A stretch of 63,972 nucleotides of DNA, the filler included, from Licmophora abbreviata (Eukaryota): the NCBI GenBank assembly GCA_900291995.1. It is 15 parts of 15 records of this genome, joined end to end, with 100 filler letters (N's around TTAATTAATTAA, not from the genome) between each part and the next. Parts side by side here need not be neighbours in the genome. Positions count along the whole stretch, not along the records: positions 53,481 to 57,202 come from OLMU01001023.1; positions 57,303 to 58,746 come from OLMU01001024.1; positions 58,847 to 60,960 come from OLMU01001025.1; 12 more parts are not named here. One strand, given 5' to 3'. Position numbers and translations under genes: made by a program. Each line of letters begins with the position of its first letter. Positions within the stretch are counted from its first letter, which is position 1. This document shows positions 1 through 63,972 of this stretch, piece after piece. The notes beneath the pieces were generated by a model. That model was not told the origin of the DNA, ran no database searches, and saw only the letters and a program-made list of their open reading frames with translations.

Positions 1-1028
1 TCCTCGGCCTGCTTCGACCAGCTTTCCGGCACCAGCATCGTCTTGGCCATCGGCGCGTTGCGCCCGGCACGCACCAGCACCTCGAACACCGAATCAAGCG
101 CCGCCGAATCCGACGATCCGCCCGGAATGATCGGCTTGATATCCTCGGCCATGTCGCCAAAGGCGCTGCTGGCCATGCGGATTTCATGGCTCTTCATCCA
201 GTTGACGTTGCCCTTGAGCGTGTTGATCTCGCCGTTATGGGCCAGCATCCGGAACGGCTGCGCCAGCCACCATTGCGGGAAGGTGTTCGTCGAATAACGC
301 TGGTGATAGATCGCGAACGCCGATTTGAAGCGCTCATCCTGCAGGTCGGGATAGAACTCCGCCACCTGTTCCGCCAGCATCATCCCCTTGTAAATGATGC
401 TCCGGCACGACAGCGAGGCGATATACATCTCGCCGATGCCTTCGGCACTGGCGGCTTTCTCGATCCGGCGGCGAATCACGTAAAGCTCGCGCTCGAATTC
501 CTCTTCTGCGATGCCCTTGGCGTTCGAGATCAGGATCTGTTCGATTTCGGGCCGCGTCGCATTGGCCTTTTCCCCAAGGCAGTTCACATCGACCGGCACG
601 TGCCGCCAGCCATAGATATGATGGCCCATGCGCAGCACTTCGGTTTCCACGATGGTCCGGCAGGTTTCCTGCGCGTTGAAATCGGTGCGCGGCAGGAACA
701 CCTGACCAACCGCCATCAGCTTGTCTTCGTGCGGCTCATGCCCGGTGCGGCGAATCTGGTCATAGAAGAACGGCACCGGGATCTGCACATGGATACCCGC
801 GCCATCGCCGGTCTTGCCATCCGCATCCACCGCACCGCGATGCCAGATCGCCTTGAGCGCGTCGATCCCGGCCTGCACGACCTTGCGGCTCGGCTTGCCG
901 TCAATCGACACCACCAGACCGACCCCGCAAGAGGAATGCTCCTCGTCGTGGCTGTACATGCCGTTCTCGGCTAGCCAGTTGCGCTTGGCCTCTTCTTCGG
1001 CCTTCCAGTTTTGATCCAGCTTCGTCAT
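1..1028 (-). CDS. gltB: glutamate synthase large subunit, 5' part (runs off the window)
   Basis: My translation from ATG 1028: MTKLDQNW...EEHSSCGVG (Ntn amidotransferase Cys), HRGAVDADGKTGDGAG, HQRYSTNT, HNGEINT; lies downstream of gltD. Confidence 0.95.
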   Translation of the reverse strand, partial: MTKLDQNWKAEEEAKRNWLAENGMYSHDEEHSSCGVGLVVSIDGKPSRKVVQAGIDALKAIWHRGAVDADGKTGDGAGIHVQIPVPFFYDQIRRTGHEPHEDKLMAVGQVFLPRTDFNAQETCRTIVETEVLRMGHHIYGWRHVPVDVNCLGEKANATRPEIEQILISNAKGIAEEEFERELYVIRRRIEKAASAEGIGEMYIASLSCRSIIYKGMMLAEQVAEFYPDLQDERFKSAFAIYHQRYSTNTFPQWWLAQPFRMLAHNGEINTLKGNVNWMKSHEIRMASSAFGDMAEDIKPIIPGGSSDSAALDSVFEVLVRAGRNAPMAKTMLVPESWSKQAE

Positions 1029-1172
1029 TTCCGTTAACCCTTCCTTCATCCGGTGGGTCAGGGCTGCTGCCCTGTATCCTGTCTTGTGGTGCTCCGGCGT
1101 GCCGTCACATCCACCGTCAAATCCGTTGTGTACACAAATCGGCGAAACGGGCCGTTCTTTGGTACGAAACCG

Positions 1173-1198
1173 GCGTAGGATTCGTACGAACCCTACGC
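1173..1198. repeat. 26-bp near-perfect intergenic palindrome (REP-like)
   Basis: GCGTAGGATTCGTACGAACCCTACGC, one mismatch, just past the gltD stop. Confidence 0.55.
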
Positions 1199-1203
1199 AT
1201 CTC

Positions 1204-2637
1204 TCACTCGGCCGCGACCGATTGCGCGGCGTTCAGATGATCCAGAATCGCCGCTGCGGAATCGCGCCCATCTCGGATCGCCCAAACCACCAGCGACGCA
1301 CCGCGCACGATGTCGCCCACCGCGAAAACACCCGGCATCGAGGTCTGTCCCGTGGTGAAATCCGCCTTGATGGTGCCCCAGCGCGTCACTGCCAATTCCT
1401 CTTGATTCCAAAGGGTTGGCAGCTCTTCCGGCTCAAAGCCCAGCGCCTTGATGACCAGATCTGCAGGCTCGTCATGCTCCGCACCCTCGATGGGTTCGGG
1501 GCTCTGGCGTCCCGTGGCATCCGGCTGGCCCAGCCGCATCTGCTGTACCTTCACCGCTGTAACGGGATCGCCCGCAAAGCCCTTGGGCGCGCTAAGCCAC
1601 AGAAACTCCACACCTTCTTCCTCGGCATTCTGCACTTCGCGCTGACTGCCCGGCATGTTTTCCCGGTCCCGCCGGTACAGGCACTTGACCGATGTGGCCC
1701 CTTGCCGGATCGCCGTGCGCACACAATCCATAGCGGTATCACCGCCACCGATCACAACAACTCGTTTGCCTTCGGCATTCAACTCGCCGCTTTCGATCTC
1801 CGGCACCTTGTCGCCAAAGCACAGCCGGTTGCTCGCCGTCAGATAATCCAGCGCCTTCACGATGCCCTTGGCACCGGACCCCGGCCCCTGAAGATCGCGG
1901 CTCTTGTAGACCCCCGTGGCGATCACTACAGCGTTGTGTTTGTTACGAATTTCCTCGAACTGGATGTCCTTGCCCACATCGCAGTTAAGCACGAACTCGG
2001 CCCCGCCCTGCTCCAGCTGCTCCATCCGGCGCATGACCACATCCTTCTCCAGCTTGAAGCCGGGGATCCCATAGGTCAGCAACCCGCCACCGCGGTCATA
2101 GCGATCATAGACAGTCACCTGCACCCCGGCCCTGCGCAGCACATCCGCCGCCGCCAGACCACCGGGGCCAGCGCCGATTATCCCAACGGAATCAGGACGT
2201 TCCTGCGCCGGCGCAATCGGCTCGACCCAGCCTTCTTCCCAAGCTGTATCGGTAATGTATTTCTCGACGGCGCCAATCGTCACCGTGCCATGCCCCGATT
2301 GTTCGATCACGCAATTGCCTTCGCACAACCGATCCTGCGGACAGATGCGTCCACAAATCTCGGGAAACGTGTTGGTCGCCTGACTGACCTGATACGCCTC
2401 CTGCAACCGCCCCTCCGCCGTAAGGCGCAGCCAGTCGGGAATGTTGTTGTGCAACGGACAATGGGTCTGACAATAGGGCACACCGCACTGACTGCACCGG
2501 CTGGCTTGCTCCTTGGCCTTCGCATCGGCGTATTCCGCGTAGATTTCATGAAAATCCTCACGGCGCACCTCGGCACCCCGCTTTTCGGGCATGTCACGTT
2601 CGACGGTCACGAATTTCAGCATCGGTTGCTTGGCCAC
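1204..2637 (-). CDS. gltD: glutamate synthase small subunit
   Basis: RCSQCGVPYCQTHCP and GRICPQDRLCEGNC Fe-S motifs; GAGPGG and GGGDTAMD dinucleotide-binding motifs. Confidence 0.96.
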   Translation of the reverse strand: MAKQPMLKFVTVERDMPEKRGAEVRREDFHEIYAEYADAKAKEQASRCSQCGVPYCQTHCPLHNNIPDWLRLTAEGRLQEAYQVSQATNTFPEICGRICPQDRLCEGNCVIEQSGHGTVTIGAVEKYITDTAWEEGWVEPIAPAQERPDSVGIIGAGPGGLAAADVLRRAGVQVTVYDRYDRGGGLLTYGIPGFKLEKDVVMRRMEQLEQGGAEFVLNCDVGKDIQFEEIRNKHNAVVIATGVYKSRDLQGPGSGAKGIVKALDYLTASNRLCFGDKVPEIESGELNAEGKRVVVIGGGDTAMDCVRTAIRQGATSVKCLYRRDRENMPGSQREVQNAEEEGVEFLWLSAPKGFAGDPVTAVKVQQMRLGQPDATGRQSPEPIEGAEHDEPADLVIKALGFEPEELPTLWNQEELAVTRWGTIKADFTTGQTSMPGVFAVGDIVRGASLVVWAIRDGRDSAAAILDHLNAAQSVAAE

Positions 2638-2855
2638 GTCAGAAACTCCGGTTTTTCTCGGTCGCGCATGTCTAATCCAAGCCGAGACAAAATAAAAGTC
2701 ATAACACGTTACCTATTATCAAATAATTCTTAACCCCAAGTGCTGCGCCGCGGCAATTTATCGGAATTTTATTTCCGATTCGGACCTAAATGCTCGCTTT
2801 TCTCTGAATCTCAATGGTTTATAGGTTGTGCCAATTGACTCACGGGAATTGGCCG

Positions 2856-3732
2856 ATGCCATTACTCCATCTGTTTCTTGTCGCCGTGATCCAGGGCCTG
2901 ACCGAGTTTCTGCCGGTTTCGTCCTCTGCTCATCTGATTCTGTTGCCGAACCTCGCCGGGCTCGAGGATCAGGGACAAACCATCGATGTGGCCGTTCATG
3001 TGGGCACGCTGGTCGCCGTGATGATGTATTTCTGGGCCGATATCCGCGGTGCCATCCTTGGCGTGCCTCGGCTAATCACCGGCAAAACCGATACCGAAGG
3101 CGCGCGGCTTGCGCTGCTTCTGGTCGTCGCCTCTGTCCCGGTCGTCGCCTTCGGGTTGGTGCTTCACATGACGGGACTGGACGCCGAGATGCGCTCGATC
3201 ACGGTGATCGGCTGGGCGATGCTGCTGTTCGGCCTGCTGCTTTACTGGGCCGATCAGGCCGGTGCGACACACAAGACTGANNNNNNNNNNNNNNNNNNNN
3301 NNNNNNNNNNNNNNNNNNNNNNNNTTAATTAATTAANNNNNNNNNNNNNNNNNNNNNNNNNNNNNNNNNNNNNNNNNNNNGGTGATGGGCGTCTGGCAGG
3401 CGGTCGCCCTGATACCTGGCACATCGCGCGCGGGCATCACCATCACCGGCGCGCGCTTCATGGGATATAACCGCCGCGACTCGGCCAAGCTGGCGATGCT
3501 GATGTCGATCCCGACGATCGCGGCCAGCGGGGCTCTTCTAGGCTTCGAATCGCTGCTGAAGGCCGATACCGCGATCCTGAGAGATGCCCTCATCGCGGCA
3601 GCACTTGCCTGCGTCGCGGCCCTTCTGGCGCTCAGCCTGATGATGCGGCTTTTGCGCAGCGTCAGCTACACGCCTTATGTGATCTACCGCATCGTTCTGG
3701 GCATTGTTCTACTGGTCATCGCCTATACTTGA
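2856..3732 (+). CDS. uppP: undecaprenyl-diphosphate phosphatase (split by assembly gap)
   Basis: QGLTEFLPVSSSAH before the gap and PGTSRAG after it. Confidence 0.93.
3281..3380. other. artificial scaffold gap; the same spacer occurs at 6358, 13028, 18309, 19758, 22985, 30333, 33227, 49441, 53381, 57203, 58747, 60961 and 62296
   Basis: Identical 100-bp N44-TTAATTAATTAA-N44 spacer with stops in all six frames. Confidence 0.99.
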
Positions 3733-3756
3733 CCAACAGAACACAGGCTGTCCGGC

Positions 3757-4740
3757 TCAATGCGGGCGCAGGTTCTTTGCGGATTCCTTGATCGCGTCAT
3801 ACTGTCCGCCGGGCCGGAACCGCCACAGGTAGTCGGGCAGAACAGCTTCGGTCGCGGTGGGCTTGATCCCCAGATCGGCAAAGCCGCGCGCGCCCTCGGA
3901 CACCACGTTATCGACCCGAAGACTGCGCACCTGATCGCGGGTGATCTGCGGCGGCACAAGACCAAGGCTCAGCGTTTCGCCGACCTCCATCGCGCCGGCC
4001 ATGATCGCGGCCATGCGGAACGGAATGTTCACGATCAACCGCCGGCGGCGGATCACCCCAAGCATCTCTTCCATCAACGCGCGGAACGTGTTCACATCCG
4101 GGCCGCCAAGCTCGTAAATTCCCGGGCTGGCCTTGCCTTCAACGGCCATCGCCGCCGCATGAGCCACATCATCCACATAGACGGGCTGAAATCTGGTCTC
4201 GGCCCCGACAACCGGAAGAACCGGGCTGAAGCGGCTCATGCCCGCGAACCGGTTGAAGAACGCATCCTCAGGCCCGAAAATCACCGAAGGTCGCAGAATC
4301 ACGGCATCGGGCATCGCCTGCAGGATCGCCCGCTCGCCCTTGGCCTTGGTCTGGGCATAAACACTGGCAGACTCAGGGTCGGCGCCAATGGCCGAAATAT
4401 GCACCATCCGCGCAACACCCTCTTCGGCAGCGATCCGCGCGATGCGCGCCGCGCCCTGATGCTGGACCGCATCGAAGTTGTTGCGACCCTTGCGATCGAA
4501 GGTGCCGACGCAATTCACCACGGCATCTGCGCCATTCATCACAGCGCGCACGCTGGCATCGTCACGGATATTGCAGAAAACCGGCTCCACCTGCCCGACC
4601 ACGCCATAAGGTTTGACATGCATGGCCTCGTTCGGACGCCGCACCGCAACGCGAACCCGCCAGCCCGCCTTGGCCAGACGCCGCGCGATATAGCGGCCAA
4701 CGAATCCCGATCCGCCATAGATCGTCACGAGTTTCGACAT
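3757..4740 (-). CDS. complex I NDUFA9-like NAD(P)-dependent SDR oxidoreductase
   Basis: [41 protein letters not shown]. Confidence 0.88.
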
Positions 4741-4837
4741 CTGAGGAACTCCCGCTTGAATTTCCCATCTTCCTAAAGGTCTGCAGTGTTTTGAACAAGG
4801 GCATATGGGGATTGCCATCGTTCCATGAAAATCGCCG

Positions 4838-4866
4838 TTGACACGCGATGGTCACGGGTCTAAACG
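4838..4866 (+). promoter_or_regulatory. putative sigma70 promoter of tRNA-Leu
   Basis: TTGACA-N17-TAAACG ending 17 bp before the tRNA. Confidence 0.55.
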
Positions 4867-4883
4867 GCGGCCTCACGACACCT

Positions 4884-4969
4884 GCCCAGGTGGCGGAATG
4901 GTAGACGCGCTAGCTTCAGGTGCTAGTGTCCGTATGGACGTGGAGGTTCGAGTCCTCTCCTGGGCACCA
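4884..4969 (+). tRNA. tRNA-Leu(CAG)
   Basis: GCCCAGG/CCTGGGC acceptor stem plus ACCA; anticodon arm CTAGC-TTCAGGT-GCTAG; long variable arm; GGTTCGAGTCC T-arm. Confidence 0.96.
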
Positions 4970-4992
4970 TTCCCTCCACGAAGGGAATGAAC

Positions 4993-5604
4993 ATGGCAAA
5001 TTATCTCTACAAGAACGATCTTCCTGATGGCCTTGACCTGGGCCCTGTTGTCGCCATCGATTGCGAAACGATGGGCCTCAATCCACATCGCGACAGGCTG
5101 TGCGTCGTGCAGATGTCGGGCGGAGACGGCAACGCGCATCTGGTCCAGATCGACAAGGGTCAGACCGCAGCGCCCAATCTGGCGGCCCTGCTGGAAAACC
5201 CCGATATCCTCAAACTGTTCCATTTCGGCCGGTTCGATATTGCCGCGATGTTCAACGCCTTCGGTGCGCTGGCCGCACCGGTGTATTGCACCAAAATCGC
5301 AAGCAAGCTGGTGCGCACCTACACCGATCGCCACGGGCTGAAGAACCTGATGCAGGAACTGCTCGACAAGGATATCTCAAAGCAGCAGCAATCGTCGGAC
5401 TGGGGCGCACCGAAATTGACCGAAGCACAGTTGGACTATGCCGCGTCAGATGTTCTCTACCTGCATCAACTGCGCGACGAACTGAACAGGATGCTGGCCC
5501 GCGAAGGTCGTGTCGAAATGGCCCAAGCCTGTTTCGATTTCCTGCCGACCCGGGCCAAGCTCGATTTGGCAGGTTGGCCCGAAATCGACATCTTCGCGCA
5601 CTAG
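4993..5604 (+). CDS. rnd: ribonuclease D family 3'-5' exonuclease
   Basis: AIDCETMG, HFGRFD, YAASDV DEDDy motifs. Confidence 0.9.
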   Translation: MANYLYKNDLPDGLDLGPVVAIDCETMGLNPHRDRLCVVQMSGGDGNAHLVQIDKGQTAAPNLAALLENPDILKLFHFGRFDIAAMFNAFGALAAPVYCTKIASKLVRTYTDRHGLKNLMQELLDKDISKQQQSSDWGAPKLTEAQLDYAASDVLYLHQLRDELNRMLAREGRVEMAQACFDFLPTRAKLDLAGWPEIDIFAH

Positions 5605-5607
5605 AGC

Positions 5608-6222
5608 ATGGCGCGGCAGGGGAACCTCCATTCGCGGTTGGTGGCATGGCTGAAGATCATCCTGCCCCTCGCGGCTTTGGGGCTGCTGTCGACCCTGTTT
5701 CTCCTGTCGCGCTCGATCGACACGAACAATGCGATCCCGTTCAGCAATATCGACATCGAAAAGCGCGCCCGCGAACAGGGCGCCAGCAACCCGGCATTTG
5801 CCGGCGTCACCGATAGCGGCGATCAGGTCATCGTGAATGCCCGGATCGCATGGCCGGATCTGTCCAATCCCGAACGCATCCTGGCCGAAGCTGTGGATGC
5901 GCAGCTGTTGCTGACCACTGGCGAGGTGATCGACATCACATCTGATTCCGCCGAGGTGCTCCAGCAGGATTACATCGCCACCTTGATCGGCAATGTCGTG
6001 GTGACGACCAGCACGGGCTATCGCATGACCACCGAAACGCTCGAATCCCGGTTTGACACACTGCATGCCGAGTCGCTGGCGCCGGTCTCGGGCACAGGCC
6101 CACCCGGCAAACTCGACGCCGCGCGCATGCTGCTCACCTCGGACCCTGACACAGGCGATGCACATTTGCTTTTCACTGGCGGGGTCAAACTGCTATACCA
6201 GCCACAGAATTCTGGAGAATAG
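5608..6222 (+). CDS. lptC: LPS export periplasmic protein LptC
   Basis: Single N-terminal TM (LKIILPLAALGLLSTLFLLSR), beta-rich body, directly upstream of lptAB. Confidence 0.8.
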   Translation: MARQGNLHSRLVAWLKIILPLAALGLLSTLFLLSRSIDTNNAIPFSNIDIEKRAREQGASNPAFAGVTDSGDQVIVNARIAWPDLSNPERILAEAVDAQLLLTTGEVIDITSDSAEVLQQDYIATLIGNVVVTTSTGYRMTTETLESRFDTLHAESLAPVSGTGPPGKLDAARMLLTSDPDTGDAHLLFTGGVKLLYQPQNSGE

Positions 6223-6227
6223 CACTC

Positions 6228-6831
6228 TTGGTCCGTCTTTCGTGTCTCGTTTTTTCGGCGTTGCTGGCCGGAATGTCCACTGTCGGCCATGCGCAATCCG
6301 CACAGGTCGCGTTTGGCGACAGCCAGCAGGACAGCACCCTGCCGGTCGAGGTCGTGTNNNNNNNNNNNNNNNNNNNNNNNNNNNNNNNNNNNNNNNNNNN
6401 NTTAATTAATTAANNNNNNNNNNNNNNNNNNNNNNNNNNNNNNNNNNNNNNNNNNNNTGTCCGAAGTGCTCAACGTCAACGGGAATAACGGAACCGCGAT
6501 TTTCACCGGCAATGTCATCGTCGGTCAGGGTGAGATGCGCCTCTGGGCGCCGCGGGTAGAAGTCATCTACAAGCAGGATCAAAGCGGGATCGAAAGCCTA
6601 CATGCCACCGGCGGCGTCACCCCTGTGAGCGGCGAGGATGCCGCCGAGGCGCGCGAAGCCGATTACAACATCGACACCGGCATGATCGAGATGGAAGGTG
6701 AGGTTCTGTTGGTCCAAGGCCCGCAAACCCTGACCTCGGACAAGATGGTGGTCGACACCCGCGCAGGCACCGCCCAGATGACGGGCCGGGTCAAGACAGT
6801 GCTGCAGCCACAACAGCAGCAGCAGGACTGA
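6228..6831 (+). CDS. lptA: LptA/OstA family protein (split by gap)
   Basis: Signal peptide, PVEV..., AIFTGNVIVGQGEMRL, GRVKTVL. Confidence 0.88.
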
Positions 6832-6834
6832 CGC

Positions 6835-7593
6835 TTGCCGAAACCCGACCTTCATATCGCACATGAGAGCACGGGCCTCGAGGTTCGCAACCTTCGCAAA
6901 AGCTACAAACGACGCATGGTGATCCGCGACGTGTCCATGTCCCTCCGTCAGGGCGAGGTCGTGGCGCTGCTCGGTCCGAACGGGTCGGGAAAAACCACCA
7001 CCTTCTACGCCATTGCGGGTCTTGTTCAGCCCGAAGGCGGCCACGTTCTGATCGACGGGCAGGAGGTGACGAACCTGCCGATGTATCGCCGCGCCAAGCT
7101 GGGTATCGGCTATTTGCCGCAGGAAATGTCGATTTTCCGGGGGCTGTCGGTCGAAGACAACATCCTGGCCATTCTCGACATCTCGGAGGCGGATCGCCAC
7201 AAGCGGCGCGAACGGCTCGAGGAACTTCTGTCGGAATTCTCGATCGAACATTTGCGCCGCGCACCGGCGCTGGCCCTGTCGGGCGGTGAACGGCGCCGGG
7301 TCGAAATCGCGCGCTGCCTTGCCGCGCATCCGAAATATCTGCTGCTCGATGAACCCTTCGCCGGGGTCGATCCGATCTCGGTCGGTGACATCCGGCATCT
7401 TGTGGCCGATCTCAAGAAACGCGGCATCGGTGTGCTGATCACGGACCACAATGTACGCGAAACACTGGAAATCGTGGACCGCGCCTATATCCTGCATGAC
7501 GGCAAGGTTCTGATGTCCGGAACCCCTGCAGAAGTCGTCGAGAACGAGAACGTGCGCCGCGTCTATCTCGGGGACAATTTCCGCATTTCCTGA
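6835..7593 (+). CDS. lptB: LPS export ABC ATPase
   Basis: [36 protein letters not shown]. Confidence 0.96.
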
Positions 7594-7839
7594 TGTCCCG
7601 GCAGCGACCCGCAGATCGGCCCGGGCCTCTCTAATCTCCATTGACAAGTGCCGGCAAAAGCGCCTCAATCAAGGAATGACATCTTGGTTTTTTGCGCCTT
7701 TCCCCTGTCGTTTCCCGCTTCAGCGGGACGGCATCGGACAAGCCAGAGGGATGTCTGTTTCCCGCATCCGGACGTGACAGGCATCGGCGCCCAAGGGCGC
7801 AAGATGGGGTCTCTCGGATTGTCAAATGAAGGAGCTAAG

Positions 7840-8403
7840 ATGCGCTATCAAATCAGTGGCAAACAAATCGACGTGGGTGAAGCGCTGCAGACACACGTCA
7901 AAACCGAACTCGGCGAAGCCGTGGCAAAATACGCCGAACGCCCGACCGATGCGCATGTGATATTTTCCAAGAACGCCAGCGAATACGCCTGCGAAACCAT
8001 TGTCCACCTCTCGACCGGCCTGACCGCGCAGGCCAAGGCCAATGCGCATGAAATCTACAGCGCATTCGATCAATGCTGCGCCAAGATGGAAAAACAACTT
8101 CGCCGGTACAAGCGCCGCCTCAAGGACCACCACAGGGATCGTCCGCAACCGGTTGAACTTTCCGGCGCGTCCTCTTATATCCTCGCCTCGGAGCGGGAAG
8201 ATGTGGATTCGGAGCCAGACAGCCTCCAGCCGATCATCGTCGCCGAGATGGAGACACAGATACCGTCCCTGTCCGTCGGTGAAGCGGTGATGCAAATGGA
8301 GCTGGCGGGCGCACCGGTCCTCGTTTTCCGCAATGAGGGAAGCAAGGGATTGAATGTCGTGTATCGCCGCGAAGACGGCAACATCGGCTGGATCGACCCT
8401 TAA
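7840..8403 (+). CDS. hpf: ribosome hibernation promoting factor (long HPF/RaiA)
   Basis: MRYQISGKQIDVGEAL, KQLRRYKRRLKDHH, VVYRREDGNIGWIDP. Confidence 0.93.
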   Translation: MRYQISGKQIDVGEALQTHVKTELGEAVAKYAERPTDAHVIFSKNASEYACETIVHLSTGLTAQAKANAHEIYSAFDQCCAKMEKQLRRYKRRLKDHHRDRPQPVELSGASSYILASEREDVDSEPDSLQPIIVAEMETQIPSLSVGEAVMQMELAGAPVLVFRNEGSKGLNVVYRREDGNIGWIDP

Positions 8404-8453
8404 GAGACACGAGCATCGGGACGGTACAATCTAACCCGAATGAGAGCCGATAG

Positions 8454-8918
8454 ATGGATATTCAAATGATCCTCAAGCCCGAGGCGGTCCGCGTTCTGTC
8501 TGCGGTGTCCAGCAAGAAACGCCTCCTGCACGAGCTGGGCGGCATTGCGGAATCCGTATACAATCTCAATCAGTCATTGGTGGTTGAGGCGTTGCAGGAA
8601 CGCGAAAGCCTGGGGCCGACAGGCGTGGGGAACGGCGTTGCCCTACCCCATGCCCGTCTCGATGATCTTGACGAGGTTGTGGGCGCGCTGGTGATGCTGG
8701 AAAAGCCGGTTGATTTCGACTCCGTCGATCGTCAGCCGGTCGATCTGGCCTTTGCCCTGTTCGCACCTCGCGATGCCGGGGTCGAGCATCTCAAGGCGCT
8801 CGCTCTGGTGTCCCGCACCCTGCGCGATCCGTCGGTCTGTGCCAAGCTGCGCGCCAACATGGACCCGTCCACGCTCTATACCATCGTGACCGAGGCCCAA
8901 TCGGCACAGGCGGCCTGA
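8454..8918 (+). CDS. ptsN: PTS IIA-Ntr
   Basis: RESLGPTGVGNGVALPHAR, HLKALA. Confidence 0.92.
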   Translation: MDIQMILKPEAVRVLSAVSSKKRLLHELGGIAESVYNLNQSLVVEALQERESLGPTGVGNGVALPHARLDDLDEVVGALVMLEKPVDFDSVDRQPVDLAFALFAPRDAGVEHLKALALVSRTLRDPSVCAKLRANMDPSTLYTIVTEAQSAQAA

Positions 8919-8928
8919 CGCGCTCGGA

Positions 8929-10362
8929 TTACGAGGCGCTCCACGCCTCGAAGCCGAACATCACGTAATCCCGCTGGTAGATATCACTCACCAGCGCCTC
9001 GATTTCGTCGTCATAGATATCCGCCAAGGCAATCGGGCTGTCGGCCGGCGCTTCTGGCGGCCGCTTGGCCGCCGCATATCCAATCTCTCCCGCCAGCATG
9101 GCCAGGTGCTTTGCCATGTCAGCCTCCCGGATCACCATATCCGGTATCCCGAACTGGGCCATGCCCTGCAGAATCGCCACCTGTGACGCCCAATGCGCGT
9201 CGATCCGGATATTCGTCTGGCCCGACAGATTGGCTCGCAGGAAATTCAGAAACCCGACGAATGCCTCTCGATGGGCGCGACGATCATAGGACTCGTCAGG
9301 CCCGCCGCCGGGAATGGGAACCTTGTAGAAATTGCGCAGCGTCTTGCGGATATCCGCAAAAGCCCCCGGCCCGGTCGACAATATTCTTTTGCAAAACGCG
9401 TCATGCGCCCGGGCCACCGGATGGCGCAGCACGGTAAAGCTGCGATGCCCGGCATTGCGCCGCTTCCACTGACGCAGGGCTTTCTGGTTCAGATGCGTGG
9501 GCAGCGTATCAGGGGCGACATCATCCAATGCCGCCATCCAGGCACAGACCTCATCCTCAGGTCCCGAGCGCACCGGCATGTATAGCAAAGGCGCATGCGC
9601 AGCCGTCACATAGCCCGGCACCGCCGCGCCGCGCCGCGGTTCGAAATTCGGCGTGCGCGACAGGTTGAACAGATCCTGCCCCGACAAAGCCCGTTCCATC
9701 TCGTCGAAATTCGAGACCTTGCTCTCCAACGCGCCGGGGTTCTGTTTCTTCAAGGACTCGTCAAGCGCCTCGAGCCGTTCTTCACTGCCAAGAAATCGGG
9801 CCAGACCATTGAGCACGTCAAGGCTTTGAAGGTCCTCATACGCAAGATAGAACGCCGTCTGCCCAGTCACCTGAAGCCGGTTCAGCAAGAACACCTGGAA
9901 CGACTGAAGATGGGCCACATGCTTGTCGAACTCGGCCACATCGAAGCGCACCTTGCTGTCGCGGCGGCGTTTGACGTTGGTCAGTTTCCACTGCCCCGTG
10001 GCCTGCGCGATCTTCCATGACACATAACTGTCCACCGGGTTCCGGGTCAGCACGATCTTGGCACAACGCGGATCATTCAGGCTGATATCCAGAACGCGCC
10101 TGTCGTGATCGTGAAAGAACCGAAACCCGCCAAGACCTTTGGAGTCCGTCTTGATCGTCTCGATCAGGCGCATGGGATCGGCATCGCGCATGGCCTGCGT
10201 GACGCCCAGTATCTCGGTCCGGTTGGGATACCCGATGAAATGCGGATTGAACGCCTCTCCGTGGCACTCGAACGCATCGAACGCATTCAGATTCGTCTCG
10301 AGAAAATTCGAGCCGGTGCGCATTTCCGCGAACACCACGAAGTAATCAAAAGGGCCGGTCAT
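8929..10362 (-). CDS. NodH/Stf0-like sulfotransferase with two sulfotransferase-like halves
   Basis: MRTGSNFL and LTRNPVDSYVS in the N-half; FTVLRHPVAR and DAHWASQ in the C-half. Confidence 0.75.
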   Translation of the reverse strand: MTGPFDYFVVFAEMRTGSNFLETNLNAFDAFECHGEAFNPHFIGYPNRTEILGVTQAMRDADPMRLIETIKTDSKGLGGFRFFHDHDRRVLDISLNDPRCAKIVLTRNPVDSYVSWKIAQATGQWKLTNVKRRRDSKVRFDVAEFDKHVAHLQSFQVFLLNRLQVTGQTAFYLAYEDLQSLDVLNGLARFLGSEERLEALDESLKKQNPGALESKVSNFDEMERALSGQDLFNLSRTPNFEPRRGAAVPGYVTAAHAPLLYMPVRSGPEDEVCAWMAALDDVAPDTLPTHLNQKALRQWKRRNAGHRSFTVLRHPVARAHDAFCKRILSTGPGAFADIRKTLRNFYKVPIPGGGPDESYDRRAHREAFVGFLNFLRANLSGQTNIRIDAHWASQVAILQGMAQFGIPDMVIREADMAKHLAMLAGEIGYAAAKRPPEAPADSPIALADIYDDEIEALVSDIYQRDYVMFGFEAWSAS

Positions 10363-10368
10363 GCGGGA

Positions 10369-12069
10369 TTATTGCACCAGATAGGGTTTCGGCTTGTTCT
10401 GTTGGGGTTCATGCGGTCCATGCGCTACTGGGAAATCCCCCATCAGATAGGGATGCATCCCTTGGTTCTTGAGGTTCTGCAGGAACTGTCCGAACCCGTT
10501 CAGATCGGCCATCCTCGGCACCTCCGACAGCCCACGCATGTTTTGCTGGCCGATCTCGTCGATGATCGTCTGCAGTGGCTCCATCGGCGCCTCGATGAAT
10601 TCCGCCATGGTCCAGATGCGGATGCGTGCCTTGGCCCACGGAGAGCGCAGCACCTCGAGATGTTTGCTTTCGATCTGCTGCAGGCGCGCGGCCTCCTGCC
10701 GGATATCGCCGAAATTCTGGTTCGACTTGAACAGCGGCACGGCCCATGCCCCGGTGATCACCGAGATCTGCGCGTTGGGATCCTTGGCGATATCCCATTC
10801 GATGTTCTTGATATGGTCGCGCGGCCCCATCTGGAAGCACTGCCGCTCTCCGCGTGTGTTCCAGATCAGACTGGCAAAAAAGGCGCGCGGATTGTAATCG
10901 CGCAGCGCCGCGCTGTCGCTCAACGCGCCATTCATCACCGTCTGACCATCGGAAAACTCGGCCCGCTCCGGTGCGAAAAGATGCCCATGCACCCGCGTTC
11001 CCGTCGCCCGCGCCAGCCACGGCTCGAAATTTTCGAACAGGTCGGCAAAGCCCTCGAACACCGAATATTGCGCGCAGGTCAGTCCGTTCTCGCGGCCCTC
11101 CACCGGAAACCGGCTTTGCATGTAAAGACCGGGGCGTCCGCGCGTGCGCCGATCCACCGCCTTGGCGAAGATGCGGTCGATCTTGCCGGGGTTCGGCTCG
11201 GTCTGTTTCATCGCCGTGGCGCTATCGGTCAGGAAGGCATCGTAAAGCCGGTTGGCAAACGGCCAGATCTTGCGCGCCACAAAGCAATCCGACCGGCGCA
11301 AAAGCTGCAGGTGATCGTCATAGAAGATATGCGGTTTGCCCTGATAATCGAACTTCGACAGCGTCAGGGACCGGCTTTCGATTTGCAACGAATACTGCCG
11401 CGCCAGCGTCTGGAAATAGCTTTCGTCGGGGATCCAGACATGGCGGAAATACCTGTCATAGATCGGCCTTTCCGGGTCCGAAAGGATCGCCGACAGGGTC
11501 TGCCGGGTCAGACACCACCATTGGCTGCCCATATGTGGCACGATGCCATTCGGGATGCGCCGCTTAAAGCGCAACCTGCGCTGCAGCGCGACATAGCGGT
11601 CAAAAAGATACTTGTTCTTGCGCCATGAAAACGGAAACCGCAGTGTGAACCGCTCGTGATCCAGACCCCCGATGGTCCAGGGCACATCCGCGGTCGTCGC
11701 GGATTCGATGAAATCCGTCTGCGGGCGTTCGGCCAGATAGTCGATCAACTCCTGCACCGGGCGCAGCGGCAGGCACGAGCCCGACGCCAGATAGACATGC
11801 CGCACATCTTTGAACTCATCTAGCATGATCTGCGCGGCACTCTGGGTCGCAGCCACCAGCCCCCATGTGCCCCATTCACAGCGATGCCGTTTGCAGAACC
11901 TGACATCCGGAAGATCGGACAGCGATTTGACGAAGGCGTTATAGGTTTTCGTAGGCACGGATTTGTCGGCGTGGATCACGATCGGACAGCCGCTCGCCGC
12001 CCAGTGCCGTGCAACCTGCTCGGCACGGTCGAACGCCGTGTGGACCAGCATTATGATACCCACGCTCAC
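10369..12069 (-). CDS. GT14 core-2/I-branching-like glycosyltransferase with C-terminal extension
   Basis: IHADK, CEWGTWGLV, LASGSCLPL, GSQWWCLTR, IPDESYFQT. Confidence 0.8.
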   Translation of the reverse strand: MSVGIIMLVHTAFDRAEQVARHWAASGCPIVIHADKSVPTKTYNAFVKSLSDLPDVRFCKRHRCEWGTWGLVAATQSAAQIMLDEFKDVRHVYLASGSCLPLRPVQELIDYLAERPQTDFIESATTADVPWTIGGLDHERFTLRFPFSWRKNKYLFDRYVALQRRLRFKRRIPNGIVPHMGSQWWCLTRQTLSAILSDPERPIYDRYFRHVWIPDESYFQTLARQYSLQIESRSLTLSKFDYQGKPHIFYDDHLQLLRRSDCFVARKIWPFANRLYDAFLTDSATAMKQTEPNPGKIDRIFAKAVDRRTRGRPGLYMQSRFPVEGRENGLTCAQYSVFEGFADLFENFEPWLARATGTRVHGHLFAPERAEFSDGQTVMNGALSDSAALRDYNPRAFFASLIWNTRGERQCFQMGPRDHIKNIEWDIAKDPNAQISVITGAWAVPLFKSNQNFGDIRQEAARLQQIESKHLEVLRSPWAKARIRIWTMAEFIEAPMEPLQTIIDEIGQQNMRGLSEVPRMADLNGFGQFLQNLKNQGMHPYLMGDFPVAHGPHEPQQNKPKPYLVQ

Positions 12070-12085
12070 CGAGAACCGCCCTTCC

Positions 12086-13027
12086 TCAAGCCCAGTTCCC
12101 CTTGGACATCAGCCCAAGGATCTCCAGTTGCCGCCAGTTTATATACTTTTCCGACCATTTGCACCACAGCTCGGGATTGTCGCGCAAGTTATCGTAATAC
12201 GTCTTGTATTCCATGCTCGCCGCATAGTGCTGGTTTCGCTCCAGCTCCTCTTCGGCCTTGGCAGCAAAGGTATCCAGAAACTTCGCGTGCAACAGGACGC
12301 CGCTGGCCTTTTCACCGCCCAAAGTGTCGTATGTCTGGTTCAGCCCACGAGGCAAAAGCATATGGGTCGAGCTGACATAGGCATAGCGCCTGTCCCATTT
12401 GACAAGCGGGATCTTGTTGAGCGCCGGCGCCTTTTTGGGCGTGTCCCGGAAAAACACCCGCGCCCTCGGGCCGCCCTGAATCCACAGGTTACCGAAATCA
12501 TTATTCTTGGCGATCACGTAATTGCCTGGATCGAACCACGACGTGATCTCGATCGGATTTTGCCCGGGCCGATACGGCACCGCATCGATCCGCCCCTTGG
12601 GATACATATCCAGCAACATCGCCCCGAATGACTTCAGTTGCGACACATCCAGCCAGTCGGTCAGCGCCCTGATCGGTCGCGTATCGCAAAACGGGTAGAC
12701 AAAGAATTCATCGGGATCGACAACAAGCGTCCAGTGACCATGGCCATATCTGCCCTGCAACCAGTTCAGCCAGTCCACCCCGAACCTCGCGCGCTTGTAA
12801 CTGGCCTTGGTTGTCCAGACCGAGACATCCGGCTGATCTGCCAGATATTCCCGCCCGCCATCGTCGCTGTCATTATCGACCATCAGGAAATGCGACACGC
12901 CCAGATCCCGGTAATATTTCAGGAAATAGGGAAGGCGCACGTATTCATCCCGAAACGTCGAAAACAACAGGATGTCACCCGGTCCGATACGGTCCGTGCG
13001 GTCGACCACCTGCTTGAGAGAATAGTG
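12086..13027 (-). CDS. glycosyltransferase family 2 (5' end in gap)
   Basis: RDEYVRLPYFLKYY, VDNDSDDG, WTLVVDPDEF, LLHAKF. Confidence 0.82.
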   Translation of the reverse strand, partial: HYSLKQVVDRTDRIGPGDILLFSTFRDEYVRLPYFLKYYRDLGVSHFLMVDNDSDDGGREYLADQPDVSVWTTKASYKRARFGVDWLNWLQGRYGHGHWTLVVDPDEFFVYPFCDTRPIRALTDWLDVSQLKSFGAMLLDMYPKGRIDAVPYRPGQNPIEITSWFDPGNYVIAKNNDFGNLWIQGGPRARVFFRDTPKKAPALNKIPLVKWDRRYAYVSSTHMLLPRGLNQTYDTLGGEKASGVLLHAKFLDTFAAKAEEELERNQHYAASMEYKTYYDNLRDNPELWCKWSEKYINWRQLEILGLMSKGNWA

Positions 13028-13127
13028 NNNNNNNNNNNNNNNNNNNNNNNNNNNNNNNNNNNNNNNNNNNNTTAATTAATTAANNNNNNNNNNNNNNNNN
13101 NNNNNNNNNNNNNNNNNNNNNNNNNNN

Positions 13128-13455
13128 GACAACCCGCCTGCACCGCCGCCTCGAACAGGCACAGCGATCCCGCGACATTGTTGTGCCAGTAAAGCCCCGG
13201 TTCCCGCATGCTTTCGCCCACCTGGCTCAGTGCTGCGAAATGCAGCACCGCCTCGGGCCGATAGGCGGCGAACACCTGATCCAGCCGCGCGCGGTCTGTC
13301 AGATCGCCCTGCTCGAACGGGCCATAGCGCACCGCCTGTTCCCAACCGGTGCTCAGATTGTCATAGGTCACGGGCGTGAAGCCCGCCGCCCTCAGCGCCT
13401 TGCAGGCATGCGAGCCGATATAACCGGCGCCGCCCGTCACGAGAATATTGCTCAC
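13128..13455 (-). CDS. galE: UDP-glucose 4-epimerase, 5' part (rest in gap)
   Basis: ILVTGGAGYIGSH, HFAALSQVGES. Confidence 0.9.
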
Positions 13456-13473
13456 TGCATCGACTCCGGCGGC

Positions 13474-14367
13474 TTACTGCGCCGCCTTCTCCGCATACAA
13501 GATATCGTTGAGAAAAGCCCGCAGGTCATCGCGCAGATCCTCGCGCGCCAGCGCAAAGGAAACGGTCGCCTGCAGGAAGCCCGATTTCGATCCGCAATCG
13601 AAGCGATGCCCCTCGAAGCGATAGCCGTACACTTCTTCACCGGCCTCCCGCGCATCCGAAATCGCATCGGTGAGCTGAATTTCCCCACCCGCGCCTGCAC
13701 GCTTCTTGTTCAGCATCTTGAGCACGGTCGGCGTCAGGATATACCGCCCGATCACCGCGAGGTTAGACGGCGCCTCACCCAGCTTGGGCTTCTCGACCAT
13801 GCCCTTGGTCGACACGATCCGTCCCTTGTCTTCCTTGATATCCAGCATCCCATAGGACGAGGCCTTTTCCTCGGGCACTTCCATCGCGGCGACGATATTG
13901 CCCTGCGTTTCCGCGAACGCCTCGACCATCTGCGCCAGACACGGCTTTTCCGCCGCGATCACGTCATCCGGCAGCATCACGGCAAAGGGCTCGTTCCCGA
14001 TCAGATGCCGCGCGCACCACACCGCATGACCAAGCCCAAGCGGCTTGTGCTGCCGGACATAGGCGATCTGGCCGCTGTCCATGTTGGTGCTTTTCAGGAT
14101 CTTCAGAAGATCATCCTTGCCCTTCCTGCGCAGCTCCTGCTCGAGCTGCGGGGCAAGATCGAAATAATCCTCAAGCGCGCCCTTGCCGCGCGAGGTGACG
14201 AAAATGAAATCCTTGATGCCCGCTTCACGGGCTTCGTCGATCGCGTATTGGACAAGGGGACGGTCCACCAAAGTCATGATTTCCTTCGGCACCGACTTGG
14301 TTGCCGGCAAAAATCTCGTCCCCAGACCCGCGACAGGAAAAATGGCTTTTGTTACTTTCTTTCGCAT
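13474..14367 (-). CDS. galU: UTP-glucose-1-phosphate uridylyltransferase
   Basis: KAIFPVAGLGTRFLPATK, GLGHAV, GAGGEIQLTDA. Confidence 0.96.
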   Translation of the reverse strand: MRKKVTKAIFPVAGLGTRFLPATKSVPKEIMTLVDRPLVQYAIDEAREAGIKDFIFVTSRGKGALEDYFDLAPQLEQELRRKGKDDLLKILKSTNMDSGQIAYVRQHKPLGLGHAVWCARHLIGNEPFAVMLPDDVIAAEKPCLAQMVEAFAETQGNIVAAMEVPEEKASSYGMLDIKEDKGRIVSTKGMVEKPKLGEAPSNLAVIGRYILTPTVLKMLNKKRAGAGGEIQLTDAISDAREAGEEVYGYRFEGHRFDCGSKSGFLQATVSFALAREDLRDDLRAFLNDILYAEKAAQ

Positions 14368-14492
14368 GTCTGCTCCTCACCTGCACCAACGCTGGAACAA
14401 TAAACCAGCCCTGATGTCATTGCACTGATTAATGGAAGATTATGAAGATTTCTGGACCAGACATTGTCGATGACCGCAGAAATACAGCTTTT

Positions 14493-15293
14493 TCACTCCG
14501 ATCCCATCTCTTTCATCATCCGTTCGATGCGCGACACATCCTCAGGGTTGTTTAACTCCCAGAACTGTCGCCCGCGCGCCTCGACCTCGACACAGCGCAC
14601 CGCGCGCCCGTTTTCCAGAAACCTGAGCTGCTCCAGCCCCTCCAGCCCCTCGAGCGGCCCCTCCGACCAGCCCGGATAGGCCGACAGCGCCGCCGCGCGA
14701 TAGGCATAGACCCCAACATGGTGAAACACCGGCGTCGCCGCGTCATCCTCATAGGTTCCGGGCGTGTAGGGGATCACTTCCTTCGAGAAATAAAGCGCAT
14801 GGCCCCGGCTGTCGAAAACGGCCGTCGTGCCGCCCACACGGCCTGCGCGCCGATCTTCCAGAAACCCGTTCAACGCGCGCCCGTCGCAGCGCAGCACAGG
14901 CGTCGCCATGCCGGCCTCGGCATCGTTGCCCAAGGCCTCGATCAACGCCTCGACGAACCAATGCGGCGTCAGCGGCGCATCTCCCTGCAGGTTGACCACG
15001 ATATCATAACCGCCGCCAAGCACCTCATGCGCTTCCGCGCAGCGTTCCGTCCCATTGCGACAGGTCTCCGAGGTCATCGCCACCTCGGCACCGAACCCTT
15101 CGACGGCCTGTCGAATACGATCATCATCGGTGGCCACCACCACCCGGTGATCGCCCCCGACTTGGCTCGCCGCCTCCCAACTGCGCTGGATCAGGCTCTT
15201 TTTGGCACCGCTCGCGCCGGTCAATTCGACCAGCGGCTTGCCCGGATACCGGCTTGACGCATAGCGCGCCGGAATGACGATCAGAACCCGCAT
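14493..15293 (-). CDS. kdsB: CMP-Kdo synthetase (KdsB/KpsU)
   Basis: IPARYASSRYPGKPL, NGTERC, NLQGDAPL, LEQLRFLENG. Confidence 0.9.
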   Translation of the reverse strand: MRVLIVIPARYASSRYPGKPLVELTGASGAKKSLIQRSWEAASQVGGDHRVVVATDDDRIRQAVEGFGAEVAMTSETCRNGTERCAEAHEVLGGGYDIVVNLQGDAPLTPHWFVEALIEALGNDAEAGMATPVLRCDGRALNGFLEDRRAGRVGGTTAVFDSRGHALYFSKEVIPYTPGTYEDDAATPVFHHVGVYAYRAAALSAYPGWSEGPLEGLEGLEQLRFLENGRAVRCVEVEARGRQFWELNNPEDVSRIERMMKEMGSE

Positions 15294-16090
15294 CAGCCCG
15301 CCTTCAACGTGACGCCCGGCGCATAGGCAATGAAGAACGGGTTTGCGAACCCGTCCTTGCCATAATGCAAAGGCTGGTGATCGTCGAAGCGCACCACCTG
15401 ACCGCCTGCCCCCTGCAGCACGGCTTGGCCTGCGGCGGTATCCCATTCCATCGTGCGCCCAAGCCTTGGATACAGATCCGCCTCACCCGTCGCCACCAGA
15501 CAGAACTTGAGCGACGAGCCCGCGCTCGTCATGTCCTTGACGCCATATTGACTGATGTAATCGTCAGTCGCCTGATCGCGGTGCGATTTGCTGGCCACCA
15601 CCATCAAAGCCGCATTGTCGGGCGTCGACACGGCGATCTCGGTCATCGCACCCGGCATCTGCAGATCGAACGGCCCGGCCTCTTCGACCGACACACCATC
15701 GGCGCGGGTGAAAAACATCCGTTCTTTCGCGGGCGCATAAACCACCCCGCGCACCGGAACGCCGTTTTCCACATAGGCGATATTCACGGTGAAATCCCCA
15801 CGGCGATGGATGAATTCCTTGGTGCCATCCAGCGGATCGACGATCAGAAAGGTCTCGACGCTCTGCCCATGCGACGCCGCCTGCTCTTCGGTCACCAGTG
15901 CCACATCCGGAAACGCCTTGCGCAGACCCTCGGAAATCAGCGCATCCGCCGCCTCGTCGGCTTCGGTCACGGGGCTGTCGTCAGACTTCACCTTCACATC
16001 GAAATCATCGGAATTGTAGATTTCCATGATCCGGTCACCCGCTTCCAGCGCCAACCGGCGCATGACCGTAACAAGCTTGTCGTGATCCAA
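15293..16090 (-). CDS. cysQ: 3'(2'),5'-bisphosphate nucleotidase
   Basis: SPVTEAD, VDPLDGTKEF, GSSLKFC, WDTAAG. Confidence 0.94.
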   Translation of the reverse strand: MDHDKLVTVMRRLALEAGDRIMEIYNSDDFDVKVKSDDSPVTEADEAADALISEGLRKAFPDVALVTEEQAASHGQSVETFLIVDPLDGTKEFIHRRGDFTVNIAYVENGVPVRGVVYAPAKERMFFTRADGVSVEEAGPFDLQMPGAMTEIAVSTPDNAALMVVASKSHRDQATDDYISQYGVKDMTSAGSSLKFCLVATGEADLYPRLGRTMEWDTAAGQAVLQGAGGQVVRFDDHQPLHYGKDGFANPFFIAYAPGVTLKAG

Positions 16091-16227
16091 TGTGATACTC
16101 CTGCCTACCTTTTGTACCGCGTTGACACGGCATGTTGATCGAATGCCTCGCGCCCTTTATGGTATGCAGGTAACGGGACAGCAAGAAGTCCGTGCCACAT
16201 TCCGGCAGGCTGACAGGCGACGAGTAG

Positions 16228-17048
16228 ATGTTTCAGAAAGTTTCCCCCAGAAGTAACCTGCAATCGGCCCTCGCCATTCTGGAGCTGATCTATCACGCCA
16301 CGGTGCGATCTGTCCGCAAGTCGCATGGCAACGCGTTCTTCGCGATCCTCAACAACATATTGCAGGCCATCATCTTCGTCATGGCCTTCTACCTCATGTT
16401 CTGGATGCTCGGCATCAAGGGCGCGCGCATTCGTGGCGATTTCCTTTTGTACATGATGTCGGGGGTTTCCTTTTCCTGACGCATATCAAGGCGCTTGGCG
16501 CGGTGGTCGGGGCCGAGGGGCCATCGTCACCGATGATGCAGCACGCGCCGATGAACACAGTCATTTCGGTCGCCTCCGCGGCACTGGGGGCGCTTTACAT
16601 TCAGGTATTGTCGCTGTTCGTGATCCTGTTCGTGTATCATGTCGCCTTCACCCCTTTCGAGGTGTCGCAGCCCTTCTCGGCCTTCGGCATGCTGGTTCTG
16701 GCGTGGTTCACCGGGGTGGCCATCGGGATGGTGCTGCTCTCTATCAAGCCGTGGTTCCCTGCGGTGGTCGGACTCGTCACCATCGTCTATCAGCGCGCCA
16801 ACATGATCGCGTCGGGCAAGATGTTCGTGGCCAATTCGCTGCCCCCCTTCATGCTCAAGATGTTCGACTGGAACCCGCTGTTCCACGCTATCGATCAATG
16901 CCGTGGGTTCACTTTCATCAACTACGTGCCGCGCAATTCATCGCTGGAATATCCGTTGATCGTCGGGCTGGTGTTCCTCATGGTCGGGCTGATGGGCGAA
17001 TTCTACACCCGCCAATACGCCTCGCGGAGCTGGGACGCCCGCCGCTGA
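16228..17048 (+). pseudogene. ABC-2 (KpsM/Wzm-like) permease with a 1-nt frameshift near 16466
   Basis: Two hydrophobic ORFs join into one (SGVFLFLTHIKALGAVVGAEGP) if one T is added to GGGGGTTTCC; WNPLFHAID motif. Confidence 0.8.
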
Positions 17049-17062
17049 GGTCCGTTCCGCGG

Positions 17063-17671
17063 TCAATCCACAACCCGCAAAGTCAGGTTGATGCGGCCGC
17101 CACCCTTCAGCAACGCGGACGACCCCGGCCTGATCCTGTCGATCCCGTGATAGATGAGCCGCGCCTCGCCCCCCATGACGACAACATCCCCCGATCCCAG
17201 CCAGACCGACTCGGTCTTGCCTCCGCGCGTCGTGCCACCGACCCGGAACAGCGCGTCATCCCCCAAGGACACCGACAGGACCGGCCAGCCGAAATCTGCC
17301 TCATCGCGATCCTGATGCATCCCCATCTTCGCCCCTTCGCGATAGACATTCACCAGACAGCAATCCGGCGCGCGCCGGTCGCTCACCAGATCGCGCCAGA
17401 TCGCCAGCACCTCCTCCGGGATCGGCGGCCAGGGCTGACCATCCGGATGGCGCGGCACATAGCGGTATCCGCCCCGGTCCGCATACCAGCCATACCTGCC
17501 CGCCGAGGTCATCCTGACCGACATCGGCTTGCCATAGGGCGTCATCGGCGAGAAAAGCGGCGCCTGCCGCACCACCTCTCGCAGCGCATCCCTCAGCGCC
17601 TGCTGCGCCCCGCCATCAAGCCACCCCTTGTAGATATGCACCCCCCTCAGGGTCAGCGTCGGGTCCGTCAT
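17063..17671 (-). CDS. alkB: alpha-ketoglutarate-dependent dioxygenase AlkB
   Basis: CLVNVY, MGMHQDRDE, YHG, RINLTLR. Confidence 0.92.
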   Translation of the reverse strand: MTDPTLTLRGVHIYKGWLDGGAQQALRDALREVVRQAPLFSPMTPYGKPMSVRMTSAGRYGWYADRGGYRYVPRHPDGQPWPPIPEEVLAIWRDLVSDRRAPDCCLVNVYREGAKMGMHQDRDEADFGWPVLSVSLGDDALFRVGGTTRGGKTESVWLGSGDVVVMGGEARLIYHGIDRIRPGSSALLKGGGRINLTLRVVD

Positions 17672-17739
17672 GCATCCTCCCTCATGGGCCTGTCATACAG
17701 AATTAACGACAAATTCCCGAATTCCACCCCCTCGGGCCG

Positions 17740-17768
17740 CTTGCAGCCCCTGATTGCCCTGCCTATAT
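17740..17768 (+). promoter_or_regulatory. putative RpoH (sigma32) promoter of dnaK
   Basis: CTTG-N18-CCTATAT, the alphaproteobacterial heat-shock consensus. Confidence 0.7.
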
Positions 17769-17881
17769 ACCCGCAAAGCGTGGACGCACGGCCTCCCGTG
17801 GTCCGCCCTGAGATCGGGGGCCCGGTGCCGTAATCGGGTCGGGCGTCCGGAACATCGCCTTATTGAAGAAGGGATATAAAA

Positions 17882-19947
17882 ATGTCCAAAGTGATCGGTA
17901 TCGACCTCGGAACCACAAACAGCTGTATCGCCATCATGGATGGCAGCCAGGCCCGCGTCATCGAAAACTCCGAAGGCGCTCGTACGACGCCCTCGATCGT
18001 GGCCTTTACGGAAAACGAACGTCTCGTCGGCCAGCCTGCCAAGCGGCAGGCCGTGACCAACCCGGAAAACACCATCTTCGGCGTCAAGCGCCTGATCGGT
18101 CGCCGTGTGGACGACGTCGATCTGGCCAAGGACAAGAAGAACATGCCGTTCACCGTCGTCGATGGCGGCAATGGCGACGCATGGGTTCAGGCGCGCAGCG
18201 AGAAATACAGCCCCTCGCAGATTTCCGCCTTCATCCTCGGCAAGATGAAGGAAACCGCCGAATCCTATCTCGGCGAAGAGGTGACGCAAGCCGTCATCAC
18301 CGTCCCCGNNNNNNNNNNNNNNNNNNNNNNNNNNNNNNNNNNNNNNNNNNNNTTAATTAATTAANNNNNNNNNNNNNNNNNNNNNNNNNNNNNNNNNNNN
18401 NNNNNNNNAATGACGCTCAGCGTCAGGCCACCAAAGACGCCGGCAAGATCGCCGGTCTCGAAGTGCTGCGCATCATCAACGAGCCGACAGCCGCCGCGCT
18501 GGCCTATGGTCTCGACAAGAAGGAAACGCAGACCATCGCCGTCTATGACCTTGGCGGCGGCACCTTCGACGTGACCGTGCTCGAGATCGACGATGGCCTG
18601 TTCGAGGTGAAAGCCACCAATGGCGACACCTTCCTCGGTGGCGAGGACTTCGACATGCGGATCGTCAATTACCTCGCCGACGAATTCAAGAAAGAGCATG
18701 GGGTCGACCTGACCAAGGACAAGATGGCCCTTCAGCGCCTCAAGGAAGCTGCCGAGAAAGCCAAGATCGAACTGTCCAGCAGCTCGCAAACCGAAATCAA
18801 CCAGCCCTTCATCTCGATGGGCTCGGACGGTCAGCCGCTGCACATGGTCATGAAACTGACCCGTGCCAAGCTCGAAAGCCTGGTGGGCGATCTCATCAAG
18901 GCCTCGATGAAGCCTTGCGCCGCGGCCCTCAAGGATGCCGGCATCTCCGCCAGCGAAATCGACGAGGTCGTTCTCGTCGGCGGCATGACCCGTATGCCCA
19001 AGGTCGTCGAGGAAGTGACCAAGTTCTTCGGCAAGGAACCCCACAAGGGCGTCAACCCCGACGAAGTCGTCGCCATGGGTGCTGCCATTCAGGCCGGCGT
19101 GCTTCAGGGTGACGTCAAGGATGTGGTTCTGCTCGACGTGACGCCGCTGTCGCTCGGGATCGAAACGCTTGGCGGTGTCTTCACCCGCCTGATCGACCGC
19201 AACACCACGATCCCGACCAACAAGTCGCAGATCTTCTCGACCGCCGAGGACAACCAGAGCGCCGTGACGATCCGTGTCTTCCAAGGCGAGCGTGAAATGG
19301 CGGCCGACAACAAGATGCTCGGTCAGTTCAACCTCGAAAACATTCCGCCCGCACCACGCGGCATACCCCAGATCGAGGTGACATTCGACATCGACGCCAA
19401 CGGCATCGTCTCTGTTTCCGCCAAGGACAAGGGCACCAACAAGGAACAGAAGATCACGATCCAGGCGTCGGGCGGCCTCAGCGACGAAGACATCGAGAAG
19501 ATGGTCAAGGAAGCCGAAGAAAACGCCGAGTCCGACAAGGCCCGCCGCGAACTGATCGAATCGAAGAACCAGGCCGAAAGCCTGATCCACTCGACCGAGA
19601 AGTCGCTCGAGGAACATGCCGACAAGGTGGACCCAACCACTGTCGAAGCCATCGAACTGGCAATCGCCGCTCTCAAGGACGACCTTGAGAAAGACGATAT
19701 CGGGGCCGACAAGATCAAGGCCGGCATTCAGAACGTGACCGAAGCGGCCATGAAACTNNNNNNNNNNNNNNNNNNNNNNNNNNNNNNNNNNNNNNNNNNN
19801 NTTAATTAATTAANNNNNNNNNNNNNNNNNNNNNNNNNNNNNNNNNNNNNNNNNNNNGAGCCGTCGCCTGCGGATCGTGGCCGGTCGGACGACGACGATA
19901 TCGTCGATGCCGACTTCGAGGACCTCGACGACAACAAGCGTTCGTAA
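17882..19947 (+). CDS. dnaK: chaperone DnaK (two gaps)
   Basis: [24 protein letters not shown]-terminal [15 protein letters not shown]. Confidence 0.98.
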
Positions 19948-20024
19948 CGCGCCTGACGGGACCAATGGGGCCGGTCCGACCTTTGGGCCGGCCCCGTGCA
20001 GTTCCATGACCAAGGAGATCCCCG

Positions 20025-21182
20025 ATGGCCAAACGCGACTATTATGAAGTGCTGGGTATATCGCGGGGTGCGTCTGCGGACGAGATCAAAAAGGCCTATC
20101 GTACCAAGGCCAAGGAACTTCATCCCGACCGCAACAAGGACAACCCCAACGCCGAAACCCAGTTCAAGGAAGCCGGCGAAGCCTATGACGTCCTGAAAGA
20201 TCCCGACAAGAAAGCCGCCTATGACCGCTTCGGTCATGCCGCCTTCGATGGTGGCATGGGCGGCGGTGGCCCTCGGCCCGGGGGCGGTTTTGGTGGTGCG
20301 GGGCAGGGCGATTTCGCCTCGGCCTTTTCCGACGTGTTCGACGATCTGTTCGGCGATTTCATGGGCGGTCGCGGCGGTGGTGGACGCCAGCGCGCGGCCC
20401 GTGGCGCCGATCTGCGCTACAACCTGCGTGTCACCCTCGAAGACGCCTACAAGGGCATACAGAAAACCATCAACGTGCCCACCTCCGTGGCATGCGGCGA
20501 GTGCAACGGCACCGGCGCCGAAGGCGGCTCCGAGCCGACGACCTGCCCCACCTGTTCCGGCATGGGCAAGGTGCGCGCTCAACAGGGCTTCTTCACCGTC
20601 GAACGCACCTGTCCCACCTGTTCGGGCCTGGGCCAGATCATCAAGAACCCGTGCAACGCCTGTCATGGGCAGGGCCGCGTCGACAAGGATCGCGCGCTCA
20701 ACGTCAACATCCCCGCCGGCGTCGAAACCGGCACCCGCATTCGCCTCGCCGGCGAGGGCGAGGCCGGGATGCGCGGCGGCCCTCCGGGCGACCTCTATAT
20801 CTTCATCGAGGTGGCCAGGCACGAGATCTTCGAACGCGAGGAAACCAATCTCTTCTGCCGCGTGCCCGTGTCGATGACCGCCGCCGCTCTTGGCGGTGAC
20901 ATCGAGGTGCCCACCATCGACGGCGGGCGCTCACGCGTGAAGATCCCGGCCGGGTCACAATCCGGGCGTCAGATGCGTTTGCGCAACAAGGGCATGCCCG
21001 CGCTGCGCGGCAGGGCAAGCGGCGACATGTTCATCGAACTGGCCGTGGAAACACCGGTCAACCTGACCTCCCGCCAGAAAGAGCTTCTGCGCGAATTCGA
21101 GGCGCTCTCCGAAGACAACAACCCCGAAAGCAAAAGCTTCTTCTCCTCGGTGAAAAGCTTCTGGGACTCGATGAAGTCCTAA
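20025..21182 (+). CDS. dnaJ: chaperone DnaJ
   Basis: HPD motif, G/F region, four CxxCxGxG. Confidence 0.98.
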
Positions 21183-21207
21183 GTCGAAGCCCTCCGATCC
21201 TGCTCCG

Positions 21208-21235
21208 GGGCGCGCCGCATTGGCGCGCCCTTTTT
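21208..21235 (+). terminator. intrinsic terminator after dnaJ
   Basis: GGGCGCGCC-GCATT-GGCGCGCCC followed by TTTTT. Confidence 0.8.
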
Positions 21236-21280
21236 CTTTGCCCGGTTACTTTGCCTAACAGCAAAGGGTTAATGCCCATC

Positions 21281-21313
21281 GGCACCGACATGATACCGAC
21301 GTGATACCGATGC
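21281..21313 (+). repeat. 3x 11-bp tandem repeat (GATACCGACGT), copy 1
   Basis: GGCACCGACAT GATACCGACGT GATACCGATGC; shares an exact 18-mer with 36191-36208. Confidence 0.75.
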
Positions 21314-21329
21314 GCTTTTCGGGCAGCTG

Positions 21330-21345
21330 TTAACGCTTTTCTAAC
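21330..21345 (+). promoter_or_regulatory. CtrA-like box upstream of radC
   Basis: TTAA-CGCTTTT-CTAAC, one mismatch to TTAA-N7-TTAAC. Confidence 0.5.
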
Positions 21346-21367
21346 CCTCGCGCGCCACTCTCCGGAT

Positions 21368-22132
21368 ATGTCCGATCCGCATGCCTTTTCCGATCTGCCG
21401 CTGCCACTTTTCTCCGGCGACGATCCGCTTCCCGCCACCCTTCCCCCGGGCGGGCGCCTGCCCTCCTATATCCGCGATCACCGCAAACGCCTGCGCGACA
21501 GGTTCCTGTCGGGCGGTGCTGCCGCGATGCCGGATTACGAGCTTCTGGAACTGGTGCTTTTTCGCGCCATCCCGCGCCGGGATGTCAAACCTCTGGCCCG
21601 CCAACTCCTTGATAGATTTGGTGATTTCAACGCCGTCATCTCTGCCTCCGCCCCCCAACTGGCCGAAGTGCCGGGCATCGGCGACGCCGTGATCTGCGAA
21701 CTCAAGATCATCGAGGCTGCGGCCCACCGCCTGTCTCGTGCGCGCGTCATGCAGCGGCAGGTCATCTCGTCCTGGGATGCGCTTCTGGACTATTGCCACA
21801 CCACCATGGCCCACCGTGAAACCGAACAATTCCGCGTCTTCTATCTCGATCGCAAGAACATCCTCATCGCCGATGAGGCGCAGGCCAACGGCACCGTCGA
21901 TCACGTCCCCGTCTACCCGCGCGAAGTGGTCAAACGTGCCCTGCACCTCAATGCCAGTGCCTTGATTCTAGTGCATAATCACCCCTCAGGCGACCCCACC
22001 CCATCCGACTCCGACATCCACATGACCCACCAGATTCAGACCGCTGCCCAAGCCTTGGGGCTGACCTTGCACGACCATCTCATCATCGGCAAATCCTGCG
22101 AGATCAGCTTTCGGGCCCAAGGCTATCTCTAG
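21368..22132 (+). CDS. radC: RadC (JAB domain) protein
   Basis: DHRKRLRDRF, VYPREVV, LVHNHPSGDPTPS, LHDHLIIG. Confidence 0.95.
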   Translation: MSDPHAFSDLPLPLFSGDDPLPATLPPGGRLPSYIRDHRKRLRDRFLSGGAAAMPDYELLELVLFRAIPRRDVKPLARQLLDRFGDFNAVISASAPQLAEVPGIGDAVICELKIIEAAAHRLSRARVMQRQVISSWDALLDYCHTTMAHRETEQFRVFYLDRKNILIADEAQANGTVDHVPVYPREVVKRALHLNASALILVHNHPSGDPTPSDSDIHMTHQIQTAAQALGLTLHDHLIIGKSCEISFRAQGYL

Positions 22133-23916
22133 CGCACCCAGACCTCTACGCGCCGGTTCACCTGCCGCCCCCATTCACTGTCATCGCAGGCCATCGGCAT
22201 CGCCTCACCAAAGGCTTCCGTTTCAATCGTGATCCGCGACAGATTGGCCGTCTCCGCCGCCGCGATCACCGCCGTCTTCACCGCCTCGGCGCGCTGCTCG
22301 GCAATCCGCCTGTTGCCCGCAGCCGGCCCTTCACCATCGCTGAACCCCACGAAAACAAGCCTTCGCGCATCATAAAGCCCGATCTCCAACGCCCGGGCAA
22401 GCTGCTGCACATTCGACCGCGACTGCGCATCCAGCCGCACCGACCCGGCCTCGAAACGGAATGTCGTCGTCAACCGCCTGAGTGGCGAGAGCAGCGCCAC
22501 CATGCGCTGCAACTCCTCAAGCCCCACCTCGCTGCCGGCATGCGCGATGGCATTGGCGAACCGGTCTCCTTGGGCATTTATCTCGATTTCCTCGGGCGCC
22601 TGATCCACGAATCCCGCCCGCCGCACCACAAGCTGTGCCGACGGATCGCGCAGATATGTCAGAAACTCCCTGACCAGCTTGGGAAACCGCCGCGCCGGCA
22701 TATACAGGAAAAGCGGCGCAGTCAGCGGATAATCCTCGGTCTTGACAGCCCGGCGCGTCGCTCTGAGCGTGAACCCGCACGTGCCCCTCAAGGCCAAGGT
22801 CCATGTATTCCCGGTCTCCGAACGGCTGGTCACACCCAACCCGAAAGGATCACCCGCCACCGCCTCGATCAGGGCCTGACCATCGGCATGGCGTATCGCA
22901 CCACGCACGAAAACCACCCAGGATGCCCCACGAATGGCTGTCAATGTCGCCTTGAACGAAGATCTCACATGTTCGTACAAACAGNNNNNNNNNNNNNNNN
23001 NNNNNNNNNNNNNNNNNNNNNNNNNNNNTTAATTAATTAANNNNNNNNNNNNNNNNNNNNNNNNNNNNNNNNNNNNNNNNNNNNCCACCGCCTCGATCAG
23101 GGCCTGACCATCGGCATGGCGTATCGCACCCTCCACCAGCGCCCCACCCCGCGCCGCCAGCAAGCGATCCTGCGTCGCCTGTCCGATGCCCGATTTTTCA
23201 GTGACGACATGCACCGTTATCGGCGCATCCGGGCCTCCGATATCCGACCAGTTGGTGATTTCACCCGCCAGAACAGCAGCCAGTTGCGGCGTGGTTATCG
23301 CCTGTAGGGGATTGCTCGGGGCGACAACAGGCACCAGCGCATCCAGCGCCACGATCATACTGCGGCCGCGCGCGTTCAAATCCCCCAGGCCCAGCTCTTC
23401 GGCGCGCCTCACCTCGTCGTCGCGGACCTCGCGCATGGACATGACGATATCGGTCGCATCAACCAGCAAATCCGCGAAACCCTCATCGCTCGTCGATAGA
23501 TGCAGAGTGAACTCACCCACCAAGGCACCGCTTTGCGCATTGGTCAGACCATAGACATACTGCCCATCCTCAAGGCTGGTTCGGCTCAGCTCGTACTCAT
23601 ACCGGATCGCGAAAGCCTCGAGCAACGCAGGGATCAGGACACGCCCGATAACGGGGGCACCAGACAGGGTAACGCGCGCCACGAAATCCTCGAGATTGGG
23701 GCACCCCGGACCCTCGCACAGCACTCCCGAGCCATCGACCGTCAATTCACCGAAAATGGTATCGACCCGGTAGAACTCACCATCAAACCCCAGAAGATTT
23801 CCAGAGATTTCCACATCTCCGTCGCGCGACGTGAGTGTCACATCCTGAGCATTCACCGACAGGCCCGTTCCGATCGTAAATAGTGCGGCGATCATCGCCG
23901 CACGTACTGGTCTCAT
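22129..23916 (-). CDS. PstS/PBP2-like substrate-binding domain fused to an OmpA-like domain (contig overlap at gap)
   Basis: Signal peptide, DIVMSMR, VALDALVPVV, ITNWSDIGG, YPLTAPLFLY; C-terminal VGFSD...RAEAV...NRRVEVWVR. Confidence 0.8.
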
Positions 23917-23940
23917 GGATTGGCCCTCGATTGCTGCGAT

Positions 23941-25002
23941 TTAGTTCCGCGCGATCTTCAGGTCATTGACGATGTTTTTCAACACCAGAAAGTCTCCCGT
24001 GGCGTCGCATTGCGGCATTGCCAGCGAAATCTCCTGTATGGATGGCGTCTCGCCCTGCCGGATCGTGATCGTCTGCGCGTCGATATCCCGCCCACAGGTT
24101 TGCGCCGTCACCTCGGCCTCAACACTCAGGGTCACTTCGCCCGGACGGATCGCGATGGCCGACGGAAACGTATAGATCTCCACCATGCGCCCGTTGCCGG
24201 CGTCCCGAGTGCCAAGCTGCGTGATGAACCCGCCTTCCCCGGCGGCCGCAATCGACATATCCCGTGCAGCATCGGCCCAGACATGCCCGTCATCGCCATA
24301 GCTTGCGCCATATTCCCTCGCATGGATCTGCAAACCGCTATGGCCGCTCCATTGCACCACCACCCGGTCATAAAAGGACACCGAGGTCACATCGACATTC
24401 ACCAGCACACCTTCTCCATTGCCGAACGCAGCGATATACAGTGCGTTTTCCGCAAGGGCCGGCACCGTCATGTTCCATCGGCCCTCGGCATCGGTGACCC
24501 CGGTGAACATCATGCCCTGATGATGCAGCGTGAAGCTTTCATTGGGCAGGCAAGCGGCATCCAGCGCAAGGTCCACCATCGCCGCAGCCGCGACAGCCCC
24601 GGTTAGCGTCAATTCGCAATCGAAGGACGGAGGGGCCTGTTCGACAGGAAGATCAAGGACCGGGGTCTGCTCGAGACTTGCGTTGACGAAGGCGGAAGCG
24701 TCCAGCGATCTGTCCGGCAGAGGCATGGGCTGGGGTGCCGCGGGCGGCATCTCGGGCAGCGCCGATGTCAGCGTCACATCCGATAGATCAAGCGGCGGTT
24801 CGGGGTTCTCGGCGGCCTGAGCCGCTCCTGTCACGATCAGCGGCATCGTGGGCCCTGTGGCCGCGACGCTTGCCTTGGGGGTCGCTACAGCGCCTGTCTG
24901 CGATGGCTCTGGCGTCTCCGCCACGCTCTGCATGATGAATCCTGTCGTCAGGGCACATGCAAATGTGCCGCCTGCCATCAGGTACCGTCTTATCCTCGAC
25001 AT
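23941..25002 (-). CDS. hypothetical membrane-anchored or exported protein
   Basis: 353-aa ORF with N-terminal hydrophobic segment, Pro-rich linker and paired Cys; 24 bp from the next gene. Confidence 0.75.
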   Translation of the reverse strand: MSRIRRYLMAGGTFACALTTGFIMQSVAETPEPSQTGAVATPKASVAATGPTMPLIVTGAAQAAENPEPPLDLSDVTLTSALPEMPPAAPQPMPLPDRSLDASAFVNASLEQTPVLDLPVEQAPPSFDCELTLTGAVAAAAMVDLALDAACLPNESFTLHHQGMMFTGVTDAEGRWNMTVPALAENALYIAAFGNGEGVLVNVDVTSVSFYDRVVVQWSGHSGLQIHAREYGASYGDDGHVWADAARDMSIAAAGEGGFITQLGTRDAGNGRMVEIYTFPSAIAIRPGEVTLSVEAEVTAQTCGRDIDAQTITIRQGETPSIQEISLAMPQCDATGDFLVLKNIVNDLKIARN

Positions 25003-25097
25003 GATCCGTGCCTCGCACCTACACTACGAGGTCAGGAATATTCCGGAAAAACGGCACCCCTATGGCGCTGTTGAGGAGTCATTCGGGCCAGACCCGG

Positions 25098-27800
25098 TCA
25101 GGCAAGCCGCCCATGGCAATGCTTGAACTTCTTGCCAGACCCACAAGGACACATCTGGTTGCGGCCCGGATTGCCCCAGGTGGCGGGGTCGTTTTCATCA
25201 AAGCCGGGCGCTGCATCCTCGACTGCGACCATACCCTGATCCACCGATGGTGCCGCAGCCGCTTCCATTGCGGCACGCTGCCTGAGAAGCTCATCCATCA
25301 TGGATTTCTGCTCTTCTTCAGTCATAGGCCGGATCTGCGACAGTTTTTGCGTCACATCCTGACGCAAACTGTTCAGCATCGTCTCGAAGAGCTGGAACGC
25401 CTCGTTCTTGTATTCGTTCAGCGGATCGCGCTGCGCATAGCCCCGGAAGCCCACGACGCTCCGCAAATGCTCGAGCGTCAGAAGATGCTCACGCCACTTG
25501 GTGTCGATGGCCTGCAGCAGGATCTGCTTTTCAACCGACCGCATCGTGTCAGGGCCGAAAGCGGCCGCTTTCTGCGCCATCATCTCGTCCGCGGCCTTTT
25601 CAAGGCGTTCCGCGATGTCCTCGTCGTCAACGCCTTCTTCATCGGCCCATGCAACGACCGGCAGATCCATGTTCAACTGATCCTTCACGGCAGCATGAAG
25701 ACCCTCGGTATCCCACTGATCGGCATAGGTCTTGGGCGGCATGTAGGTATCGACCAGATCGTCGATCACCTCGCTGCGCATGTCCTGCACGATCTCCGAC
25801 AGGTCTTCGGCCTTCATGATGTCCAGCCGCTGCTTGAAGATCACCTTGCGCTGCTCGTTCATCACATCGTCGAACTTGAGCAATTGCTTGCGGATGTCGA
25901 AGTTGCGCCCTTCGACCTTGGCTTGCGCGCGCTCCAGCGATTTGTTGACCCACGGGTGAACGATCGCCTCGCCTTCCTTCATGCCAAGCGTCGACAGCAC
26001 CTTTTCCAGCCGCTCCGATCCGAAAATACGCATCAGATCGTCTTCAAGGCTCAGGAAAAACGCCGAACGCCCGGGATCGCCCTGCCGCCCCGACCTGCCA
26101 CGCAGCTGGTTGTCGATGCGGCGGCTTTCGTGCCGTTCGGTGGCCAGAACGAACAGACCGCCCGCGTCGATCACGGCCTTTTCGTCATCGGCATGTTCGG
26201 CCTCAATGCGGGCGCGCAACTCTTCGGGGTCGGCTTCGGGATTGGCGGCAATCGCCTCCATCACCTTGAACTCGACATTCCCGCCCAGTTTGATGTCAGT
26301 GCCGCGGCCCGCCATGTTGGTGGCGATGGTCACGGCGCCCAGCTTGCCGGCATCGGCGACGATCTGCGCCTCCTGCTCGTGCTGGCGCGCGTTGAGCACG
26401 TTGTGAGTGATCCCGGCAGAGGTCAGCAACCGGCTGAGCATTTCCGACTTCTCGATCGAGGTGGTCCCCACAAGGATCGGCTGGCCCTTGTCATGGGCTT
26501 CGCGGATCGTCTCGACGATGGCATCGAACTTTTCCTGCGCCGTGCGGTAAACGGCGTCATCCTCGTCGATACGGGCAATCGGCTTGTTGGTCGGCACTTC
26601 GACCACGCCCAACCCGTAGATCTCGGCAAATTCCTCGGCCTCGGTGACAGCGGTCCCGGTCATACCCGACAGCTTTTCATACAGGCGGAAATAATTCTGG
26701 AAGGTGACACTGGCGAGCGTGACGTTTTCAGGCTGGATCTTGCAGCCTTCCTTGGCCTCGATCGCCTGATGCAGCCCGTCAGACAAGCGCCGGCCCGCCA
26801 TCATCCGTCCGGTGAATTCGTCGATCAGAACAACCTCGCCATCGCGAACGATGTAATCCTTGTCCTTCTGGAACAGCTTGTGGGCGCGCAGACCCTGATT
26901 GACGTGATGCACGATAGTCGTGCTTTCCGGATCATAAAGCGACTGGCCCTGATCAAGCAGGCCGCGGTCGTGCAGAACTTCTTCCAGATATTCGTTCCCC
27001 TCGTCGGTGAACGTCACGTTGCGGGTTTTCTCGTCGATCTTGTAATGCTCTTCGCTCAGCAGCGGGATCAGATCATTGATGCTGACATAAAGCTCGCTGC
27101 GATCCTGTGCCGGACCGGAAATGATAAGCGGCGTGCGCGCCTCGTCGATCAGGATACTGTCCACCTCGTCCACGATGGCGAAATAATGGTTCTGCTGATT
27201 CATCTCCTCGAGCGAGGATTTCATGTTGTCGCGCAGATAATCGAACCCAAGCTCGTTGTTGGTGGCATAGGTCACGTCCGACGCATAGGCCTGCTTTTTC
27301 TCGGACTCGGGCTGCTGCGGATAAACCACGCCTGTGGTCATGCCCAACGCGGCATAGACCTTGCCCATCCATTCGGCATCGCGCTTGGCCAGATAGTCGT
27401 TAACCGTGACGATATGCACGCCCTTGCCCGCCAGCGCGTTCAAGTAGCCGGGAAAGGTCGACACCAGCGTCTTGCCCTCGCCGGTCTTCATCTCGCTGAT
27501 ATTGCCCTGATGCAGGAAGATGCCGCCCATCAACTGCACGTCGAAGGCGCGCAATCCAAGCGCCCTTTTTGCCGCCTCCCGACAGTTCGCGAAGGCTTCG
27601 GGCAGAAGGGCGTCAAGGCTTTCGCCCTCTGCGAGCCGCTTTTTGAATTCCTGGGTCTTTTCGATAAGCCCCGCGTCACTCAACGCTTCGTACTCAGGTT
27701 CCAGCGCGTTGATCTTGTCGACCAGCGGGCGTGTCGCCTTGATCTTGCGGTCATTCGGGGTGCCGAAGATCTTCTTGGCGACAGTTCCAATACCCAGCAT
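25098..27800 (-). CDS. secA: preprotein translocase SecA
   Basis: [57 protein letters not shown]. Confidence 0.98.
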
Positions 27801-27907
27801 ATCCAATCCGTTCCGGTGTTTGCACTTGTCAGTGAGAGGCAATTGCTTGCCCCGCCTTCCGCACCACCCTAGAAAGGCACAGAATGGCGGTGTCTTGGTC
27901 CAAAGCC

Positions 27908-27936
27908 GATGTAAGGGGCCGCCGTTAGAGTGTCAA
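27908..27936 (-). promoter_or_regulatory. putative secA promoter
   Basis: TTGACA-N17-TACATC on the minus strand. Confidence 0.5.
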
Positions 27937-27986
27937 CGTCGCGCAGGCGCGCGTCACCCAACGCAGCACTGCAAAGGAAAGACTTC

Positions 27987-28844
27987 ATGACCTTCCGTAC
28001 CAAGCTTTTCCCGGCCCTCGCAATTGTCGCAGCGGTCGGTTTCGCGCAAGCCCCGGCAGCTCAGGACAGCCCGGATATCGATACCGTTCTGGCCACAGTG
28101 AACGGCACGGATATCACCTTGGGCCACATGATCGCGCTGCGCGCCAGCCTGCCTGCGCAATATGGTCAGCTGCCGCCGGAAATCCTGTTCAACGGCATTC
28201 TCGACCAGCTGATTCAGCAAACCCTCCTCATGCAAAGCTTCGAGGGCGAGGTCTCCAAGCGCAGCGCCCTGGTGCTTGAAAACGAACGCCGCGCGATCCT
28301 CGCCACCGAGGTTATCGAAAACGTGATGCAAGTCGCTCTGACCGACGCCGACATTCAAGCCGCCTACGAAGAGCGTTATGCCAGCGCCGGGCAAGAAACC
28401 GAATACAAGGCTGCGCATATCCTTGTCGAAACCGAGGAAACCGCTCGCGACCTGATCACCCAACTGGAAGGTGGCGCTGATTTCGCCACTCTTGCCCGCG
28501 AAAATTCGACCGGCCCCTCCGGCCCCAATGGCGGCGATCTGGGCTGGTTCGGCCCCGGTGTCATGGTCGAGTCGTTCTTCGACGCCGTGGCAAGCCTCGA
28601 GCCGGGACAAGTTTCCGAGCCGGTGCAGACCCAGTTCGGCTGGCACGTCATCAAGCTGAATGAAACCCGGCTTACCGAAACACCCCCGCTGGAAGAGGTC
28701 CGCGCCGAGATCGAAGAAACCCTTCGGCAGGAAAAATTCGACGCCCATGTCGACACCCTGACCGGCCAAGCCACGATCCAGCGCAACGAAGCATCGGGTA
28801 TCGCGCCGGAAACGATCAACAATCTCGATCTTCTGGAGAACTGA
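27987..28844 (+). CDS. periplasmic PpiC-type peptidyl-prolyl isomerase
   Basis: Signal peptide, AAHILV, GGDLGWF, PVQTQFGWHVIKL. Confidence 0.92.
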   Translation: MTFRTKLFPALAIVAAVGFAQAPAAQDSPDIDTVLATVNGTDITLGHMIALRASLPAQYGQLPPEILFNGILDQLIQQTLLMQSFEGEVSKRSALVLENERRAILATEVIENVMQVALTDADIQAAYEERYASAGQETEYKAAHILVETEETARDLITQLEGGADFATLARENSTGPSGPNGGDLGWFGPGVMVESFFDAVASLEPGQVSEPVQTQFGWHVIKLNETRLTETPPLEEVRAEIEETLRQEKFDAHVDTLTGQATIQRNEASGIAPETINNLDLLEN

Positions 28845-28846
28845 CA

Positions 28847-30076
28847 ATGGGCGCAAAGCCTCCACTGTCCCCGCTTGCGCCAGCCTCTTTTCCCGATCTT
28901 CCGCATATCGCCGGGGTGCGCTTTGCAACTGCGCAAGCCGGGGTGCGCTACAAGGGTCGCGAAGACGTGATGCTGGCCGTTCTGGCCCCCGGCACGGCCA
29001 TGGCCGGGGCCTTCACGCGCTCCGCGACGCGGTCTTCGGCAGTGCTCGATTGTCAGCGGAAAATCGGGCAGCACAGCAGCGCGGGGGCTGCGATCCTCGT
29101 CAATTCAGGCAACGCCAACGCGTTTACCGGGCGCCATGGCGATGCATCGGTCAAGGCGGTGACCGATGCCGCTGCAAAGGCTCTGAACCTGCCCGAAACG
29201 CGGATTTTCACCTCATCCACTGGCGTCATCGGCGAGCCGTTGCCGCATGATCGCATCACCGCCAAACTCGATGAGCTGTCCTCCAACCTGACGCCCGACG
29301 CGATCGACGCCGCCGCGCGCGCCATCATGACCACCGACACCTTCGCCAAGGGGTCTGGCACCACCATCACGATCGACGGGCAAAACGTGCATATCGCCGG
29401 TATCGCCAAGGGATCGGGCATGATCGCGCCAGATATGGCGACCATGCTGGTCTATATCTTCACCGATGCGGTGATCGACCAGCCGGTGCTGCAATCCATG
29501 GTCACCGCGCTGAACCGCACCACCTTCAACTGCATCACCGTCGACAGTGACACATCGACCTCGGATACGCTTCTGGTGGCGGCCACCGGCGCGTCCGGCA
29601 TCCGGGTGACCGACGAAAGCATCGGCTTCATGGCCGGTCTGCGCCAGGTCATGCTCGATCTCGCCCATCAGGTCGTACGCGACGGCGAAGGCGCCACGAA
29701 GTTCGTCGAGGTGTCGGTGACCGGCGCCGCCAGCGACGCCGACGCCCACACCCACGCCATGGCCATCGCCAATTCGCCGCTGGTCAAGACGGCCATCGCC
29801 GGCGAAGACCCCAACTGGGGGCGGATCGTCATGGCCATCGGCAAATCCGGCGCGCGCGCCGACCGGGACACGCTGTCGATTTGGTTCGGGCATATTCGCG
29901 TGGCCCGCGATGGCTGGGTCGATCCCGATTACGACGAGGCGGACGCGGCCCTCTACATGAAACAGCAAGAGCTCGTGATCCATGTCGATCTCGGTCTTGG
30001 CGGCGGCACAGCGGTTGTCTGGACCTGCGATCTGACCCATGGCTATATCGACATCAACGCCGATTATCGCTCATGA
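28847..30076 (+). CDS. argJ: bifunctional ornithine acetyltransferase
   Basis: NSGNANA, AKGSGMIAPDMATML, DTSTSD, DGEGATK, DPNWGR. Confidence 0.96.
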   Translation: MGAKPPLSPLAPASFPDLPHIAGVRFATAQAGVRYKGREDVMLAVLAPGTAMAGAFTRSATRSSAVLDCQRKIGQHSSAGAAILVNSGNANAFTGRHGDASVKAVTDAAAKALNLPETRIFTSSTGVIGEPLPHDRITAKLDELSSNLTPDAIDAAARAIMTTDTFAKGSGTTITIDGQNVHIAGIAKGSGMIAPDMATMLVYIFTDAVIDQPVLQSMVTALNRTTFNCITVDSDTSTSDTLLVAATGASGIRVTDESIGFMAGLRQVMLDLAHQVVRDGEGATKFVEVSVTGAASDADAHTHAMAIANSPLVKTAIAGEDPNWGRIVMAIGKSGARADRDTLSIWFGHIRVARDGWVDPDYDEADAALYMKQQELVIHVDLGLGGGTAVVWTCDLTHGYIDINADYRS

Positions 30077-30609
30077 AGACCGTGCTTGTTTCTGCCGTGG
30101 CGCTGATCGACGTTGATGGCCGCATCCTGCTGACGCAACGTCCCGAGGGCAAGTCGATGGCTGGCCTGTGGGAGTTTCCGGGCGGCAAGGTCGAACCGGG
30201 CGAAACGCCCGAACATGCGCTGATCCGCGAACTTGAAGAGGAATTGGGCATCAACACGTGGCAAAGCTGTCTCGCGCCGCTGACTTTCGCCAGCCATAGC
30301 TATGACGACTTCCACTTGCTGATGCCGCTCTTNNNNNNNNNNNNNNNNNNNNNNNNNNNNNNNNNNNNNNNNNNNNTTAATTAATTAANNNNNNNNNNNN
30401 NNNNNNNNNNNNNNNNNNNNNNNNNNNNNNNNCATAGCTATGACGACTTCCACTTGCTGATGCCGCTCTTCGCCTGTCGCAAATGGGACGGCACACCGCA
30501 GGGACGCGAAGGGCAGACCCTGAAATGGGTCAAACCGAATGCCCTGCGCGACTATCCCATGCCTCCAGCGGACATTCCCCTGATCCCGATCCTGCGCGAC
30601 TGGCTGTAG
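30073..30609 (+). CDS. mutT: 8-oxo-dGTP diphosphatase (38-bp contig overlap across gap)
   Basis: Nudix box GGKVEPGETPEHALIRELEEELG; ends PPADIPLIPILRDWL*. Confidence 0.92.
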
Positions 30610-30627
30610 GACCGTCCTGCAAAACGC

Positions 30628-30658
30628 GAAAAGGGGCCGCCAATCGGCAGCCCCTTTC
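30628..30658. terminator. bidirectional terminator between mutT and infB
   Basis: GAAAAGGGGCCGCC-AATC-GGCAGCCCCTTTC. Confidence 0.7.
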
Positions 30659-30679
30659 AAACTTGCGTTGATATCAGGA

Positions 30680-33169
30680 TCAATCCAACGTGCGCTCGAC
30701 CTCTTCGCGCTCGAAGATCTCGATCACGTCGCCCGGACGCACATCTTCGTAGTTCTCGAACGCCATGCCGCATTCCTGACCCGACTGAACCTCCGAGACT
30801 TCATCCTTGAAGCGCTTGAGCGTCTTCAGCGTGCCTTCGTGGATCACCACGTCGTCGCGCAGCAGGCGCACCCCGGCAGACCGGCGTGCGATACCCTCGG
30901 TAACAAGACACCCGGCAACCTTGCCGACGCCCGACACCTTGAACACTTCCTTGATCTGCGCATAACCGATGAAGTTCTCGCGGACCTCGGCACCAAGCAG
31001 ACCGCTGGCCGCCGCTTTCACATCGTCCACCAGATCGTAGATCACGCTGTAATAACGGATTTCCACGCCCTTCTGGTTGGCACTGTTGCGGGCCGGCGCA
31101 TTGGCGCGGACGTTGAAGCCCAGAACCGGTGCGCCTGACGCTTCGGCAAGGCCGATATCCGATTCCGTGATGGCGCCGACGCCCGAATGCAGAACGCGCA
31201 CGCGCACCTCTTCGTTGCCGATCTTCTCCATCGCCTGAACGATCGCCTCGGCAGAACCCTGCACGTCGGCCTTGACCAGAATCGGCAGTTCCTTGAGGTT
31301 CTCGTCTTCCTTGGCCTTTGCCAGAAGCTGCTCCAGCGATGTGCCGGCACCAGCGGCCGCGCGCTTTTCCTTGGCCGCTTTCTCGCGATACTCGGCGATT
31401 TCGCGCGCCAGCGCTTCGGTCTCGACCACGTTCAGAACGTCGCCCGCTTCGGGCGTGCCGTTCAGGCCCAGAACCTCGACCGGAACCGACGGGCCAGCAA
31501 TCTGCACACGCTCGCCACGGTCGTTGATCAGCGCGCGCACCTTGCCCCACTGTTCGCCGACGACAAAGATATCGCCCTGCTTGAGCGTGCCTTTCTGCAC
31601 AAGCACTGTCGCCACCGGGCCACGGCCCACATCCAGCTGCGCTTCGATCACCGCACCTTCGGCAACCCGATTCGGGTTGGCCGTCAGTTCGAGGATCTCG
31701 GACTGCAGCGCAATCGCCTCGAGCAGCTCTTCAAGCCCCTTGCCGGTCTTGGCCGAGACTTCGATATCCTGCACATCACCGGACATCGCCTCGACGACGA
31801 CTTCGTGCTGCAACAGATCGGTGCGCACCTTGTCGGGGTTCGCATCTGGCTTGTCGCACTTGTTGATCGCAACGATGATCGGCACCTGCGCTGCCTTGGC
31901 GTGGTTGATCGCCTCGATGGTCTGCGGCATCACCGCATCATCAGCGGCCACCACCAGAACCACGATATCCGTCACCTGCGCACCACGGGCGCGCATGCTG
32001 GTGAAGGCCGCGTGACCGGGCGTATCGAGGAATGTCAGCAACGCGCCCGAGTCGGTCTCGACCTGATAGGCGCCGATATGCTGGGTGATTCCCCCGGCTT
32101 CGCCCGACACCACCTTGGCATCGCGGATCGCATCCAGAAGCGAGGTCTTGCCGTGGTCCACATGGCCCATCACGGTGATGACCGGCGGACGCGGTTCAAG
32201 ATCCTCGGCCTTGTCCTGGACCTGATCGATCACGTCTTCCACGTCCGAGTCACTGACCCGCACGACGCGATGTCCGAACTCCTCGATGATCAGCTCGGCG
32301 GTATCAGCGTCAATCGTCTGGTTCTGCGTGACCATCATGCCGTTGCTCATCAGCGCCTTGATGATGTCGCCAACGCGTTCGGCCATGCGGTTGGCCAACT
32401 CCGAGACAACGATCGTCTCGGGCAGCTGCACGTCACGCACGACCTTTTCGCGCTCCTGCATACCGCCCATGGCCTTCTGACGGGCGCGTTCCTGCTTGCG
32501 CTTCATCGCAGCCAGCGATTTCTGGCGGCCACCTTCGCCACCGGCCAATGCCTGATTGAGCGTCAGCTTGCCTGCGCGGCGCCCACCATCATCGCGGACC
32601 TTGCCACGACCACGCTCCTGATCCCGGTCCGTATTGACCTTTTCCTGCTTGCGCGGCGGTTGTTTGGCGGGTGCGCGTGTGGCTGCATCCTCGCCGGGCG
32701 GAGGCGGAGGCGGTGCCGCTGCGGCCTGCTCGGCTGCAAGGCGCTTGCGCTCTTCCTCATCGGCTTTGGCGCGGGCGCGCTCTTCGGCCTCGCGCTGTTC
32801 GCGCTCTTTGGCCTCGGCTTCTTCACGACGGCGCTGGCGCTCTTCCTCGCGCTCCTTTTCCTCGGCCTCACGGCGCGCGGCATCCTCGACTTCGCGAGCC
32901 TGTGCGGCCTGCAAGGCGCGCATGCGGCGCTCCATCTCGGAATCGGAAATGCCGGCAGGGCGCTTGGACGCATCGCCAGAGGACGGCTGCGGTCTCGATC
33001 CCGCAGCACCGCCCGCCGCAGGCCCACCCGGCTTGGGTTTGACCACGCGCTTGCGCTTTGTTTCCACGACGACGTTCTTGGTCCGTCCATGGCTGAAGCT
33101 CTGCTTCACATTCCCCGAACGGGGACCGCCACGCACACCCAAAGTCTTTTTCTCGTCGTTGTCGCTCAT
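30680..33169 (-). CDS. infB: translation initiation factor IF-2
   Basis: [17 protein letters not shown]. Confidence 0.98.
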
Positions 33170-33761
33170 CTGGTTCCACTTCCTTTCCGGCGGCTCTGTC
33201 CGCCGTTCGAGACGCGCAGGCCCTTCNNNNNNNNNNNNNNNNNNNNNNNNNNNNNNNNNNNNNNNNNNNNTTAATTAATTAANNNNNNNNNNNNNNNNNN
33301 NNNNNNNNNNNNNNNNNNNNNNNNNNCAATTTCGATTTGCCCCGTTCCGATCCGTCGCTGGCCTGCAGCAAGACGGTGGCCTCCTCCTTGGAAAGCCAGT
33401 CCTTGACCTTTTCATAGCCCGTGACCGCGCCTCCGCCCTTCCGGGCAAGGCTGATCAGGTTCACGACCCGGCGCACCAACTGATCCTCGATCAATTCGGG
33501 CAAGTTCTCAGGCACGGTGACGGCCTGACGCGCCGCCTTGGCAAACAGCTTCTTCTTGACCGCCGTCTCGATCGCATCGCGATCGGCGGACACCCAGATG
33601 CCGCGCCCGGGCAGCTTACCGGCGATATCCGGCGCAAGCTGCCCATCAGGACCAATCACGAAACGGATCAAGCCGTGCGCCGGGCTCACTTCACCCGTGG
33701 CAATGCACTTGCGTTCGGGACCTTCGCTCCGGTCCTTGGGTTGCCCACCGCGCCCCATCAA
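33166..33761 (-). CDS. YlxR/DUF448-L7Ae RNA-binding protein (split by gap)
   Basis: [23 protein letters not shown]; between nusA and infB. Confidence 0.88.
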
Positions 33762-33781
33762 TGCCTCCGAGGCCTGACGGA

Positions 33782-35404
33782 TCAGGCCTCGGCCTCCTGA
33801 TCTTCGCTCTCGTCGCCGTCGATCTCTTCGAGATCCGGCTCAAGCTCTGTCGGATCCACCCAGCCCAGCATGACCCTTGCCGTCATGACCATGTTCTGTG
33901 CTTCCTCAAGCGACACGTCGAACGGTTCCAGAACACCCTCGTCCTTGACGCGCTGTCCATCCACCGTCGTCCAGCCGCCAGCCAGCTCCCAATCGGCGCA
34001 AGTGGCGAAATCCTCGAGTGTCTTCACACCATCTTCCGCCAGCGCAACGATCATCTGGGGTGTCAGACCCTCGAATTCAATAAGGCTGTCCTCGGCGCCA
34101 AGCTCGCGGGCCTTCTCCATTGCCGCGCGCGCCTGCGCGTCCAGCATGTCGCGGGCGCGGGCCTGAAGCTCGTTGGCGGTGTCCTGATCCACCCCGTCGA
34201 TCACTAGAAGCTCATCGAGCTCGACATAGGCGACTTCCTCGAGATTGGTGAAGCCCTCGGACACCAGAAGCTGGGCGAAGAACTCGTCCAGATCCAGCGT
34301 GTCCATGAACAGTTTCGTGCGCTCCTCGAATTCTTTCTGGCGGCGCTCCGAATCCTCGGCCTCGGTCATGATGTCGATATCCAGACCGGTCAACTGGCTG
34401 GCAAGGCGCACGTTCTGACCACGGCGACCGATCGCCAGGCTCAACTGCTCTTCGGGGACCACAACCTCGATACGCTCGGCTTCCTCGTCCAGAACCACCT
34501 TGCTCACCTCGGCGGGCTGCAACGCGTTCACAAGGAAGGTCGGCTGATCTTCGTTCCACGGGATGATGTCGATCTTTTCGCCCTGAAGCTCGTTCACGAC
34601 GGCCTGCACACGGCTGCCGCGCATACCCACACAGGCGCCGACCGGGTCGATCGAATTGTCATACGAGATGACAGCGATCTTCGCCCGGCTGCCGGGGTCG
34701 CGCGCGACCGCCTTGATCTCGATGATGCCATCGTAGATTTCCGGCACTTCCATCTTGAACAGCTCGGCCATGAATTCCGGCGCGGTCCGGCTCAGGAAAA
34801 TCTGCGGCCCACGGGCTTCGCGGCGCACATCCTTGATATAGGCGCGCACACGGTCGCCGGGGCGATAGCTTTCGCGCCCGATCTTTTCGTTGCGGCGCAG
34901 GATCGCCTCGCCACGGCCGACATCGACGATCACATTGCCGTATTCCTCGCGCTTGACGACACCGTTGATGATGGTGCCTGCGCGGTCCTTGAATTCTTCG
35001 TACTGACGATCACGCTCGGCTTCGCGCACCTTCTGCAAGATGACCTGCTTTGCCGACTGCGCCGCGATCCGGCCCAGATCGACGGGCGGGATCTCTTCGA
35101 TGAACTCATCGCCGATCTTGGGATCGTCAAGGTACTGCTTGGCCTGATCGACGGTCATTTCAGCCTGATAATTCTCAAGCTCGTCATCCGCCACCACGGT
35201 GCGCACGCGAGTGAAATTGGCCTTGCCGGTCTTGCGGTCGATCGACACCCGGATATCCATCTCGGCGCCGTAACGGCTCTTGGCCGCCCGTGCGAGGCTT
35301 TCTTCCATCGCCTCGACCACGAGGCCGGGATCGATCATCTTCTCGCGGGCCACGGCCTCGGCGGTTTGCAGCAGCTCAAGCTGGTTTGCAGAGGTAATTG
35401 CCAT
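33782..35404 (-). CDS. nusA: transcription factor NusA
   Basis: [30 protein letters not shown]. Confidence 0.98.
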
Positions 35405-35406
35405 CT

Positions 35407-35979
35407 TCAGTCCTCCTCAGACCCTTCGGTCTCGATCTCGTCAAACGCGTCTTCATTCAATGTGCCAGCGGCCTTTCGGGCCTTCAGCATTTCCTTGATC
35501 AGCTCGTCGGTCAGCACCAGCTTCGCGTCGCTCAGCCAGTCGAATTTCAACCCGACCGTGCCTTCCTCGATATTGATCAGAACCTCGTCATCCTCGACGC
35601 CGGCCAGAACGCCCTTGAAGCGCTTGCGCCCGTCGATCAGCTCCGAGGTCTCGATCTTTGCCTCGTATCCTTCGAAGTCCTCAAAGTCCTTCAGCCGTGT
35701 CAGGGGCCGGTCGATTCCGGGGCTGGACACTTCCAGCGTGTAGGGGTCCGTGACAGGATCTTCGACATCCAGCACCGCACTCACCGCATTCGAGATCTTG
35801 GCGCAATCATCCACCTCGATCCCGCCCTCGGGCCTCTCGGCCATGATCTGCAGCAGATGGGTCTTGCCGCCCATCAGACGGACACGCACCAACTCGAACC
35901 CCATGTCCTCGATGACCGGGGTGATGATCTCCGCCAATCGGCGGTCGATCGCGGCTTTTGCAATCAGGTCGTTCGTCAT
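35407..35979 (-). CDS. rimP: ribosome maturation factor RimP
   Basis: [12 protein letters not shown]; upstream of nusA. Confidence 0.95.
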
Positions 35980-35994
35980 GGATCCTGTCAGCAC

Positions 35995-36017
35995 AAAAAA
36001 ACGGGCGCGCGGCCCGT
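35995..36017 (-). terminator. terminator-like hairpin in the rimP 5' leader
   Basis: ACGGGC-CGCGC-GCCCGT running into a U-tract 15 nt before the rimP ATG; TTGCAG-N17-TATACG promoter near 36074-36102. Confidence 0.65.
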
Positions 36018-36178
36018 CACATATCTCCGGTGGAGCCTTCCGGTTTGGACCCGGAGGCGCCGCTGTTGAGGTGCGTATACGCCTCATGTGCCGAGTCTGC
36101 AAGAGAAAGCGGAACTTTCCTGCGACCGCTCTCGTAACCCTTTGCCCGATGTCCCCGATCGGTGCCCGACGCCGTCGC

Positions 36179-36211
36179 GATACCGACGCAATACCGACGT
36201 GATACCGACAC
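36179..36211 (+). repeat. 3x 11-bp tandem repeat (GATACCGACGT), copy 2
   Basis: GATACCGACGC AATACCGACGT GATACCGACAC. Confidence 0.75.
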
Positions 36212-36235
36212 GCCTTTTGCGCCGGTCCGGCGCCG

Positions 36236-37210
36236 TTAACCCTCTCGTGCCAGCCGCGTCATCACCTTGACCAATTCCGCGCTGATACCCGGCTCAGAGA
36301 GGGCATGGCCCGCCACGGGGATCATCCGCAAACTGGCATTCTGCCAACGCTCCGCCAGCGTATACGCGGCAGCAGGCGGACAGATCATGTCATAGCGCCC
36401 CTGCACGATCGTGCCGGGAATATGCGAAATTTTTGCAATCTGATCAATGATTTGACCATCATACTCCAGAAAGCCGCCATTGATGAAATAGTGGTTTTCC
36501 AGTCTCGCGAAGGCCCGCGCGTAATCCGGCGGGCTATCACCTCCCGCCCCGTTCGACTGCACCGTCGCCAGCGCATTTTCCCAGGCAGACCAGGCCTTGG
36601 CAAAGCGGATCTCCTGCGGCCGATCTCCGGAAAACAGGCGTCGGTTATAGGCAGCGATCATGTCGCCACGCTCATCCTCCGGCACAAGCTCTTGAAATCG
36701 CGCCCAAGTTTCCGGCCAGAACCGCCCAGCACCCCCACCATAGAACCAGTCAAGCTCGGCCTGCGTCATGGTGAAGACACCCCGCAAAACCAGATGCCTT
36801 GCCCGATCCGGATGGGTCTGGGCATAAATCAAGGCCAGCGTGGCACCCCAACTGCCTCCGAAAACGATCCATTTATCTATCATTAACGCTTCGCGAATAC
36901 GCTCGATATCGGCCACAAGGTGCCACGTCGTATTTGCCTCAACGCTGGCATGTGGTCGTGATCTGCCGCACCCGCGCTGGTCGAACAGGATGATTCGGTA
37001 AATATTCGGATCGAAATACCGCCGCATCGCCGGGCTGCATCCGCCTCCCGGCCCGCCATGCAACACCACAACGGGCAGCCCATCGGGTTGGCCCGACTGT
37101 TCCACGTATACCTCATGCCCATCGCCCACATCCATCATGCGCCGGTCGAACGGTTCGATTGGCGGATGCAGGTACTGAACTGCGCTCTTTTGATCCGAGA
37201 ATTTATCCAT
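36236..37210 (-). CDS. pip: proline iminopeptidase
   Basis: [25 protein letters not shown]. Confidence 0.94.
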
Positions 37211-37258
37211 GACGTCCTATATAGAGAGATAATTCCAAAAGAGCATATGGAGAGCAGA

Positions 37259-38005
37259 ATGCAAGCCGCTCGAAGCACGATCGACCCAGCCGAAGTCGCC
37301 AAATTCGAGGCGATGGCCGCCGAATGGTGGGATCCAAACGGCAAATTCAAACCGTTGCACATGCTCAATCCCTGCCGTCTGGACTACATCACCTCCCAGA
37401 TCGCCACCGAATTCGACCGCGATCTGGGAACCGATAAGCCCTTCTCGGGCTTGCGTATTCTGGATATCGGTTGCGGCGGCGGCTTGCTGTCCGAGCCGAT
37501 GGCGCGCCTTGGCGCCGACGTGGTTGGCGCCGATGCCGCCGAGCGCAACATTCCCGTGGCCCAGGTGCATGCGGAACAATCCGACCTAAAGATCGATTAT
37601 CGCCACACCAGCGCCGAAGCCCTCGCCGCCGCAGGCGAGCAGTTCGATGCCGTGCTGAACATGGAAGTTGTCGAACATGTCGCCGATCCGCTGTCTTACC
37701 TGACCGCCTGTCAGCAGCTTCTCAAGCCCGGCGGATTGCACATCTGCTCGACCATCAATCGCAACGCCAAAAGCTTCGCCATGGCCATCGTCGGCGCGGA
37801 ATACGTGATGCGCTGGCTGCCGAAGGGCACGCACGAATGGAAAAAGTTCATCACACCGGACGAGCTTTATGCCCTTCTGAAGCAGGCCGGCCTGACCCCG
37901 GTGGATCGCAAGGGCTTCGTGTTCAACCCGATAACCTGGAGCTGGTCGCTGTCGTCCCGCGACCTCAGCGTCAACTACGTTACCGCAAGCACCAAACCGG
38001 ATTGA
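37259..38005 (+). CDS. ubiG: ubiquinone biosynthesis O-methyltransferase
   Basis: [33 protein letters not shown]. Confidence 0.95.
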
Positions 38006-38008
38006 CGG

Positions 38009-38455
38009 TCAGTCGCTTTCCAGCTTTGCCCGCAATTCCCGCAGAACGGGCAGCGTGGCGCGCACCTTGGCCTCGCCCAACTCGCCGACCATTTCGGTGA
38101 TCATCGGCGTGATCGCGGCGATCGCCGCCTCGCGGGCCTGTCGGCCGGCGGGGCTGATCGACACCATCTTGCGGCGGGCATCATCCCAGTCTGGCCGGAT
38201 ATGCACGTATCCGGCCCACTCCAGTTTGTTCAGAGTATTCGTCATGGCGCCACGGGTGACGTGAAAGCTTTTGGCCAATTGTGCAGGACTGCGCTCATCG
38301 GAAATACGCGCCAGATGGTTCAGAACCGAGAAATGGCTGATCTCCATCCCCTTCGGCAAAACACGGCTGAGCCTGTTTCGAATCAACTGGTCGTTGGTCA
38401 GGATCTCGCTGAACAGCGCCACGGCCAGGGAATTATTGCTGTTGCCATCAGTCAT
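38009..38455 (-). CDS. MarR family regulator
   Basis: PAQLA...TRGAMTNTLNKLE...GYV...DAR...SPAG winged HTH. Confidence 0.88.
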   Translation of the reverse strand: MTDGNSNNSLAVALFSEILTNDQLIRNRLSRVLPKGMEISHFSVLNHLARISDERSPAQLAKSFHVTRGAMTNTLNKLEWAGYVHIRPDWDDARRKMVSISPAGRQAREAAIAAITPMITEMVGELGEAKVRATLPVLRELRAKLESD

Positions 38456-39285
38456 CAAGGTCCGTCGAACTCGGTTGTCGCGTCAAGCGAAGGGATGCGC
38501 TGTCGCGCCTTTGTGACCTCGGAAAGATCCAGATCGACATATACGATACCCGGCTCGGTTCCACCATCTGCCAGAATGTCTCCCCATGGTCCAACCGCAA
38601 GCGAATGGCCATAGGTCTCGCGCCGCTTGGCAGACACGGACCCATGCTGGCCGGTTTGCGCAGGCGCCAGCACGTAACAGCCCGTCTCGATCGCTCGAGC
38701 ACGCAGCAGCGTCTCCCAATGGGCCGCACCGGTCACCGGCGAAAACGCGGAGGGCACGGTCAGGATCTGAGCGCCACTGCGCGCGAGCTGGCGATACAGA
38801 TGCGGAAAGCGAATATCGTAGCAGACAGTCATCCCGATCTCGCCAATCGGCGTTCGGGCGAGCACGCTTGTCGTTCCGGGCCTGTACCCTGCGGATTCGC
38901 GATAGGTTTCGGTCTCGGACACTTGCACATCGAACATATGAATCTTGTCATAGCGTGCCACGATCCGTCCTTCCGGCGACACCAGAAAGGACCGGTTGGC
39001 AAAACGCCCATCCGCATCCTCGGTCTTGAGGGCAAGCGACCCGATCAAAAGCCAGATGCCCAAATCCCGCGCCTGCGCCTGCAAGCCTGCCAGGGTCGGG
39101 TCCGTCATCTCGGGATGCAGAACCTCTTGCTGACGCGTGCGGTCCGCCGAGACACAATTGGTGACTTCCGGGGTCAGAACGAAATCGGCCCCTGCGCTGG
39201 CGGCCTCGGCTACCAGAGATTGCGTGACGGCCAGATTTTCGTCCGGGTCGTCACTGCTGTTAAGCTGGATGAGTGCTGCCTTCAT
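38455..39285 (-). CDS. carbon-nitrogen hydrolase (Nit1-like)
   Basis: TPE, YDKIHMFD, CYDIRFP (E-K-C triad), ARAIE. Confidence 0.92.
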   Translation of the reverse strand: MKAALIQLNSSDDPDENLAVTQSLVAEAASAGADFVLTPEVTNCVSADRTRQQEVLHPEMTDPTLAGLQAQARDLGIWLLIGSLALKTEDADGRFANRSFLVSPEGRIVARYDKIHMFDVQVSETETYRESAGYRPGTTSVLARTPIGEIGMTVCYDIRFPHLYRQLARSGAQILTVPSAFSPVTGAAHWETLLRARAIETGCYVLAPAQTGQHGSVSAKRRETYGHSLAVGPWGDILADGGTEPGIVYVDLDLSEVTKARQRIPSLDATTEFDGP

Positions 39286-39539
39286 GCCGACAGAAGGGCA
39301 TCCAGCTTACCGGCCCTTTCAAGTGCATAAAGCTCGTCGCAGCCGCCGACATGAATGTCACCGATGAAGATCTGCGGCACAGTCTTCTTGCCGCCAGCCC
39401 TCTGGATCATTTCCGGCTTGCGGGCGGGCTCCACCAGTACATCCACTTCGGTGAAGCTGGCGCCCTTCTGTTTCAAAAGGCGCTTAGCAGCGTGGCAGAA
39501 CCCACAAAGCGGTGAGGTATAGATTTCCACGGGTTGCAT
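39282..39539 (-). CDS. grxC: glutaredoxin 3
   Basis: CGFC, TVPQIFI, GGCD. Confidence 0.94.
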   Translation of the reverse strand: MQPVEIYTSPLCGFCHAAKRLLKQKGASFTEVDVLVEPARKPEMIQRAGGKKTVPQIFIGDIHVGGCDELYALERAGKLDALLSA

Positions 39540-39572
39540 GGTCTCGGGTCTCCTGAATGTGTTTCCGGAAAC

Positions 39573-40304
39573 TTATGCATCCTTTGACACGCGCGCCAGT
39601 GCCAGAACGCGGACATCCGTCGCGCCACCCGCCAGACAGATTTGCGCCAAGGCCGACAAGGTCGCACCAGACGTCATGACATCATCCACCAGAAGTATCG
39701 TCCGATCCTTCAGATGATGCGCCCGTCCGGGATGCGCCCGAAACACGCCGCAAACCGTGGCATGCCTTTGGTCGTAGCCCAAACCGTCAAGAACCGGCGT
39801 GCGCGCATGTCTGACCAGAAGATCCGGACAGCACTCGAGCTCGAGCTGGTGCGCGATGGCCCGCGCCAACACCGCCGACTGATTGAACCTCCGGCGGAGC
39901 ATCCGCGTCCAGTGCAACGGCACAGGCGCCAAAATCATGCCCTGGCAGATCATCGGTTGTGCCGCGCGGGCCATCCATCGCGCGGCAGGGCGCACAATGT
40001 CGTGGCGATCACCATGTTTCAGTCCAAGCACCAGCTTGCGGCCATTGTCGCGGTAAAGAACGGCCGCGCGCCCCATGCTCCATGGTTTTGCGTAGCGCAG
40101 GCAATCATCGCAGTATTCCGGCGTATCGTTGTTTTCGCCCGGCAAAGGGACACCGCATGTTTCACAGCACAGGCCAAAAATGAACGGAGTGTCGCGCCAG
40201 CACGGCCCACAGAGGGCGAAATCACTTTCCACCCCCTCTCCGCAAGCGATACAACGCGCCGGGTAGACAAGCCTTAACGCAGTTTGAAAAGCTCTCCCGC
40301 TCAC
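39573..40304 (-). CDS. comF: ComF family protein (start uncertain)
   Basis: Double zinc ribbon, PVPLH, RRFNQS, LLVDDVMTSGAT. Confidence 0.9.
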   Translation of the reverse strand: MSGRAFQTALRLVYPARCIACGEGVESDFALCGPCWRDTPFIFGLCCETCGVPLPGENNDTPEYCDDCLRYAKPWSMGRAAVLYRDNGRKLVLGLKHGDRHDIVRPAARWMARAAQPMICQGMILAPVPLHWTRMLRRRFNQSAVLARAIAHQLELECCPDLLVRHARTPVLDGLGYDQRHATVCGVFRAHPGRAHHLKDRTILLVDDVMTSGATLSALAQICLAGGATDVRVLALARVSKDA

Positions 40305-40319
40305 TCTATTTCCCAAGGC

Positions 40320-41132
40320 ATGATGACCCAACTAACCGATCGCAAAGCTCTGGTCCGGAACCGCGAAAGAAGCCGGGCAAATCCGGCCCTTTTCCTGCAC
40401 GAAGCGGCAGCGGACGAGATCAATGATCGCCTGAACATGGTTAACAGATCATTTACCGATAAGGTGGTCGTCACCGGTTTCCCTGATTTCTGGGCAACGC
40501 AAATTCCGGGCGCACTCTGCATCGGTGATGATGACACTCTCGATCTTGAGACAGAGCGTTACGATCTGCTGGTTCATGCCATGTGCCTCCATTGGGCAAA
40601 TGATCCCGTGGGTCAGCTGATACAGGCCCGGCGCGCATTAAAGCCCGACGGGCTGTTTCTGGGCATCTTCTTTGGTGGCGCCACATTGAACGAGCTGCGT
40701 AGCGCCTTGGCGCAGGCTGAATCCGATGTGACAGGGGGCTTGTCCCCAAGGGTAATCCCAATGGCCGAAATCCGGGATTTGGGCGCCTTGCTGCAGCGGG
40801 CCGGGTTTGCCCTGCCTGTCGCGGATACCATAAAGTTGACCGCGACCTACACTTCACCCCTTAACCTGATGCGTGATCTTCGCGCGATGGGCGAAACAAG
40901 TGCCCTTGCAGCAAGACCGCGCCACCTGATGCGGCGCGATGTCCTCTTTCGTGCATCAACCCTTTATGTTGAAAGTTTCGGGTCCGACGACCGGGTCCCT
41001 GCAACATTCGATTTTATGGTCCTTACGGGTTGGGCGCCGCATGAGAGTCAGCCACAACCGCTACGCCCCGGATCGGCTTCGGCGCGACTTGCCGATGCTC
41101 TTGCGACAAAAGAAAAACCGCTCAAAGATTGA
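40320..41132 (+). CDS. SAM-dependent methyltransferase (BioC/NDUFAF5-like)
   Basis: LHWANDP, LKPDG, LLQRAGFALPVAD, DLRAMGE. Confidence 0.85.
   Translation: MMTQLTDRKALVRNRERSRANPALFLHEAAADEINDRLNMVNRSFTDKVVVTGFPDFWATQIPGALCIGDDDTLDLETERYDLLVHAMCLHWANDPVGQLIQARRALKPDGLFLGIFFGGATLNELRSALAQAESDVTGGLSPRVIPMAEIRDLGALLQRAGFALPVADTIKLTATYTSPLNLMRDLRAMGETSALAARPRHLMRRDVLFRASTLYVESFGSDDRVPATFDFMVLTGWAPHESQPQPLRPGSASARLADALATKEKPLKD
40437..40455 (-). promoter_or_regulatory. CtrA-like site inside the methyltransferase CDS, upstream of comF
   Basis: Minus strand TAAA-TGATCTG-TTAACCAT: gapped box with one mismatch plus a perfect TTAACCAT half-site. Confidence 0.45.
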
Positions 41133-41189
41133 CGATTGCCTCCAAGTCGTTATTTCCACGGCTAACCTGACGCAAAGAGGGACTGGATA

Positions 41190-42251
41190 ATGCTTGACGC
41201 AAGCACCACCGCCACCCGACCAACCCACGCACCCGCCGATCATCCGGCGATACCGAAATACAAGACCGGTATTCTGCTGGCTAATTTGGGAACACCCGAT
41301 CACTACAGCTACTGGCCGATGCGCCGGTACCTGAACGAGTTTCTGTCAGACAGGCGTGTGATTGATTACAGCCCGTGGAAATGGCAGCCTCTTCTGCAAT
41401 TGATCATCCTCACCAAACGGCCCTTCACAAGTGGCGAGGCCTACAAGTCGATCTGGAACGAGGAAAAGGGCGAAAGCCCCCTGATGACGATCACCCGCGA
41501 TCAGACCACCAAGATGGCCAAGGTTCTCGAGGATCGTTATGGGGATCAAGTGATGGTCGATTTCTGTATGCGCTATGGAAACCCGTCAACCAAGTCCAAG
41601 GTGCGCGAAATGGTCAAGGCGGGATGCACGCGCATCCTGTTCTTCCCGCTCTATCCGCATTACGCGGGCGCCACTTCGGGCACCGCGAATGATCAGTTCT
41701 TCCGGGCCTTGATGGAAGAACCCTGGCAGCCGACCGCGCGTACAGTGGAGCCGTATTACCAGAACCCGCATTATATCGAGGCGCTCGCGCAATCGGTTGA
41801 AAAAGCTTATGCGAAAATCGAGGATCGGCCTGACATCCTCGTTGTGTCGTATCACGGTATGCCCAAGCGCTACCTGATGCAGGGTGATCCGTATCACTGC
41901 CAATGTCAGAAGACGACGCGCCTTCTCAAGGAACGTCTTGACTGGGATGACTCCGAGATAACCACGACGTTCCAATCCGTATTTGGGCCCGAAGAGTGGC
42001 TGAAACCCTACACGGTCGATCATGTCGCCGAACTGGCGAAACAGGGCAAAAAGAAGATCGCTGTCGCAGCGCCCGCGTTCTCGGCGGATTGCATCGAAAC
42101 ACTCGAAGAGATCAACGAAGAGATCAAGGAAAGCTTCGAGGAGGCGGGCGGAGAGCAGTTTACCTACATTCCCTGCCTCAACGACGATGACGCACATATC
42201 AATGCGCTCGCCTCGATCGTCAGCGACAACCTGAAAGGCTGGCTGGACTAA
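41190..42251 (+). CDS. hemH: ferrochelatase
   Basis: LLANLGTP, MRYGNP, PLYPHY, SYHG, WLKP, DCIETLEE. Confidence 0.96.
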   Translation: MLDASTTATRPTHAPADHPAIPKYKTGILLANLGTPDHYSYWPMRRYLNEFLSDRRVIDYSPWKWQPLLQLIILTKRPFTSGEAYKSIWNEEKGESPLMTITRDQTTKMAKVLEDRYGDQVMVDFCMRYGNPSTKSKVREMVKAGCTRILFFPLYPHYAGATSGTANDQFFRALMEEPWQPTARTVEPYYQNPHYIEALAQSVEKAYAKIEDRPDILVVSYHGMPKRYLMQGDPYHCQCQKTTRLLKERLDWDDSEITTTFQSVFGPEEWLKPYTVDHVAELAKQGKKKIAVAAPAFSADCIETLEEINEEIKESFEEAGGEQFTYIPCLNDDDAHINALASIVSDNLKGWLD

Positions 42252-42364
42252 AGCGTTTCGCGAAAAACCTGAATGACAGATTTTCGGGAAATGCAGTGCT
42301 CCGTTCAATCGTTGCACGCGTTCCGACTTTAGCTGATGCCTCAGATTAAAGGCGGAACGCTTTA
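42249..42364. mobile_element. degenerate 116-bp TA-bounded MITE-like element
   Basis: 13-bp terminal inverted repeats TAAAGCGTTTCGC / GCGGAACGCTTTA (one mismatch); no ORF. Confidence 0.55.
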
Positions 42365-42390
42365 AGCCAGAGAAAGCCCCGGCACAAATA

Positions 42391-42418
42391 AAAAGGCAGT
42401 GGTTTCCCACTGCCTTTT
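42391..42418. terminator. bidirectional intrinsic terminator
   Basis: AAAAGGCAGTGG-TTTC-CCACTGCCTTTT between convergent genes. Confidence 0.8.
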
Positions 42419-42442
42419 CTTTTGGTCTCTAAGTCGTGAGAC

Positions 42443-42631
42443 TTAGTCCATTGCAACTGCAGCTGCGATGATCGCCAGAACAACCAGCGGGATCACGACG
42501 CCAGCAGCCGAAGAGCTTGCTGCGGTTTCTTCAACAACAACGGGCGCTTCCATGACCGGTGCTTCCATCGTGCCAGCGGAAACGGTCGAAGCAGCGGCGG
42601 CGAACGCAGCGGCGAGAGCGAGTTTTTTCAT
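42443..42631 (-). CDS. 62-aa small exported or membrane protein
   Basis: GGAGG RBS, MKKLALAAA signal peptide, C-terminal TM, own terminator. Confidence 0.8.
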   Translation of the reverse strand: MKKLALAAAFAAAASTVSAGTMEAPVMEAPVVVEETAASSSAAGVVIPLVVLAIIAAAVAMD

Positions 42632-42772
42632 GTTATCCTCCAGAAATTAGCTTGATGCTGCTTTGCAGCATAAAGCACCCAAGACTTACCTCGTATATAT
42701 TTGTTAATCAGCAAAAATGGCTGATTGCAAATGCAACCTTCGACAAACGATCCACACAATGTCTGTTTTTCG

Positions 42773-43375
42773 TCAAATAAGCAACACTTGCGTGCCAACC
42801 TTCGCCATCTGAAACAATTCCGCTATGTGCTCATTGTACAGGCCGATGCAACCGTTTGATGAACGGCGACCGATCTTGCGCGTATCGTGGGTTCCGTGGA
42901 TGCGATAATACGTCCAGCTCAGATACAAAGCATGGGTTCCGAGCGGGTTGTCGGGGCCAGGCGGAACAAAGGGCGGCCAGTCAGGATTGCGTTTCAGCAT
43001 CGACGGCGTCGGTCGCCAGCTGGGCCCCTCGACTTTTTGTGTCACCCTTGTGCGGCCACGACGGGTCAAATCTTCGGACAGGGGAACACTGGATGGATAG
43101 AGTTTGTAGGTTTGCCCATCTTCAGACCAGTAATGCAGCGCCCTGGACGAGATATCGACAAGGATCGCGCCGTTATTCAGGTTTGAGAAATAGGGCTGCC
43201 AATCCAGAGACCGAAAGCTCGAGATATTACGCCGGACAGTTTCGGTCACCTCTTCTTCTATCTCGACAGTGCTGGCACTATCCATGCTCTGAGCGAAGGC
43301 AGGCGCGCCGACCAGAGCCGCACTCCCCGCCAGAAACGAGCGACGATTGAGCGTATTCTTGAATTTAAAAGCCAT
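42773..43375 (-). CDS. Tat-exported L,D-transpeptidase (YkuD)
   Basis: NRRSFL, NPLG, RIHGT, SNGCIGL. Confidence 0.9.
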   Translation of the reverse strand: MAFKFKNTLNRRSFLAGSAALVGAPAFAQSMDSASTVEIEEEVTETVRRNISSFRSLDWQPYFSNLNNGAILVDISSRALHYWSEDGQTYKLYPSSVPLSEDLTRRGRTRVTQKVEGPSWRPTPSMLKRNPDWPPFVPPGPDNPLGTHALYLSWTYYRIHGTHDTRKIGRRSSNGCIGLYNEHIAELFQMAKVGTQVLLI

Positions 43376-43544
43376 GTCCGAACTCCGGCTTGGGTCAATC
43401 ACAGATCACCATAATATATGGCGCGAATGCCGCAGTCGCAATTCAAAGAACCGTCATTCGGCAACTCAAAGCCCATGTGGGTTTGAATCGTATCCAAAGG
43501 CGATATACGACGTTGGCACCGAATCTTGTACAAGGGTGCGCAAA

Positions 43545-44060
43545 ATGGCTCGAATCCTGGCTTTGCTGTTGTCAGCTCTCTTGGCTTTGTCCGCTTGTGC
43601 CGCACCGCCAGCACCCCCACAGCTTGGGGCAGATGGGAAACCGCTACCGAGAGTGTATCGCATCGGGCCGGGCGACACCGCGCGCATCCAGTATCGGATA
43701 CTTGATTCCGTCAACTCCCTGCGAGAAGCCGCAGGTCGGCCGCCTGTGCAACTCAATGCGCAACTGAACGCCGCCGCTGCAACGCATTCGCGCGACATGT
43801 CGGTCCAGAATCGCCCCTGGCATTTCGGGTCTGACGGGTCTTCCCCGATCGATCGCGTCCGTCGTGTCGGCTATAATGGCGGACTTGTCGGAGAGAACAT
43901 CTCCGAGACATACGAAACCGAACTCGAGACGCTGGCGGCCTGGATGCAACAACCCACAACCCGAGACGTGATCCTGTCCCCAGACGCGCGCAATATGGGC
44001 TTTTCTTGGCTACAGGAAGATAACGGCAAGATCTGGTGGACTTTGGTGATGGGCGATTAA
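43545..44060 (+). CDS. CAP/SCP domain lipoprotein
   Basis: LSAC lipobox, HSRDM, HFGSDGS, GENI. Confidence 0.88.
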   Translation: MARILALLLSALLALSACAAPPAPPQLGADGKPLPRVYRIGPGDTARIQYRILDSVNSLREAAGRPPVQLNAQLNAAAATHSRDMSVQNRPWHFGSDGSSPIDRVRRVGYNGGLVGENISETYETELETLAAWMQQPTTRDVILSPDARNMGFSWLQEDNGKIWWTLVMGD

Positions 44061-44068
44061 GCCCCTCG

Positions 44069-44569
44069 TCACGGGTTGATCGTGATCGGCGTTCCGTCTT
44101 TCACCATCGCGTAAATGATTTCCATTTCCTTGTCGGTCACAGCGATACAGCCTTCGGTCCAGTCAGGCCTGTGCCGCCGGACAGTTTGCGGCGCCCCGTG
44201 GATGAAGATATCGCCTCCGGCACTCATCCCCATGCTTGCAGCGCGAGCCACATCCATTTCATTCGGATAGGAAATCCCGATCGAAAGGTGAAAGCTGCTG
44301 TTGGGGTTACGTCTGTCGATGACGTAATCGCCCTCGGGCGTCTTGCCATCGCCCTCGACTTCCTTGTGTCCTTCGGGGGCAAATCCAAGATGGATATCAA
44401 ATGACCGAAGAACGCGACCGTGATGCAAAAGATGCATTTCACGCTCGCCCTTGTTGACGATGACACGAGTCACCTCCGGCCCATTGTAGGTCCGGAATTT
44501 CGAACCGCTGCACGCCGTCAGCGCCACCAACAACAAAGCGCCAACCAGACCTCTGATCACCCGCATCAC
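44069..44569 (-). CDS. L,D-transpeptidase family lipoprotein (YafK-like)
   Basis: LTAC lipobox, GDGKTPEG, IFIHG, WTEGCIA. Confidence 0.88.
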   Translation of the reverse strand: MMRVIRGLVGALLLVALTACSGSKFRTYNGPEVTRVIVNKGEREMHLLHHGRVLRSFDIHLGFAPEGHKEVEGDGKTPEGDYVIDRRNPNSSFHLSIGISYPNEMDVARAASMGMSAGGDIFIHGAPQTVRRHRPDWTEGCIAVTDKEMEIIYAMVKDGTPITINP

Positions 44570-44646
44570 ACATCACCTGTATAGCCTGCTCTGAAGCAGT
44601 TTTAACCGGTTCGCGCGCGTTTTAAAGATCTGTTTGGAGGCTTCGC

Positions 44647-45888
44647 TCAGCTGCGCCGAAACTCTGCGACAAGCTCCACATGCGACGACCAACGGAATTG
44701 GTCTACAACGCGGATGCTTTCAAGCCGATATCCGTGATCTGCAAGTTGTCTGGCATCCTTGGCAAAGGTCACCGGATTGCAGGACACATAGGCAATCACC
44801 GGAACGGATGACGCGCAGATCTGAGCGGTCTGCGCAGACGCGCCTGCTCGCGGCGGATCGAGCACCACAGCATCGAATGGCGCAAGCTCATCCGGCAACA
44901 AGGGCCTGCGGAACAGATCGCGCGTTTCATGCGTCACAGCCTTGAGGCCGGGTGTTCTGCGCCACCCGGCATCAAGGGCGGACATCATCGCGGCGTCTCC
45001 TTCGACCGCATGCACCGCCATATCGCGTGCCAGCGGAAGGGCAAATGTGCCGCATCCCGCGAAAAGATCCGCAACCCGGCGCGCAGCACCAACAATCCGG
45101 CGCACATCCGCGCGCAAAGCATCCTCACCCTCCTGAGTGGCCTGCAGGAACGCCCCGGGCGGCGGAGTGACGACGACATCGCCAAACCTTTGTTCGGGCG
45201 GCGTACGCGTCACGACAACCTCGTCATCGAAAGACAGGCGGGCAAGGTCATGACGCTCGGCGAGGGCCGCCAAGTCCAACCGCATGGGGCCATCGAGAGC
45301 CTTGCCATTCGAGACGGCGATATCGAGACCATTTCGCGACATCGTTGCCGCAACGGCAAGGGTCTGCTTGCGGCTCGCACCAAGTGTTGCAAGCTCCTCG
45401 GCCACGGGTAGGGCTTTCATCAAATCCGGGTGGAACAAACGGCACTCCGGGATTTCGACCATCACATCCGATCCCCGCGCATAAAGACCGGCCATGGCCC
45501 CTTTCTTGGTGCGTCGCGCCGCCAATGTGGCCCGCCGGCGTGATTGCGAGGGCGATACGGAAATGGGAAGGAATTCAGCCGTCAGATTGTTGGCGGCCAG
45601 TGCCGATCTGACAACATCCTGCTTCCAGGATGCCAGAAAGACATCCGAGGCATGCTGAAGCTGACACCCCCCACAGGACCGAAAATGTCGGCATGGTGGG
45701 GTCACCCGATCGGATGACGGCTCGATAATACGAATATCGGTCAGAACCTTATCCGCAGTCCTGGCCTCGATCACCTCACCAGGCAGCGTGCGTGGGGCAA
45801 AGAACGGCCCTTCGGCAATTCCATCACCATGATGGCCCAGACGGGTGACGGAAAACCGGCGCAGCGGTGATTGATGATCCTCGGTCAA
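44647..45888 (-). CDS. RlmD/TrmA family RNA m5U methyltransferase
   Basis: CRHFRSCGGC, FLQAT, DLFAGCG, LDPPRAG, YVSCNP. Confidence 0.9.
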   Translation of the reverse strand: MTEDHQSPLRRFSVTRLGHHGDGIAEGPFFAPRTLPGEVIEARTADKVLTDIRIIEPSSDRVTPPCRHFRSCGGCQLQHASDVFLASWKQDVVRSALAANNLTAEFLPISVSPSQSRRRATLAARRTKKGAMAGLYARGSDVMVEIPECRLFHPDLMKALPVAEELATLGASRKQTLAVAATMSRNGLDIAVSNGKALDGPMRLDLAALAERHDLARLSFDDEVVVTRTPPEQRFGDVVVTPPPGAFLQATQEGEDALRADVRRIVGAARRVADLFAGCGTFALPLARDMAVHAVEGDAAMMSALDAGWRRTPGLKAVTHETRDLFRRPLLPDELAPFDAVVLDPPRAGASAQTAQICASSVPVIAYVSCNPVTFAKDARQLADHGYRLESIRVVDQFRWSSHVELVAEFRRS

Positions 45889-47030
45889 AGAAGATCCTCC
45901 CGACAAAGCGAAAAACCCGACTCGATCCAGCGCTGCTCCAACTCGGACAGGCGCCGACCAAGAGCAGGGCCGCTATATTCCGGCATGAGATCATGCGGGG
46001 TCACGGGGAATTTCGCATGCGATGCCTGCTCCATGATCTGCCGGACTGCCGAGTCGAACGGCGACTCGAGCAAGGCGTGTCGCAGCACGACGATGTCCAG
46101 CCCCGGATCAATGCCGTAACGATATCCCAGCTCCATTGGCGGCTTGGCCAGCGCGGCCTCGGCCAAGAGAAGATCAAGCCGCTTTGACTGCGCCTTGCTC
46201 AACCGCAAACGCGAGGCCACCATGTCACCCCCAAGCGATGCAAGACGACGCATCGGATCTGGCTCCAGTCCCGCGATCTGCTCAAGATGAACCAGAGGCG
46301 CCAGCGCGCGATCATCGCTTCCGGGCAGAACCGCGGCCAGAACACCACAAGCCCGCATGGCCGCGACCGAAGGGGCGGGATCCGGTGCAGTCAGAAGCTT
46401 GACGATCTCCGAACCGATCCGTTCCCGTGAAAGGCCCGCAAGGCCATCAAGATGCCCGGACACGGCGGCAAGACCATCAGCATCAAGACCCACATCAGGA
46501 TCGCCATACCAGGCATGAAACCGGAAGAACCGCAGAATGCGAAGGTAATCCTCGCGGATACGCTGGTCCGGATCGTCGATGAAACGCACGCGTCTTGCCT
46601 TGAGATCCGACAGCCCGCCAAGAGGATCGACAAGCATGCCATCGGATCGGGCGTAAAGAGCATTCATGGTGAAATCGCGGCGCCGGGCATCCTGCATGAC
46701 ATCATCGGAATACGCGACAACGGCATGGCGTCCATAGGTTTCAACATCTTCGCGAAAGGTCGTCACCTCATGTGGAATGTGATCGGACACGACCGTAACT
46801 GTCCCATGATCCAACCCCGTCGGAACCGGCTTCAGCCCGGCTGCCTCGGCCAGGCGGATCACCGTTTCGGGATGGGCATCCGTTGCGATATCGATATCCG
46901 ACACAGGCCTGTCCAACAACCAATTGCGCACGCAACCCCCAACGAACAGCGCCTGATACCCGGCATCCTCGATCATCCGACAGACCGCCTGGGTCGCTGG
47001 TCGATCTATCCAGTCTCCGCCAATCTTCAT
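45885..47030 (-). CDS. cca: CCA tRNA nucleotidyltransferase
   Basis: VGGCVRN, DIDIAT, RRDFTMNA, EDYLRILRFFRF. Confidence 0.93.
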   Translation of the reverse strand: MKIGGDWIDRPATQAVCRMIEDAGYQALFVGGCVRNWLLDRPVSDIDIATDAHPETVIRLAEAAGLKPVPTGLDHGTVTVVSDHIPHEVTTFREDVETYGRHAVVAYSDDVMQDARRRDFTMNALYARSDGMLVDPLGGLSDLKARRVRFIDDPDQRIREDYLRILRFFRFHAWYGDPDVGLDADGLAAVSGHLDGLAGLSRERIGSEIVKLLTAPDPAPSVAAMRACGVLAAVLPGSDDRALAPLVHLEQIAGLEPDPMRRLASLGGDMVASRLRLSKAQSKRLDLLLAEAALAKPPMELGYRYGIDPGLDIVVLRHALLESPFDSAVRQIMEQASHAKFPVTPHDLMPEYSGPALGRRLSELEQRWIESGFSLCREDLL

Positions 47031-47632
47031 GCTTTTTCCGCTGCGTCAGCCATGGCTCTAAGGATACGCGCAGTGGCCCCCCAGATGTAATAGGGACCGA
47101 AGGGAACTATGTAGTATTTCCGCCATGTCCCACGCCAGCGACGCGCCTGAATGCTGTAATGCACGGGATTCATGACATGCGACAGGGGCACATCGAAAAT
47201 CTCGGCGACTTCTCCGGTTTCGGGTCGCGGATCGAATGGCGCCAGAATCCGCGCCACGACAGGGGTGACATGGAACCCGGTGACCGTTTCATGGGCAGGC
47301 AAACATCCCAAGACTTCGACATTCGAAGGATCGAGGCCGATCTCTTCATGCGCCTCGCGCAGGGCCGCTGCCGTGATATCGGGATCTGCTTCATCCTGCT
47401 TGCCCCCGGGAAAGGCAATCTGGCCGGGGTGATGTCTGAGGGCCGAGGACCTCTTGGTCAGGAAAAGCCGCGCCTCTGAACCACCGCAAAAGATCGGAAC
47501 AAGCACACCTGCGGGGCGCAGTTTGCGACCCTCCGGCAACGCGATATCGGCATTCAGATCATAGTCAGACGAAGCGATCCCCGTGTTGCCGAGGGCCGCG
47601 TAAACAGGGTCGAGCTGATCACGCATCGCCAT
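47027..47632 (-). CDS. CoA pyrophosphatase (NudL-like Nudix)
   Basis: LTKRS, HPGQIAFPGG, ALREAHEEIGL, IWGATA. Confidence 0.9.
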   Translation of the reverse strand: MAMRDQLDPVYAALGNTGIASSDYDLNADIALPEGRKLRPAGVLVPIFCGGSEARLFLTKRSSALRHHPGQIAFPGGKQDEADPDITAAALREAHEEIGLDPSNVEVLGCLPAHETVTGFHVTPVVARILAPFDPRPETGEVAEIFDVPLSHVMNPVHYSIQARRWRGTWRKYYIVPFGPYYIWGATARILRAMADAAEKA

Positions 47633-48614
47633 CAGGTGGATTTTGCGCATCGAACCCCAATGTCGTCGGGTCCAGCCGATAATGCGCACCACAAAACTGG
47701 CAATCGGCGGTCACGATGCCTTCTTCGGTTGTCATTTTCTCGATATCCTTGGCAGAATAGATCGACAGGCTGTTGCGCACCCGATCTTCAGAACATGTGC
47801 AGCCGAACCGCACCGGCTGCATGTCGAAGACGCGTGGAACTTCCTCGTGAAACAGCCGAACAAGCAAATCCGTCGGAGCAATCGAGGGACCGATCAATTC
47901 CAGATCATCGACCGTATCCAGCAACAGATTCACCCGGTTCCAGTTTTCTTCGTCATCGCCGTCCAGAATGTCAGCGGGCAGCAACAGGCCTTCTTCTCCC
48001 GAACCGCCGCCCTCTGCATGTGGTGATGCTGCGGGCATGTGCTGCAGCATGATACCGCCGGCACGCCAGTGTTCAGCCCCACCTTTTTCTGTCGACTTAC
48101 CGAAAGTCAGCGCAAAGCGCGTCGGCAATTGTTCGGACTGGGCGAAATAGGCTTCGGCACTGGCGCTGAGGCCGTTACCGGAAATCGGAGTGATGCCCTG
48201 ATAAGGTTCCGATCCTGGGCCCTGATCCATCAGAACCGCAAAATAACCGTCGCCAACCTGGGAAAACGGGTCATCCCCTGAAATGCGGTCACGATCGAAA
48301 CTGGCATAGGCCCGGATGCGCGCAGAGTCGCCCTCGGCGGCAGGCGCGTAGTAATCCGTGGCGATCATCCGGACCGGACCATTGGTTTGGATCTGCAGAG
48401 AAAGCTTCCAGCGCAGTTTTATCGTTTGGCCGATCAGCGCCGTGAGAAGTGCCATTTCCGCGACAAGGGCTTCCACGGCATTGGGATAATCGTGCTGTTT
48501 GAGGATACCATCCAATACGCCGTCCAACCGAGCGACGCGCCCGCGTATGTCCGCGTTATCCAACTGGAACGGCAGGATTGTGTCATCCCACGCGATTTTC
48601 TGTCCGAGTGTCAT
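47619..48614 (-). CDS. hslO: Hsp33 chaperone
   Basis: YFAQSEQLPT, CTCS...CQFC zinc centre. Confidence 0.94.
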   Translation of the reverse strand: MTLGQKIAWDDTILPFQLDNADIRGRVARLDGVLDGILKQHDYPNAVEALVAEMALLTALIGQTIKLRWKLSLQIQTNGPVRMIATDYYAPAAEGDSARIRAYASFDRDRISGDDPFSQVGDGYFAVLMDQGPGSEPYQGITPISGNGLSASAEAYFAQSEQLPTRFALTFGKSTEKGGAEHWRAGGIMLQHMPAASPHAEGGGSGEEGLLLPADILDGDDEENWNRVNLLLDTVDDLELIGPSIAPTDLLVRLFHEEVPRVFDMQPVRFGCTCSEDRVRNSLSIYSAKDIEKMTTEEGIVTADCQFCGAHYRLDPTTLGFDAQNPPDGDA

Positions 48615-48653
48615 GGAGTTTCCTTGTTCGCCTGAGATCGGCATACCGCGTCT

Positions 48654-48681
48654 ATATAGGCGTCGCAACACACTGGCCAAG
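48654..48681 (-). promoter_or_regulatory. putative RpoH promoter of hslO
   Basis: CTTG-N17-CCTATAT on the minus strand. Confidence 0.7.
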
Positions 48682-48747
48682 AGATTGCCCGTGATGGCCC
48701 GGCATGGACTGACACCAAATGCAGGCAGGCCATGGGTTCCCGGGCGC

Positions 48748-50180
48748 TCAAGGATGCGGCTTGAATTCCAGAAGTATGGCCGAAACATCGTCGGCAAAAT
48801 CATCCGAACCTGAAAACGTGGACAGGTTCCATGTCAGAGCCTCAAGACAGGCGGGGCCATGTATGTCGCGCAGCTCGGAGAGAATGCCGGAAAGACCCTC
48901 GTTGTCCAGCAATTGACCCTTGATGTCCGCGCATTCGACAATGCCATCCGAATGGATCAGCAGCCTTTCACCAGGGCCGAGGTCAAAAGAAACCTGCTCG
49001 AACTTCGCAGTAGGCAAAAGCCCGACAGGAAGGCCGCCATGTCCCGCCCATTCGATCGTTCCATCGCGGCGCTGAATGGCTGGATGAGGATGCCCCGCCT
49101 GCGCCAGATCAACCTTGCCACAGGCCAGATCCACATCGGCCAGGATCATGGTGAAATACAGTTCGGTATCCATTTCATCGAGAATCAGTTTGTTCAGAGC
49201 GGCAATGGTTTCTGCGGGGGGTCGCATATCGAACCGACCAGCTTCCGCCTCGTATAGGGCGAGGTTCTGCTCGGGCGCGAAAGCCGAGAGATACCCCGCA
49301 AGCCGCGCGGTCATCAGCGCCGAGCTGATGCCATGTCCGGACACGTCGATGGCATAAAGGCCAATCCGGTTTTCATCGACGGGGAACATGCCCACAAGGT
49401 CGCCCCCGACATGCCCGCTCGACCGAAGCAAAAGCGACACNNNNNNNNNNNNNNNNNNNNNNNNNNNNNNNNNNNNNNNNNNNNTTAATTAATTAANNNN
49501 NNNNNNNNNNNNNNNNNNNNNNNNNNNNNNNNNNNNNNNNCCCCGACATGCCCGCTCGACCGAAGCAAAAGCGACACCTGCGCCGCGCCGAAATCGCGGT
49601 AGCGGTCATTGACAAGCGACTGCTGAAGTTTCCGAGCTTCGACAAGATCGCTGTTGAGGGACTCGTAGAGAACCTGCAGTTCTTCGAGCGTACTGGCGAT
49701 CAACCGGTTCTTTTCCGTCAATTCCCGTTCCATCCGCAAAATGCGATCACCGGCAGCAATTCGGGCGCGCAATTCCGAGGAATTCACTGGTTTTGTCAGA
49801 AAGTCATCGGCACCCGCGTCCAGTCCGCAGGCGATATCCTCTTTCCCGCTTTTCGATGTGAGAAGGATGAAATACCCATAGTTTTCACGCGGCATGTCCC
49901 GGAACATGCGGCAGAAATCCAAACCGTTCATGCCCGGCATCACCCAGTCGCTGATCACCAGATCGGGGGGAGCGATTGCGCAGATGGCCATTGCGGCAGC
50001 CCCATCATCAGCTTCCATCACGTGAAAGCCCCACTGGCTCAGCGCGGCGCTGACGATCCGGCGCTGAGCCGGACTATCGTCAACGACCAACACCCGGCGG
50101 ATCGCCTGCGGCTGCGAACCGATGTGAAAAGCAACTTGTTCCGGACTTCCCAATGACAACACCCTTTTCCATAAGGGCAC
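48748..50180 (-). CDS. receiver domain plus PP2C/SpoIIE phosphatase (RbaY-like; 37-bp contig overlap at gap)
   Basis: VVDD, SDWVMP, TKP; VGGD, DVSGHG, AGH, SDG, DDVS. Confidence 0.9.
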
Positions 50181-50301
50181 GGTTTAGGACCAGTCACTTA
50201 AATCTTGGTGAAAGATTGGATTTGATCTTTTCGACCGCCACGTTTGAGATTTGCTTAGGGTTTTTGACCGAACATCGCCCGGTCGCAACCAGAGGCCTGA
50301 T

Positions 50302-50634
50302 ATGATCGACTGGAACCGGGTGAAAATTCTTCGGACGGAACTTGGCGCTGAAAACTTCGCGGATGTCGTCGGTCTGTTCCTCGATGAAATGGAAGCCGAA
50401 TTGCCCAAGCTGCCACATGCGGACACGCAGTCCGAATTGGTGGATCTGCTGCATTTCCTGAAAGGTGGCGCCCTGAACCTTGGCTTTGCGGAATTTTCGG
50501 AGTTGTGCCAGGACGGCGAAACCAAAGCCACGGGAAACGGGCCTCAGAACGTGAATATCGGGCAGATCGTCGCATCCTATCACCAGTCACGCGCGTGTTT
50601 TGTCGATGGGCTGGACAAGTTTGACACGGATTAG
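50302..50634 (+). CDS. Hpt domain protein
   Basis: LHFLKGGALNLGF. Confidence 0.85.
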   Translation: MIDWNRVKILRTELGAENFADVVGLFLDEMEAELPKLPHADTQSELVDLLHFLKGGALNLGFAEFSELCQDGETKATGNGPQNVNIGQIVASYHQSRACFVDGLDKFDTD

Positions 50635-51869
50635 ATCAGGAATTCGGCCAGCACTTCGTCATTGGTGATGTCACGAAAATCGAAACCGGCGGCATCGAGC
50701 TTGCGAAGAATATGGACAAAGTTTTCCGGGTTTCTGGTTTCGATGCCAATCAGGACCGAGCCGAAATTTCGGGCCGATTTCTTCAGGTATTCGAAACGGG
50801 CGATATCGTCATCCGGTCCGAGAATCGTCAGGAAGTCCTTGAGCGCTCCGGGGCGTTGCGGCATGCGAAGGATAAAATATTTTTTTACTCCGGAATAGCG
50901 CTGCGCGCGTTCCTTGACCTCGGGCAGGCGTTCGAAATCGAAATTTCCGCCTGAAGTAACGCAAACCACAGTCTTGCCGCGAATCTCGTCTGCCATGTCC
51001 TTGAGGGCATCCACCGCCAAGGCGCCGGCCGGTTCCAGCACGATGCCTTCGATATTGAGCATCTCGAGCATGGTGGTGCAGAGCCGGTCTTCGTTGATGG
51101 TGCGGATATCAGCGGGATCGACGTCGCGCAGGCGCGCGAAAGTCCGCTCGCCGATCTGGGCCACAGCGGCCCCGTCGGCAAAATTATCGACATGCTTCAG
51201 GCGCGTGGGGTGACCGTGTTGCATGGCCGCCTTCAAACAGGCGCCGCCTTCTGGCTCGACCAGGATCAGGCGGGTCCGGTCGCCGAGATAGCTGCGCACC
51301 CCGGCGGACAGCCCACCACCACCGACAGGCATGATGATGATGTCGGGCATGGTTTCAGCCTGGGCCTCGATCTCGACCCCGACAGAGGCCTGACCGCCGA
51401 TGACATCCTCGTCATCGAAGGGCGAAAGGAAATGCCCTTTGATTTCAGCGCAATAGGCTTGCGCCGCGGCAAGCGTATCGTCGAAATAATCCCCGGTCAG
51501 GCGGATCGATACGGCATCGCCGCCGAATTTCTCGGTCTTGCCGATTTTCTGCTGTGGCGTGGTCACTGGCATGAAGATCACACCCTCGACACCAAAATGA
51601 CGACACATGAAGGCGACGCCCTGCGCGTGATTTCCTGCACTGGCGCAAACGAAATGTCGCGTATCCGGAGTGTTGGCCAGCACCTTGCGCATGGCGTTGA
51701 ATGCACCGCGCAGTTTGTAGGACCGCACCGGCGACAGATCTTCACGCTTCAGAAGGATTTCGGCGTGATACCTTTCGGACAGGTGATCGTTGCGCTGCAG
51801 CGGCGTGGGTTCGAACACGTCGCGCATGGCGGCTTCGGCGTCTTGGGCAAGGGTGCGGAAATCGGTCAT
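50631..51869 (-). CDS. ilvA: threonine ammonia-lyase
   Basis: SYKLRGA, SAGNHAQG, GGGGL, EPAGA, SGGN. Confidence 0.95.
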   Translation of the reverse strand: MTDFRTLAQDAEAAMRDVFEPTPLQRNDHLSERYHAEILLKREDLSPVRSYKLRGAFNAMRKVLANTPDTRHFVCASAGNHAQGVAFMCRHFGVEGVIFMPVTTPQQKIGKTEKFGGDAVSIRLTGDYFDDTLAAAQAYCAEIKGHFLSPFDDEDVIGGQASVGVEIEAQAETMPDIIIMPVGGGGLSAGVRSYLGDRTRLILVEPEGGACLKAAMQHGHPTRLKHVDNFADGAAVAQIGERTFARLRDVDPADIRTINEDRLCTTMLEMLNIEGIVLEPAGALAVDALKDMADEIRGKTVVCVTSGGNFDFERLPEVKERAQRYSGVKKYFILRMPQRPGALKDFLTILGPDDDIARFEYLKKSARNFGSVLIGIETRNPENFVHILRKLDAAGFDFRDITNDEVLAEFLI

Positions 51870-52010
51870 GTCCCTTGATTGGCGGAATGTTTCCGGGCTG
51901 GCAAGGGTGCGGGGCAAAGCATACTCAAGAATACCAAAGCGGGCCGCATCTTGCCCCGCGCCACAAAACCGGATAATCGCCGGGCGCATGTCTGACATAA
52001 GGGGAAACTG

Positions 52011-53237
52011 ATGTCCGCGCCCAAAAAAGTCGTGCTGGCCTATTCCGGCGGCCTTGATACTTCGATCATCCTGAAATGGCTGCAGACCGAATATGGCTGC
52101 GAGGTGGTGACCTTTACCGCCGATCTGGGCCAGGGCGAAGAGCTGGACCCCGCGCGTCAGAAAGCGGAAATGCTTGGAATCAAACCGGAAAATATCTTCA
52201 TCGAAGATGTCCGGGAAGAATTTGTGCGCGATTTCGTCTTTCCGATGTTCCGCGCCAACGCGGTCTATGAGGGACAATACCTTTTGGGGACGTCGATTGC
52301 GCGGCCTTTGATCTCGAAGCGGTTGGTGGAGATCGCGGAGGAGACCGGAGCGGATGCGGTGGCGCATGGCGCAACTGGCAAGGGCAACGATCAGGTGCGG
52401 TTCGAACTTGCGGCCTATGCGTTAAACCCGGACATCAAGGTGATCGCGCCGTGGCGGGAATGGGATTTGACCAGCCGCACGAAACTGCTTGATTTTGCGG
52501 AACAAAATCAGATTCCCATCGCCAAGGACAAACGCGGCGAAGCACCGTTTTCGGTGGATGCGAACCTGTTGCACACGTCGTCCGAAGGTAAGGTGCTGGA
52601 GGATCCGGCGGTGGATGCGCCGAATTACGTGTATCAACGGACCGTTAACCCGGAGGACGCCCCGAACGAGCCGGAATTCATCGAGATCGGCTTTGAAAAG
52701 GGCGATGCGGTCAGTGTGAACGGTGAGGCGCTCAGCCCTGCTAACCTACTGACAAAGCTGAATGAATTGGGTGGTAAACACGGGATTGGCCGGCTTGATC
52801 TGGTCGAAGGGCGGTTCGTCGGCATGAAAAGCCGCGGAATTTATGAAACGCCCGGTGGCACGATCCTGCTGGAGGCGCATCGGGGAATCGAGCAAATCAC
52901 ACTGGATCGGGGGGCTGCGCATCTGAAAGATGAGCTGATGCCGCGGTATGCCGAGCTGATCTATAACGGGTTCTGGTACAGCCCCGAACGCGAGATGTTG
53001 CAGGCGTTGATCGACCAATCACAACATCATGTGACCGGAACGGTCAGATTGAAGCTGTACAAAGGGTTGGCGCGGACGGTTGGGCGGTGGTCTGATCACA
53101 GCCTGTATTCGGAGGCGCATGTGACCTTTGAGGATGATGCCGGGGCCTATGATCAGAAGGACGCGGCAGGGTTCATCCAGTTGAATGCCCTGCGGCTGAA
53201 ATTGCTGGCCGCAAGAGACCGCCGGTTGAAAGGCTGA
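52011..53237 (+). CDS. argG: argininosuccinate synthase
   Basis: [31 protein letters not shown]. Confidence 0.97.
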
Positions 53238-53249
53238 GTTTCGTACGAT

Positions 53250-53602
53250 GGGACTGTTGCATTAATCGCAGGTTTCACCCAGTTTTCGAGCTTTGAAGTC
53301 GAGTATGCCGGTTATATCCCCGTTCAAGCACCATCGTTTTCCACGTGACGTCATCCTTTGCGCGGTACGGTGGTATCTGCNNNNNNNNNNNNNNNNNNNN
53401 NNNNNNNNNNNNNNNNNNNNNNNNTTAATTAATTAANNNNNNNNNNNNNNNNNNNNNNNNNNNNNNNNNNNNNNNNNNNNAAGCGATCAGAACAATCAAA
53501 CGCGGCGAGATCCAGTACATCAGCCACCTCTTCGAGCTCGCATGAACCAAGGCGCCCCCCATCGACAATCATGCACCCTGGGAAAATTAACGCAACAGTC
53601 CC
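53250..53602 (+). mobile_element. IS6 family insertion sequence; centre collapsed in gap; transposase ends at 53305-53380 and 53481-53545
   Basis: 17-bp IRs GGGACTGTTGCATTAAT / ATTAACGCAACAGTCCC resembling IS26 ends; MPVISPFKHHRFPRDVILCAVRWYL and AIRTIKRGEIQYISHLFELA*. Confidence 0.9.
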
Positions 53603-53936
53603 TTTTGGACAGGGTGAACATCAAAGACGGCCCACCCAATGTGCGCGACCGACAGCGCCCGAACCCAAACGTTTGTTCTGGAAACCTGAACGACACTTGG
53701 ATGGTTGTCCGATGGCCTGCAGAAAATGCCTGTACGTATCCCATTTGGGACATGGACGGGTGCATCAGCTTTGTCTACCGTCGAACGGTCGCTTCAAAGG
53801 GCGCGGGAGGCGTTCCACAGGGGCCGCTCCAAGGCAGGATGGGTTAAATGGTCAAGGTTTAGACATAACGCGTGTTTAGCGCGCGAAATTCATGTCCTAA
53901 CCGTATGAGAAGAGGTAACAGTTGCGTATTTTTTTG

Positions 53937-55037
53937 ATGAATCCAATTCTTGTTGCGGCGGCCTTTTCTTTGACCCTGCAAACGACCCTTTCGGCGGAAA
54001 CGATCGTCGGAATCGCCGGACCGCTAACTGGAAACGTTGCGCTGAACGGCGAACAGCAAGATCTCGGCGCACAGAGGGCGATCCTGGACCTGAACGAGGC
54101 GGGCGGCCTTCTTGGCGAAACGGTCGATTTCGTCTCCGTTGACGATGCCTGCGATACCGAACAGGCCATCGCTGCGGCCAACCGTTTGATCGCTGCAAAT
54201 GTGAGTATGGTCATCGGCCACCTGTGTTCGCGGACCTCGATTGCGGCAAGCAAGCTGTACGATGCGGCGGGTATCATCATGATCTCGCCGGCCTCCACGA
54301 ATCCCGCTGTTACGGAAGCCGGACTGGAGGGTGTGTTCCGCACCATCGGCAGGGACGATGCGCAAGCTGCTGTTGCCGCGACTTTCATTCTGGAGAACTT
54401 CGCCGACCACGCCATTGCGCTGCTGCACGACGGAAACACCTATGGCAAGGGCTTGGTCGAAGGGGTCAAGGCCGAACTGAATGCCGCAGGGAAAAAAGAA
54501 GCCCTGTTCGCCACGTTCGAAGCGGATCAGGAAAGCTATTCCGCCGTGATCGCAGAGGTGGTCGCTGCCGGGGCTGGCGTGATCTATGCGGTCAGCAACG
54601 GGGTGAACGATGCCGCCCTACTTACCCGCCAGCTCAAGGAAGTGATGCCCGACGTGGTCATGATTTCTGCCGACTCAATGGCAGGGGACGGGTTTTCTCT
54701 GATCGCGGGTGAGGCGGCCCCCGGCACTTTCTTCACCTTCGGGCCTGACGCGCGCCTCGCGTCGCGCGCGGCCGAGGTCGTCAACAGCTTCCGGGACGAA
54801 GAGTTTTATGAACCCGAAGGGTATACGCTCTACAGCTATGCGGCCGTCCAGGCCTGGGCTCAAGCCGTGGAGGCCGCAGGCACAACAGCGACACCCGACG
54901 TGATCCTGGCCCTGCGGTCGGGAACATTTGACACGGTCATCGGTGACATTGGTTTCGACGAAAAGGGTGATGTGACCGGCATCGATAACTTCGTGATGTA
55001 CGTGTGGGGCCAGTCACGGTATGCGCAGGTCGAGTAA
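53937..55037 (+). CDS. LivK/LivJ-like type I periplasmic binding protein (orphan)
   Basis: Signal peptide, GIAGPLTG, DDAC, IGHLCS, SPASTNP, FRTIGRDDAQ, FDTVIGDIGFDEKGD. Confidence 0.9.
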   Translation: MNPILVAAAFSLTLQTTLSAETIVGIAGPLTGNVALNGEQQDLGAQRAILDLNEAGGLLGETVDFVSVDDACDTEQAIAAANRLIAANVSMVIGHLCSRTSIAASKLYDAAGIIMISPASTNPAVTEAGLEGVFRTIGRDDAQAAVAATFILENFADHAIALLHDGNTYGKGLVEGVKAELNAAGKKEALFATFEADQESYSAVIAEVVAAGAGVIYAVSNGVNDAALLTRQLKEVMPDVVMISADSMAGDGFSLIAGEAAPGTFFTFGPDARLASRAAEVVNSFRDEEFYEPEGYTLYSYAAVQAWAQAVEAAGTTATPDVILALRSGTFDTVIGDIGFDEKGDVTGIDNFVMYVWGQSRYAQVE

Positions 55038-58000
55038 CGCGGCTCGCGAAGGCCGCGTTGCCTCGAAAGACCCAACTGTCCAACACGGTCTTTTTCGAAA
55101 TCTTCTGTCCAGCGTGAAAACCCGTCTGATGGTCGCATTCCTGGCCATCAGCTTCTTCGCGATCTCCGCAGCGGCCCTTGGCATGTGGTCGCTTGCACGG
55201 GTGGACAGTTCGTTGCGGGTCGTCACCGATGTGCGCATTCCTGAAACCCTGACACTGACCGATGTCGCCCGGCAAACCCAGCAGGTATTGCGCGCCGCGC
55301 CGGCCTTGTTGATTGTCAGCGACGAGGAACAGCGCAGCGCGACGTCAGCGCGTGTGCTCAAAGAAACCGACCAGTTGAGCCGGTTGATTTCACAGGTAAA
55401 CGCCGCGGAGCCGCGTGTCATCTTCGAGGCCTTCCACTCAAATCTTATGACACTCGACGCATTGGTCGAAAGACGCCTTGCCACCAGCAATCAGCGCGAA
55501 AGCGTTTATGGACGGCTTATCAAGGCCTCTGACGTGGCCGCGCGCCTCGTATCAGCTGCGGAACGTATTCTGGGTGGCCAGCTCAGTGAATGGAACACAG
55601 GCGATGCGGCGGACGCCGCAGAACTGACGGACCGGCAGGTTCAGTTGTCGCAAAGCATTATCGGAATGCTGCCGCAAATCGACCTTCTCACGAAGATCGG
55701 AGACCTGAAATCTGCGCTGCAACGGGTATCGGAGGCCACAACGGAGGAAGAAATCGATGTCCTCGCATTTGGCCTGCAGCGCGCCATTCTCGATGTGGAA
55801 GACGTCGCCAACGTGGTGCCCGACAGGGCTCGGTCCCGGCTCTTGCGGCAAGTGGACATCCTTAAAGACCTGATCGCGGGAGACTCGGGGTTGCCGGCGC
55901 TCAGAAAACAGGAACTTCGCCTGATCGCTGAAGCCGAACGCGCATTGGCAATCAATGCAAGCTTGTCCGTCGAATTGAGCGAAAGCGTCGACCGTCTGGT
56001 TGTAGCGGCCAAGGCCGAGATCGAGCAGGCCAAGTCCGAGGCGACAACGGTGACCAAGCGCAACACGGTGATCCTGCAGGGAATGGGGGCCGCAAGCGTT
56101 CTGTTCTCCGTGTTGATCGGGTGGCTCTATGTAAGCCGCGATCTGATTGCACGTCTGGTCGGATTGTCGCGCAGCATGTTGTCGATCGCGGACGGCAAGC
56201 TTGATGTTGATTTGCCGGAAGCCGACAGCAACGACGAGATCGGGCAAATGGCGGCGGCGCTCACGGTGTTTCGCGACACGGCCGCGGAAGTTCAGAGGTC
56301 GAATCTGTTCGAGATCCGAACGGCGCGGCAGCGCTTGCAGGAGGCGATCCGCAGCCTGTCCCAAGGCTTTGCGCTGTTCGATCAGGACGGTGGGCTTCTC
56401 ATCTGCAATGCCCGATACCGCGAGATCATGCTCGGCGACGTGCAGCCCCTTGAAGAGGGAATACCGTTTGCCTGGATCGCTGCGAAAGCCGCAGACTCCG
56501 GCCGGTTCCTCGCCGCCGCGGATGATCCCGACGCCTGGCGACGGGCCCTTCTGGCGTCCTTCCGGTCAGGGGCGCACACGTCAAACGAACGGTTCGACAC
56601 GGATCAATGGGCGCAAGTAACAGTTCGGAGTGCGGGCGAGGTGGGAACGGTGGTGGTCCTGTCCGACATCACCGAACTCAAGCGCATATCGGACGAACTG
56701 CTTGTGGCAAAGGACGAAGCCGAAGCGGCCAATCACGCGAAGAGCACCTTCCTGGCGTCCATGAGCCACGAAATTCGTACCCCTTTGAATGGGATCATGG
56801 GGATGTCGGCGCTGCTCAAGGGCACGCGCATGGATGCGGAACAACGCGATTTTGCCGCGACGATCAACGAAGCGGCCGAAACGCTGTTGACGATCATCAA
56901 TGACATCCTCGACTTTTCTAAAGTCGAGGCCGGCGCAATGGAGCTTGAAAAAGCGCCGGTGGATCTGGTCGATGCGGTTGAGAGCGCAGTTGAATTGCTG
57001 GCACCCAAGGCCCGGGAAAAAGGCATCGTGCTTGCCTGTCGCCTGTCGCCCGACACACCACCCGCTATCTTGAGCGACAGCGTCCGACTGAAGCAGATCC
57101 TCCTGAACCTTCTGAATAACGCCATCAAGTTCACGGACGCGGGCGAGGTCGCCGTGTCTGTCGAAAGGATCGCGCCGGAAACCGGCGCGGACTGGTTGCA
57201 GANNNNNNNNNNNNNNNNNNNNNNNNNNNNNNNNNNNNNNNNNNNNTTAATTAATTAANNNNNNNNNNNNNNNNNNNNNNNNNNNNNNNNNNNNNNNNNN
57301 NNCACGGATCGGATGGATCGATTGTTCAAGTCCTTCAGCCAGGTCGATGCTTCCACCACCCGGCGTTTTGGCGGTACTGGTCTGGGGCTGGTGATCACGC
57401 AAAGGATCACCACGTTGATGGGTGGCGAAATAGAGGTAGCAAGCACGCCGAGTGTCGGCTCCGTTTTCACCCTCAAGCTGCCATTCGAGGCGGCTGCACT
57501 GCCCCCATCGCACCGGCTCGACGACTTATTGGCATTGGTCAGGCATCGCCGCATCCTGATCGTGGACGACCATAGGACGAATCTGACAATCCTGGCCGAA
57601 CGCTTGCTGAGCTGGGATATGACACCCGAACTCGCCGACCATCCGGATACGGCGGTGGCCTTGCTGCGGGCCGGGCATTCGTTCGACGCCATCATCACCG
57701 ACTTCAAGATGCCTGGCCGGACCGGGCTGCAAATGGCAATCGATATCCGTCAGGAATTCGGCGACCGGGCCCCGCCGATGATCTTGTATAGTTCGGTTTC
57801 GCTTCTCGATCCGGCGATGCGGGCGCAGTTTGAAAGCGCAGGCTTCAATGCGCATCTGATGAAGCCAGCCAAAACGCACAGATTGCTAAACTCGCTTGTC
57901 AACGCAATCTGCCCAGATGCTGACAAGCCAGCCCTGGTCTCGGAGCCGTCTCGGTTTGATTGGTCCAAAATCCGGGCCGAGGACAACCTGAGTATCCTGC

Positions 58001-58392
58001 TCGTGGATGACAATGCGATCAACCGCAAGATCGGGGTCCAGATCCTCAAGCGCCTCGGGCTTCACGCGACCGTGGTGACCAGTGGCGCCGAGGCGTTGAC
58101 TGCCTGCGACGAAGCGTCGTTCGACGTGGTGTTCATGGATATCGAAATGCCCGACATGGACGGGGTGACCACGACCGAGAAGTTGCGCGAACAGCTGGCC
58201 GAGCGACGTCACCCCTATGTCGTGGCGCTGACCGCCAACGCCATGGTGTCGGACAGGGAGAGCTATCTGCAATCGGGGATGGATGACTATCTGAGCAAGC
58301 CGATAGACATCGAGAAACTCACCGCTTGCCTGAGCCGGGCGTGGGATCGGGTACAAAACCAGCCCGGCGATGCAAGCGTGCAAGCGGGGTAG
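55021..58392 (+). CDS. hybrid sensor kinase: TM, TorS-like helical periplasmic domain, TM, HAMP, PAS, HisKA, HATPase, REC, REC (gap inside HATPase; start uncertain)
   Basis: DEIGQMAAAL, FALFDQDGGLLICNARY, MSHEIRTPLNG, NLLNNAIKFT, FGGTGLGL, ITDFKMP, FMDIEMP. Confidence 0.92.
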
Positions 58393-58398
58393 CACAAA

Positions 58399-58887
58399 AT
58401 GGGCGACCACATCGACCTGACAGCCTTGAGGAGACTCAAGAACATGATCGGGGGCAATCCGGCCGATCTCGCGGAGCTGATCGATGACTTTGTAGCCGCC
58501 CTGCCGGGGCAGGTGCAGGCGCTGCATGACCATGCAGGCAACGGCGATCTCGGCGCGCTGCGGATCGCTGCCCACAGCTGTAAATCGAACGCCCGGGACT
58601 TGGGTGCGACGCGCCTCGCCGATCTCTGTGCCCGGCTCGAAACCGAATGCGCCGCGGGGGAGGTGACGGAGCTACCCGCGCAATTGGCGCGGATTGCCGA
58701 AGCGGGTGAGGCGGCCTTGTCCGGCTATTCGAAGCTGGATCTCTTCNNNNNNNNNNNNNNNNNNNNNNNNNNNNNNNNNNNNNNNNNNNNTTAATTAATT
58801 AANNNNNNNNNNNNNNNNNNNNNNNNNNNNNNNNNNNNNNNNNNNNCCTTGTCCGGCTATTCGAAGCTGGATCTCTTCCGTGTCTGA
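58399..58887 (+). CDS. Hpt phosphotransfer protein (32-bp contig overlap at gap)
   Basis: AAHSCKSNARDLGA; ends KLDLFRV*. Confidence 0.9.
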
Positions 58888-60406
58888 CATGAGCGCTGCG
58901 AGAATCTTGATCATCGACGACAACCTGATCAACCGCAAGAAACTGCGGCTGGCGGTGCGCAGTCTGGGATACGATGCCGAAACGGCGGAGGATGGGGCGG
59001 CGGGGCTCAATGCCCTAAAAACCGGACCCTTCGACGCGATCCTGTTGGACATCCTGATGCCCGGTATGGACGGGTTCGAGGTTCTCAAGCGCCTCAAATC
59101 CGACGCGGTGCTGCGGGATCTGCCGGTCATTGTGGTGTCTGACCTTGAGGGCGACACGAAGAGCGTCTCTGCCGCGATCGAGATGGGGGCAGAGGATTTT
59201 CTGCCCAAAAGCTTCGATCCGGTGATCCTGAACGCGCGGCTGAAGGCCTGTTTACGCAAGAAGCAGTTCCGCGATCGGGAGCTTGAGTATTTTCGCAGGA
59301 TCAACGCGTTGACGAATGCGGCGGAGCGGGTCGAGACAGGCCTGTTTGACGAAGAGAGCCTGAACCTCGCCGCGGAGGCCCGCAACAACGACCCGATCGG
59401 CCGTCTGGCCATGGTCTTTCAGGGCATGGCCAACGAAATTCATACCCGCGAGGTCAAGCTGCTGCGTCGCATCCAGACGCTTCAATGCAGCATATTGTTG
59501 CTGATCTGCGGTGGCCTTGCGGGGTTGTATCCGTCCTTGTCCAGATTGGCCGCCGGGTTCGGCGCAAACCCTATCGGGATGTCGTTCTGGGTCGGCCTGT
59601 TCGCGGCCGGCATCTGCACGGTGCTCGTCCTGTTTCGTGGCGGTCTGCCGAAACTGTCACGCAGCGACGTCCTGTTCTTTATCGTTTGGGCCTTCGTGGT
59701 CGGTATTCTGCAACAAATCTCCATCTTTGTGCTGTCTGGACATGTGCAGGCAACATATCTCACGCTGGTGCTCGCGCTTGAGGGCCTTCTGGTCTTCGCT
59801 TTTGCAGCTCTCATGCGGCTCGAAGACATCGTTCCAATGCGCATCCTTGGCTTGTTGGTAGGTCTTGTCGGTGTCGGCATCAGCCTGTCCGAGCGTATGA
59901 ACGGAAACAGCGCAGACGCGAACTTCTGGTTGCTCGCCTCGTTCGTTGCGCCCGTCTTCTTTGCCTTCGAAACGATTGCGGTGGCTGCCAAGCGCCCCGA
60001 ACACATCGATCCGGTTGGCGCAGTGGGCATCATGTTCGCATTCTCGACCATCCTGGCCTTCGCCCTTGCCTTGGGGACCGGAAACATCATCGCGCCCGAA
60101 AAGCTGCTTTCGCCCTTGGGCGCAACGCTTGCGGCGCTGGCCTTTGTCACCGTCGGGACCAATGTCACGTTCTTTATTCTTCTCAAGTTGGGCGGCGGCG
60201 TGTTCACCAGCCAGAAAGCCTACGTGACCGCCCTGGCCGGGGTGCTTTGGGGCATCGTCCTGCTGGGCGAGACCATGTCTTCCCTGGCCTGGGGTGCGAT
60301 CGCGTTGGTTCTGCTTGGAATGTACCTGGTGGGCGCCAAGACCTCGAACGAACCGATCACCATCAAGCGCAACTTCGGGGTCCAGGCCAATGACACACAG
60401 ACATGA
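58880..60406 (+). CDS. fusion of receiver domain, HAMP-like helix and 10-TM EamA/DMT transporter
   Basis: IIDD/LLDILMP/VVS/LPK receiver residues; DPIGRLAMVFQGMA; ten hydrophobic helices in two repeats (..MRLE..RILGLLVGLVGV and ..LLGE..AWGAIALVLLGMYL). Confidence 0.88.
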   Translation: MSDMSAARILIIDDNLINRKKLRLAVRSLGYDAETAEDGAAGLNALKTGPFDAILLDILMPGMDGFEVLKRLKSDAVLRDLPVIVVSDLEGDTKSVSAAIEMGAEDFLPKSFDPVILNARLKACLRKKQFRDRELEYFRRINALTNAAERVETGLFDEESLNLAAEARNNDPIGRLAMVFQGMANEIHTREVKLLRRIQTLQCSILLLICGGLAGLYPSLSRLAAGFGANPIGMSFWVGLFAAGICTVLVLFRGGLPKLSRSDVLFFIVWAFVVGILQQISIFVLSGHVQATYLTLVLALEGLLVFAFAALMRLEDIVPMRILGLLVGLVGVGISLSERMNGNSADANFWLLASFVAPVFFAFETIAVAAKRPEHIDPVGAVGIMFAFSTILAFALALGTGNIIAPEKLLSPLGATLAALAFVTVGTNVTFFILLKLGGGVFTSQKAYVTALAGVLWGIVLLGETMSSLAWGAIALVLLGMYLVGAKTSNEPITIKRNFGVQANDTQT

Positions 60407-60960
60407 CAAACCGGTCGTCCTCATCGTGGATGATACGTCCTTCAACCGCAAGAAACTGAGCGCGGTGCTGGCGGACCTTGGGCTGGAGGCGGTGCTGGCC
60501 GAGGACGGTCAGGCGGGTCTGGACCAGATGCGCAGGCGGGCGTTTGATCTGGTCCTTCTGGACATCGTCATGCCGGGCAAAGACGGCTTTGACGTGCTGT
60601 GCGAGGTGCGCGGCGATGCAAACCTGCACGAGACCCCGATCCTTGTGATCTCTGCGGTCGAGCAGACCGACGAGATCGCCCGTGCGCTCGACCTTGGCGC
60701 GATTGACTTTCTGCCCAAAACGGTTGATCCGCAAATCTTTCGGGCGCGGGTTCTGGGGGCCATCGAAAAGAAACGAATGCGCGATCTTGAGCTGTCCTAT
60801 TTTCACGATGTGGCCCGGCTGACCTCTGCCGCGCATCTGATCCGCGCAGGCCAGACCGACCCCATGGCGCTTGATCTGGACCCGGTGACGCGGCGCGGCG
60901 ATGGGCTGGGCAACCTGGCGCAGGTCTTTGCCGATCTCGCTACCGCCGTCTACAAACGCG
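60390..60960 (+). CDS. paralogous receiver plus HAMP-like protein, 3' end lost in gap
   Basis: IVDD/LLDIVMP/VIS/LPK; linker colinear with that of the upstream gene. Confidence 0.88.
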
Positions 60961-61061
60961 NNNNNNNNNNNNNNNNNNNNNNNNNNNNNNNNNNNNNNNN
61001 NNNNTTAATTAATTAANNNNNNNNNNNNNNNNNNNNNNNNNNNNNNNNNNNNNNNNNNNNG

Positions 61062-61253
61062 CGCGAGGGGGGATCGGCGCAGAAAGCGTTGATCGACGAT
61101 TTGCCGCTGTTTTCCGCCGTTCCAGCCCCCCCGCCGCAGGTTATCCGGGCGTCAGGCGTGGAAAAACGGCTGGCGGATATCCTGCCGGACGAATTGACCC
61201 CGCGCGAGGCGCTGGACCTGATCTATGAATTGAAGGGGCTTGCGCAAGGCTAG
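61062..61253 (+). CDS. mutS: MutS C-terminal end
   Basis: LIDDLPLF...PDELTPREALDLIYELK; convergent with grpE. Confidence 0.85.
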   Translation, partial: REGGSAQKALIDDLPLFSAVPAPPPQVIRASGVEKRLADILPDELTPREALDLIYELKGLAQG

Positions 61254-61279
61254 GCCGGGCCGGGAGCCCGACCCGATCC

Positions 61280-61840
61280 TTAGCCGTGGTTCGAGGACAC
61301 GCCGACTTGCGCGGGGCGCAGGATACGGTCGTGCAGCATGAACCCTTCGGTCGACACCTGAATGATATCGCCCGCCTTGGTGCCCGGAAGCGGCGCTTCG
61401 AACATCGCTTCGTGCTGCTGGGGGTCGAACCTATCGCCGACTTCGGGCGTAATCCGGGTGATGCCATGACGCGAGAAAACGTTGAGCAATTCCCGCATCG
61501 TCAGTTCGACACCTTCGAGCAAGGCGGCGGAAACCTGTTTCTGCTCTTCGGTGGCGGCTTCGAGCGCGCGTTTCATGTTGTCATAGACCGGCAGCATGTC
61601 GCGGGCCAGCTTGGAACCACCGTAGTTTTCAGCCTCGCGGCGGTCTTTCTCGCTGCGCTTGCGGGCGTTTTCAGCATCCGCCAGCGCACGCATGAACCTG
61701 TCCTGCAGCGCATCGCGTTCGGCGCGCAGGGTTTCGATTTCGGCGTCGATATCCGAGATCTCCTCGTTGGCGAGGGCGTGTTCCTCGGCTTCGGCCTGTT
61801 CGATGTCGTCAAGGAAATCTTCGTTCTTCGGCTCTGCCAT
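61280..61840 (-). CDS. grpE: nucleotide exchange factor GrpE
   Basis: RALADAENARKR, FDPQQHEAM, RILRPAQV. Confidence 0.96.
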   Translation of the reverse strand: MAEPKNEDFLDDIEQAEAEEHALANEEISDIDAEIETLRAERDALQDRFMRALADAENARKRSEKDRREAENYGGSKLARDMLPVYDNMKRALEAATEEQKQVSAALLEGVELTMRELLNVFSRHGITRITPEVGDRFDPQQHEAMFEAPLPGTKAGDIIQVSTEGFMLHDRILRPAQVGVSSNHG

Positions 61841-61849
61841 ATTTCACCT

Positions 61850-62295
61850 CTAGCTCCGGTCCGCGATCAGTTTTCCGACCAGTTGCGCCGTGTAGTCCAC
61901 GATCGGCACGATGCGTCCATAGTTCAGGCGGGTGGGACCGATGACGCCCACCGCACCAATGATCTTTCGGTCAGCGTTCATATAAGGAGAGACCACCAGA
62001 GAGGAACCCGAAAGTGAGAAAAGTTTGTTCTCGGAGCCGATAAAAATGCGCACACCCTCGCCTTCATCGGCCAGTTCGAGGAATTCGGCGATATCACGCT
62101 TGCGTTCGAGATCATCAAAGAGGGTGCGGATGCGGTCCAGATCCTGTTCTTCGGTCTCGGCATCGAGCAGATTCGCGCGGCCCCGCACGATCAGGCGCTC
62201 ATAGGTGTCGCCCTCGCCATCCCAGACGGCAAGGCCGCTTTCCACCAGATCGCGCGCCAGTTTGTCGATTTCCTGTCGCCGCTCGGCGATCTGTT
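61850..62295 (-). CDS. hrcA: heat-inducible repressor HrcA, 3' part
   Basis: IFIGSEN, GVIGPTRLNY. Confidence 0.93.
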
Positions 62296-62395
62296 NNNNN
62301 NNNNNNNNNNNNNNNNNNNNNNNNNNNNNNNNNNNNNNNTTAATTAATTAANNNNNNNNNNNNNNNNNNNNNNNNNNNNNNNNNNNNNNNNNNNN

Positions 62396-63516
62396 TCCTC
62401 TTTCCGTGTACCGGATTTCAGGATGTCTATGGCGGGGAACACGCGCTTGTCGGCAATCTTGCGATCGAGCACGATTTCCGAGTTACCGGTTCCCTTGAAT
62501 TCTTCGAAGATCACCTCGTCCATGCGGCTGCCGGTGTCGATCAACGCGGTGGATATGATGGTGAGCGAGCCGCCTTCTTCGATATTCCGGGCCGCGCCAA
62601 AGAACCGCTTGGGACGCTGAAGGGCGTTTGCGTCAACGCCGCCGGTCAGAACTTTGCCCGAGGACGGGACGACGGTGTTATAAGCCCTACCAAGTCTTGT
62701 GATCGAATCGAGTAAGATAACAACATCTCGTTTATGCTCGACCAGACGTTTGGCCTTTTCAATGACCATTTCAGCAACGGCCACGTGGCGCGCCGCGGGT
62801 TCATCGAAGGTCGAGCTGATGACTTCGCCCTTTACCGAGCGCTGCATGTCGGTGACTTCTTCCGGGCGTTCATCGATCAGAAGCACGATCAGATAGCAAT
62901 CGGGATGGTTCTTTTCGATGCTGTTAGCGATGGTCTGCAAGAGAACCGTCTTACCGGTACGCGGCGGCGCGACGATCAGAGAACGCTGGCCCTTGCCGAT
63001 GGGCGCCACAAGGTCGATCACCCGCGGCGAGCGATCCTTGATCGTCGGATCCTCGACTTCCATCTTGAGGCGCTCATCAGGATAGAGCGGTGTCAGGTTG
63101 TCAAAAGCGATCTTGTGCTTGGCGCGCTCGGGATCCTGGAAATTGATCTGCTTGACCGTGGTCAGCGCAAAGTAGCGCTCGTTTTCTTCGGGCGCGCGAA
63201 TTTCACCTTCGATCGTATCACCGGTGCGCAGGGAAAACTGCCGGATCGTTTCCGGCGAAACATAGATGTCATCGGGGCCGGGCAGGTAATTCGCCTCGGG
63301 AGAACGCAGGAACCCAAAACCGTCCTGAAGCACCTCGAGCACGCCATCGCCGAAGACAGTCCAACCTTCGTCCGCGCGTTCGCGGAGGATCTGGAACATC
63401 ATCTCGCCTTTGCGCATGGTCGAGGCGTTCTCGATCTCAAGCTCTTCGGCCATGGCAAGCAGATCCTTGGCGCTGGTCGCCTTGAGATCACACAGGTTCA
63501 AACGGTCTTCGGACAT
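62396..63516 (-). CDS. rho: transcription termination factor Rho (3' end in gap)
   Basis: [32 protein letters not shown]. Confidence 0.97.
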
Positions 63517-63645
63517 GGGGAAATCCTTGGGCATGACAAGCCAGCGGATGCAAAGCGTCATGTCAGTGTCATGAATTGGAAACGGGCCACCCGGACGGGT
63601 GCTTGGCCGCTACATACGCATAGCGCATGCACGAGTCAACGATAC

Positions 63646-63972
63646 TCAGAATTTGATGATGATGGCGAGCACGATCACGACCATCAAAACGGTCGGTACC
63701 TCGTTCATCATGCGGTACTGACGGCCCGTCAATTGATTGCGCCCGGCGAGGAAATCCTTGCGCCGAAGACCAAGCCAATGATGAAACCATGTCATTGCCA
63801 GAATGGCGCCACCCTTGGCATAGGGCCAGATCGCGGACCAGTCGATAATACCCGGTGTGAACACCATCATCAGTCCGAAGACCCAGGATGCGATCATCGC
63901 CGGGGTCATGATGACCCTCAAAAGCTTGAGCTCCATCGTCTGAAACACTTCATCGCGGCTGTCGCCCGGAGA
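63646..63972 (-). CDS. hemJ: protoporphyrinogen oxidase HemJ, 3' part
   Basis: IMTPAM, RMMNEVPT; upstream of rho. Confidence 0.88.
   Translation of the reverse strand, partial: SPGDSRDEVFQTMELKLLRVIMTPAMIASWVFGLMMVFTPGIIDWSAIWPYAKGGAILAMTWFHHWLGLRRKDFLAGRNQLTGRQYRMMNEVPTVLMVVIVLAIIIKF

Follow-up and report, generated by a model that had tools for sequence, protein, structure and literature searches.

A conserved family of receiver-HAMP-like-EamA fusion proteins and a phosphorelay that may act directly on membrane transport

In textbooks, the outputs of two-component systems are transcription, enzymes or motors. The locus described here raises the question of whether such a system may end in a membrane carrier. 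It lies in a window of 63,972 nucleotides (the whole stretch of DNA that was analysed), in which 15 contigs are linked by N44-TTAATTAATTAA-N44 spacers, and the cluster spans three short contigs. Five tightly packed ORFs were called on the same strand at 53937..60960 (Table 1), in agreement with the preliminary description of this DNA. On balance, we lean towards the reading that a His-Asp-His-Asp relay gates transport post-translationally at this locus, its terminal receivers being built into two putative transporters of the DMT/EamA type.

Table 1. Coordinates of the cluster features in the window
Feature	Position	Strand	Basis and remarks
Gene 1, periplasmic binding protein, LivJ/LivK-like (Peripla_BP_6)	53937..55037	+	Pfam PF13458, E 8.6e-43
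Gene 2, first part, hybrid histidine kinase	55021..57202	+	Pfam; TM1 ~36-54, TM2 ~349-367; HAMP, PAS_7, HisKA, start of HATPase_c; cut by contig end
Contig joint	57203..57302	.	N44-TTAATTAATTAA-N44 filler, non-genomic; ~12-18 HATPase_c codons missing
Gene 2, second part, end of HATPase_c and two receivers	57303..58392	+	Response_reg in two stretches, E 5.4e-45; TAG stop 58390-58392
Gene 3, Hpt phosphotransfer protein	58399..58746	+	Pfam PF01627, E 5.5e-11; His in HSCKS, residue 59; reaches contig end
End of gene 3 and 32-base repeat of the previous contig	58847..58887	+	Exact 32-nt overlap; stop 58885-58887
Gene 4, receiver, residues 1-110	58889..59218	+	Pfam Response_reg; acceptor Asp54 codon 59048-59050
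Gene 4, α5 extension and HAMP-like helix-connector-helix, residues 111-199	59219..59485	+	HAMP 20.6 bits; model helices
Gene 4, 10-helix DMT/EamA membrane domain, residues 200-484, and short tail	59486..60406	+	Two EamA stretches; stop 60404-60406
Gene 5, second REC-HAMP-like-EamA paralogue	60390..60960	+	ATG 60390; Response_reg; receiver and linker only, cut by contig end

The concatenated nature of the window invites the explanation that unrelated contigs were juxtaposed, or the fusion mis-assembled, and that the genes are functionally unlinked. The nearest genome compared also lacks any equivalent of the three contigs of the cluster, and it carries other genes at the place between argG and grpE (the contigs flanking the cluster in the window). 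The joints themselves, however, are accounted for. At 58747-58846, the flanking contig ends share 32 identical bases, and merging them yields a 118-aa Hpt whose stop lies one base ahead of the gene 4 ATG. Around the joint in gene 2, the HATPase_c profile is matched at positions 2-34 before and 52-110 after it, and the closest genome homologue of the kinase has just 12 residues between the two aligned parts. Both places, which had been read as benign internal gaps, are joints between separate contigs rather than sequencing gaps in one molecule. Moreover, 58847-60960 is contained in a 10,242-nt contig in each of two public runs, which may be the source of this DNA, and the same gene order is found in many independent genomes and metagenomes. 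The artefact explanation is largely refuted by these points, and we regard it as hardly credible. The gene spacing, which ranges from a 17-nt overlap (the start of gene 2 over the stop of gene 1, and the start of gene 5 over gene 4) to 6 nt, was counted in favour of an operon structure.

The input side of the cluster begins with the protein described previously as LivK-like, and the Peripla_BP_6 match bears this out. Its N-terminus is signal-peptide-like on inspection of the sequence, and its closest solved chains are 3ip5 (E 3.3e-74) together with leucine and Leu-Ile-Val binding proteins. The protein belongs to the Peripla_BP_6 fold family, and against NCBIfam PRK15404 it scored 271.8 bits, under the cut-off of 477. 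A role as the LivJ/LivK component of an ABC importer was considered and rejected since this cut-off was missed and no permease or ATPase gene is present in its contig, which begins only 456 nt upstream of gene 1. Gene 2 encodes a TorS-like hybrid kinase (4HB sensor-HAMP-PAS-HisKA-HATPase-REC-REC), in which the four-helix-bundle sensor (4HB_MCP_1) is periplasmic. The H-box of the HisKA domain (E 3.6e-22) reads SHEIRTP and lies at residue 582, the joint splits HATPase_c into two pieces, and the acceptor-Asp motif is present in each of the two receivers. Domains and motifs for all the parts of a phosphorelay were located as first proposed: HisKA with HATPase_c, the kinase receivers, a separate Hpt with its histidine, and the receivers that genes 4 and 5 encode. 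Pfam matches in the three contigs included no DNA-binding, GGDEF/EAL or cyclase domain, and no ABC permease or ATPase gene was seen in a domain scan of them, which agrees with the absences recorded in the preliminary description.

The TorT/TorS/TorR system is the obvious comparison. The TorT-TorS pairing is described in PMC8050422. As in that system, an orphan binding protein gene stands beside a hybrid kinase with a helical-bundle periplasmic sensor, and the chemistry is of the His-Asp-His-Asp type. TorS was the best NCBIfam match of gene 2, yet the score was 262.5 bits against an equivalog cut-off of 676.5 (TIGR02956); the TorS_sensor_domain family was matched in five homologous kinases. Gene 2 was not accepted as TorS proper because it falls far below this cut-off and the cluster holds no OmpR-type regulator. 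TorS has one receiver with a fused Hpt, whereas gene 2 has two receivers and the Hpt is separate. In addition, the binding protein here is LivK-like and not TorT-like, and TorR is absent, the terminal receivers sitting in transporters.

Gene 4 is the unusual component. Its receiver has a fold close to that of RR468/CheY (TM ~0.9, Foldseek), and its best solved sequence match is PleD (residues 3-149, E 9e-32). Over 101 aligned members, D10, D54, S84 and F104 were kept in 101 and D11 and K107 in 100, which places the acceptor residues under strong constraint. The receiver is followed by a linker with the motif D-x-x-G...F/M. A profile comparison with the HAMP domains of partner kinases matched it at an hhalign probability of 80.7% (E 1.3e-5, 46 columns), and in Pfam the PF00672 score of 20.6 bits is below the gathering cut-off of 25; the closest genome homologue reached 24.7 bits, and PF00672 is precomputed in 3 of the 120 best-listed relatives. 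The remainder matches EamA (PF00892) in two stretches with 48.3 bits against a cut-off of 28.2. An AF2 model of the whole protein (mean pLDDT 92.4, pTM 0.77) contains ten membrane helices. In this model, α5 of the receiver leads into a HAMP-like pair of helices (111-150 and 169-223), and the second of these runs from the linker into TM1 without interruption. The modelled membrane part resembles LicB (7paf, TM 0.75 over 292 columns) and the triose-phosphate/phosphate translocator TPT (5y78, TM 0.76 over 305 columns) at 13-15% identity (Foldseek). Two EamA repeats and ten helices are also the plan of DMT/EamA carriers such as EamA/YdeD, YddG and RhtA, and the modelled fold is that of LicB and TPT; to our knowledge, no characterised DMT/EamA member carries a receiver.

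It could be argued that this membrane domain does not transport, but serves only to anchor and dimerise a receiver at the membrane, where the phosphorylated form would recruit or regulate another partner. The membrane part had no sequence match among solved chains save two weak ones (E 0.019 and 0.054), both with short chains of the SemiSWEET type, and its mean identity to the window protein is somewhat lower than that of the receiver (0.42-0.45 vs 0.59). Searches of curated families and solved chains gave no characterised close relative. On the other hand, the model shows a complete DMT fold of ten helices at high confidence, both EamA repeats exceed the Pfam cut-off, and the closest relatives that lack the fusion are ordinary EamA proteins. 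Polar or charged positions in or between the predicted membrane helices (E312, R318, E361, S441, Q442, Y445 and E461) are kept in 87-100% of the 101 members. A purely anchoring role is therefore improbable, and a carrier remains the preferred reading of the domain.

Structure prediction supported a symmetric dimer of gene 4. The homodimer reached an ipSAE of 0.46, compared with 0.00 for the best of three controls; this mark was attained by 21 of 30 solved homodimers and by none of 23 solved monomers. The runs shared at least 85% of contacts, with pLDDT of at least 77. The predicted interface consists of the α4-β5-α5 face of the receiver together with residues 112-149 and 169-205, which pack on heptad positions as four parallel helices, with contacts such as 173-142', 177-145' and 188-188'. 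Both the model and its score may echo REC and HAMP dimers of known structure that the predictor had memorised. A receiver tied to a dimeric output through a helical α5 extension is also the design of PleD, WspR and similar response regulators. Their outputs are soluble enzymes, whereas here the output would be an integral membrane carrier, with a HAMP-like unit between.

The protein is not a peculiarity of this locus. Fusion homologues gave 373 matches, and both PF00072 and PF00892 were present in 118 of the 120 best of these. When the membrane part was used for searching, the best 150 representatives at 50% identity comprised 32 REC-linker-EamA proteins, 113 plain EamA proteins and five fragments, and not one of these 150 was a REC-EamA protein lacking the linker. 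By these comparisons, REC-linker-EamA is a conserved family of fixed architecture. Its distribution is patchy, and it is absent from the nearest genome compared. Rare variants were also found as single proteins: REC-linker-EamA-PAS-HisKA-HATPase-REC-REC (P0248), REC-linker-EamA-PAS-GAF-GAF (P0267) and a chain of two REC-linker-EamA units (P0240). These Rosetta-stone fusions were counted in favour of the relay reading. Literature searches found no published description of the REC-HAMP-like-EamA fusion, in keeping with the initial impression that no system of this architecture has been characterised. As a separate observation, one unfused EamA relative (P0279) is joined to a PLP-dependent decarboxylase, which hints at amino acids or amines as candidate carrier substrates.

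Gene 5 was first taken for a separate REC-HAMP-like protein, but it is better described as a truncated REC-HAMP-EamA paralogue. It shares 43% identity with gene 4 across 182 aa, and its best longer relatives are REC+EamA proteins of 508-528 aa (90, 76, 69 and 66% identity). In the tree, it was placed in a separate, well-supported clade. Among its matches are also relatives in which REC and the linker are combined with a HisKA, cyclase or PP2C output. The preliminary description had allowed that hidden downstream sequence might encode the true output, such as a DNA-binding or cyclase domain; by homology, what is missing from gene 5 is a further EamA domain and not an output of that kind. It is also possible that these two old paralogues pair as a heterodimer, as hinted by the double-unit protein P0240.

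Conservation of the gene order, on which the earlier proposal had been staked, was assessed in 35 fused genes from 31 loci, some of which duplicate one organism and are non-independent. A homologue of the C-terminal half of the kinase lies within 6 kb of 24 of the 35; in three further loci (L124, L130 and L137), the end of such a homologue is at the contig edge, and the other eight fused genes are on contigs with at most 3.2 kb upstream. A hybrid kinase and an Hpt adjoin the fusion wherever the flank suffices, and the core order kinase-Hpt-REC/EamA recurs in related loci. The binding protein, which had been included in the order to be looked for, proved variable. It belongs to Peripla_BP_6, SBP_bac_3 or DctP, or is an unnamed protein of ~270 aa, depending on the locus, and one subgroup of loci uses a cytoplasmic GAF kinase. 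The proposed amino-acid-like signal is therefore limited at most to this locus and does not extend across the family. Since a locus with close orthologues (L101, 69% identity) has a binding protein of a different family, the sensed ligand and the carried substrate are probably distinct compounds.

The sequence of events that we favour is as follows. The LivK-like periplasmic protein would bind a small ligand, which is probably an amino acid, and report it to the hybrid kinase through the TorS-like domain that this kinase has in the periplasm. The phosphoryl group would then pass from the kinase histidine to a kinase receiver, to the Hpt and on to Asp54 of each REC-HAMP-EamA protein. These proteins would work as dimers, in which phosphorylation alters the α4-β5-α5 face of the receiver, and the change would pass along α5 into the HAMP-like four-helix bundle, whose second helix is continuous with TM1 in the model. 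The carrier would thus be toggled between transporting and closed states, and the uptake or release of a metabolite would be switched in seconds without new gene expression. HAMP domains usually relay signals from the membrane inward. As modelled, the linker resembles the HAMP domains of chemoreceptors and sensor kinases in its helix-connector-helix form, and it is predicted to build a parallel four-helix bundle in the dimer and to continue into a membrane helix. Here, besides the score below the Pfam cut-off, the order is reversed, with the cytoplasmic input first and the membrane domain after it, so that the HAMP-like unit would have to act from the inside outward. This direction of signalling is our assumption.

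The usual direction of HAMP signalling is also the starting point of another explanation, in which EamA serves as a co-sensor ("transceptor"). Occupancy or cycling of the carrier would act through the HAMP-like linker on the receiver; as a regulated sink or competitor for phosphate, the receiver would then tune the relay flux to another, unlinked target. Two-component kinases are known to use transporter domains for sensing, an example being the SLC5 domain of CbrA/CrbS. In that case too, two-component machinery carries a covalently attached domain of a secondary transporter, as in the kinase-fused P0248; the domain sits on the kinase for sensing, whereas here the carrier, of a different transporter superfamily, is on the terminal receiver. 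P0248 and P0267 place EamA directly N-terminal to PAS/GAF-kinase parts, a site for a sensor module. Some loci contain further receivers (stand-alone REC in L108 and L120, REC-PAS-cyclase in L123), so the fusion need not be the sole output. Against the co-sensor, the neighbourhoods scanned show no conserved output regulator of another kind, and no REC-DNA-binding regulator was present among the neighbourhood ORFs covered (75 of 134 in one set, 49 in another). Moreover, the window kinase comes with a periplasmic sensor and a binding protein of its own, and the receiver holds the full acceptor set and the aromatic F104 expected of a domain that drives an output. We therefore consider the co-sensor rather unlikely, and a receiver that controls the carrier remains the favoured reading.

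It is a tentative but serious possibility that the REC-HAMP-DMT proteins represent the first response regulators with a membrane carrier as effector. They would be dimeric "phospho-valves" that use HAMP in reverse, from the cytoplasmic receiver into TM1, to gate metabolite flux. A relay ending in a carrier would add direct and fast control of membrane transport to the outputs of two-component systems, and would supply a natural case of inside-out HAMP signalling. With swappable sensors, some kinases depending on a binding protein and others being cytoplasmic GAF kinases, release or uptake would come under control on the scale of seconds. The family is compact and several of its members come from isolates of culturable bacteria recorded as Roseivivax, Frigidibacter, Limimaricola, Mesorhizobium and Devosia, so that these ideas are testable by ordinary genetics and biochemistry. 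If they are true, a transporter whose activity is set by an exchangeable sensor would be attractive for engineering export or uptake.

The binding protein, hybrid kinase and Hpt of the cluster (see table) were recovered by Pfam and motif reading much as the preliminary description had them: a LivK-like protein, a kinase with an SHEIRTP H-box and two Asp-bearing receivers, and an Hpt with HSCKS. Among solved chains, gene 1 is nearest to 3ip5, an amino-acid binding protein (E 3.3e-74), and to proteins of the LivJ/LivK type. The sensor of the kinase is a helical bundle of roughly 290 residues flanked by two membrane helices, and it is followed by HAMP, PAS_7, HisKA and HATPase_c domains and by the two receivers with their acceptor-Asp motifs. 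No curated NCBIfam model reached its cut-off for any of the five genes. The best NCBIfam match of the kinase, below cut-off, was TorS, and binding-protein-dependent kinases (TorS/TorT) have been described (PMC8050422). A promoter scan 5' of gene 1 found no sigma-70-like site and was uninformative.

Features of the cluster in the window, with the rare fusion forms (P, single homologous proteins) and the sensor-side genes of homologous loci from other genomes and metagenomes (L)
Feature	Location	Description
First cluster contig	53481-57202	
Second cluster contig	57303-58746	
Third cluster contig	58847-60960	
Gene 1	53937-55037	Peripla_BP_6 binding protein, signal-peptide-like start (Pfam)
Gene 2	55021-58392	Hybrid kinase, contig joint inside
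Gene 3		Hpt with HSCKS
Gene 4	58889-60406	505 aa; receiver, weak HAMP match, two EamA repeats
Gene 5	from 60390	Receiver and gene-4-type linker; ends at contig end
P0248	single chain	REC-linker-EamA-PAS-HisKA-HATPase-REC-REC
P0267	single chain	REC-linker-EamA-PAS-GAF-GAF
P0240	single chain	Two complete REC-linker-EamA units in tandem
P0279	single chain	Unfused-type EamA and PLP-dependent Orn/DAP/Arg-type decarboxylase
SBP_bac_3, sensor side	L101, L103, L108, L109, L111, L123, L133	
DctP, sensor side	L105, L106, L122	
Peripla_BP_6, sensor side	L120, window	
Cytoplasmic GAF-GAF kinase	L107	
Unnamed protein of ~270 aa	L102:5473-6378, L110:3339-4166, L111:3391-4203, L112:3413-4180, L114:3396-4169	

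The window is not one molecule, and its 15 contigs are separated by linkers of the form N44-TTAATTAATTAA-N44. Three pairs of adjacent contigs have overlapping, identical ends of 38, 37 and 32 bases, and contigs 9, 10, 14 and 15 are collinear with a single contig of G001, the nearest genome available for comparison, with stretches absent between them. The second and third cluster contigs have 32 identical end bases in common; once they are merged at this overlap, the Hpt gene has 118 codons and a single base separates its stop from the gene 4 ATG. The first joint splits the HATPase_c domain of the kinase (Pfam profile positions 2-34 before, 52-110 after); in the closest genome homologue, the segments matching the two contig ends are only 12 residues apart. 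The comparison with public runs covered the third contig, which occupies positions 5082-7195 of a 10,242-nt contig (flanks of 5,081 and 3,047 nt) in each of two runs that are possibly this DNA's own source. Near-identical pieces of it occur in two other runs. The window has G at 60867, and all four runs have A. The case for contiguity at the two other joints is the overlap, the split domain and the homologues, and as far as can be told the three contigs form one locus. The internal gaps had been called benign; the 32-base repeat is indeed a contig-end overlap and the loss from HATPase_c is short, but the gaps are joints between separate contigs.

The weak HAMP match of gene 4 scores 20.6 bits against a cut-off of 25. 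Gene 5 had been described as a second REC-HAMP-like gene. It shares 43% identity with gene 4 across 182 residues, and its best relatives among longer proteins are REC+EamA proteins of 508-528 aa (90, 76, 69 and 66% identity), which makes it a second fusion. REC-cyclase and REC-kinase assignments of gene 5 were rejected, as such relatives, like REC-PP2C ones, reach at most 45% identity and rank behind the REC+EamA proteins. A tree of 101 members of the family puts the gene-5-like proteins in a clade (support 1.0) separate from the gene-4-like one, so the pair is old and not a recent duplicate. Seven gene-4-like and gene-5-like hits have one 'longest contig' length in common, from which we infer that the two types stay together in the nearest relatives.

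A search with the whole gene 4 protein gave 373 relatives, and 118 of the best 120 contain both the receiver and EamA families; the source names of the listed relatives give 'response regulator' or the two domains, nothing more. The membrane part alone had 825 matches among 1.84 billion cluster representatives. In the best 150 of these, local hmmsearch with our own profiles identified 32 proteins with receiver, linker and EamA, 113 with EamA alone and 5 fragments. The three-part architecture is fixed, since none of the best 150 combines receiver and EamA without the linker, against 32 with it. Of 101 aligned members, 100-101 keep the functional residues of the receiver; conservation of the linker is at about the receiver's level, and that of the membrane part somewhat lower. 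The rare forms in the table are one record each and could include gene-calling errors. P0248 and P0267 agree with a physical link between fusion and kinase, P0240 perhaps with one between the two paralogues, and P0279 hints at amino acids or amines as carrier substrates.

The proteins of the window were compared with nine genome loci and 52 metagenome loci, in which 35 fused genes were found in 31 loci, some of them duplicates from one organism each (e.g. L104/L113, L105/L117, L122/L124 and L123/L125). A homologue of the C-terminal half of the kinase lies within 6 kb of 24 of the 35 fused genes, and three more are accompanied by an Hpt and, at the edge of the contig, by the end of a kinase homologue. 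The remaining eight are either second copies or preceded by at most 3.2 kb on their contigs. The most frequent arrangement has the kinase, Hpt and fusion genes in this order on one strand, as a conserved kinase-Hpt-REC/EamA order would have it; in L108 and L120 the Hpt is fused to the kinase, and stand-alone receivers are also present. With this recurrence in many genomes, an artefact is extremely improbable. No receiver joined to a DNA-binding domain turned up when the ORFs closest to the cluster were scanned with Pfam (75 of 134 in one set, 49 in another). Large ORFs with a LuxR-type (GerE) helix-turn-helix and no receiver lie beside the cluster at L101:434-2278 and L112:1298-3025, and the latter has an alpha/beta-hydrolase domain too. 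In the metagenome locus L123, a gene for a REC-PAS_7-adenylate/guanylate cyclase (4319-5971) separates the fusion gene from the genes of the binding protein, Hpt and kinase, and the relay may thus branch to a cyclase in some of its versions.

The binding protein does not hold as a conserved part of the system, as its Pfam family changes between loci (see table). The fusion of L101 is 69% identical to gene 4, yet it is accompanied by another binding-protein family, and thus the input is exchangeable while the output is constant. In five loci, the gene immediately before the kinase encodes the unnamed protein of about 270 aa, which begins with a signal-peptide-like stretch and is 59-67% identical among the five. 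It had no Pfam or PDB sequence match; in a protein atlas it lies near 'substrate-binding periplasmic protein' clusters (score 0.98), a lead only to its being a binding protein.

The contigs neighbouring the cluster are 93-96% identical to G001 in the same order. G001 contains no counterpart of the three cluster contigs: at the DNA level a single stretch of 49 bases matched, and at the protein level the matches were limited to generic receivers and EamA proteins. Between argG and grpE, the genes on the contigs flanking the cluster, G001 has sulfotransferase, aminotransferase, msrA, malic enzyme and mutS genes; the cluster is therefore strain-variable and its genomic place provisional. The argG contig ceases to match G001 in its final ~130 bases (53250-53380), right after the argG stop, which fits a different downstream region in the window strain. 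A repeat of ~117 nt at about 42246-42364 has some 40 dispersed copies in G001 (83-94% identity), one of them directly after mutS and absent from the window there. It has no Rfam family and resembles small dispersed elements of the MITE/REP kind.

With whole-protein matches at E <= 1e-40 and the top 3 to 10 candidates scored per genome, relatives were found in 7 of 147 genomes of the genus of G001 (none above 55% identity), in 8 of 401 sampled genomes and 8 of 138 genera of its order, and in 1 of 401 sampled genomes of its class. The whole-protein scan of genome contigs returned mostly generic receivers and no usable locus, and a metagenome scan gave no relative above 42% identity in the membrane part. 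Several loci have transposase or integrase genes close by (L104:7762-8925, L101:8447-9136, L107:3736-4665, L122:6718-7272 and L123:109-777). In the genome locus L104, both the kinase and the fusion's receiver are cut by an IS integrase. The module looks accessory and mobile.

The AlphaFold2 model built from the 101-member alignment (mean pLDDT 92.4, pTM 0.77) has a CheY-like receiver, the α5 of which extends as one helix to residue 150; after a short connector, an unbroken helix (169-223) leads from the linker into membrane helix 1 of ten. In Foldseek, the receiver resembles RR468 and CheY (TM about 0.9), and the membrane part resembles the DMT carrier LicB (7paf, TM 0.75 over 292 columns) and a triose-phosphate/phosphate translocator (5y78, TM 0.76 over 305 columns); its sequence matches among solved chains were two weak hits to short SemiSWEET-type chains (E 0.019 and 0.054). 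The membrane part could be a pure anchor, but its DMT fold is complete and conserved, and we consider this improbable. In local hhalign, the linker profile aligned with one profile built from ten Pfam-verified HAMP domains of partner kinases with 80.7% probability (E 1.3e-5, 46 columns, both helices).

Prediction of two copies (residues 1-495) gave an ipSAE of 0.46 as the median of three runs, and the best of three controls gave 0.00. Of 30 solved homodimers 21 attain this mark, and of 23 solved monomers none does. Contact agreement between runs was at least 85% and pLDDT at least 77. The contacts involve the α4-β5-α5 face of the receiver and heptad positions on both linker helices. As in a HAMP bundle, the first helix of one chain touches the second helix of the other, and the two second helices pair. 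The predicted dimer supports binding, and its score may stem from likeness to receiver and HAMP dimers, because such dimers are among the solved structures.

Receivers that drive dimeric enzymes via α5 and DMT carriers are both well described. It is somewhat probable, by a narrow balance, that the relay ends in the carriers, and this is the simplest account. The signal would pass from the binding protein to the kinase, the kinase receiver and the Hpt, and then to the acceptor Asp54 of each fusion, from which the state of the receiver would pass via the HAMP-like bundle into TM1. It is also conceivable that the arrow is reversed and the carrier reports its substrate to the receiver, which acts as a sink. 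This reading finds some room in the usual direction of HAMP signalling and in the kinase-fused forms, but the kinase has its own sensor and no other output is conserved in the scanned neighbourhoods, and we regard such a reversal as unlikely. As the preliminary description had stated, no characterised system with this architecture came to light: the literature within reach, which did not extend to older subscription reviews, held no report of a receiver fused to EamA or another carrier, and papers in which the relevant terms occur together, such as PMC12487129, mention them separately. The mechanism from relay to carrier is plausible, and the cluster represents a conserved, real and apparently unstudied variant of the phosphorelay in which the terminal receivers are embedded in transporters.

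Follow-up and report, generated by a model that had tools for sequence, protein, structure and literature searches.

A receiver–HAMP–DMT fusion protein encoded beside a binding protein, a hybrid kinase and an Hpt protein is a candidate phosphorylation-gated solute carrier

Gene content of the locus

The window, by which we mean the whole 63,972-nucleotide stretch analysed here, comes from the Licmophora abbreviata assembly GCA_900291995.1 (29 Mb in 7,734 contigs) and contains 14 N spacers joining contigs. Its DNA is bacterial, with argG, ilvA, rho, hrcA and grpE readable by eye and a GC content of 53-63%.

On the plus strand, a series of genes follow one another with overlapping or closely spaced stops and starts. 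The first encodes a periplasmic solute-binding protein of the Peripla_BP_6 family (53922..55037; Pfam E 9e-43), with a fold of the branched-chain amino acid/amide type, and no permease gene lies beside it. Next is a membrane hybrid histidine kinase of about 1,100 residues (55021..58392), which has two transmembrane segments and the Pfam-based architecture TM-4HB-TM-HAMP-PAS_7-HisKA-HATPase-REC-REC. A stand-alone Hpt protein of 118 residues (58399..58887; Pfam Hpt E 5.5e-11) follows, and its stop overlaps the start of a gene encoding a receiver, a HAMP domain and a drug/metabolite transporter (DMT) domain in one chain (58880..60406; copy 1). Last comes the REC-HAMP part of a second, divergent paralogue (60390..60960; copy 2), which is ended by a contig break.

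Both gaps upstream of copy 1 are closed by a locus with DNA identical to the window (L086), which we excluded from the counts over 17 other loci given below. The kinase is interrupted only by the assembly gap 57203-57302, which L086 bridges with 31 bases while keeping the frame, and the gap 58747-58846 inside the Hpt gene is artificial, the flanking contigs overlapping by 32 bases in L086.

The two copies share 43% identity. A DMT half at the start of another contig, beyond the window (G000:C1026; L003:3-689), is assigned to copy 2 because both pieces have the full-length protein P0230 as their best match among 299 proteins (51% and 62%); roughly 70 codons are missing between them. The apparent adjacency across 60961-61060 is not real, since the window does not place C1026 after C1025.

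About 8 kb upstream, at 48748-50634, the window also holds a receiver-PP2C gene (split by a gap, its PP2C part read from sequence) with a divergent stand-alone Hpt gene; the receiver-PP2C protein is a possible cross-talk partner.

Domain architecture of the fusion protein

Copy 1 was described in a sequence-only reading as a single gap-free frame of 508 residues carrying a canonical receiver at residues 7-125. This description stands: the frame starts at GTG, contains no N, and Pfam places Response_reg (residues 9-121, E 6.7e-25) and two stretches of EamA (E 1.8e-12) on the same chain. The receiver (58898..59254) has the five catalytic residues D13, D14, D57, S87 and K110, along with F107. It is followed by an extension of alpha5, a divergent HAMP domain (about residues 138-190) and a signalling helix up to residue 205 (59255..59494), and then by a ten-helix DMT domain with two EamA repeats (residues 200-488; 59477..60343). 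Each part belongs to a known family, with the caveat that the HAMP match (residues 139-188, E 5.9e-4) scores 20.5 bits, under the Pfam cut-off of 25 bits.

A structural model built from a 58-row alignment (pLDDT 87.9) contains the receiver, a helix at 114-152, a connector, a helix at 172-226 and ten membrane helices. The modelled receiver adopts the (beta/alpha)5 fold and superposes on solved receivers with an rmsd of 1.1-1.5 A.

To describe conservation we used 135 full-length rows, made of 120 database matches and 15 locus proteins including the query, with some overlap. D13, D14, D57, S87 and K110 are all kept in 130 rows; of the remaining five, four are shortened N-terminally and in the fifth, P0023, the receiver is decayed. 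F107 is kept in 134 rows, and an aromatic switch residue of this type is typical of terminal receivers (PMC9981736, accessible text). Averaged over the rows, identity to the query falls from 63% in the receiver to 59% in the linker and 47% in the DMT domain.

The best NCBIfam match of the receiver is the PleD family (E 1.6e-27, far under the family cut-off). Some database names call the homologues DNA-binding response regulators of the OmpR or NarL type, because the names derive from the receiver alone. We rule this identity out for lack of an HTH domain: no HTH family is among the 10 Pfam families matched by 58 rows. The fusion family comprises hundreds of sequences, and databases mis-name it as an ordinary response regulator.

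The fusion is a genuine and patchily distributed gene

Fragmentation of the assembly around the window, with its 14 gaps, raises the question of whether two separate genes were joined by a sequencing or assembly error. We reject this explanation, which is hardly credible given the homologues. Among the best 120 of 358 matches, 119 carry a receiver and EamA on one chain, at identities from 90% down to 38% and including cultured isolates; the single exception is P0023, with its decayed receiver. The ESM Atlas holds two clusters of the fusion, with 73 and 59 members and automatic names only. Contigs of four sequencing runs show no insertion or deletion in the gene, although two of them, which span it whole, are possibly the source of the same DNA. 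No RNA run was listed as holding the gene. The possibility that homologues are always two separate genes is thereby contradicted.

Named carriers are mostly marine Alphaproteobacteria, the cultured ones being Hoeflea prorocentri, Roseibium, Tateyamaria, Dinoroseobacter, Roseivivax and Paragemmobacter. The gene is patchy: counting the centres, 2 of 301 genomes sampled from the order of G002 carry it, as do 9 of 401 sampled from that of G004. A scan of genome contigs returned mostly generic receiver motifs, with full-length relatives at 5 of 79 loci, and a metagenome scan returned two loci, one of them identical to the window.

A few receiver-transporter fusions are reportedly included in Galperin's 2006 and 2010 censuses. 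The largely open-access literature searched yielded no description of a receiver-EamA/DMT fusion; term searches in the accessible parts of PMC11109136, PMC4384028, PMC4395418 and PMC12189002 likewise returned none.

A conserved phosphorelay context

We found a hybrid kinase adjoining the fusion in all 17 other loci (in L010 only the last kinase receiver is on the contig). An Hpt domain is present in 16 of them, 13 times free and three times fused to the kinase, and is absent in L105. In L105 an insertion sequence (8262-9712) sits between kinase and fusion, both of which are cut short, and a second copy lies at 15014-16177.

A receiver profile run in all six frames detected no receiver of a DNA-binding regulator in the 17 loci: the receivers belong to kinases, to the fusion or to three single-domain proteins. 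The latter occur after the kinase in L102, L103 and L110, the loci with a kinase-fused Hpt, where the fusion is encoded on the other strand. These proteins could be the true output at the three loci, which would count against gating of the carrier; the other 14 loci have no other candidate output receiver. From this gene context, we infer that the fusion receiver accepts phosphate from a cognate histidine donor.

A ~600-residue LuxR-type HTH protein is encoded after the fusion in L003 (C1026, after base 830), L104 (434-2278) and L007 (4962-6770), and its C-terminus is hydrolase-like as read from sequence.

Upstream, a binding-protein gene is found in 10 of the 13 other loci that have sequence there. 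Binding-protein genes beside sensor kinases are the pattern of binding-protein-stimulated kinases (PMC8050422, accessible text), and the binding protein of the window is likely the ligand-binding input of its kinase. Input modules vary among loci, from Peripla_BP_6 through several SBP_bac_3 types and DctP to kinases with cytoplasmic GAF/PAS domains. Two types recur: type A (window and L102; identities of 70% for binding proteins and 64% for sensor regions) and type B (L104 and L110; 72% and 54%), whose binding proteins have unrelated folds. Each is found with both DMT types, giving all four combinations in a small sample. Since input modules and DMT types reassort, the carried solute is probably not the sensed ligand, and the idea that the two are identical is unsupported in this small sample.

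A divergent HAMP domain and a modelled signalling spine

The linker had been read as helical and ending in a segment resembling HAMP helix AS2 of the neighbouring kinase. Direct likeness to the kinase HAMP is weak (hhalign probability 12.6%). We base the assignment on Pfam HAMP matches at E<=0.05 in 35 of 58 rows, on relatives found with a linker profile that score above the cut-off in this region (P0163, 32.4 bits; P0214, 35.2; P0200, 28.2; P0272, 25.7), and on the dimer model. Typical HAMP connectors have roughly 14 residues; in the fusion model the first HAMP helix runs to 152 and the second starts at 172, with a connector of about 20 residues.

The dimer was modelled with two copies of residues 5-490. 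It scores 0.48 against 0.00 for the best control (pLDDT 79; runs agree in at least 83% of contacts), a pass at a mark reached by 21 of 30 solved homodimers and by none of 23 single chains; because receiver and HAMP dimers have solved relatives, the pass may stem partly from likeness, and it speaks to likeness rather than to binding. The modelled interface comprises the alpha4-beta5-alpha5 face of the receiver (93-120), a coiled coil (123-138) and a two-helix coil up to 205. Predicted cross-chain contacts between AS1 and AS2 (141-152 with 172-187; expected error 1.5-2 A) form a parallel four-helix HAMP bundle, and one unbroken helix (172-226) is predicted to connect AS2 to TM1. The model thus suggests one continuous spine from the receiver to TM1. 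The two DMT domains make no confident contact in the homodimer model.

The segments from alpha5 to AS1 (43 residues) and from AS2 to TM1 (51 residues) have the same length in all 135 rows, without indels, and the connector has 21 or 22 residues, whereas TM5-6 and TM6-9 vary in length. TM3-5, TM9-10 and the first half of the receiver are also nearly indel-free, and as TM3-5 and TM9-10 are nearly as fixed as the spine, we regard its fixed length as supporting but not decisive.

These features bear on the possibility that the two halves are joined but uncoupled, the DMT domain being a constitutive carrier that merely anchors the receiver at the membrane. Such a protein would have a precedent in CbrA, whose domains are largely independent (PMC7096432, accessible text), and it would fit the decayed receiver of P0023 and two database entries, P0122 and P0123, that begin inside TM1, the former clustering with a 502-residue member. 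An anchor, however, needs neither a helix that runs unbroken and at constant length from HAMP to TM1 nor the HAMP core residues A147, A148, G174, L176 and R190, which are invariant. We hold this possibility to be improbable.

The membrane domain has the DMT fold

The membrane part had been proposed to consist of ten helices in two EamA repeats, N-in, entered directly from the linker. Model helices, Pfam and structure matches agree on this arrangement. EamA is matched in 58 of 58 rows, the K/R bias over 135 rows fits N-in and C-in, and a plain hydropathy scan detects 9 of the 10 DMT helices. Residues 194-489 match the DMT protein LicB (7b0k) with Z 25.8 and an rmsd of 2.5 over 252 aligned residues, followed by TPT (5y78, Z 25.2), SLC35B1 (22.8), PfCRT (20.7) and YddG (5i20, 20.6), the last a comparison proposed beforehand. 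With Z of 20-26 to five DMT structures, a different identity of the membrane region is contradicted. A DMT-only profile also matches LicB (E 1.5e-5). Foldseek of the whole fusion model gave only receivers among the matches listed, phmmer of the DMT part against the PDB gave noise only, and a single-sequence DMT model was poor (pLDDT 50.8) and was left out of the analysis.

No substrate can be transferred from these structures because identity is only 12-16%. The nearest curated DMT models are weak as well (TIGR00950 matches 17 of 21 rows, each time far under its cut-off). Conserved polar and aromatic residues are R222, W237, E364, S444, Q445 and Y448. LicB W167 and E170 correspond in the alignment to F361 and E364, and LicB W17 on TM1 to position 214, where 55 of 135 rows have W and the query has A. 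The TM1 helix of LicB forms part of the cavity lining, bears the essential W17 and contributes to sealing the outer gate (PMC8890701, accessible text).

We tested the fusion against the LicB aromatic box (W17, Y109, W167, Y233 and Y255, plus Y236 and N252), which is encoded in a lic operon. Conserved residues match only W167 and E170. The positions of Y233, Y236, N252 and Y255 are unconserved; the TM8/TM9 ligands are unmatched, N252 and Y255 aligning two positions off Q445 and Y448; and lic genes are absent among the scanned neighbours of fusion loci. A choline importer of the LicB type is accordingly rejected.

A tree of 34 DMT domains groups 24 fused domains in a single clade (support 96/99), separate from their free relatives. 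Positions 214, 279, 301, 364 and 428 depend on the clade. This turnover of cavity positions would suit a DMT domain that is an output but no carrier, in which phosphorylation changes a surface or a pairing (for example of copy 1 with copy 2) so that a partner is bound or a small ion leak opens. The same gene context and cassette evidence that favour a gated carrier apply to this alternative, and it could draw on the lack of confident DMT contacts in the homodimer together with the tandem copies of the fusion, which lie side by side in the window and in L106 and are fused in P0129. Against it, neither the complete ten-helix fold nor the TM6/TM9 signature seen in the fusion's free DMT relatives is lost, and the fusion loci share no conserved partner gene, the LuxR-type neighbour being found in 2 of 17 other loci and on C1026. 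We consider a non-transporting output quite doubtful.

P0129 holds two REC-HAMP-DMT units, 48% identical to each other, in a single chain of 1027 residues that belongs to a 17-member cluster; it is a candidate natural covalent heterodimer.

The REC-HAMP cassette is used with other outputs

A linker-only profile matched 974 cluster representatives. Motif-based sorting of the best 150 of these gave 41 with this DMT type, 19 with an adenylate-cyclase-like partner, 55 with a short tail, 34 others or fragments and one unconfirmed. Pfam runs on 30 chosen cassette proteins identified cyclase, HisKA, SpoIIE, sigma54 and ParA partners. Partners of the cassette thus include kinases and PP2C, and the effector is C-terminal in every case seen. 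P0146 and P0158 carry the same REC-HAMP with a different DMT subfamily; the P0146 domain sits on a long branch that is not firmly placed, which suggests a second recruitment.

The 55 tail proteins end in a conserved ~40-residue tail after REC-HAMP or HAMP-GAF (for example P0159, P0163, P0177, P0188, P0224 and L013:9833-10717). It has no Pfam family match in the proteins scanned, and the ESM Atlas holds a 76-member cluster of this shape, mostly from Actinomycetota. The tail may be an unnamed protein-interaction output.

Because cassette effectors are always C-terminal, the DMT domain takes the output slot and the HAMP domain keeps its normal polarity. The sequence-only reading had called the linker the reverse of normal HAMP use. 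That is right for the compartments, the signal running from cytoplasm to membrane, and wrong for polarity, as the signal enters at AS1 and leaves at AS2 as usual. Its further claim, that the cytoplasmic receiver signals to the membrane domain, is supported by the gene context, the dimer model and the use of the cassette with enzymatic outputs. The kinase-Hpt relay as its input and the second copy downstream are additions to that reading.

The opposite direction, also raised in that reading, is the main rival. The DMT domain would then be a sensor, or transceptor, in which ligand or cycling moves TM1 and acts backwards through HAMP to alter the gain or loss of phosphate by the receiver; the fusion would be a phosphate sink tuning the relay, with the real output elsewhere. 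Transporter folds do serve as sensors, as in Ks-Amt5 and CbrA, and the HAMP domain of LapD signals from its C-terminal to its N-terminal side (PMC3032553, accessible text). Other outputs also exist in the assembly, as judged by its seven Hpt matches and the REC-PP2C and Hpt pair upstream. Moreover, in P0151 (Paragemmobacter straminiformis, WP_185795667.1) and P0152 the REC-HAMP-DMT part is followed in frame by a hybrid kinase with PAS(-GAF) domains, which are cytoplasmic and have no membrane segment of their own; kinase and terminal receiver here share one chain, and L111 is the unfused relative. The join after TM10, however, is short and differs between the two proteins, which suggests a tether rather than a signalling helix. 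Wherever else the cassette was seen, it is followed C-terminally by an effector or a short tail. At most loci a binding protein and a periplasmic domain already form a dedicated sensor, and in 14 of 17 loci the fusion receiver is the only candidate output receiver. On balance, we think a sensor role unlikely.

A proposed mechanism

We favour a phosphorylation-gated solute carrier that ends a binding-protein/kinase/Hpt relay, with a probability of about 55%. The reading draws on the hybrid kinase (17/17), Hpt (16/17) and binding proteins (10/13) at fusion loci, the missing DNA-binding receivers, the phosphosite kept in 130 of 135 rows, the dimer model, the indel-free spine segments, the C-terminal effectors of the cassette and the conserved polar and aromatic DMT residues. 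Counting against it are the query HAMP score under cut-off, the weak match to the HAMP of the neighbouring kinase, a DMT domain less conserved (47%) than the receiver (63%) and clade-dependent at several positions, and the unmatched TM8/TM9 ligands of LicB. Fusion as such does not imply gating, because the CbrA domains are largely independent, the fused kinase being without significant effect on transport kinetics (PMC7096432, accessible text), and the transporter domain of Ks-Amt5 is used as a sensor (PMC5764959, accessible text).

In the proposed mechanism, the periplasmic binding protein would report its ligand to the hybrid kinase, and phosphate would pass from the kinase via Hpt to Asp57, a path suggested by gene order. 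The modelled dimer would be held by the alpha4-beta5-alpha5 face of the receiver, the coiled coil, the four-helix HAMP bundle and the signalling helix. On phosphorylation the receiver pair would rearrange, coiled coil and HAMP would shift register, and the signalling helix may turn or slide TM1, the cavity-lining and gate-forming helix of the DMT fold. Transport of a small organic solute, perhaps an amino acid or amine, would thereby be switched.

More tentatively, and at somewhat less than even odds, the loci would represent a relay without a transcriptional step that ends in a secondary transporter which aspartate phosphorylation gates within seconds, with paired paralogues heterodimerising via the HAMP spine and with REC-HAMP having recruited a DMT domain at least twice. 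If so, heterodimers on a HAMP spine would let one signal switch two different carriers, for example in metabolite exchange with a partner alga or animal.

Two-component systems normally control transport via the amount of transporter made. If the carrier is the effector, an outside cue would instead gate transport immediately and reversibly, in place of a change in gene expression. The fusion also offers a compact system for two questions, namely how a membrane helix responds to HAMP motion and how alternating access of a DMT protein can be regulated through TM1, and it is a possible part for engineered switchable transport.

Comparison with known systems

Like PleD/WspR, REC-PP2C and REC-adenylate cyclase proteins, the fusion combines a canonical receiver with a modelled alpha4-beta5-alpha5 dimer and a coiled coil. 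Unlike these proteins, it has an integral membrane carrier as its effector, with a full HAMP domain interposed between receiver and effector.

With the DMT/EamA transporters LicB, YddG, TPT, SLC35 and PfCRT it shares the ten-helix inverted-repeat fold and the N-in/C-in topology, but it bears a 200-residue regulatory module on TM1. The modelled fusion dimerises via its cytoplasmic spine, whereas LicB does so via TM1/8/9 and TPT, Vrg4 and CST via TM5/10 (PMC8890701, accessible text).

A transporter fold and two-component domains also share one chain in the CbrA/CrbS SLC5-STAC kinases and in Ks-Amt5. There the transporter is N-terminal, in the input slot, while the DMT domain of the fusion is C-terminal to receiver and HAMP, in the output slot. 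We rejected an SLC5/STAC transporter kinase as the identity of the fusion: it has no SLC5 or STAC match in Pfam, and its fold is DMT.

The binding-protein gene beside a hybrid kinase, the four-helix periplasmic domain and the Hpt step recall TorT-TorS and LuxP-LuxQ (PMC8050422, accessible text). Those relays end in transcription regulators, whereas the fusion loci hold none.

Signalling from cytoplasm to membrane through HAMP is already known from LapD, which likewise uses HAMP and a signalling helix (PMC3032553, accessible text). In LapD the input is c-di-GMP, the signal runs from HAMP AS2 to AS1 and the output is periplasmic protein binding; in the fusion, phosphorylation would act at the AS1 side and the output would be a carrier.
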